Below are positions 1 to 27,962 of a DNA stretch of 27,962 nt, piece by piece. Positions within the stretch are counted from its first letter, which is position 1. Each line of letters begins with the position of its first letter. The position numbers and the translations under genes are program-made. The notes under the pieces are model-generated. The model saw nothing but the letters and a program-made list of their open reading frames with translations, ran no database searches and had not been told where the DNA came from. Origin of the DNA: Candidatus Nanohaloarchaea archaeon (GTDB lineage Archaea > Nanohalarchaeota > Nanosalinia > Nanosalinales > Nanosalinaceae); contig JBDGSJ010000001.1 in assembly GCA_042217585.1 (NCBI GenBank), forward strand, positions 22,777-50,738. Reading direction: 5' to 3'.

Positions 1-609
1 CAGGTCGGTGTCCATCTTCAGCCGGACCTTTGTATTCTCCCCGGTGTAGTCCACTGCGGAGTGTCTGAGAACTTTTCCGTTTCCGATCTGTGCGGTGAAC
101 TTCCACTCCGACTTCCGCCCCGCGAGCTTTCTGACTTTGAAACGTCCCTCGGCTGACCCTATACTGAGTTCAACCGGAAGGCTCTGTCCGAGATAGGCTT
201 TCTCGCCGTCTACCGGTGAGATCACGTTAAGCTCCATTCTGTCCACCCAGAAAGACTTCCGGGTGTAACCCCCGTCCTTGCATTTGGCCTCAAGGTAGTA
301 TTCTCCCGTTTTCTCCGGGGACATGTCCAGCGAGTAAGAGTGGTTTTTCCCGAGACCGGATGTCTCAGCGCCGAAACCCGGTCCGTAGAATCTCGGTCCC
401 TCGACGTGTACGTGTTCGATCTGCGAGCCGTTGCCTCCAGCGTAGCAGCTTACCTGTGCGTTCAGGACCTGGTCCGTGCTTTTCTTCCACAGGGTTTTGT
501 CGCCCGGATCAATCGTTACCTCGGGATCTGTCGCTGAACCGGCTGCCACCAGGACCGCAGCGAGAGATGTAAACAGAAGTGCCTTGGAAAGGGATTTTCG
601 GCGTGGCAT
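1..609 (-). CDS. Secreted/surface protein with beta-rich (Ig-like) domains, 3' end outside the window
   Basis: Not in the ORF track because it runs off the edge. Manual translation from ATG at 609 gives MPRRKSLSKALLFTSLAAVLVAAGSATDPEVTIDPG..., open to base 1 (203 codons). It has a signal peptide, a Cys pair and a 'PEKTGEYYLEAKC' Ig-type strand, and lies 18 nt after the stop of the upstream gene. Confidence 0.8.
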   Translation of the reverse strand, partial: MPRRKSLSKALLFTSLAAVLVAAGSATDPEVTIDPGDKTLWKKSTDQVLNAQVSCYAGGNGSQIEHVHVEGPRFYGPGFGAETSGLGKNHSYSLDMSPEKTGEYYLEAKCKDGGYTRKSFWVDRMELNVISPVDGEKAYLGQSLPVELSIGSAEGRFKVRKLAGRKSEWKFTAQIGNGKVLRHSAVDYTGENTKVRLKMDTDL

Positions 610-627
610 CTGGATAAACTTGGGTTT

Positions 628-1428
628 TCACTTCTTTAAAGCTTTAATTTTCTGGAGCAGGGTATCTCTGGCCTGATACAGGTTGAGTCCGGCCAGCAGC
701 ACCACCAGTGCGTACAGCGCTGGCAGCCTGTAATCCATTAACCGTTCCCAGAGACCGGGTGAGGTCCGTAGAACGACTTTCGTCTTTCCCATGATCGAGC
801 CGTTCTCCGCCATCACGGCGTAGGTGATGTTCTCGTCCTCGGTGTATATCGGGGCACTGTACTCGATGACTGCCTCACCTTCGTTGAATTTCTCGGAGGA
901 AGTCTTCCAGTAAGCCGGGACCCTGTACGGAATCAGTGTTCCCTGATTCACGTCGAGCCGTATCTTTGCATTGCTGGAGTTGCTCCAGACCGTTGTAGAG
1001 TCCAGCCTGTTGTCCAACACGGTCCTCTCGGTTACGTTGAAGGTGAAGTTGCCTATCTTCTCCCTCTTGCCGCAGTAGTCGAGGTAGGCGTCGGCGCGGA
1101 CCATCCCGGTGTAGTTCCGCGGCAGGTATTTCAGCTCAACGGTCCTGGCCCCGCCGGACCACAGCGGGACTCTCTGGGAGTACCTCTCTATCCGCTCTCC
1201 ACCTCCTTTCTGGAAGACGGTCCTGAGCCGGAAGGTGCAGCCGACGGATCCCTTGTTCTCGACCGTAAGGTTCACGTTCTGTATTTTCCTGACTTCTGAA
1301 TCGTGCTCCAGCGAGAAATGGGATGCTATCAGGGTGTCGTCAACGTTCAGCTGGAACCTGGCTCCGGCCGCCGGCCCTGCGAGCAGGACCGCAATAACTA
1401 CCAGAACCTGGATTTTAGCTCCAGCCAT
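628..1428 (-). CDS. Secreted Ig-like protein with C-terminal membrane anchor
   Basis: Signal peptide, 'LTVENKGS' CARDB-like strand, Cys pair, several NxS/T sequons, C-terminal hydrophobic helix followed by a Lys-rich tail. Confidence 0.8.
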   Translation of the reverse strand: MAGAKIQVLVVIAVLLAGPAAGARFQLNVDDTLIASHFSLEHDSEVRKIQNVNLTVENKGSVGCTFRLRTVFQKGGGERIERYSQRVPLWSGGARTVELKYLPRNYTGMVRADAYLDYCGKREKIGNFTFNVTERTVLDNRLDSTTVWSNSSNAKIRLDVNQGTLIPYRVPAYWKTSSEKFNEGEAVIEYSAPIYTEDENITYAVMAENGSIMGKTKVVLRTSPGLWERLMDYRLPALYALVVLLAGLNLYQARDTLLQKIKALKK

Positions 1429-1853
1429 TTTCTTCCCCAGGAGCTGGTCGGTATCTCTGTTTTTACAGCGAGCTGCCCCTCGTAGTAACCTTCCTCAGAA
1501 GCGTTGAAAGATATCTCGACGGTCCTGTTGCCCTTGAACCGGATCTTCTCCGGAACTTCAACGTGCGGAGATATATTCCCTGTCTTGCTGAACCTTACAG
1601 TTACGTTCTTCGAGGACTGAAGCTTCAGCCTTTTCCGGACCTCGGTCCTCGCAGGTATCTCGCCGAAACTCAGGTTGTCAGAAACAGTGACACCGAGGTT
1701 GTAGATCGAGTCATTCGTAAAGTTGTACTCCGTGGCGTTGGCCGACATTTTCAGTTCCATGCTTCTCTGCTCGACCAGGACCTCGTCCAGGATAAACGGT
1801 GCTGATCCCAGGACCAGCGCTACGCCGATCACTGCAGGGGCCAATCTGTTCAT
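1398..1853 (-). CDS. Small single-Ig-domain exported protein (possible minor pilin-like)
   Basis: N-terminal hydrophobic segment, 'NLSFGEIP' and 'EGYYEGQLAV' motifs, operonic spacing with both neighbours. Confidence 0.75.
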   Translation of the reverse strand: MNRLAPAVIGVALVLGSAPFILDEVLVEQRSMELKMSANATEYNFTNDSIYNLGVTVSDNLSFGEIPARTEVRKRLKLQSSKNVTVRFSKTGNISPHVEVPEKIRFKGNRTVEISFNASEEGYYEGQLAVKTEIPTSSWGRKWLELKSRFW

Positions 1854-1860
1854 TCAGGAC

Positions 1861-2979
1861 TCACCCGTACATAATCAATCCTCCTGCCAGTATTAAAACG
1901 ATGACGATGAGGTAGACCGGCAGACCGGACATCATGATGAATGCGGAGATACCGAGGAAACCCGTCACAGCTATTATCCAGACAGGGTCGATATCGAACG
2001 AGTACATCAGGACCAGAAGGGTCACCAGCGCCATCAGTATCAGCCAGTTCGGGGTGCCCCCCGCGAGAGACGGCGAGTTCTTCCCGGTCCGGTTGCCCGG
2101 GGTCTGACGGGACTGTATCTCGATGAACTTCTTTATGTCGATAGTGCTGTCAAACGCCGCCATCCCCGTGAGGAAGTTGACGGAGCCGTTTACCTTGTAT
2201 CTGCCTGCCTCAAGCTCTTTGTCAGTGTGAAGGTCGGCGCTTATAACCTTTCTGTTCCCTGGAGCGATCTCTACATTGCCGGTGGATATCTCCCCCACCT
2301 TCTTGCCTGTGTTGAGGTCGTAGACGGCAGCGTCCTTGCTGACCGTCTCCAGGGTGACTGTACCGGTATTCCGAACGATGAGGTCCACTCTCGCGTACTC
2401 GTCTCCACCTCTGAGCCCTCTAATTTCTTCCACTATCAGGTTCCTCTCCACCTCTCTTCCCGGAACCCTGAAAATAAAGGTGTACTGGGAGAGACCTATT
2501 GTACCTACCTGCTGGCCCTGGCCTTCCCGGCCCATGCTGGGCTGCAGAGATATTTTTCCGACGTGGTAGCCTGGTTCAGCGTTCCTGGGGATTCTGAGCT
2601 GGAAATCGAATTCACCCTGGACCGTTGTCTTCCCTCCACCTGTACCGACGCGGTACGAAGTGGATGGATCGATCCTGTAGCTGTCCTGTGTAAACCGGAC
2701 CCATCCTGTTATATCCTCCTGTGATGCCTGGAAGGGGCTGAAATCGTAGTTACGGCCCGAGGTTCTGACCTGGAAGAAGTTGGTGCCCGGGCTGTTGACC
2801 CTTGGGTTTATCGTGAATGGCTCTTCCGCGTTCGTAGTAATGTACACGGTCACCTGCCGGGTTTCACCCCGCTCCATCTTTCCCAGGTCCTTCACTCCCG
2901 GGGCGACACCTATGAAAGTTCCTGAAACCTGGCCCACGGCCAGAAGTACGAGAAGTGGCAGGATCAGCTTCCGGACCAT
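1861..2979 (-). CDS. Two-Ig-domain exported protein with C-terminal TM helices (DUF916/DUF3324-like architecture)
   Basis: Signal peptide; domain 1 has 'IGVAPG' and 'LRIPRNAEPGYHVGKI'; domain 2 has 'LIVRNTGTVTL' and 'AGRYKV'; C-terminal TM segments. Family resemblance judged by eye. Confidence 0.75.
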   Translation of the reverse strand: MVRKLILPLLVLLAVGQVSGTFIGVAPGVKDLGKMERGETRQVTVYITTNAEEPFTINPRVNSPGTNFFQVRTSGRNYDFSPFQASQEDITGWVRFTQDSYRIDPSTSYRVGTGGGKTTVQGEFDFQLRIPRNAEPGYHVGKISLQPSMGREGQGQQVGTIGLSQYTFIFRVPGREVERNLIVEEIRGLRGGDEYARVDLIVRNTGTVTLETVSKDAAVYDLNTGKKVGEISTGNVEIAPGNRKVISADLHTDKELEAGRYKVNGSVNFLTGMAAFDSTIDIKKFIEIQSRQTPGNRTGKNSPSLAGGTPNWLILMALVTLLVLMYSFDIDPVWIIAVTGFLGISAFIMMSGLPVYLIVIVLILAGGLIMYG

Positions 2980-3004
2980 TACGTTAAACCATTGTGTTTC
3001 AGGG

Positions 3005-3011
3005 ATTTTAT
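3005..3011 (-). promoter_or_regulatory. Putative TATA box for the leftward surface-protein operon
   Basis: TATAAAA on the minus strand 26-32 nt before the ATG at 2979, the spacing expected for a leaderless transcript. Confidence 0.5.
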
Positions 3012-3210
3012 ACCATTTTATCCGACCAGAGACCGGAAATACCGGCTCAATAGTTTACTTTTATATACTAGCCCCGGGAATTCATGGTTAGTTGAGGGGG
3101 AGGCGGTAGTCCAGAATCAGGTGATCCGCCTATTTCAAGCACGATTGCAGGCAAGGCTTACCGCCATTCAGAAGCAGGTCTTCCAGAGTTTTCTATCTGT
3201 TTTTCCAGCT

Positions 3211-3324
3211 ACAGCTTTTTTTCAGTGACACTAAATACAGTGACTGGAATCCAGTCATCGACATTTTGCAGTCGTTCGAACGACAAAATCAGTCAAAAAC
3301 ACTTCAACGAGGTGAATATCACAC
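3211..3324 (+). promoter_or_regulatory. Putative promoter, structured 5' UTR and Shine-Dalgarno of the major secreted protein
   Basis: ACAGCTTTTTTTCA (3211-3224) resembles AAAGCTTTTTACA upstream of moxR. Hairpin TGACTGG-AAT-CCAGTCA at 3241-3257, palindrome GTCGTTCGAACGAC at 3271-3284, SD GAGGTGA at 3309-3315. Confidence 0.55.
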
Positions 3325-4404
3325 TTGAAAATTAAACATCTCACCGTGGCTGTCGCAGTAATCACAGCTGTGGCGCTTACGACCACAGTATCGGCAGCCC
3401 AGGACAGCGAGGGCTCGACCTTCAACATGACGGTCTCACAGATCGTCGAGGTTGACGTCTCGCCGAACCGGATGGACTACGCCGGCGTACAGCCGGGAGA
3501 CACCAATCTGACCTCCGACAGAAACTACGGAGGCGTAGAGATAGAGAACATCGGCTCAGAGAACATTACAAACATCTGGGTCGGAGCAAGCTACCCGTCC
3601 ATCCAGGACAGCACCGAGGCATCAACGCCGTTCGGAACAGGTACGGCAGGTTCCTACGACGCAGGTAACTTCATCGTCGTGAGACCAACCTCGGAGGTGG
3701 CAGGAGTAGTTAACCCTGACGACGCAGGATCCAGCGCAAACGCTGCTGGCTACCACTTCGTCAACAGGGTCGAGTTCAACGCCACGAACGACCTTTCCTA
3801 CATCCGAACACCCGACTCAACAAGCAGGTACGGTCGTTTCAGGGTAGGAAACGAGTCGCTCTTCTGGCTGATCGACTACGGAGGATCTAACTCCGACGGA
3901 AACCTGTGTGACGGAGAAGGTTCAAGCGTCATCAGGGTAGGAAACGAACCTCACTCCAGAGAGGCACTTGGATCAGTCGACTTCAGAGACGGTTCGGGAG
4001 AGTACGTCGAGTACAGCATCCCGAGCGCCGACGAGGTCACCAGTACGTCCAGCGGAAGAAGCTACGGACAGGTCGCAGCCGAAGTCGACATCCAGAGCGA
4101 CAAGGGCAACAGGACCTACACGCTGCTGACCTACTGTGGCGGACCAGCAACGTCGGGTGGATCATCCAACGCCACTTTCGTCGTGAGATCGAGGTACAAC
4201 GTCAAGCCGCTTGACGTCACTACACAGCTCACGACTTCAGGCGGAAGGATGCAGAAGATCATGAACAACTCGATCGGTGCAGAAACTGACGAGCTTCAGC
4301 CTGGTGAGCACTTCACGCTTGAGACAGGAATTTCGGTCCCTTACGGAGTAACCAAGGGACAGGTCGGTACAGGTACACTCACCGTGTACGCCACCAACAA
4401 CTGA
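3325..4404 (+). CDS. Unanchored secreted protein, candidate major filament/pilin or surface-layer subunit
   Basis: TTG start with a strong SD; signal peptide ending about VSA-A; Ser/Thr/Gly/Asp-rich; NxS/T sequons; one Cys pair; no C-terminal TM or PGF-CTERM; ends in the beta-strand 'VPYGVTKGQVGTGTLTVYATNN'. Confidence 0.85.
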   Translation: MKIKHLTVAVAVITAVALTTTVSAAQDSEGSTFNMTVSQIVEVDVSPNRMDYAGVQPGDTNLTSDRNYGGVEIENIGSENITNIWVGASYPSIQDSTEASTPFGTGTAGSYDAGNFIVVRPTSEVAGVVNPDDAGSSANAAGYHFVNRVEFNATNDLSYIRTPDSTSRYGRFRVGNESLFWLIDYGGSNSDGNLCDGEGSSVIRVGNEPHSREALGSVDFRDGSGEYVEYSIPSADEVTSTSSGRSYGQVAAEVDIQSDKGNRTYTLLTYCGGPATSGGSSNATFVVRSRYNVKPLDVTTQLTTSGGRMQKIMNNSIGAETDELQPGEHFTLETGISVPYGVTKGQVGTGTLTVYATNN

Positions 4405-4410
4405 CACCCA

Positions 4411-4440
4411 ACCCTCCTTTCTTCTTTCCTTTATCTCTCT
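4411..4440 (+). terminator. Pyrimidine/T-rich archaeal terminator
   Basis: CCCTCCTTTTCTTCTTTCCTTTATCTCTCT directly after the stop at 4404. Confidence 0.5.
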
Positions 4441-4453
4441 AAAGCTTTTTACA
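4441..4453 (+). promoter_or_regulatory. Putative BRE/TATA for the moxR operon
   Basis: AAAGCTTTTTACA about 25-30 nt upstream of the ATG at 4476. Confidence 0.5.
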
Positions 4454-4475
4454 CAGCCGCCGCAATTCTACTTGT

Positions 4476-5486
4476 ATGGCGACGAAGTACGCTGATCTCT
4501 CCGAGAAAGAGATGGAGCAGAAGGCCGAGGAGTTCTCGGAAATGATCCACGACATGGAGCAGATGGTCCAGAACGGTTTCGTGGGGCAGGAGGACGTGAT
4601 ACACAAGGTCCTGCTCTCGATCGTCGCCGGGGGCAACATACTTCTTGAAGGGGTCCCGGGGCTGGGCAAGTCGTTCCTGGTGGAGACCCTTTCCCGGGTC
4701 GTGGACGATGCGGAGATGCACAGGATACAGTTCACGCCGGACCTCCTGCCTTCGGACATCACAGGTGTCGAGGCGTACAACGAGGACAAGGGTTTCTACG
4801 TTGAGAAGGGACCGATCTTTGCCAACTTCATACTTGCGGACGAGATCAACCGTGCGCCGCCGAAGGTCCAGTCCGCGATGCTTGAGGCTATGCAGGAGCA
4901 CAAGGTATCGATCGGCGACGAGACCTTCGACCTCCCGGAGCCGTTCTTCACGATGGCGACCCAGAACCCTGTTGAGCAGGGCGGAACCTACCCGCTTCCC
5001 GAGGCGCAGATAGACCGGTTCATCTTCAAGGTCTACCTGGATTACCCGGAGAAGCAGAACGAGCAGAAGATCATCGACATGAACGCGAACATACTGGACG
5101 AGGGCGACTTCGGGGTCCACCCGGTGGTCGACAAGCAGGACGTCCTGAATATCCAGGAGTTCTCGAAGGAGGTCACGGTCTCGGACGAGATCAAGGCGTA
5201 CATCGTGGACCTCGTCGACGCGTCGAGGAACCCTGAGGACTACGGCATGGAGCTGAGCGAGTACATCGACTGGGGTTGCACGCCGAGGGCCTCGATTAAC
5301 CTTGCGCTCGCGGGAAGGGCGAACGCGCTTTACAACGGGAGGCATTACGTGACGCCGGAGGATATCCGGGCTGTGATAAAGGACGTCTTCATCCACAGGA
5401 TAATACTTAACTACGAGGGCGAGGCGCAGGGCATAGAGGTGGAGGACATAATCAACAACATCGTGGACCGGGTCCCGGTGAGGTGA
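4476..5486 (+). CDS. moxR: MoxR-family AAA+ ATPase
   Basis: Walker A 'LLEGVPGLGKS', 'RIQFTPDLLPSDITG', Walker B 'LADEINRAPPKVQSAMLEAMQE', 'ATQNPVEQGGTYPLPEAQIDRF'. Confidence 0.97.
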   Translation: MATKYADLSEKEMEQKAEEFSEMIHDMEQMVQNGFVGQEDVIHKVLLSIVAGGNILLEGVPGLGKSFLVETLSRVVDDAEMHRIQFTPDLLPSDITGVEAYNEDKGFYVEKGPIFANFILADEINRAPPKVQSAMLEAMQEHKVSIGDETFDLPEPFFTMATQNPVEQGGTYPLPEAQIDRFIFKVYLDYPEKQNEQKIIDMNANILDEGDFGVHPVVDKQDVLNIQEFSKEVTVSDEIKAYIVDLVDASRNPEDYGMELSEYIDWGCTPRASINLALAGRANALYNGRHYVTPEDIRAVIKDVFIHRIILNYEGEAQGIEVEDIINNIVDRVPVR

Positions 5487-5490
5487 AGTC

Positions 5491-6378
5491 GTGCGCTCGC
5501 AGGACATGATGGACCGGGAGGAGCTCAGGGATGAGATAGATGTGGAGGTGAAGCGGGTTTCGGACCTCTTCAGGTTCATCATGAAGTTCAAGCGACATTT
5601 CCAGCCATCCGGGGTCGAGTTCTCCGGGCTGCGGCAGTACCTGCCGAGCGACGACGCTTCCAGGATCGACTGGAAGAACTCGGCGGGTTCCGACGACCTG
5701 TACGTGGACCAGTTCGAGGAGGAGGTTGACATGGACGCCTTTATCGTGCTGGATGTTTCTGACAGCATGATCTTCGGGACCGCGGATAAGCTGAAGTCGG
5801 AGTACGCCGCGGTCGTGGGGGCGGCGCTGGCTTTCGCCTCGATCGATGCGGGGATCGACGTCGGTTTCGGGATGTGGGGCGAGGACAGCCTGATACGGAA
5901 TCCTTCCTCCACCAACTCGCAGTACCAGAGGATGCTTGACGAGCTGTCGGACCCGGAGAACTACGGCGGAAAGTTCGACCTGGACCGTGCGCTGACCGAC
6001 GTGATCGGGAAAATAAAGGAGGATACCGCCATATTCATAATTTCAGATTTCATCAACGTGAAAGGTGACTGGAAGACGAAGCTGACTCTTTCCAGCATGA
6101 AGTTCCGGCACGTGATGAGCGTGATGGTCCGGGACCTGAGGGATTACAGGATGCCGGAGAACGGGAACATGAGGTTCGAGTCGCCCGACGGGTCCGGCCA
6201 GATAGCGCTGAACACGGATGTGGAGGCGGAGGAGTTCAACCGGGAGGCGAAGAGGAGAGAGGAGGAGATGGAGGAGAAGCTGAAGGGTTCCGGGTCCAGC
6301 TTCCTGAAGATCGATACGCGGGACAACTTCGCGGCGAAGTTCGCGGAGTTCTTCGAGGAGGATGAGGGCTCATGGTGA
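5491..6378 (+). CDS. DUF58 (vWA-like) protein
   Basis: 'GVEFSGLRQYLPSDDASRIDWKNSA', 'IVLDVSDSMIFG', 'IISDF'; usual position after moxR. Start is GTG 5491 or ATG 5506. Confidence 0.93.
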   Translation: MRSQDMMDREELRDEIDVEVKRVSDLFRFIMKFKRHFQPSGVEFSGLRQYLPSDDASRIDWKNSAGSDDLYVDQFEEEVDMDAFIVLDVSDSMIFGTADKLKSEYAAVVGAALAFASIDAGIDVGFGMWGEDSLIRNPSSTNSQYQRMLDELSDPENYGGKFDLDRALTDVIGKIKEDTAIFIISDFINVKGDWKTKLTLSSMKFRHVMSVMVRDLRDYRMPENGNMRFESPDGSGQIALNTDVEAEEFNREAKRREEEMEEKLKGSGSSFLKIDTRDNFAAKFAEFFEEDEGSW

Positions 6379-7328
6379 GCAAGATCGTCTTCACGGACCG
6401 TTTCTCCAACATACTTTTCCTGGTGAACGGGATCGCGGTCCTGCTTTTCCTCGCGGCGAAGCAGAAGAAGGAGCAGAGGGCGATGAAGTTCGGGAACTAC
6501 GAGACCCTGAAGAGGGTCGCCGGCGGAAACTTCCTGAAATCCAGTAACGTCCTTCTCCTGCTCAGGATACTGGGGCTGACCCTGCTGATAGTCGGTATCT
6601 CAAACCCTGTCCTGATCAGCGAGGAACCGTCGGGGAACTCGGACTACGTGATCGCCATCGACACCTCCAGCTCAATGCTGACGTCGGATATCGAACCGAC
6701 CCGGTTCCAGGCCGCCAAGGACGTTTCCCGCCAGTTCGTCTCCCGGCTGGGGAACAACACCCGGGCAGGGATAGTCTCTTTCTCCGGAAGGGTGAAGAAA
6801 GAGCAGCAGCTGACCTCTGACAAGGAACTGCTGGCCGCCACCATAAAGAATATCTCGACAGGGGAGACCGCAGGTACGGCCATCGGAGACGCCCTGATAA
6901 CTTCGTCCTCCATGCTCCTGTCATCGGAGCGGAACCGGACCGTGATACTGATAACGGACGGCAGGAACAACGTCGGGACCTCTCTCAACGAGTCACTGGA
7001 TTACGTCATGAACCACAACGTCACGGTGAACACGGTAGGACTCGGGACCGACAATAGCTCCCGGCAGGAGTTCGGCATAGTCAACAGGACGAACGCCTCA
7101 CAGGCTGATTTCCCCGGGCTTGACCAGGAAGGGCTGAAGAGGATAGCGAACGCGACCGGCGGAGAGTTCGTACTCGCCACTAACCGGGCCGACCTTGAGG
7201 AAGCGATCTCGTCGATGAACCTCGTGACTGTCAGGCAGGATATCTCAAGGTACCTCATATATGTCGCCCTGGTCTTCCTGCTGGGAGAGTGGGTCCTGGG
7301 AAGCACCCGTTACAGCATCATACCGTAA
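6372..7328 (+). CDS. BatA-like membrane vWA domain protein
   Basis: Two N-terminal TM helices, MIDAS 'DTSSSM', 'TAIGDA', 'LITDG', 'LKRIANATGGEF', C-terminal TM. Many NxT/S sequons imply an extracellular vWA domain. Confidence 0.93.
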   Translation: MVSKIVFTDRFSNILFLVNGIAVLLFLAAKQKKEQRAMKFGNYETLKRVAGGNFLKSSNVLLLLRILGLTLLIVGISNPVLISEEPSGNSDYVIAIDTSSSMLTSDIEPTRFQAAKDVSRQFVSRLGNNTRAGIVSFSGRVKKEQQLTSDKELLAATIKNISTGETAGTAIGDALITSSSMLLSSERNRTVILITDGRNNVGTSLNESLDYVMNHNVTVNTVGLGTDNSSRQEFGIVNRTNASQADFPGLDQEGLKRIANATGGEFVLATNRADLEEAISSMNLVTVRQDISRYLIYVALVFLLGEWVLGSTRYSIIP

Positions 7329-7365
7329 AAACCCTTTTCTTTACCTGTCCGAAATTAATCACTGG

Positions 7366-8832
7366 ATGACCGAAGAAGTCGAGATAGACGAGGCAGTGGA
7401 TGTGCTGGAGGGCTCAGTTGAGGACCTTGAGGAGTTCCTGGATGAGAAAAGCCTGGAACTGGGCACCCTGAGAGAGATACTTGAAGCTGAGAAGGAGATG
7501 AAGGACCGGAAAACCGCCAGGTCACTCCTGGAGAGGCAGATCGCCAGGAAGCGGATCAGAGAGGACGTGAGGCTGGCGAGAGAGGAGATACGGGAGGTCC
7601 ACGACGCGATAGAGGACTTGGAGGACACCGAGAATCTCGAACGGGAGGATGACGGAGAGGAACTCGGACCCCAGAAGCTGGCAGAGATAGTGGGCAGAAC
7701 TGTCGAGGACCTGAAAGAAGAGGTCAGGAATAGAGAACTCGGTCTTGAACAGCTCGAGAGGATACTTGACACCGAGAAAAAAGTGAAGGACCGGAAGACC
7801 GCGAAGGATTTCCTGAGAGAGGAGATAACCCGGCTGAAACTGGAGAAGGATCTTTTCCGGGCCGAGGACGATATCGATCAGGTAGAGGAAGACCTGGAGA
7901 GAATCCGATCCGATTCAGATGAGTTCGTGGATGAGAACATACCCGAAGAAGAGGAAACAGAGGAAGGAGAGGCAAAAAAGGAGGAAACCGTGGATGAAAA
8001 TGAGGGATCCGAGGGAAGGAAGAAAGAGCTCATCAGGGGGATGGACGTTGAGATGTCTGATAAAGAACTGGAGAAGCTCTCCGTGGAGGAGATAGAGAGT
8101 ATAAAAGAGGAGAAGAACCGTCGGGAGGAGCTGATCGGGAAGCTCGCCGATGAAGGGTTCGAGGAAGACGAGCTCAGGGAGGCGAGCACCAGCGACCTTG
8201 AAAAGCTGGAGGACTCCCTCAGAGAGCAGGAAGCCGGCGAAGAGAATACTGAAGAGGAAGAAGCCGAAAGGGAAGATCCTGGAGAGGACCTCTCCGGCCC
8301 GGAAGTGAGCGAGGATTCCTCCGGGAAAGAGATAGAGGAGGGAGAGGTCGAGGAGCTACAGGAGGAGGCCGAGGAGGACCTGGAACTGCTCCAGGGCGCC
8401 AGAAGAGACGCCGATGAAGATGAGGATGAGGACGGGGGAAAGCTCGGTTTCCAGGAGAGAGTGGAAGAGTTCCAGGAGAAGATAGAGAAGCTCGTTCCCC
8501 GGAGAGGAGAGGAGGACGAGGATTCCGGTGTCACGGAGGAAGAGAAGATGATCAAGCTTCTGGAGAGCTACAGGGAGCTCGAGGAGAAGAAGAGCGCGAT
8601 CAAGACGGCACAGGTAATGAAGGCGTACCTCGAGAAGGAGCTGGGCGTGGACCGGGAGATGACGTACAAGGAGCTGGCGGATTACATGGAGGGCCGGGAC
8701 GGAAGGAACTTCGAGGTCCTCAGCGATTTCCTGATGAAGGTCCACAGGGAGATCTATACCCAGAAGATGGTCCCGCACGATATGGAGGAGATCATCGACA
8801 CCTCCATCGACACGATAGAGGAGATGGAGTGA
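7366..8832 (+). CDS. Highly acidic coiled-coil protein with a duplicated N-terminal helical repeat and a DUF4129/BatD-like C-terminus
   Basis: Start moved to ATG 7366, after the vWA stop. Very Glu/Asp-rich; two '..EK..KDRKTA' repeats; C-terminal 'MKAYLEKELGVDREMTYKEL'. Confidence 0.8.
   Translation: MTEEVEIDEAVDVLEGSVEDLEEFLDEKSLELGTLREILEAEKEMKDRKTARSLLERQIARKRIREDVRLAREEIREVHDAIEDLEDTENLEREDDGEELGPQKLAEIVGRTVEDLKEEVRNRELGLEQLERILDTEKKVKDRKTAKDFLREEITRLKLEKDLFRAEDDIDQVEEDLERIRSDSDEFVDENIPEEEETEEGEAKKEETVDENEGSEGRKKELIRGMDVEMSDKELEKLSVEEIESIKEEKNRREELIGKLADEGFEEDELREASTSDLEKLEDSLREQEAGEENTEEEEAEREDPGEDLSGPEVSEDSSGKEIEEGEVEELQEEAEEDLELLQGARRDADEDEDEDGGKLGFQERVEEFQEKIEKLVPRRGEEDEDSGVTEEEKMIKLLESYRELEEKKSAIKTAQVMKAYLEKELGVDREMTYKELADYMEGRDGRNFEVLSDFLMKVHREIYTQKMVPHDMEEIIDTSIDTIEEME
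7402..7910 (+). repeat. Intragenic tandem duplication with a period of about 95 aa (two copies)
   Basis: VLEGSVEDLEEFLDEKSLELGTLREILEAEKEMKDRKTARSLLERQI versus IVGRTVEDLKEEVRNRELGLEQLERILDTEKKVKDRKTAKDFLREEI; DNA TGAAGGACCGGAA is present in both copies. Confidence 0.8.
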
Positions 8833-8833
8833 T

Positions 8834-10387
8834 TCAGAAAGGCAGGAGGGAGGTCTCGATGAGACCGTAGTTCGAGGCCAGGTAGATCATTATGAAGACT
8901 TCGCCGACTATAAGCACGACGAGCGGCACGTTGACGAGCGTGGAGTCCAGTCCGTAACGTTTTCTCATGAGTGCGTAGAGGACGAGGACCGCGGTCCAGC
9001 TTATCGCGATGATCGGTACTCTCTGCTCGGGCGGGATCAACTGCGGTCCCCTAACAACAGAGACCCTCAGGCTGGAGAACGCGTAGGCGCCCTGGTCCGT
9101 TGAGATTATCAGCGTCGTGTTACACGAGGTAAGAGTTTCAGAAGCGTTCACAGATAGCCGGAGGGAGTCCGTTCCGTTCACCGGGATGCGGGAGATGGTC
9201 TCCGAGCTAACATGGCCGCATTCCCCGACGTTCTGGAGACGTGCGGTCACGTTTGTCAGGTTCTTCCTGCCCGTGTTCTCCACGAGCACCGGGATGGTCT
9301 CCGGCGCACCTCTCTGGACCCTGAGGTAGCCCGGTGACTCGGAGATAGCTACCGACGCCGGGAACTTCGGTCTGCGTGTCACCCTGAGCCGGAAGTAGTC
9401 CAGGTCGACATCGTTGTCGGGAGTGCTCACCCTGACGGGGATGAGGTAGGTCCCGGGCTCGGCGTCCTCCGGCGGGGTTATGAAGACCTGCCGCTGTATC
9501 TTAGTCCCAGGTGTGAGGTTGTTTACTGAGGCAGTGCTGACCTCCCAGCCCGGCGCCAGCGCCTGTACCTCCGGTAGTATCGATAGATTGGAGACCGATG
9601 TGTTTCCGAGATTCGTCAGGTTCAGGGTTATGGGACGGCTCTGTCCCCGGGTGACGTTGTACCTTGCCTCCACCGGCTCCGTGTCGACCGAGAGGACCGG
9701 CTCGGGTTCCGGAACAGGCTCTGGAACGGGCTCCGGGACTGGTTCCGGTACAGGGGTCTGTCCCGGGGCGTCGTTGTTCCCGGGGATGGTCTGGTTCGTC
9801 TCCTCATCCCCCGGCTCCGTGACGTTGGCGGGCTCGGTCTTGTTGGTCGTCTGGTTGCCGGTCTGGTTGACTCCTCCTTCCTCCGTGGCGTTCAATACCC
9901 TGAACTCCCTGTAGCTGGTGTATGAGAAGTTCGAGTAAAGATCCGTGCCGTTCTTCTCTATGCAGCGCACGTTTATCGAGGTCCTGCCGACGTAGTACCC
10001 TGGAGTCTTGTTCTCCATGAACTTTGCCTGGTACACCACTTCATTCCCTAATTTAACACGGCTGTAGTTCGCTCCAGTGTAGTTACGGACCGCAGGTCCG
10101 AAACTACGGCCGTTGTACGGGTTTCCTCCGACATACCTGACGCGGAGCCATTCAACGGAGACGTTGGACCTGAGGTTACCGTCGTTCTCCATCACAAGGG
10201 TGAAGAAGCCGCTGGTGTTGATGGGTATAGTGCCATTCCCTGGTGTCGTGAAACGCTCCAGCCTCACGTTGCATCCGTAAGTCAGGTTCACACCGAATTC
10301 TGAGCCCGCGCCAGAGGCGGACAGGACCCCTGTCAGGGCCACTGGCACCAGCACCAGCAGGAACACGATACTCTTCCTCAGGTCCAT
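8834..10387 (-). CDS. Membrane-anchored multi-Ig (NEW3/CARDB-like) surface protein
   Basis: ATG 10387 overlaps the upstream stop (TGATG) and has GGAGG upstream. Signal peptide; 'LTNLGNT', 'ITPPEDAEPGTYLIPV', 'VENTGRKNLTNV'; Pro-rich linker; two C-terminal TM helices. Confidence 0.85.
   Translation of the reverse strand: MDLRKSIVFLLVLVPVALTGVLSASGAGSEFGVNLTYGCNVRLERFTTPGNGTIPINTSGFFTLVMENDGNLRSNVSVEWLRVRYVGGNPYNGRSFGPAVRNYTGANYSRVKLGNEVVYQAKFMENKTPGYYVGRTSINVRCIEKNGTDLYSNFSYTSYREFRVLNATEEGGVNQTGNQTTNKTEPANVTEPGDEETNQTIPGNNDAPGQTPVPEPVPEPVPEPVPEPEPVLSVDTEPVEARYNVTRGQSRPITLNLTNLGNTSVSNLSILPEVQALAPGWEVSTASVNNLTPGTKIQRQVFITPPEDAEPGTYLIPVRVSTPDNDVDLDYFRLRVTRRPKFPASVAISESPGYLRVQRGAPETIPVLVENTGRKNLTNVTARLQNVGECGHVSSETISRIPVNGTDSLRLSVNASETLTSCNTTLIISTDQGAYAFSSLRVSVVRGPQLIPPEQRVPIIAISWTAVLVLYALMRKRYGLDSTLVNVPLVVLIVGEVFIMIYLASNYGLIETSLLPF
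9698..9754 (-). repeat. (PVPE)4-PEP proline-rich linker repeat
   Basis: 12-bp-period repeat with diversified synonymous codons, encoding PVPEPVPEPVPEPVPEPEP. Confidence 0.9.
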
Positions 10388-11142
10388 CACAGCAACCTCC
10401 ACAGGTAGAGGACCGATAGACCGGTCCCGAGAGCCATGAGGTAGGTCACGGGATCTATCCCCCCGCCTCCCTCTTCTTTTCCTGGCTGTTTTTCCTGACC
10501 GTAAACGGTTTTGTTGTCGACCTCGAGGACGAGCCTGTCGGTGCTGTTCTCCAGTTCCCTCCGGTCTCTGTCCAACGATGCCCGATCTTCACCTGTTTTC
10601 CCTGTTCCGTTCCCTTTCCCTCCTGTATAGCCCCTGTCCACCGTCTGGTTCTCAAGGCTTAGGGCTCCTACGACCTCGACCGTGTAGCCGTACTCCCTCA
10701 CCTGCACTATCGACTGCCTGCCCTCTCTTCCAGCGGCATCCACCGAGAGAGGTACTGCCTCGACCCTTACACTGAAACCGAGGCGGTCCCGGGACCTCTG
10801 CTCCGATATATCTGCGTAGAAGGTCCTATCCTTTATCTTGACGTACCTCCCATCCCCTGCGCTGTACCAGCCAGATCCCTCGGGGTCCTCTGTTACCTTT
10901 GAGGGCTCCAGGACGAAGCTTCGGTCCGGGAAATCCACCTCCATGCCTCTCGGAGTCTCCGCGGATAGATTGACCCTCAGGGCCTGGTCGCTGGGATTTA
11001 TCAGTCCAAGCCTGAAGCTCTGGTTCAGAGCGCGCGTCTCTGCGCTGTCCTGGTACTGGAATGCGGAGAAGCTGTAGCCTGCCGAGAGCTGCACCATGGC
11101 GAGGACCGAGACCAGTATCGCTATCTCTCTGATAGCTTTCAC
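10387..11142 (-). CDS. Exported single-Ig protein with linker and C-terminal anchor
   Basis: GTG start overlapping the upstream stop; signal peptide; 'LINPSDQALRV'; C-terminal 'GGGGIDPVTYLMALGTGLSVLYLWRLL'. Confidence 0.8.
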   Translation of the reverse strand: MKAIREIAILVSVLAMVQLSAGYSFSAFQYQDSAETRALNQSFRLGLINPSDQALRVNLSAETPRGMEVDFPDRSFVLEPSKVTEDPEGSGWYSAGDGRYVKIKDRTFYADISEQRSRDRLGFSVRVEAVPLSVDAAGREGRQSIVQVREYGYTVEVVGALSLENQTVDRGYTGGKGNGTGKTGEDRASLDRDRRELENSTDRLVLEVDNKTVYGQEKQPGKEEGGGGIDPVTYLMALGTGLSVLYLWRLL

Positions 11143-12545
11143 CTCGTCGAGTTCGCCTTGAAGTACAGCTTTCCCCTGTAACCCCCGCTGTATATCCCGA
11201 GGGGGACGTCGATCCAGTAGAAGGTCTCGACTTCCTCACCAGGAGAGATGCTCGAGGCGACGTGCTGGTAGTTCTCTGATAGAGGTTTTTCCGTCGAGGG
11301 ATTCTGGCTGGTGCTGTAGCTGACGTTACCGATCCCTATGCTGTACCGGTCGGGGAGGCGCCGGGATCTCAGGTCCGTCCCCCGTATCCAGAGGTCATCC
11401 ACCGTGATGCTTGAGGAGCGGACCGTCACGTTGTATGCAAGCCGGCTGTTTTTCTTGGCGGGCTGGTTCTCCTGCCCGGGATCAAGGACCCCGAAGTTCA
11501 CGGTGTCGAACGTCAGGTCTATCAGGACCGGCTTCTTTATCCGCACCTGGTGGTCCTCCGAATCGTTCTGCTCGACGCTCGAGAGGTCCGAGTAGCCAGT
11601 CGAGTCAAGGTAGTGGTACGAGTCGAGCTGACCGGTGGCGTTCACGGTCCAGTTCACGTAGCATGAATCGCCCTTCCCGAGGTCCTGCGAACAGCTTCTC
11701 CTGTTAGGACCCACAGTGTGGAACGGGGAGCCTGAGTTCTCGGGTATCAATGTATCTGCGGTCGAGGACTCGTTGTACCTTACTGCGAGGTCCACCTGGC
11801 CACACAGCCCCATCTCGCAGGTCACCGTGGCGTTCATGGAGAAATGCTTGTACCGGGAGAGGATCGTGTCCCCCGGCGGTTCATCCAGGGTCACGTTGAG
11901 GAACCCGTACTTCGTGATATCCAGCTCGTGGAAGTCCTGACTGCCTGTCTCCTGGGATGTATCGTTCACGAGGAAATGCTGGTCCAGCAGGGTGGAGCTG
12001 TTCTGTGTAACGTTGACCACGTAGCTCGCGTACATCGTGTCGTTACCGTCCTTGTGGTCGAGGAAGCCTCCTGATGTATCCCATGACAGCCTCCGGTCCG
12101 TGAAGCTGTAGCCGCTGTAGCTCTCCCCTGATATGTTGTACCAGCCAGCGGTCACCTCCCACGTGGCGTTCAGGCCGTCATGGTAAAGTTCATCTCCCGG
12201 ATCGATGTCCCACACCGAGGACCCATCGTTCTCTATCACGAACGTGAACCTGTACTGCCTCTCCCTGCTGGACTGCGAGATCGTGAAGGTCCTGTTCAGC
12301 CCTGATTCCAGCAGGTCGCCGCCGGTCCTGTCCCTCCCTGTCGCAGAAACGTCGAATATCCTTATATCCGTGATATTCGGTACCGCCGTACCGGTTCCGA
12401 AGCTGTCCATGACCGGCTTCTCGTCCAGCTCCCGGACCGAGTAACCCACCTTTTCAGGCGGCTCACCGCCCTCCATGACAGCGACCAACGCCAGCACCGC
12501 GGTGAAAAACAAAACTAAAGCGGCTTTCGTCCTGATATATCTCAC
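11139..12545 (-). CDS. Multi-domain secreted protein with a Cys-rich domain and a C-terminal pilin-like domain (candidate tip adhesin)
   Basis: N-terminal hydrophobic segment; 'TCEMGLCG...SC...GDSCYVNWTVNATG'; C-terminal domain similar to the 3325-4404 protein; many sequons. Confidence 0.85.
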   Translation of the reverse strand: MRYIRTKAALVLFFTAVLALVAVMEGGEPPEKVGYSVRELDEKPVMDSFGTGTAVPNITDIRIFDVSATGRDRTGGDLLESGLNRTFTISQSSRERQYRFTFVIENDGSSVWDIDPGDELYHDGLNATWEVTAGWYNISGESYSGYSFTDRRLSWDTSGGFLDHKDGNDTMYASYVVNVTQNSSTLLDQHFLVNDTSQETGSQDFHELDITKYGFLNVTLDEPPGDTILSRYKHFSMNATVTCEMGLCGQVDLAVRYNESSTADTLIPENSGSPFHTVGPNRRSCSQDLGKGDSCYVNWTVNATGQLDSYHYLDSTGYSDLSSVEQNDSEDHQVRIKKPVLIDLTFDTVNFGVLDPGQENQPAKKNSRLAYNVTVRSSSITVDDLWIRGTDLRSRRLPDRYSIGIGNVSYSTSQNPSTEKPLSENYQHVASSISPGEEVETFYWIDVPLGIYSGGYRGKLYFKANSTR

Positions 12546-12986
12546 CTACATGTACCTCACCGAGAGACCGGCCGATATACCCAGGAGAGATGCCAGGACC
12601 AGGTACTGGTATAGCCTGAAATCCTGCCGGGTCCTCGACTCCAGCGCCTCGAGCCGTGTTATGGACTCGTTGGCCTCCCTGAAGACCGCCACCGCGGTCC
12701 GGGCGCTCCTTCCCACGCTGGTGCCTTTAACGTCGGCGAGGGCCTCGAGACTGTTCTGAAACCGGTCCGTGCCTATTATCCCCTGGACCCGGTCCAGTTT
12801 CTTGCTGGTTTTTTCGATCTCCTCGAGGTTGGACTGGAGTGTCATCGCCGCATGGACGGAAACCACCAGCAGAGCTGTGGAGGCGATTATCATTATCTTG
12901 CCGAGTTCCTTCCGGTCCAGGCTGTACCGGGACTTCAGGTCCTCCAGCGACGAGTCCAGTCCCTCCACACGTTCGAGAAGGTTCAC
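12546..12986 (-). CDS. Two-TM membrane protein with a helical loop
   Basis: Two hydrophobic segments; abuts the next gene; TTTAAA box upstream. Confidence 0.75.
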   Translation of the reverse strand: MNLLERVEGLDSSLEDLKSRYSLDRKELGKIMIIASTALLVVSVHAAMTLQSNLEEIEKTSKKLDRVQGIIGTDRFQNSLEALADVKGTSVGRSARTAVAVFREANESITRLEALESRTRQDFRLYQYLVLASLLGISAGLSVRYM

Positions 12987-13071
12987 GTTTTAGGTTTATC
13001 TCGCTGATTTAAATCGGTTCACTGACGGCTGAATGCCAACCTGTTTAAATCTAATCTGGTAACCAGTTGAT
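12987..13071. promoter_or_regulatory. Divergent promoter region
   Basis: GATTTAAATC near 13007-13016 and TTTAAAT near 13045-13051, each about 20-30 nt from the flanking start codon. Confidence 0.5.
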
Positions 13072-13476
13072 ATGGCGATAAAAATATGGATGGTCTTCGA
13101 GGCGGTTGCCGCGACTGAGGAGGACCTCGAGAAGTCTCTGGAGGAACATGTCAAGAAGCTCAGGGAGGAAGAAGAGGGCCTCGAGGTCGTGAGCGAGGAA
13201 TCAGACGAGACGGAGAAGATAGAGAATCCTGCGCCGCAGATAGATGAAGGTTTCTCAAGGGTTACCGAGGTCGTGGTGGAGGTAGAGAAGTTCTCAAAGG
13301 CCGTCAGCATCGTGCTCAACTATGGTCCTACTTACGTCCAGATCGAGGAGCCGGAGGAATGGACCATGGATATGAAGGACGCCCAGGAATCCCTTCAGAA
13401 GATGGCGACGAAGATGCACCAGTATGCCCAGCAGGGCGCGGGAGGGGTAATAATCTCAAAACCGTCAGAAGGATGA
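13072..13476 (+). CDS. Acidic hypothetical protein
   Basis: Host-like codon usage and acidity; alpha/beta pattern; 'LNYGPTYVQIEEP'. Function not recognised. Confidence 0.8.
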   Translation: MAIKIWMVFEAVAATEEDLEKSLEEHVKKLREEEEGLEVVSEESDETEKIENPAPQIDEGFSRVTEVVVEVEKFSKAVSIVLNYGPTYVQIEEPEEWTMDMKDAQESLQKMATKMHQYAQQGAGGVIISKPSEG

Positions 13477-14390
13477 AATCCCGAAGCTTCATGAAAAAAC
13501 TCCTTCCACTCGCATGCTTGCTGATGCTGGCTTCTACAGTTTCTGCCACCTCTGTAGCCAGCCAGAGCATCAGGGTGGACCTGGCTGACACCTCGGTCCA
13601 CGTTGATATGGAGATCCAGAGCCTTACATCATCCAGGTTCAGTTATGTCACCAGCTACCCGGTAAGGGACCTCGAGGTGAGGCTGAACGGGGAGCGGGTG
13701 GACTGTGAGGTCCGCGACCTCAAGGTCGGCGATGAGGTGCTCTGCGATACGGAACTGAAGGACAACATATCCGTCCAGATAAACTACGATTCAGGGGGTA
13801 TGGTGGACTCGAGGCAGTCAGTGAAGATCTTCCGCTACTCCGAATCGGTCCTCCGGCCGACGAAGAACTACTCCCTCCAAGTGGTGCTTCCGCAGGGGAT
13901 GACGATAGCGGACAACCAGACCATACCCCAACCCGTTATCGAGCCGGCTTACGGCAGGGCAGGTAGCAAAGGGGGGAAAAGGATATTCGTGAGATGGTCC
14001 GCTCATCCGGAGCTCGGCGAGTCACTGGATTTCCAGCTCATCTACGAGGGAGGTTCCCCGGAACCGGAGAGCGGAGGAGACCCTATCTGGATAGGGGTGC
14101 TGGTCGGCGCCTTGCTGGTCGGGATCGCAGGCTTCCTGTTCCGCAGGTACTTCCTGATGGAGGATATCTCGAACGTCTACGAGGACCTCGCCGAGGACCA
14201 GACCGAGATACTCGACGTGATACTTGATGCGGACGGCGAGATACTTCAGAAGGACGTAGTTGAGAGGTCCCAGTACTCGAAGGCCAAGGTCTCCGGCACG
14301 GTCTCGGAGCTGGTCGAGGAGGGTATAGTCGAGAAGGAGAAGGAGGGAAGAAGCAACAAGCTGACTATCGCCGGACGTTACCGGTACTAG
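13473..14390 (+). CDS. Single-pass membrane protein with an extracellular domain and a cytoplasmic winged-HTH (COG2512-like regulator)
   Basis: Start at ATG 13473 (ATGA overlap) or 13491. Signal peptide, TM 'IWIGVLVGALLVGIAGFLF', wHTH 'GEILQKDVVERSQYSKAKVSGTVSELVEEGIVEKEKEGRSN'. Confidence 0.88.
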   Translation: MKSRSFMKKLLPLACLLMLASTVSATSVASQSIRVDLADTSVHVDMEIQSLTSSRFSYVTSYPVRDLEVRLNGERVDCEVRDLKVGDEVLCDTELKDNISVQINYDSGGMVDSRQSVKIFRYSESVLRPTKNYSLQVVLPQGMTIADNQTIPQPVIEPAYGRAGSKGGKRIFVRWSAHPELGESLDFQLIYEGGSPEPESGGDPIWIGVLVGALLVGIAGFLFRRYFLMEDISNVYEDLAEDQTEILDVILDADGEILQKDVVERSQYSKAKVSGTVSELVEEGIVEKEKEGRSNKLTIAGRYRY

Positions 14391-14686
14391 TCGGAGACTG
14401 TTATCGGGAAGTACTGGACCTCCCCGTCGACGCTGTTTCTGCAGACGCATCTCAGGTCGGAGGCGTTCCTGACGTTCTCCGAGAGGCTGACATTTATCAC
14501 TCCCGGCTCGAAGCAGTCAACCGTCCCGTTGAACGTCTTGTTCTGTCTGATGGACTGCTCCACATCCCTGCACATGCCGGGTTTCTCCCTGGCGGCAGAA
14601 TCAGTGTAGATGAAGAGCCCTGAACCGAGCGCCAGCCCCAGGACCGCGGCCACAGCCAGCACCAGTTCTCTTCTCAAATCATTCAC
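14387..14686 (-). CDS. Small membrane-anchored Cys-rich protein
   Basis: N-terminal TM, four Cys, several sequons; overlaps the upstream gene. Confidence 0.7.
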   Translation of the reverse strand: MNDLRRELVLAVAAVLGLALGSGLFIYTDSAAREKPGMCRDVEQSIRQNKTFNGTVDCFEPGVINVSLSENVRNASDLRCVCRNSVDGEVQYFPITVSD

Positions 14687-15377
14687 CCGGATCGATCGCT
14701 TCCGTCCTGTTGGCGGTTTTGAGGTATCCCTCGAGTATGTCCTTCATCTCGGACTTCGACCTGAAGCCGGAGTAGGTCTCACCCTCTATCACCAGGGTCG
14801 GGTACTCCGTGACGTTGTAATACCTTTTCAGGAAGTTGACGGTCTTCATATTGAGCGTGGCGTCAACAGGATGGACCACGAGCCTTTCAGGGTACTTCCT
14901 CCTGAAGTAGGTCGTCACGTCCCCCTGCCTGTCGCATTTCTCGCAGTTTGAATCCCCGTAGAGATACAGTACGTCTATCACCTGCAGGTCACAGGCTTTC
15001 TGCATCCTCTTTATCCCCACCATGTTCTCTATCACGAGGTTGATGTACCTCTTCTTCAGTACGGTGTACTGCTCGTTCTTCAGTTTCCGGGTCCTCTCGT
15101 AGACGGCGACCTCCTTCCTGAGCTGCCTGAGTTCAGGAAGAGAGGTCCGGGTCCACTGCTTCAGCGCCCTGCACCTGTCTCCCTCTACGGACTCGACCAG
15201 CTGGAGGCCGAGGTTCTGTGATTTCTGTGATAGTTCGACCTTCCTGATATCCGCTCTCAGGCTCTGGATCTTGTAGTCGCTCAGCTGGTTGCCGACGAAG
15301 AATATCCCTGCGACTATCCCGACGGTTATTATCCCGGCAGCCAGCAGTATCTCCCAGTCCACCTGTCTCTCTACCAT
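14679..15377 (-). CDS. Membrane-anchored thioredoxin-fold protein
   Basis: N-terminal TM, 'YLYGDSNCEKC' CxxC, cis-Pro-type 'YNVTEYPTLVIEG'. Confidence 0.8.
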   Translation of the reverse strand: MVERQVDWEILLAAGIITVGIVAGIFFVGNQLSDYKIQSLRADIRKVELSQKSQNLGLQLVESVEGDRCRALKQWTRTSLPELRQLRKEVAVYERTRKLKNEQYTVLKKRYINLVIENMVGIKRMQKACDLQVIDVLYLYGDSNCEKCDRQGDVTTYFRRKYPERLVVHPVDATLNMKTVNFLKRYYNVTEYPTLVIEGETYSGFRSKSEMKDILEGYLKTANRTEAIDPGE

Positions 15378-16588
15378 CTGAATTCTCCTCCTTTCAGCTC
15401 CTCAAGTATGGCGGCTATCCAGAAACCCGCGTACAGTAGCGCGTAACCGACCAGGAATAGCCCGTAGTGTAGTTTCCTCTGCCATATGTTGAACTCCTCT
15501 CCCGCAGTTTTAACGCTGACGGCTATCATCGTCAGACCTGCGAGAGCTATCACCGCGTTGAAGACATGGAACAGCGACAGGCTATGGATGCTCATCCCTA
15601 TACCTAACGGTATCTGGCCCATCACACTGTAGTACTGTATGGCTCCCATGACCCCGTTGTAGGCCCTGAGGAGGAAATGACCCATCATGAACATCAGGAG
15701 GAAGGTCCACAGGGCGTTGAAGGGCATGAAGAAGAACCCAAGATTGCCGTGCTTCAGCCTGAACAGCAGGTTCCTGTACTCCAGGAAGTTATTGATGTAA
15801 CCCCTGTACCATCTTATCCTCTGCCTGAATAGCCCTCTGAGAGTCTCAGGCGACTCGGTATCGACATAGGCGTTGGTGCTGTTCTCGATCCTGGCGCCGT
15901 TCTCGAACATCCTGAAAGCTATCTCCATGTCCTCAGTCAGCGTCTCCTCGTCCCAGCCCCCAAGCTCCTTCAGGTAATCCGTGTCATAGAGGCTTCCCGG
16001 TCCTGGCATGACATACTGGGCGTTGAATAGCGCGAAGATCTTCCTCAGGAATATCTGGTAAACGTACTCGGTCCAGATGATCTTCTGAACCCATGTATCG
16101 GTCTTCCGGACCTTCAGCGCAGGAGTAACTCCTTTCACGCCCTCCCGATGGAAGTAACCTACCATCTTCTTCGTCATATCCTTCTCAGGGTACGAATCTC
16201 CATCCATACATCCGACAAGATCTGTCTGGACCTGCTGGAGAGCATAGTTCATGGAGTTCGCTTTTCCGGTATTCTCCTTATCAATTATCTGTATTCGGTC
16301 CTTGAACTTCTTCATCTCCTCCAGAGTGCCGTCCTCAGACCCGTCGTTTATCGCTATGACGTTAAGCTTGTCTTCAGGATAGTCCTGGCCCAGAAGCTTC
16401 CTTATAGTCTTGGCTATGTAGTCTTCCTCGTTGTAAGCTGGAACTAGATAGGTAACGGACGGCATTTCGGATGGCTCAGGGTCTCCCCTGACCTCCTCAC
16501 GGTTCCTGAGGTACGCGAGTATCCACAGGACCGTGGAGAATATCATTATGCTGAAAACCAGTACGTAGACGATGTCGACAGGCTTCAT
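15371..16588 (-). CDS. Processive GT2 glycosyltransferase (PgaC/IcaA/cellulose-synthase-like)
   Basis: 'VPAYNEE', 'NDGSEDGT', 'GKANSMN', 'DGD', 'LTED', 'QRIRW'; one N-terminal and several C-terminal TM helices. Confidence 0.92.
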   Translation of the reverse strand: MKPVDIVYVLVFSIMIFSTVLWILAYLRNREEVRGDPEPSEMPSVTYLVPAYNEEDYIAKTIRKLLGQDYPEDKLNVIAINDGSEDGTLEEMKKFKDRIQIIDKENTGKANSMNYALQQVQTDLVGCMDGDSYPEKDMTKKMVGYFHREGVKGVTPALKVRKTDTWVQKIIWTEYVYQIFLRKIFALFNAQYVMPGPGSLYDTDYLKELGGWDEETLTEDMEIAFRMFENGARIENSTNAYVDTESPETLRGLFRQRIRWYRGYINNFLEYRNLLFRLKHGNLGFFFMPFNALWTFLLMFMMGHFLLRAYNGVMGAIQYYSVMGQIPLGIGMSIHSLSLFHVFNAVIALAGLTMIAVSVKTAGEEFNIWQRKLHYGLFLVGYALLYAGFWIAAILEELKGGEFRW

Positions 16589-16646
16589 CTCAGGGCACCC
16601 ATGGGGACCTGGTATATACTGGACTGCCCCAACTTCTTAAAACGAT

Positions 16647-17714
16647 TCACTCCTTCCAGGTCCATCTCACGTTCGCGACGTAGTTCCAGAGGAAGACCAT
16701 CATGATCGCCGCGAGGTTGGATACCAGGTAAAGAACGCCGAGGACCTCTGTGAAGAACCAGAGCAGAGCGAGGTTCATCCCTGCTCCTATGAGGGAGACG
16801 GAGTTGAACTTCAGCAGCCTTTCTCCCAGGCTGCGGATCCCTCCCTCTCCCCTCTCCGAGAAGGTCCACAACTCATTCCAGGTGAAGTTCGAGAGTATCG
16901 CCATCTCTATCGCCAGGACCGCCGAGTAGAGGTAGTAGATACCCAGCTGCTCGGTCAGGAAATAAAGCACCCCCATGTTGACCAGGACCCCTGAAGCACC
17001 CACGACCCCGAACTTCAGGAAGTCGGATCTGCGCCTCAGTAAAAGCTTCACGAAAAGCTTGACGTTGTTCAGAAGGTCCATGGTCGAGTACTTGGGTTCG
17101 CCGGCCCGCCGCGGCCTGAACTCTATCGGGACCTCGCGGAAACTCCTGCCGGTGTCGAGCAGGTTCATCAGCGAGGCCGCCTGGTAATGGAACCCCGCGG
17201 GGAGGTCCATCTCCGGTATATCTTTCGCCACATCCTCCCTGTATGCCTTGAAGCCGCTGGTGAAGTCCCGGACCGGGCAGTCCAGGAGGTAAGTGTAGAG
17301 GTAGCTGCCTATCAGGGGGAATATCCTCCTGTGGAGAGGGTCCTGCCTGTCGCCCCCCTTCACGTACCGCGACCCCACCGCTATGTCCGTGCCGGACTCG
17401 ACCTCTTCCACCATCTCCGGCAGCGACTCCACAGGGTGTGAGAAGTCCGCGTCCATCTGGACCACGACGTCCCCGCTGGCGTGGCGGAAGCCCTCCTGGT
17501 ACGCCGCTCCTATGCCTTCACGGGAGGACTTCTCCACGAGCTCGACCGGGCGGTCCTCGCCAGCTTCCTTCACCTTCTGCGGGGTCGAATCCTCGGAGTC
17601 GCCGTCGACCACTATCACCTCGACCTCGCGGTCCAGTTCAGAGAAGATAGCATCGATCAGGTCCGCGATGTTCTCCTCCTCGTTGTATGTGGGTATGACT
17701 ACTGAGACATCCAT
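16647..17714 (-). CDS. Dolichol-phosphate glycosyltransferase (DPM1-like GT2) fused to a GtrA-like domain
   Basis: 'VVIPTYNEEENI', 'MDADFSH', 'GSRY', 'DFTSGFKAY'; GtrA-type 'KFGVVGASGVLVN...NFTWNELWTF'. Confidence 0.92.
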   Translation of the reverse strand: MDVSVVIPTYNEEENIADLIDAIFSELDREVEVIVVDGDSEDSTPQKVKEAGEDRPVELVEKSSREGIGAAYQEGFRHASGDVVVQMDADFSHPVESLPEMVEEVESGTDIAVGSRYVKGGDRQDPLHRRIFPLIGSYLYTYLLDCPVRDFTSGFKAYREDVAKDIPEMDLPAGFHYQAASLMNLLDTGRSFREVPIEFRPRRAGEPKYSTMDLLNNVKLFVKLLLRRRSDFLKFGVVGASGVLVNMGVLYFLTEQLGIYYLYSAVLAIEMAILSNFTWNELWTFSERGEGGIRSLGERLLKFNSVSLIGAGMNLALLWFFTEVLGVLYLVSNLAAIMMVFLWNYVANVRWTWKE

Positions 17715-19094
17715 CTAACCACCGTAACGGTAAATCGTGGCTCCGTCAAACCTTTTCACAACACTGAAATCGCCGGTTGAATTTATGTATTCCCCGACTT
17801 CTCCGGCGTGATATGCCGAGTAGGAGTGGTACATGTACCCCGAACGGTCAAAGACGTCTTCAGGCTCTCTCGGACCTCCGTAAGGTATCACGACTATCTC
17901 CCTGTCCGAGTAGTAGCCAAGTATCGGCCAGCTGTTGTCCGAGTAAACAACCGCATCCCTCTGCGTGTTCTCCTTCAGCCATATGCTGGCCCTGTAAGCC
18001 GTGGAGTACGCCCTCTCCTCGATGAAAGGGTCCCCGCGGTAATCATCGACGATATCTGAGGCGAACGGGGCCAGTGAGACCGCGGTGAACAGTATGACGG
18101 CGGGCCAGAAGAGTCTGCCGGCTTTCTCTCTGAAGCTGTATATGCCCGCGGAGCCTAGGACCGCGATGAACGGGACCACAGGGGTGAGGAACCTGAGCTC
18201 CCTGTTACCTATAAGGAACTGGAGAGCCCCGAGCAGGGAAAAACCGTAGACCGCAGGTATCTTGTACTTTTCAACGGACCTTGAGTCCTGATACAGGCCC
18301 ACCACTCCCAGGAGGAACAGGGGGGCTATGATCTCGGGGAAGCCGCGGAGATAGGTCAGGAAAGGGTCCGTGAAACCGGAAAGCCTGAGAGCTTCGGAGA
18401 ACGTGTGGAAGAACCCTCCGTACCTGAGCCGGCTCCAGACAAGGTACGGCGTCATACCGGCCGCGAAACCTGTCAGGTAGAGATGTATCCTCCTCTCCTG
18501 AAGCACTTCCTCCGCGGCGGACAGCAGATCTGTTTCCAGATGCCTCATTCCCATCACCAGCAGCGACGCGGGGACCAGTACCAGCGAGGTGAACTTCGTG
18601 AGGACCGCCGCCGCCGTCGCTACTCCGGCGACGGATGCGAACCGCCATTTCTCACTGCTCCGGGCGACGAGGTAAGCCGTGGCCACCCAGAACAGCGGAA
18701 GGACAGGGTCCACCATCACGTCGCGGGACCATTCGATCAGCAGAGGTGATGAAGCGACGCCGAGTGCCGAGAGAACCCCTTCCTCCCTGCCCAGCAGGGT
18801 CCTCCCGAGGAAGTATGTAGCAGGTATGATCAGGGCCGACAGAAGTGCAACAGTGAAGTGGGCTCCTGCCACACCGAAAACAGCGTAGAGCGGGGCGATA
18901 AGTATCGAAATAAGGGGCGGCCTGAAGTCAAGCTCGGTGTAGTTCGCCGGCCCCCCCAGGATTATCTCGGCGTGCTGGAGATAGACCGCCTGGTCCCAGT
19001 AGTGGTAGCCCAGGTTCAGCGGGAAGAACCTCACCATGAATCCTGCCGCGAAAAGGATGCCCAGCGCAGCCAGTAACTTCTCTCGCCTCTCCAC
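17715..19094 (-). CDS. GT-C fold membrane glycosyltransferase (ArnT/PMT family)
   Basis: Multi-TM; 'YWDQAVY', 'RPPL', 'LTKF', 'ELRFLTP'; C-terminal soluble domain. Confidence 0.88.
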   Translation of the reverse strand: MERREKLLAALGILFAAGFMVRFFPLNLGYHYWDQAVYLQHAEIILGGPANYTELDFRPPLISILIAPLYAVFGVAGAHFTVALLSALIIPATYFLGRTLLGREEGVLSALGVASSPLLIEWSRDVMVDPVLPLFWVATAYLVARSSEKWRFASVAGVATAAAVLTKFTSLVLVPASLLVMGMRHLETDLLSAAEEVLQERRIHLYLTGFAAGMTPYLVWSRLRYGGFFHTFSEALRLSGFTDPFLTYLRGFPEIIAPLFLLGVVGLYQDSRSVEKYKIPAVYGFSLLGALQFLIGNRELRFLTPVVPFIAVLGSAGIYSFREKAGRLFWPAVILFTAVSLAPFASDIVDDYRGDPFIEERAYSTAYRASIWLKENTQRDAVVYSDNSWPILGYYSDREIVVIPYGGPREPEDVFDRSGYMYHSYSAYHAGEVGEYINSTGDFSVVKRFDGATIYRYGG

Positions 19095-19111
19095 AGAAAT
19101 CCTTTGACACC

Positions 19112-20218
19112 CTAGAACTTTACAATTTCCCTCAGGAACGAGGTCGCGTAGACCCCCTTCGACAGGGTGAATGAGATTCCAAGTTCAGATCCCTCCGGCT
19201 CGTACCCAAGGTCCCTGTACTCCGCGAAGCCCTCTCTGTGGTCTCCCTCCTCCCTCAGATCCTCGATCTCGAGAGTACGGAAGTCATCCAGGTCTATCCC
19301 CTCATTATCCATGATATCCTCTACCCGGCGGTCCTGCTCTCTGTCCCTGAAACTGGTCCTGTAACCTGGGAGCGGGATAGTTCCCCCGGACCAGCCCTCC
19401 GACAGCAGCCCGGATAGAGCACGGTTGAACACCCATGACTGGTAGGCGTGTATGAAGAGCCTCTGGAGCGAAGAGGGCAACCTGCGGACCGCGCCAGTGT
19501 AGTCGCCCGGTCTGTCCCTCAGGTGCTCCGCCATCATCCTCTCGTACTTCATACTGTCCTCCAGCTTCCTCACGGCTTCCCCCGGATCTCTCGAGCTCCA
19601 TAGGCCGGTCCTGATATCCTTCCTCTCCCCGGATTCCCCCTCCGGGAAGGCGATGTAGGTCCAGACCGCCTCCTCCCAGTCACCTCTCAGCATCTCCCTT
19701 CCGACGCGGTGGGTGACCGGTCGCGGAGACCCGAAACGCTGCGGTCCGAAGTAGTTCGGAAAAACGCCATCCAGCTCATCGAAGGTCCTCTCCAGGTATC
19801 CCTCCAAGTCACTGTCAAGGTCCCTCAGCCTTATCTCGAACCGGTTGCCGCGGAGCTGGCCGGGCGATATGTATCCGTTCCTCCCGACCGACTCAACGGA
19901 GATACCATCGAGTTCCAGGCCCTCAAGTTGCTCGGCTTCAAGACCCCTCACCGAGACGTACTGGACTGTGACCGCTCTGCGGTCCTTCCGGCCCGCGAAA
20001 CCTATCCTCTTCCGGGATATGCCGAGAGCAGTGGAAAGCCTGCGGACGGCCTCGACAGTGGTCAAACCACGTTTCCGAAGCTTCAGGATAAGATGTTCCC
20101 CTCCGGAGAAGTCGTGGTCCGCGATCTCCTCAACCCTGAAATCTTCTGGCCTCCGCTTCAGTTCAGCTCCGGGCCGGGGTCCGCTGGAAAAAGTGTTCCA
20201 GTCCGGAAGCTCAGTCAT
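19112..20218 (-). CDS. truD: tRNA pseudouridine(13) synthase TruD, catalytic motif intact
   Basis: 'PEDFRVEE', 'FAGRKDRRAVTVQ', 'GNRFEI', 'PNYFGPQRFG', 'HAYQS', 'FTLSKGVYAT'. Confidence 0.93.
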   Translation of the reverse strand: MTELPDWNTFSSGPRPGAELKRRPEDFRVEEIADHDFSGGEHLILKLRKRGLTTVEAVRRLSTALGISRKRIGFAGRKDRRAVTVQYVSVRGLEAEQLEGLELDGISVESVGRNGYISPGQLRGNRFEIRLRDLDSDLEGYLERTFDELDGVFPNYFGPQRFGSPRPVTHRVGREMLRGDWEEAVWTYIAFPEGESGERKDIRTGLWSSRDPGEAVRKLEDSMKYERMMAEHLRDRPGDYTGAVRRLPSSLQRLFIHAYQSWVFNRALSGLLSEGWSGGTIPLPGYRTSFRDREQDRRVEDIMDNEGIDLDDFRTLEIEDLREEGDHREGFAEYRDLGYEPEGSELGISFTLSKGVYATSFLREIVKF

Positions 20219-21404
20219 TCTTCATCAGTTCCCTGAGAAACACTGTGGAGTATGCGCCCTTGGGAAGGTCGAAACGGACCGTCATCTTGTTCTTCGCCAT
20301 GTTAAGCTCGTCCTCCTCGACCTCCGATATCTCGAAGTTCCTGAAGTCCGCGAAAGCCCGTCTGTGGCTTCCCTCTGCGTCGACGCCCGGAACGCTCTTC
20401 AGCCGGAAGTCTTCCTGCTCGACCATCTCCTCGTCCATGACCTCCCTTATCAGCTCAGAGGGCCTGCCATCCCCCAGATCGGATCCGTAGCCGACCAGCG
20501 GTATCTCGTAATCCTCGTCGAACCATTCCTCCTCGACGAGCTGGGACAGGACCCGGTTAAATATCCAGGACTGGTAGGCGTGGACGAAAAGGTTCTGGAG
20601 GCCTTCAGGAAGTCTCTTTATGGCGCCTTCGTAGTCGCCCGGGTTCTTGGTAAGGTGGTAGAGAAGGGTCTTCTCGTAGGTGAAGTTCTCGGGGAACCTC
20701 TCCGCGGCTCCCTCGACCTCCCTGGTCTCCCACAGCTCCTTCCGGACCTTCCTGATCGACTTGTACTCCTGCTCGTACGGTTTCGCGATGTAGGTCCAGA
20801 CCGCCTCCTCCCACTCTCCAAGGAGGATCAGTCTTCCAACCTGGTGGACCACCGGCCGGGATTCGCCGAACCTCTGCTCGCCGAAGTAGTTCGGGAACTT
20901 CCCGTCCAGTTCGTCTATTATCGTTTCGATCCTGTTCTCAAGCTCAGACTCGGGAAGCTCAAGGTCCCTGACAGTCACGTCGAACCTGTTCGCATCCAGT
21001 TTCCCCAGCGTCACAGGCCCGTTCTTCCCCACTACCTCAAGTTCGAACTCGTCAGTGAATATCTGGTTTATGTCCTCCTTGGAGACCCCCTCCACGGAGA
21101 TGTACTGTTCCGTTATCGCTCTCTTCTCCCTGTTCGCGGCGTAACCGATCCGGTCCTTGGAGATGTGAAGCATGCTGGAGAGCTTGTCGATAGCCTCCAT
21201 AGTGGTCATGTTCTGCTTCCTCAGCTTCACGACCAGGTGGTCCCCCTCTCCGGTGTCATGGGTTGCCAGTTCACGCACGACCAGGTCGCTCACCTGTTCC
21301 TTTATAGCGCCTCCCACGCCGAGCATGTCGGACTGGTAGCTCCAGTCCATCCTTCCGAAGTCCGGTAGCTGCATCTCGATTTCTTCTTGTTGTTCTTCAG
21401 TCAT
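20211..21404 (-). CDS. truD: TruD paralog with altered catalytic motif
   Basis: 'PNYFGEQRFG', 'HAYQSWIFN' and 'FDLPKGAYST' are present, but 'YAANREKRAIT' replaces the consensus YAGxKDxxAxT. Confidence 0.9.
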   Translation of the reverse strand: MTEEQQEEIEMQLPDFGRMDWSYQSDMLGVGGAIKEQVSDLVVRELATHDTGEGDHLVVKLRKQNMTTMEAIDKLSSMLHISKDRIGYAANREKRAITEQYISVEGVSKEDINQIFTDEFELEVVGKNGPVTLGKLDANRFDVTVRDLELPESELENRIETIIDELDGKFPNYFGEQRFGESRPVVHQVGRLILLGEWEEAVWTYIAKPYEQEYKSIRKVRKELWETREVEGAAERFPENFTYEKTLLYHLTKNPGDYEGAIKRLPEGLQNLFVHAYQSWIFNRVLSQLVEEEWFDEDYEIPLVGYGSDLGDGRPSELIREVMDEEMVEQEDFRLKSVPGVDAEGSHRRAFADFRNFEISEVEEDELNMAKNKMTVRFDLPKGAYSTVFLRELMKND

Positions 21405-21748
21405 TCTACCAGTCCCAGGTCTCCTGTTATACCATCGATTTTGTTCTCCGAGTCGGGTCCTACACCCAGAGCCGTCACCGTTCCGGGATCGAGTTCCGTC
21501 CTCCCGGCGTCCTTGACCAGAGCAGCCGTTATATCCTTCCTGTCGGCTCTCCTCTTCCTCTCCATTATCTGCTCTTCGTTAGCGGCCAGCACCACTTTCT
21601 TCTCCCCTCCGGAGGTCCACCCGGACATCTCCTCTTCACTCGAGTTCCTGTAGGCCTTCAGGGATGCATGACAGGCCTGTGCCACCATCTTGCCGGTCGA
21701 CATATCCAGATCCTGCCTGAGCACTATGGCCTGTTTGTAGCCGCTCAT
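21401..21748 (-). CDS. pth2: Peptidyl-tRNA hydrolase Pth2
   Basis: 'KQAIVLRQDLDMSTGKMVAQACHAS', 'KKVVL', 'DAGRTELDPGTVTALGVGP'. Confidence 0.96.
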   Translation of the reverse strand: MSGYKQAIVLRQDLDMSTGKMVAQACHASLKAYRNSSEEEMSGWTSGGEKKVVLAANEEQIMERKRRADRKDITAALVKDAGRTELDPGTVTALGVGPDSENKIDGITGDLGLVE

Positions 21749-21778
21749 AAACTGTTATTCCTCTTTCCCGTTTAATAG

Positions 21779-21835
21779 TTTCATTACATAGATCGAGTTT
21801 CCACCGGAACAGGTCCGGAAACCTATGTATTGAAA
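21779..21835. repeat. Imperfect inverted repeat abutting the tRNA 3' end
   Basis: TTTCATTACATAG (21779-21791) versus CTATGTATTGAAA (21823-21835), 12/13 complementary, with inner GTTTCC/GGAAAC. Confidence 0.7.
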
Positions 21836-21949
21836 TGGGTCCACCCAGATTCGAACTGGGGATCTTCGCCTGTCGGACCGCATCCCGACCAGCCTGATCA
21901 GGAAATGCAGTTGTAAGGGCGACGTCATAACCAACTAGACCATGGACCC
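21836..21949 (-). tRNA. tRNA-Val(TAC) with a 40-nt intron at position 37/38 (intron 21872-21911)
   Basis: Acceptor stem GGGTCCA/TGGACCC plus A; D-arm GTCTAGTTGGTTATGAC; anticodon stem TCGCC/GGCGA with loop CTTACA^A; T-arm CCCAG-TTCGAAT-CTGGG; 74 nt when spliced; no CCA encoded. Confidence 0.95.
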
Positions 21950-21997
21950 GCGAAATACAGTAAGAAGGTGGTAAGTAATTCTTAAAATAGAACGGGT

Positions 21998-23866
21998 TCA
22001 GATCTCCTTCTGAAGTATCGGGTCGTAGACCGTCTCTCCCTCCGAAAAGTAGGGATACCTGACCCGTGAGACCTCCGCATCCCGGAGTTCAGAGGCAGCC
22101 TCCTCCTCGCTGATCTCGTACTCTATCAGGTCCTTCTCCGGGACCTCTTCGTCCTCTATATCCACGCTGAAAACGGTCTCAACGGGACTCATACCGTCCT
22201 CCTCCAGCAGGCCGCGGGACCTGAGCGCGCTCACGATGGAGGCGGACTTGGACATCTGTATATCAAGCTCCTCGACTATCTCCTCCCGGGAAAGCCCCTG
22301 CCTGAGAAGTTCCAGGAACTCCCCGTGAGTCCCCGTCGCCCTCTCCTCCTCCGCCTTTATCTCGCCGTTCTTCCCGTCGACAAGCAGTTTCTTCTCATCG
22401 TTCTGGACCAGGTAGAGAGGGTAATACGAGGCGGTGTAATCCTCGCCGGTCCTCTGGGACACCTCCTCGAGGGATTCCGAAGGGGTGAAGCACCGGACCT
22501 CCTCCTTCTCGACGTAGGTATCATTGGTCTGGGTCTCCCCGCCGTGCCTTGATTTCCTGGTCCTCACGTCCGTCATGACAGGGTACTCGTTGCCGAGGAC
22601 GAAACACACGCCCGGTGGAAGCGATTTTATCATGGACTCCACCTCGGAGGTTATGCCCTCGAAGGACTTCGATATCGCTTTCAGGTCGTTCGGGTTGGTG
22701 ACCCTCAGGATGAACTGGGTGTTCGCCTGGCTGAGCACGTTCTTGTCGATCCTCGCCGGCCTCTGGGAGATGAAACCCATCCCGAGCCCGAACTTCCTGC
22801 CCTCCGAAGCTATCTTCCTGAGTATCGAGTTCGATATCGCCTGTCCGAACCCTTTCTCCGGCATGAAGTTGTGCGCCTCCTCCACCACCATGATGAACGG
22901 CGGTATCCTGTTCTTCTTCCTCAGTTCGAAGAGGTTCTTCGCCAGCAGGTACATCGCCATCTCCGCGGTATCAGGCTCCACCGCCCTCATGTTCACGACG
23001 GTCGCTCTCCCGGGCTCAAGGAACTCCTCCTCGAGGTCCACAGCGTCCTCGCCGAACAGACCGGTGTTCTCCAGCTGTTCAAGGTAGTTCAGCAGGTTCC
23101 ACTTCGCGCTGGAGTCCTCCTGCGAGACCGCGTCCTGGAGGTCCACGAGGTTGTACTCCTCGTCCTTGTCCTCCAGCCGCTTGGTCGCGTTGTAAAGGAC
23201 CCCCATCTGGGAGTTCGTCAGGCTGTCAGGTATCAGGGTCTGGATCTGTCTCTTGTCCATGTTGACCGAGTCAAAACGTAACTGGCGGGCCTCCTGGTTC
23301 ACATCAGTGTTAGGAGAGAACTCCGCGACATCGTAGGTCCTCGGCTCTCCCGACTCAGGGTTTTCAGACCTGAAAGAAGAGTACTCGCCGTGAGGATCTA
23401 TAACAAGGACCGGAAAGTCTTCCTCAAGCATTTCCTCGATTAAGACTCCTGCGAGATAGGATTTACCGGCGCCAGTCTGTGCAAGGACCGCGAAATGCTT
23501 GTAGAAGTCTTCAGGGTCGACATGGATGTCGATCTCCGGGTTGGTCTCCAGAGTACCGATCCTGAGTCCTTCCTGTTCGTCGAGGCCGAGGGTGTCGGAT
23601 ATGAGCTCCTGGTCCGCCTTGTAGACTATTGAATCCGGTTCTATTACTCTTCTCGGTGCCTTGGTGAGTCCTTTATCCCTGTATCCTATTATGTTGGCGT
23701 GAGCCGTTGTCTCTCCGTCGGGCTTCTTCTTTACCTCGTCAACCTGGGCAAGTATCCATTTTCCGTTGCTCTTTACTGAAACGAAGTCGAACTTTCTTAC
23801 CTCTTCTACAGCCCTGAAACGGAAAGAAGAGGTATCGACCTTTCCCTCTATCGTGCCTAGTTGCAT
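21998..23866 (-). CDS. HerA/FtsK-family ATPase (HAS barrel, DUF87 and C-terminal wHTH-like extension)
   Basis: Start reassigned to ATG 23866 (MQLGTIEG...). Walker A 'AQTGAGKS', Walker B 'MVVEEAH', 'EGRKFG', 'SQRP', 'NPND'; C-terminal 'EIVEELDIQMSKSASIVSALRSRGLL'. Confidence 0.92.
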   Translation of the reverse strand: MQLGTIEGKVDTSSFRFRAVEEVRKFDFVSVKSNGKWILAQVDEVKKKPDGETTAHANIIGYRDKGLTKAPRRVIEPDSIVYKADQELISDTLGLDEQEGLRIGTLETNPEIDIHVDPEDFYKHFAVLAQTGAGKSYLAGVLIEEMLEEDFPVLVIDPHGEYSSFRSENPESGEPRTYDVAEFSPNTDVNQEARQLRFDSVNMDKRQIQTLIPDSLTNSQMGVLYNATKRLEDKDEEYNLVDLQDAVSQEDSSAKWNLLNYLEQLENTGLFGEDAVDLEEEFLEPGRATVVNMRAVEPDTAEMAMYLLAKNLFELRKKNRIPPFIMVVEEAHNFMPEKGFGQAISNSILRKIASEGRKFGLGMGFISQRPARIDKNVLSQANTQFILRVTNPNDLKAISKSFEGITSEVESMIKSLPPGVCFVLGNEYPVMTDVRTRKSRHGGETQTNDTYVEKEEVRCFTPSESLEEVSQRTGEDYTASYYPLYLVQNDEKKLLVDGKNGEIKAEEERATGTHGEFLELLRQGLSREEIVEELDIQMSKSASIVSALRSRGLLEEDGMSPVETVFSVDIEDEEVPEKDLIEYEISEEEAASELRDAEVSRVRYPYFSEGETVYDPILQKEI

Positions 23867-23950
23867 CCTGTAGAAGGAGGGTCTCTGAATATTGATAAAT
23901 CGTCCCCCGAGGCAGATGGTTTTAAGAAGATGATCTCCTCTTTCAGCCAC

Positions 23951-24391
23951 ATGGACATCATCCCGGAGAGACTGCGAGAGGGACCGGAGAGACATCTTTT
24001 CTTCCTGGCGGTCTCCGTCGTGATAATCGCGGGTTTCGCGGCTCTCCACAACGTCCGCACGCCGGACAGCAGCGTCGAGGTCGGCTACACGGAGATCACG
24101 ACCGAGTGCGCCGGCATCGATGTGGGGATCTGCCTGGGTATCGAGCGCAGGGACCACACCACCTACAACTACGATTTCTACGAGGAACCAGAGAACGGGA
24201 CCGAGAACTACTACAGAAGGATTGAATCGGAGCTGATGGTCCGTGCGTACAACACGTGCGGAGGAAACATCACCGGGATGGAGTGGACCTCCGAGGTCTC
24301 CTACATGAACAGGACCGGGGAGGAATGGAACAGCCTGGAGGAAGTCGAACTTCTTCCCTGCAGCAAGACCTTCTTCCGCGAGATGAAGTGA
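23951..24391 (+). CDS. Membrane-anchored exported protein with four Cys
   Basis: TTTTAAG at 23920-23926 supports ATG 23951; one TM; 'CAGIDVGIC'; sequons. Confidence 0.75.
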   Translation: MDIIPERLREGPERHLFFLAVSVVIIAGFAALHNVRTPDSSVEVGYTEITTECAGIDVGICLGIERRDHTTYNYDFYEEPENGTENYYRRIESELMVRAYNTCGGNITGMEWTSEVSYMNRTGEEWNSLEEVELLPCSKTFFREMK

Positions 24392-24446
24392 GAGGGAACC
24401 GGTTTAAGATTTTCCCCATTAAAGGTTCTCAAGAGGTGCTGAAACG

Positions 24447-24938
24447 ATGACAGAGGAAGAGCATGTCGAAAGGACGTTTATCGCTCTAAAACCCGATACC
24501 GTGAAGAGAGGGCTCGTCGGAAACATCGTGTCCCGGTTCGAGGACGCCGGCTTCAAGATAGCCGGGATGAAGATGGTCTGGGCCACCGATCAGCTCCTTG
24601 AACAGCACTACGAGGAACACGTCGACAAGGACTTCTACGAAGGTCTCGCCGAATACATGAAGGAGGGACCGATCGTGGCGATGGTCCTTGAAGGAGTCCA
24701 CGCCGCGAAGAACGCCCGGAAGATCGTAGGCGACACAGACGCCTCAGAGGCGGCACCTTCAACCATCAGGGGTCAGTACGGCCACATGTCGATGGAGCAC
24801 GCCGACACCGCAGGAAAGAACTACAAGAACATCATCCACGCCGCCGAGCCTGGCGAGGCCGAGAAGGAGATCGGCATCTGGTTCTCCGAGGACGAGCTCC
24901 ACGAGTACGAGACCGCACAGGAACAGGAAGTGATGTGA
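24447..24938 (+). CDS. ndk: Nucleoside diphosphate kinase
   Basis: 'ERTFIALKPD', 'HYEEHVDKDFY', 'GPIVAMV', 'PSTIRG', catalytic His in 'NIIH'; GAGGTG SD. Confidence 0.96.
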   Translation: MTEEEHVERTFIALKPDTVKRGLVGNIVSRFEDAGFKIAGMKMVWATDQLLEQHYEEHVDKDFYEGLAEYMKEGPIVAMVLEGVHAAKNARKIVGDTDASEAAPSTIRGQYGHMSMEHADTAGKNYKNIIHAAEPGEAEKEIGIWFSEDELHEYETAQEQEVM

Positions 24939-25142
24939 GTGGGCGGAAGGCTCTACAGGTCCGAGGACGACTACATGCTGTGCGGGGTCTGCGGAGGGAT
25001 CGCAGAGGTCTACGACCTCGACCCCTCGCTGGTCCGGCTCGTCACCCTGCTGCTCGTTTTCTCAGGTGTCTCGCCTCTCCTGTACCTCGTCGCCTGCCTG
25101 ATCATTCCGAAGGAGAGCGAGATTGAAGCCGAGGAATCTTGA
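24939..25142 (+). CDS. pspC: PspC domain membrane protein
   Basis: 'LYRSEDDYMLCGVCGGIAEVYDLDPSLVRL...LYLVACLIIP'. Confidence 0.9.
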   Translation: MGGRLYRSEDDYMLCGVCGGIAEVYDLDPSLVRLVTLLLVFSGVSPLLYLVACLIIPKESEIEAEES

Positions 25143-25151
25143 GACATCACC

Positions 25152-25159
25152 TTTATATC
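25152..25159 (+). promoter_or_regulatory. TATA box of the peptide/cyclase cassette
   Basis: TTTATATC 22-29 nt before ATG 25181, the same spacing as other genes in the window. Confidence 0.6.
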
Positions 25160-25180
25160 AAGAGACGAGAAAGGGGATTT

Positions 25181-25327
25181 ATGGGAGGACATGATGGATC
25201 CGGAGACGGTCGAGGAGGTCGGAACTATGGAAGCCCTGAAGCTTCTGCCAGGGATTTCCTCCAGAAAACTTCTCTGACCTCAAACGGACTTATCACCAGA
25301 GTCAGGGAGAAGTTGGCAAGAGAGTAA
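25181..25327 (+). CDS. 48-aa peptide, candidate RiPP (lasso-like) precursor
   Basis: MGGHDGSGDGRGGRNYGSPEASARDFLQKTSLTSNGLITRVREKLARE. Has its own TATA box, and its stop is directly followed by the GGTGA SD of the next gene. Confidence 0.6.
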   Translation: MGGHDGSGDGRGGRNYGSPEASARDFLQKTSLTSNGLITRVREKLARE

Positions 25328-25337
25328 GGGTGAAATA

Positions 25338-27110
25338 ATTTCAATAGTCATCGGGGCTCTAAAGCGCAGTACACAAGGCCCCGATGTACGAAATTTATTA
25401 TCAGGAAAAAACTCTTCTTTCCTCGAAAAAGATACCTCGAAAGGTAAACTGGTACTCGGGTTCCAGGAGGGCAATAAAACACCAAAGGGCTCCGGAGACC
25501 AGCCTTTAACGTCAAATAGATATCATCTTGTTTTCAGCGGAAGAATAGATAACAGGGAAAAACTTGCTCCCGACAAAGAAGAGGTTCCTGACTCAGAACT
25601 CTTTCTATCCCTCCTGAATCAAAAGAGCATCACGTCATTGAAAGAAATCGTAGGGGCGTTCAGTGCCATCGTCTGGGATCGCAGGAAGGAAAAAATGTTT
25701 CTCATGAGAGACAAGACGGGAATAAGACATCTCTACTACAGTGAGAATGATAACCTGATTGCCTCTAACCACATTGGCAAACTACTTAGTTCGGAGACTG
25801 TGGAGCATAAACCCAACAAAAAAGTCGTAGCTGAACACCTTATTGGGGATCCTGTTAAACGCTCAGAAACATTCTATAAAGGCGTGATGTCGGTCAGAAA
25901 CGGATCAGTAGTCAAGATAGACGAAAATATATCTCGGAAAAAATACTGGCGCCCGGGGAATCGTTCAGAACAGTTAGATAAAATGAACGAAAAGGAACTG
26001 GTCCAGGAACTTAGATCTCTACTGGAAAGAGCTGTCAGGGACCGTATGAGGTCTTCAAAAAGCTCAAAAATCGGTGTGATGATGAGCGGAGGCAAGGACT
26101 CCACCTCTTTAGCCTATATCGCCGATAAAATTGAGGATATATCAGTCTGTTCAATAACCTTCCCGGAATTACCCGATATGGATGAGAGCAATATGATAAA
26201 TACTGTGGCAAGCGATCTAGATGGAGAGTTCTATGAATTCGATGGAAGTGAAAAATGGGCACTGAAACAAATCGACCCATACAGAGAAGCTGCTGTATGC
26301 GGTCCAAGGTTCGACTCCAATGTCTTCCTGAATAAGGATTTTTACAATTACTGTTCCAAGAACAACCTTGACATATTAGTAACTGGCATGGGAGGAAATT
26401 TGCTGGATGGAACTAGAATCAAGTACTGGGACCTTTTGAGATCGGGAAAACTTGGGACATTGGCCCGAGAAATATTCATGGATCCTGTTAATTCAGAGAA
26501 AATCCTGTACTGGTACATACTGAAGCCTCTGGCATCCAGCATCTTGAAAAGAGAGCTGGAAATCCCGGCGTGGATAAGCGAGAAGACTACCGAAAAGATC
26601 AAGAGAAATCATGAAGAAAGACGGTACGCTCCTTCCCTTCAGGTTGAATACAGGAACTACTTCGGACCACACAGATTCCTAAGCCTTGATGCAGAGAACA
26701 TCCTCGCTGATAATTTTAATATAGAGTTCAGGGAACCATTCTATGATTCCCGTCTCGTTGATTTCATATTTTCTCTACCAGTGGGCTATCGAATGAGGAA
26801 AGGCGAGAAAAAATACCTTTTCAAAAAATCCATGAGAGGCCTAGTGCCAGATAAAATAATAGAGCAGGAAAAGGATACCAGCCTTGATCCTCTCACAGAA
26901 AAGGGATTCAGAGAAAAGGAAAAATCCCAGCTAAAAACTTTACTACTGGATAATCCCGAACTAATCAAGAGAAGTTACGTCAAACCTGAAAAATTTAGAA
27001 GCTACGTAAGATCCTATTTAGAAGAGAAAAATGGAGAAACACAGAAGTTCTGGAAGGTGGTGGCCACTGAAATATGGCTGAGAACCATAGAAAACAGGTC
27101 AATGGAATGA
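25338..27110 (+). CDS. Asparagine synthetase B-like / lasso cyclase-like ATP-dependent amide-forming enzyme
   Basis: Frame is open from 25278. Upstream of the track start lie 'DQPL...LVFSGRIDNREKL...DSEL'; then 'GAFSAIVWD', 'RDKTGIRHLYY', PP-loop 'MSGGKDST', 'DES', 'LVTGMGGN', 'FREPFYD', 'KYLFKKSMRGLVP'. Start placed at ATT 25338 by inference. Confidence 0.85.
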   Translation: MSIVIGALKRSTQGPDVRNLLSGKNSSFLEKDTSKGKLVLGFQEGNKTPKGSGDQPLTSNRYHLVFSGRIDNREKLAPDKEEVPDSELFLSLLNQKSITSLKEIVGAFSAIVWDRRKEKMFLMRDKTGIRHLYYSENDNLIASNHIGKLLSSETVEHKPNKKVVAEHLIGDPVKRSETFYKGVMSVRNGSVVKIDENISRKKYWRPGNRSEQLDKMNEKELVQELRSLLERAVRDRMRSSKSSKIGVMMSGGKDSTSLAYIADKIEDISVCSITFPELPDMDESNMINTVASDLDGEFYEFDGSEKWALKQIDPYREAAVCGPRFDSNVFLNKDFYNYCSKNNLDILVTGMGGNLLDGTRIKYWDLLRSGKLGTLAREIFMDPVNSEKILYWYILKPLASSILKRELEIPAWISEKTTEKIKRNHEERRYAPSLQVEYRNYFGPHRFLSLDAENILADNFNIEFREPFYDSRLVDFIFSLPVGYRMRKGEKKYLFKKSMRGLVPDKIIEQEKDTSLDPLTEKGFREKEKSQLKTLLLDNPELIKRSYVKPEKFRSYVRSYLEEKNGETQKFWKVVATEIWLRTIENRSME

Positions 27111-27781
27111 GCAAATTTTACGAAGATTATCCAGATCTCTACGACTGTCTCTACAGTCAGGAGCTCCATGAAGACTTCGTTAACTTCGTCCTACAAAATA
27201 TCGATCTTGAAACGGATGAATCTTTGCTTTCAGTCGGATGCGGAACAGGAGAAAAGGTAAAAATGCTTGAAAACTCAGGTATGGACGTAACTGGCTTAGA
27301 ACCAGCACAAAAATCTTTTGAAAAGGCGAAAGAGAAGACTTCTGCAGATCTCAGGAAAGATTCCATACCGAATTCGGATCTGGAAAGCCGATTCGATGTT
27401 GTGGTAGCACTGTTCTCTGTCCTCAATCACATCGATACCGACAGAATAGAGAATTCGATCCGAGAGCTTTACTCTCTAACCTCTGAAGGCGGAACCCTGA
27501 TATTCGATATCCGATCTTTTCCCGAAGACCCTGGATGGACATTAGAACTTTTCGGAAGCGGGCTGGAAAAAAATATCAAGGCCGAGAAAATCACAAGAAA
27601 AGAGTCCTCTTTTGTCAGAAAAACGGCAGTAGTAGGACCCAGAGGTATTTTCTTGGACAAGGTTGAATTTACGGCGCTGGAGGAATCCAATATACGATCA
27701 ATACTGGATGAAATGGAGTGTGATTACTCAGTCCACCGGGAACACAGAACCGAATTCATCTTCTTCGTTGTAAAGAAATAA
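27107..27781 (+). CDS. Class I SAM-dependent methyltransferase
   Basis: ATGA overlap with the upstream stop; 'YDCLY', motif I 'SVGCGTG', 'VTGLE', 'FDVVVALFSVLNH', 'EGGTLIFD'. Confidence 0.9.
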   Translation: MSKFYEDYPDLYDCLYSQELHEDFVNFVLQNIDLETDESLLSVGCGTGEKVKMLENSGMDVTGLEPAQKSFEKAKEKTSADLRKDSIPNSDLESRFDVVVALFSVLNHIDTDRIENSIRELYSLTSEGGTLIFDIRSFPEDPGWTLELFGSGLEKNIKAEKITRKESSFVRKTAVVGPRGIFLDKVEFTALEESNIRSILDEMECDYSVHREHRTEFIFFVVKK

Positions 27782-27930
27782 ACGGATTTTCAGCATTTAT
27801 ATACCGTCAAGGACCTCTGACCGGTACATGGTTATTTCTCACAGTTTTCTCCCTGTTTACCGGAGGAAAAAGCTTGGTTAAAAAGCACCCTCCAGATGCC
27901 ATCGTCGATCATCCGCCCTGTCTTTTCCTT

Positions 27931-27962
27931 TTACCTGTACTCCATAAGTTTCTCGACATCGA
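27931..27962 (-). CDS. Possible 3' end of a convergent gene entering from outside the window
   Basis: Minus frame reads ...DVEKLMEYR* with host-like codons; too short to verify. Confidence 0.3.
   Translation of the reverse strand, partial: DVEKLMEYR

Follow-up and report, generated by a model that had tools for sequence, protein, structure and literature searches.

The window, a stretch of 27,962 nucleotides from one contig of a nanohaloarchaeal genome, carries on one strand a small open reading frame (ORF), a gene for an asparagine synthetase B (AsnB) homologue and a gene for a methyltransferase (Table 1). The first-pass annotation had described a tightly coupled three-gene unit, and the spacing bears this out: the probable enzyme start lies 10 nt past the peptide stop, and the methyltransferase ATG overlaps the enzyme's TGA (ATGA).

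Table 1. Features of the cassette and its surroundings, in window positions
Feature	Position	Strand	Basis
Strain-variable low-GC island carrying the whole cassette	25122..27907	.	Contigs of two runs and GC
TATA-like box tttatatc, 29 nt before the peptide ATG; putative promoter of a leaderless mRNA	25152..25159	+	Genome-wide hexamer spacing
Small ORF, 48 aa (M-G-G-H-D-G-S-G-D...), candidate substrate peptide	25181..25327	+	ORF translation
Purine-rich Shine-Dalgarno-like aagggtga between peptide stop and enzyme start, role putative	25326..25333	+	Sequence reading
Lasso-cyclase-type, Cys-less AsnB homologue (590 aa; start probably ATT)	25338..27110	+	Pfam, NCBIfam, tree, signature residues, AlphaFold2
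Class I SAM methyltransferase, 224 aa from the ATGA-overlap start; alternative ATG 27074	27107..27781	+	Pfam
Second TATA-like box (27796) and 17-codon mini-ORF (ATG 27828) at the island end	27796..27881	+	TATA-like hexamer at -32 from ATG 27828

The peptide, enzyme and methyltransferase genes come and go together as one 2.8-kb island with a GC content of 42% vs. 57% (0.41-0.43 per bin within 25501-27500, and 0.49-0.62 upstream). This island is missing from part of the population: in sequencing run X1, a 210-nt contig (depth 6.26) links 25121 to 27908, with 2786 nt missing and 116 other letters in their place, and the same run also has a 2880-nt contig over 25058-27937 (depth 19.8); 24400-27962 is unbroken on a 5092-nt contig of run X2. 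No convincing repeats flank the island, Rfam gave no match over 24000-27962 (E ≤ 0.1), and a tRNA scan of the whole window found none. A reading of the cassette as a defence system was rejected, as PADLOC matched neither the enzyme nor the peptide and gave the third gene no more than a weak, generic methyltransferase match.

The small ORF reads MGGHDGSGDGRGGRNYGSPEASARDFLQKTSLTSNGLITRVREKLARE (ATG 25181, stop codon TAA at 25325-25327) and has no match in Pfam or NCBIfam. Read without its Met, it has Gly1 and Asp8 just as first annotated; the Gly of the putative ring is residue 2 of the ORF, and no leader stands ahead of the putative core. TATA-like hexamers in the window's genome peak at -31 to -27 (11.1% of 718 long ATG-ORFs vs. 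0.6% of random sites), so that the box at -29 suggests a peptide mRNA beginning at about the ATG. Given such a hexamer at the spacing of this genome's leaderless genes, the peptide is a feature in excess of chance; no TATA-like box precedes the enzyme start or the methyltransferase start. The peptide is predicted to be translated and to lose its Met, and a type II methionine aminopeptidase is present in the genome (297.4 bits, cut-off 222.65).

The enzyme frame is open from 25278 to 27110 and matches Asn_synthase (6e-40) and GATase_7 (2.3e-16) in Pfam. All the motifs that had led to its description as an AsnB-like enzyme with an intact PP-loop are present, namely GRIDNR (25539-25556), SGGKDS (26085-26102, residues 250-255) and TGMGGN, and, as also described, no Cys lies near the start of the frame; all of 41 aligned sequences have S250, G252 and D254. 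No ATG, GTG or TTG precedes TTG 25638, itself inside the N-terminal domain, and where the relatives start M-S-G-I-V the window has ATT-TCA-ATA-GTC-ATC (I-S-I-V-I), which together make ATT 25338 the likely start. An AlphaFold2 model built from this codon has a pLDDT of 92.2, its first strand spanning residues 3-9.

The best single-sequence relative (P0003; E 1.2e-34, identity 27%, coverage 93%) passes the curated lasso-cyclase model at 755.7 bits (cut-off 525). The window enzyme fails that model, NF033535, with 184.5 bits vs. the cut-off of 525, and its two paralogues in another nanohaloarchaeon, G002, score 174.1 and 181.0 bits; for 11 of the 36 nearest relatives scanned, NF033535 is the only family at E ≤ 1e-75, all of them below its cut-off. 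The AsnB model TIGR01536 gives the window enzyme 179 bits, close to its lasso-model score and below the cut-off of 267.1, and the enzyme likewise falls short of the curated cut-offs of TIGR03108 and TIGR03104.

We placed the enzyme in a tree of 66 rows (IQ-TREE, quick search, SH-aLRT support only), where it forms a clade of 38 rows (support 99) with both G002 paralogues and 35 metagenomic proteins. This near clade and the context-verified lasso cyclases (those from loci holding B1 and/or B2) make up a Cys-less group of 54 rows, separated with support 100 from an AsnB side of 10 asparagine-synthetase-type proteins and the window genome's two other AsnB paralogues (a MCGIAG-type protein on contig C4 and another on C18). 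Within the Cys-less group the window enzyme is not nested among the context-verified lasso cyclases; it belongs to a separate sister clade.

The residues follow the same division. Nine positions are common to lasso cyclases and the near clade and missing in AsnB, among them D-G-R-I-D-N-R for N-G-E-I-Y-N-Y and Arg472; R69, D71, R472 and L581 are kept in the window enzyme and both G002 enzymes. The fold of two domains and the PP-loop SGGxDS are shared with asparagine synthetase B and the amidotransferases, but in the window enzyme Ser takes the place of the Cys (Cys2) found in 82% of the AsnB-type rows, S-G-R-I-D-N-R stands for their N-G-E-I-Y-N-Y (which we take to be the glutaminase motif), and the AsnB-conserved Glu at the position of its residue 355 is replaced. 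The expectation that the enzyme would not group with asparagine or glycan amidotransferases held, given the support-100 split and the cyclase-type residues; a place among the lasso cyclases proper was not supported, the enzyme lying outside the verified clade and below the NF033535 cut-off.

The best solved structural matches in Foldseek were beta-lactam synthetase chains (best E 3.0e-22, 1mc1_A), followed by TsnB9, AsnB and carbapenam synthetase (1q19_A, TM-score 0.64 by query length), with fold-alignment identities of 12-18% to the beta-lactam and carbapenam synthetases. A profile search of the PDB detected no lasso cyclase, so this comparison does not separate cyclases from other Cys-less AsnB homologues. 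The ESM Atlas returned generic Asn_synthase clusters only, and looking up the clusters of 10 near-clade proteins yielded no usable names.

A profile of the enzyme run against 70 genomes of the phylum found three loci above 900 bits, the next best match scoring 122.5 bits; besides the window's locus, these are two in G002 (G002-C6 and G002-C19). A profile of the peptide found the same three loci only, with all other matches at E of at least 0.047. An ORF of 42-49 aa adjoins the enzyme in 3/3 loci; each starts M-G and, once the Met is taken off, has Asp or Glu at position 8 (G1...D8 in the window and, from its first ATG, in G002-C19; G1...E8 in G002-C6), in agreement with the earlier prediction that homologues would have a comparable peptide beside them. 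The peptide lies upstream of the enzyme in the window and in G002-C6 (gap of 12 nt) and downstream in G002-C19; peptide-enzyme adjacency is kept although gene order is not. TATA-like boxes stand at -29, -30 and -32 from the three peptide ATGs. The three enzymes have open frames of 575-590 aa without stops, and the G002 paralogues are about 30% identical to each other and to the window enzyme. Frameshift or read-through as a way of fusing the peptide to the enzyme was rejected: the G002-C6 pair is in one frame, but TGA-TAG stands between the two and the enzyme has its own ATG.

Similarity among the three peptides is weak, both by BLASTP, which aligned no pair, and by shuffling. The window and G002-C6 peptides align end to end, from M-G-x-x-D-G-S to I-x-R-V-x-x-K-L (score 41 vs. 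20.8 ± 4.2 in 3000 shuffles, p = 0.0013), and the other comparisons gave p = 0.024 (window vs. G002-C19) and p = 0.47 (G002-C6 vs. G002-C19). The alignment of the G002-C19 peptide puts a second M-G (ATG 322) opposite the window start, which would make the acid Asp7 or else point to 10 extra residues at the N-terminus. The conserved part is the extreme N-terminus (M-G, G-S and the acid) rather than any Lys or the C-terminal end. Each peptide has several Asp/Glu and Lys residues, and an acid at position 8 in three of three such acid-rich peptides could be chance (rough estimate 0.03-0.05). A predicted complex of enzyme and peptide, scored without controls, reached 0.01 against a mark of 0.32 and speaks neither for nor against binding.

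A search of 5.8 billion proteins with the peptide profile added no members to the family. Scans of metagenomes (21 loci), genomes (9 loci) and viruses (80 loci kept) brought up only the G002 loci or relatives with 21-38% identity (best segment), and by tblastn none of these relatives encodes a near-clade member; nor was one found in the phyla of G060 (1 genome), G059 (401), G057 (38) and G058 (329). The phylum of G058 holds canonical lasso clusters.

The lasso pathways described in passages of PMC9266682 all depend on a leader peptide, on an RRE and on a protease of their own ahead of the cyclase step. Profile searches of the two cassette genomes found neither B1 nor B2, in line with the first-pass annotation, which had seen none: the best PqqD/RRE match (PF05402) was 13.1 bits (E 0.11) in the window's genome, with none at E ≤ 1 in G002, and the B2 protease models gave 24.3 bits for Transglut_core3 (PF13471; cut-off 26), within a 965-aa frame on another contig, and 19.4 and 13.4 bits for NF033537 (cut-off 33). 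With the completeness of the two genomes at 89.7% and about 82%, we regard B1 and B2 as not found rather than absent. B1 and/or B2 adjoin the cyclase in 5/9 of the bacterial loci scanned and in 5/6 of the archaeal loci with listed ORFs (Pfam, 9 picked ORFs). Near-clade relatives (P0064-P0099) may use ordinary leaders together with B1 and B2.

The cassette shares with the canonical lasso pathway (precursor A with a leader, RRE protein B1, cysteine protease B2 and cyclase C) a Cys-less PP-loop AsnB homologue with D-G-R-I-D-N-R and Arg472, an adjoining small peptide gene, Gly at core position 1 and Asp/Glu at position 8. It differs in having no leader, the putative core starting at residue 2; in a peptide that is 42-49 aa long and has some 39 residues of tail; in the B1 and B2 not found; and in an enzyme from the sister clade. 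The third gene has generic Pfam matches (Methyltransf_25, 6.8e-12, 46.4 bits, cut-off 27; Methyltransf_11, 6.7e-11, 43.1 bits, cut-off 21.2), with no specific subfamily above its NCBIfam cut-off. The methyltransferase does belong to the cassette, as had been proposed, but it is not conserved with the peptide-enzyme pair: no counterpart was found in G002 at E ≤ 1e-5, which makes it an accessory to the pair. PRMT-like genes follow the cyclase in 5/9 of the bacterial lasso loci scanned, and some lasso clusters carry accessory methyltransferases, as noted in passages of PMC9266682.

Two other systems offer partial parallels. Beta-lactam and carbapenam synthetases are also Cys-less AsnB homologues, and both close an amide ring within the substrate by the logic proposed here, an acyl-adenylate and then intramolecular amide formation; these enzymes differ in acting on small molecules and in having no adjoining peptide gene. 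Bottromycin-type precursors carry the core directly after the initiator Met, which an aminopeptidase removes, and a C-terminal follower that serves recognition; the cassette would share this N-terminal core and, putatively, the recognition follower. YcaO enzymes build the bottromycin macrocycle, which is an amidine and no AsnB-type lactam, and the bottromycin cluster encodes a dedicated aminopeptidase.

Taken together, we tentatively favor the reading of the cassette as a leader-free system of lasso type, that is, a minimal peptide-modification module that makes an N-terminal macrolactam; this is plausible, but unproven. Here the cassette would be horizontally acquired, with a TATA box of its own driving a leaderless mRNA for the 48-aa peptide, and the enzyme, starting at ATT 25338, would be translated in a coupled fashion. 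Methionine aminopeptidase would remove the Met and expose Gly1. The enzyme belongs to the lasso-cyclase lineage and would use its PP-loop and ATP to adenylate the side chain of Asp8, whose activated carboxylate it would link to the Gly1 amine. The product would be an 8-residue N-terminal macrolactam (-18 Da) on a peptide of roughly 47 residues, whose long basic C-terminal part may serve recognition or the peptide's own function, and to which the methyltransferase may add a further modification in the window strain. The residues joined, any threading of the tail and the target of the methyltransferase are what we infer from this arrangement. The full version, a two-gene pathway that dispenses with RRE and leader peptidase and closes a lactam ring from Gly1 to Asp/Glu8 in a mini-protein some 45 residues long, is doubtful. 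Known lasso precursor cores are about half as long as these peptides, and so long a tail would be hard to thread. Three of the four refuting conditions that the first-pass annotation had set were checked in part, and none of these checks refuted the reading. What stands of the leaderless lasso-like reading as originally put forward is the pairing, the lineage on the cyclase side and the failure to find B1 or B2; the position outside the verified clade, the score below the cut-off and the weak similarity of the peptides count against it.

It is possible, if unlikely, that the peptide is indeed the substrate and that the enzyme carries out other ATP-dependent amide chemistry on it: an Asp/Glu-Lys isopeptide, attachment of an external amine or ammonia to a conserved Asp/Glu, or a bond from Gly1 to another carboxylate. 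The pairing, promoter and island fit this equally; an enzyme outside the verified cyclase clade and below the cut-off need not perform the same reaction, its solved relatives are varied (beta-lactam synthetase, the hydroxyamidotransferase TsnB9, carbapenam synthetase), and each peptide carries several Asp/Glu and Lys residues. To our knowledge, however, a lactam between N-terminus and side chain is the only peptide modification known in the Cys-less lineage. Passages of PMC9266682 support this. The conservation of the peptides at the extreme N-terminus also speaks against other linkages.

We think it quite unlikely that the small ORF is no substrate at all, serving as a coupling or regulatory upstream ORF or encoding a small partner protein while the enzyme acts elsewhere. 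Translation of an enzyme with no canonical start, so close behind the ORF stop, probably does depend on the small ORF, the gap in G002-C6 is similarly short, the peptide similarity is weak, and in G002-C19 the ORF is not upstream of the enzyme at all, lying 15 nt before an aminoacyl-tRNA-synthetase-like gene (named by eye). Pure coupling would nevertheless have no need of conserved ends, yet the window and G002-C6 peptides align at both; the G002-C19 peptide, which comes after the enzyme and has its own TATA box, is unlike an enzyme leader; and neither peptide nor enzyme was found on its own in the 70 genomes.

Decay is a less probable explanation still, and an improbable one: a lasso cluster that has lost its leader-bearing precursor, B1 and B2, with the small ORF incidental and the enzyme becoming a pseudogene. 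An enzyme with ATT where its relatives have ATG may be poorly made or decaying, the island is low in GC, strain-variable and missing in part of the population, and canonical archaeal clusters keep B1 and B2 directly beside the cyclase. Against this, all three enzyme frames are open with PP-loop and signature residues kept, the structural model is confident, the ATT codon (25338-25340) has no variant letters in two runs, and the two G002 paralogues, at about 30% identity, each keep a peptide, which argues for long-term selection on the pair. Finally, an ordinary asparagine synthetase or glycan/exopolysaccharide amidotransferase beside a chance ORF, for which only the plain Asn_synthase and GATase domains and the similar TIGR01536 and lasso-model scores speak, is very improbable given the lost Cys2, glutaminase-type motif and other AsnB-conserved residues, the two AsnB cut-offs missed, the support-100 split, the AsnB-side paralogues that the genome already has, and a promoter spacing and 3/3 peptide pairing unlikely to arise by chance.

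The literature that we found, judged mostly from titles, abstracts and passages, describes no lasso system without a leader. If the leader-free macrolactam reading is true, the cassette would give the lasso lineage its first RiPP whose core lies at the N-terminus. The lasso-cyclase lineage would then be able to do without leader-guided processing, and engineering could draw on a system pared down to a single peptide and its enzyme. The product would also be a peptide natural product of a genome-reduced DPANN symbiont, carried on a strain-variable island, so that nanohaloarchaeal symbionts with genomes of about 1 Mb would be investing in modified peptides, perhaps for dealings with their hosts. 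Even if the chemistry differs, these three enzymes and 35 metagenomic proteins define a lasso-cyclase-like clade without known function, tied at the three loci described here to a small partner ORF.

The unit that is conserved across the nanohaloarchaeal loci is the peptide ORF together with the Cys-less AsnB homologue (hereafter, the enzyme). We searched for the window enzyme in 61 relatives and, with a profile built from three enzymes, in 70 genomes of the phylum, among which its subfamily was confined to the window genome and one other (G002), of the same family and a different genus (906-981 bits; next best 122.5 bits). More distant matches with listed ORFs mostly had a Cys-bearing AsnB-type N-terminus, which the paralogue on contig C18 of the window genome lacks. 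G002 has two enzyme paralogues, on contigs C6 and C19, and each has a small ORF beside it: a 49-aa ORF on C6 (MGKDDGSYEHQQPGRVKSSGKYNSTVENVKQYVRENPSSVINRVKNKLK), its stop 12 nt 5' of the enzyme ATG, and a 42-aa ORF on C19 (MGKRGDHPDSMGHHGSSDVNKSSATMRNEARDLIYENFLSQK), its start 14 nt 3' of the enzyme stop, both annotated by NCBI as "hypothetical proteins." The first-pass annotation had proposed looking for comparable peptides beside homologues, and both of these fit its description (M-G, then Asp or Glu as residue 8 once Met is removed). When the three peptides were combined into a profile, it found their own loci alone in the 70 genomes (other matches had E values of at least 0.047) and no further match among 5.8 billion proteins, where small ORFs are often left uncalled.

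Features of the cassette and its surroundings (window positions)
Feature	Position	Strand	Comment
HerA-type ATPase	21998-24157	minus	ordinary high-GC gene upstream of cassette
Nucleoside diphosphate kinase	24447-24938		ordinary high-GC gene upstream of cassette
PspC-domain protein	24939-25142		ordinary high-GC gene upstream of cassette
TATA-like tttatatc	25152		first cassette element
Small ORF, 48 aa, MGGHDGSGDGRGGRNYGSPEASARDFLQKTSLTSNGLITRVREKLARE	ATG 25181 to TAA 25327
Purine-rich aagggtga	25326-25333		between peptide ORF and enzyme
Enzyme frame, GATase-like and Asn_synthase domains	open 25278 to 27110
Class I methyltransferase	ATG 27107		overlaps the enzyme's TGA
Second TATA-like box (-32 from ATG 27828), with 17-codon ORF MVISHSFLPVYRRKKLG	27796-27881		right end of island

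The peptides resemble one another weakly: BLASTP aligned no pair, and Smith-Waterman scores tested against 3000 shuffles gave p = 0.0013 for the window and C6 peptides (collinear from M-G-x-x-D-G-S to I-x-R-V-x-x-K-L), p = 0.024 for the window and C19 peptides (G-H-x-G-S-x-D and A-R-D) and p = 0.47 for C6 and C19. Once Met is taken off, each of the three starts with Gly1 and has an acidic residue 8 (D8, E8, and D8), and the conserved part is this extreme N-terminus. MAFFT placed the window start opposite the second, internal M-G of the C19 peptide, which would imply Asp7, or a 10-residue extension in C19. This peptide (L016 322-352, minus) has two tandem copies of its N-terminal motif, MGKRGDHPDS followed by MGHHGSSD, and only the first ATG is preceded by a suitably spaced TATA box.

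As a proxy for expression, we mapped the spacing of TATA-like hexamers ahead of 718 ATG-initiated ORFs of at least 200 aa throughout the window genome. Hexamers peak at -31 to -27 (counts of 11, 32, 23, 11, and 7; 0-7 elsewhere), and 11.1% of the 718 ORFs have one at -34 to -24 vs 0.6% of random sites; so sharp a peak is what leaderless mRNAs should give and implies that most promoter-proximal genes in this nanohaloarchaeon are leaderless, and the spacing is also a handy test of whether its small ORFs are real. The three small ORFs have such hexamers at -29, -30, and -32, which is very unlikely to arise by chance at a 0.6% background, and each predicted mRNA start would fall approximately at the M-G ATG. 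No TATA-like hexamer was found at that spacing ahead of the enzyme starts, the methyltransferase start or the second C19 ATG. Methionine aminopeptidase removes Met ahead of Gly, and a type II enzyme is encoded in the window genome (297.4 bits, cut-off 222.65).

Where the enzyme itself begins is less obvious from its codons. Its frame has no ATG, GTG, or TTG ahead of TTG 25638 in the ORF list, and both the GATase_7 (Pfam) and NCBIfam alignments start well 5' of this first canonical start, upstream of which the N-domain (window 25278-25638) is encoded. One public gene call starts at the TTG (490 aa, P0002) and in another, query residue 38 (CTG) is read as the initiator Met (553 aa); both truncate a confidently folded N-terminus. 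The probable start is ATT 25338, which we chose because the N-termini of relatives align there and the N-terminus is confidently modeled: in the nearest relatives the protein opens with M-S-G-I-V-A-V or something close to it, the window reads ATT-TCA-ATA-GTC-ATC-GGG (I-S-I-V-I-G), and an AlphaFold2 model from the ATT has a mean pLDDT of 92.2 (88-95 over the first four 10-residue blocks), its first strand spanning residues 3-9. Both DNA runs covering the region are free of variant letters at this codon. Translation from it would either be coupled to the small ORF that ends 10 nt before it or be inefficient.

The motifs named in the first-pass annotation are all present in the window sequence (GRIDNR, the PP-loop as SGGKDS, and TGxGG as TGMGG). 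The top NCBIfam model was the lasso cyclase NF033535 (184.5 bits, below its cut-off of 525), followed by the asparagine synthase TIGR01536 (179 bits, below 267.1), and the best single-sequence match among 5.8 billion proteins, P0003 (E 1.2e-34), lies above the NF033535 cut-off at 755.7 bits. Searching 1.84 billion representatives with the three-enzyme profile brought in closer relatives (P0064 onward, 415 down to ~260 bits). When 36 of these were scanned against NCBIfam at E <= 1e-75, NF033535 was the sole family in 11 (each below cut-off), 25 had no family, and none had an AsnB-type model listed.

To anchor a tree, neighboring genes were checked at nine bacterial loci, and at five of them the cyclase has PqqD and/or Transglut_core3 genes beside it (L026, L032, L050, L052, and L053). 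The tree (66 rows, built without beta-lactam synthetase, carbapenam synthetase, or TsnB9 sequences; IQ-TREE quick search, SH-aLRT supports only, with a tool warning that many rows are long branches of unusual composition) splits 10 AsnB-type proteins and two other AsnB paralogues of the window genome from a 54-row Cys-less group (support 100). Within this group, 13 lasso-labeled rows (nine from the scanned loci and four named by NCBIfam scores) cluster together (support 84), and a separate set (support 99) unites the window enzyme with the two G002 paralogues and 35 near relatives. In a phylogeny of the kind proposed earlier, the enzyme does not group with the AsnB type and lies outside the context-verified lasso-cyclase clade. 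The three nanohaloarchaeal enzymes are not mutual closest relatives; that of the window pairs with P0068, a metagenomic relative (support 93). Group-specific columns agree with the tree: the AsnB-type N-G-E-I-Y-N-Y position is D-G-R-I-D-N-R in lasso cyclases and the near clade alike and S/H/D-G-R-I-D-N-R/E/Q in the three nanohaloarchaeal enzymes, Cys2 has been substituted, as has the Glu that AsnB has at the position of window residue 355, and Arg472 is common to the enzyme and lasso cyclases. A profile search of the PDB detected no lasso cyclase, and the best Foldseek matches were beta-lactam synthetase, TsnB9, AsnB, and carbapenam synthetase. In this enzyme lineage we know of only one peptide-directed reaction, the formation of a lactam between N-terminus and side chain.

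Several other cyclase or AsnB loci have features of their own. A PRMT-like (PrmA/PRMT_C) methyltransferase gene lies 3' of the cyclase at five bacterial loci, four titled Terriglobia (L049, L050, L052, and L053) and one a metagenome contig (L033); L050, L052, and L053 also have the PqqD-like RRE (B1) and/or the Transglut_core3-type leader peptidase (B2), and an HPr-kinase-like gene is present at L050 and L052. At L026 the cyclase gene is duplicated in tandem. The third AsnB paralogue of the window genome, on C18 (L025 640-2385, minus), also lacks the Cys, starts MSFSGIGG and adjoins a gene resembling (by eye) a DegT-type aminotransferase. In the tree it takes a long branch among the AsnB-type proteins, and it is possibly a glycan amidotransferase.

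The absence of visible B1 and B2 genes, observed in the first-pass annotation for the window, extends to both genomes at model cut-offs. For PqqD/RRE, the best score in the window genome was 13.1 bits (E 0.11) and G002 had no match at E <= 1; Transglut_core3 reached 24.3 bits, below cut-off, in a 965-aa frame on another contig, and the lasso B2 model NF033537 gave 19.4 and 13.4 bits against a cut-off of 33. Since the genomes are 89.7% and ~82% complete, these genes are better described as "not found" than as "absent." Canonical archaeal clusters differ in this respect. In another, low-GC archaeal phylum (G058), 42 of 329 genomes have a canonical-clade cyclase (L158-L171); ORFs were listed at six loci and nine picked ORFs scanned with Pfam, and PqqD and Transglut_core3 both lie directly upstream of the cyclase at L160 and L162, with PqqD beside it at L164 and L167 and Transglut_core3 at L166. 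The number of genomes and the adjacent helper genes at the two fully checked loci indicate that canonical lasso clusters are not rare in archaea.

The cassette lies on a strain-variable island whose three genes are gained or lost as one unit. GC content drops near 25150 from 0.49-0.62 to 0.41-0.43, and the window ends with its contig. We placed Logan contigs on 24400-27962, using two DNA runs that belong to a single salt-lake study; these runs are possibly the source of the assembly and so give no independent support. A single 5092-nt contig covers this stretch entirely and spans the GC junction, which is therefore no assembly chimera. The assembly graph of the second run is broken at 25058-25087 and 27908-27937, with the cassette on a 2880-nt contig (depth 19.8), and a 210-nt contig (depth 6.26) links 25121 straight to 27908, with 116 unrelated letters at the joint, so the 2.8-kb unit is missing from part of the population. 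Both alleles coexist in this one run (depths ~19.8 vs ~6.3), and the assembly breaks are probably why the contig ends at the end of the window. Searches found no convincing flanking repeats of the island, no tRNA genes in the window and no Rfam match over 24000-27962. The TATA box and 17-codon ORF at the right end might represent one more leaderless mini-gene, a promoter serving something else, or chance. The three nanohaloarchaeal loci have unrelated neighbors (PspC, DHH phosphoesterase, two proteins that match no Pfam family and, named by eye, aminoacyl-tRNA-synthetase-like genes). Upstream of the C6 pair and divergent from it lie two genes that are paralogues of each other and have no Pfam family (254 and 283 codons between stops; L015 3446-5080, minus).

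The third gene, a generic class I methyltransferase (Pfam), has no match in G002 at E <= 1e-5, and the best match otherwise is a paralogue at another place in the window genome, with 31% identity. It is thus an accessory of the island: the three-gene unit first described holds as one island, and the methyltransferase is not conserved with the pair. G-R-G-G-R occurs only in the window peptide among the three, and linking it to the methyltransferase is speculation.

It was originally suggested that this is a leader-free lasso-type system, in which Met removal exposes Gly1 for joining to Asp8. We favor this reading because of the enzyme's lineage, the conserved N-terminus, the failure to find leader-handling genes and the predicted start of each peptide mRNA at about its ATG; it fits better than any rival, and we hold it tentatively, as a possibility that we stop short of calling probable. 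Its main weaknesses are the small sample (three loci in two genomes), the weak apparent homology of the peptides, the position of the enzyme outside the verified cyclase clade in our tree and the length of the peptides. One rival reading is that the small ORF is a coupling or regulatory element.

No leader-less system is described in the titles and abstracts retrieved on lasso peptides and lasso cyclases, archaeal ones included, or in passages of PMC11541754, PMC9266682, PMC13352647 and bioRxiv 10.1101/2020.11.25.399105. If the leader-free reading is right, this would be a lasso-type system without a leader, of a kind not described in those texts; if it is wrong, there is still an uncharacterized lasso-cyclase-like clade that has a small ORF as its partner on a mobile island.
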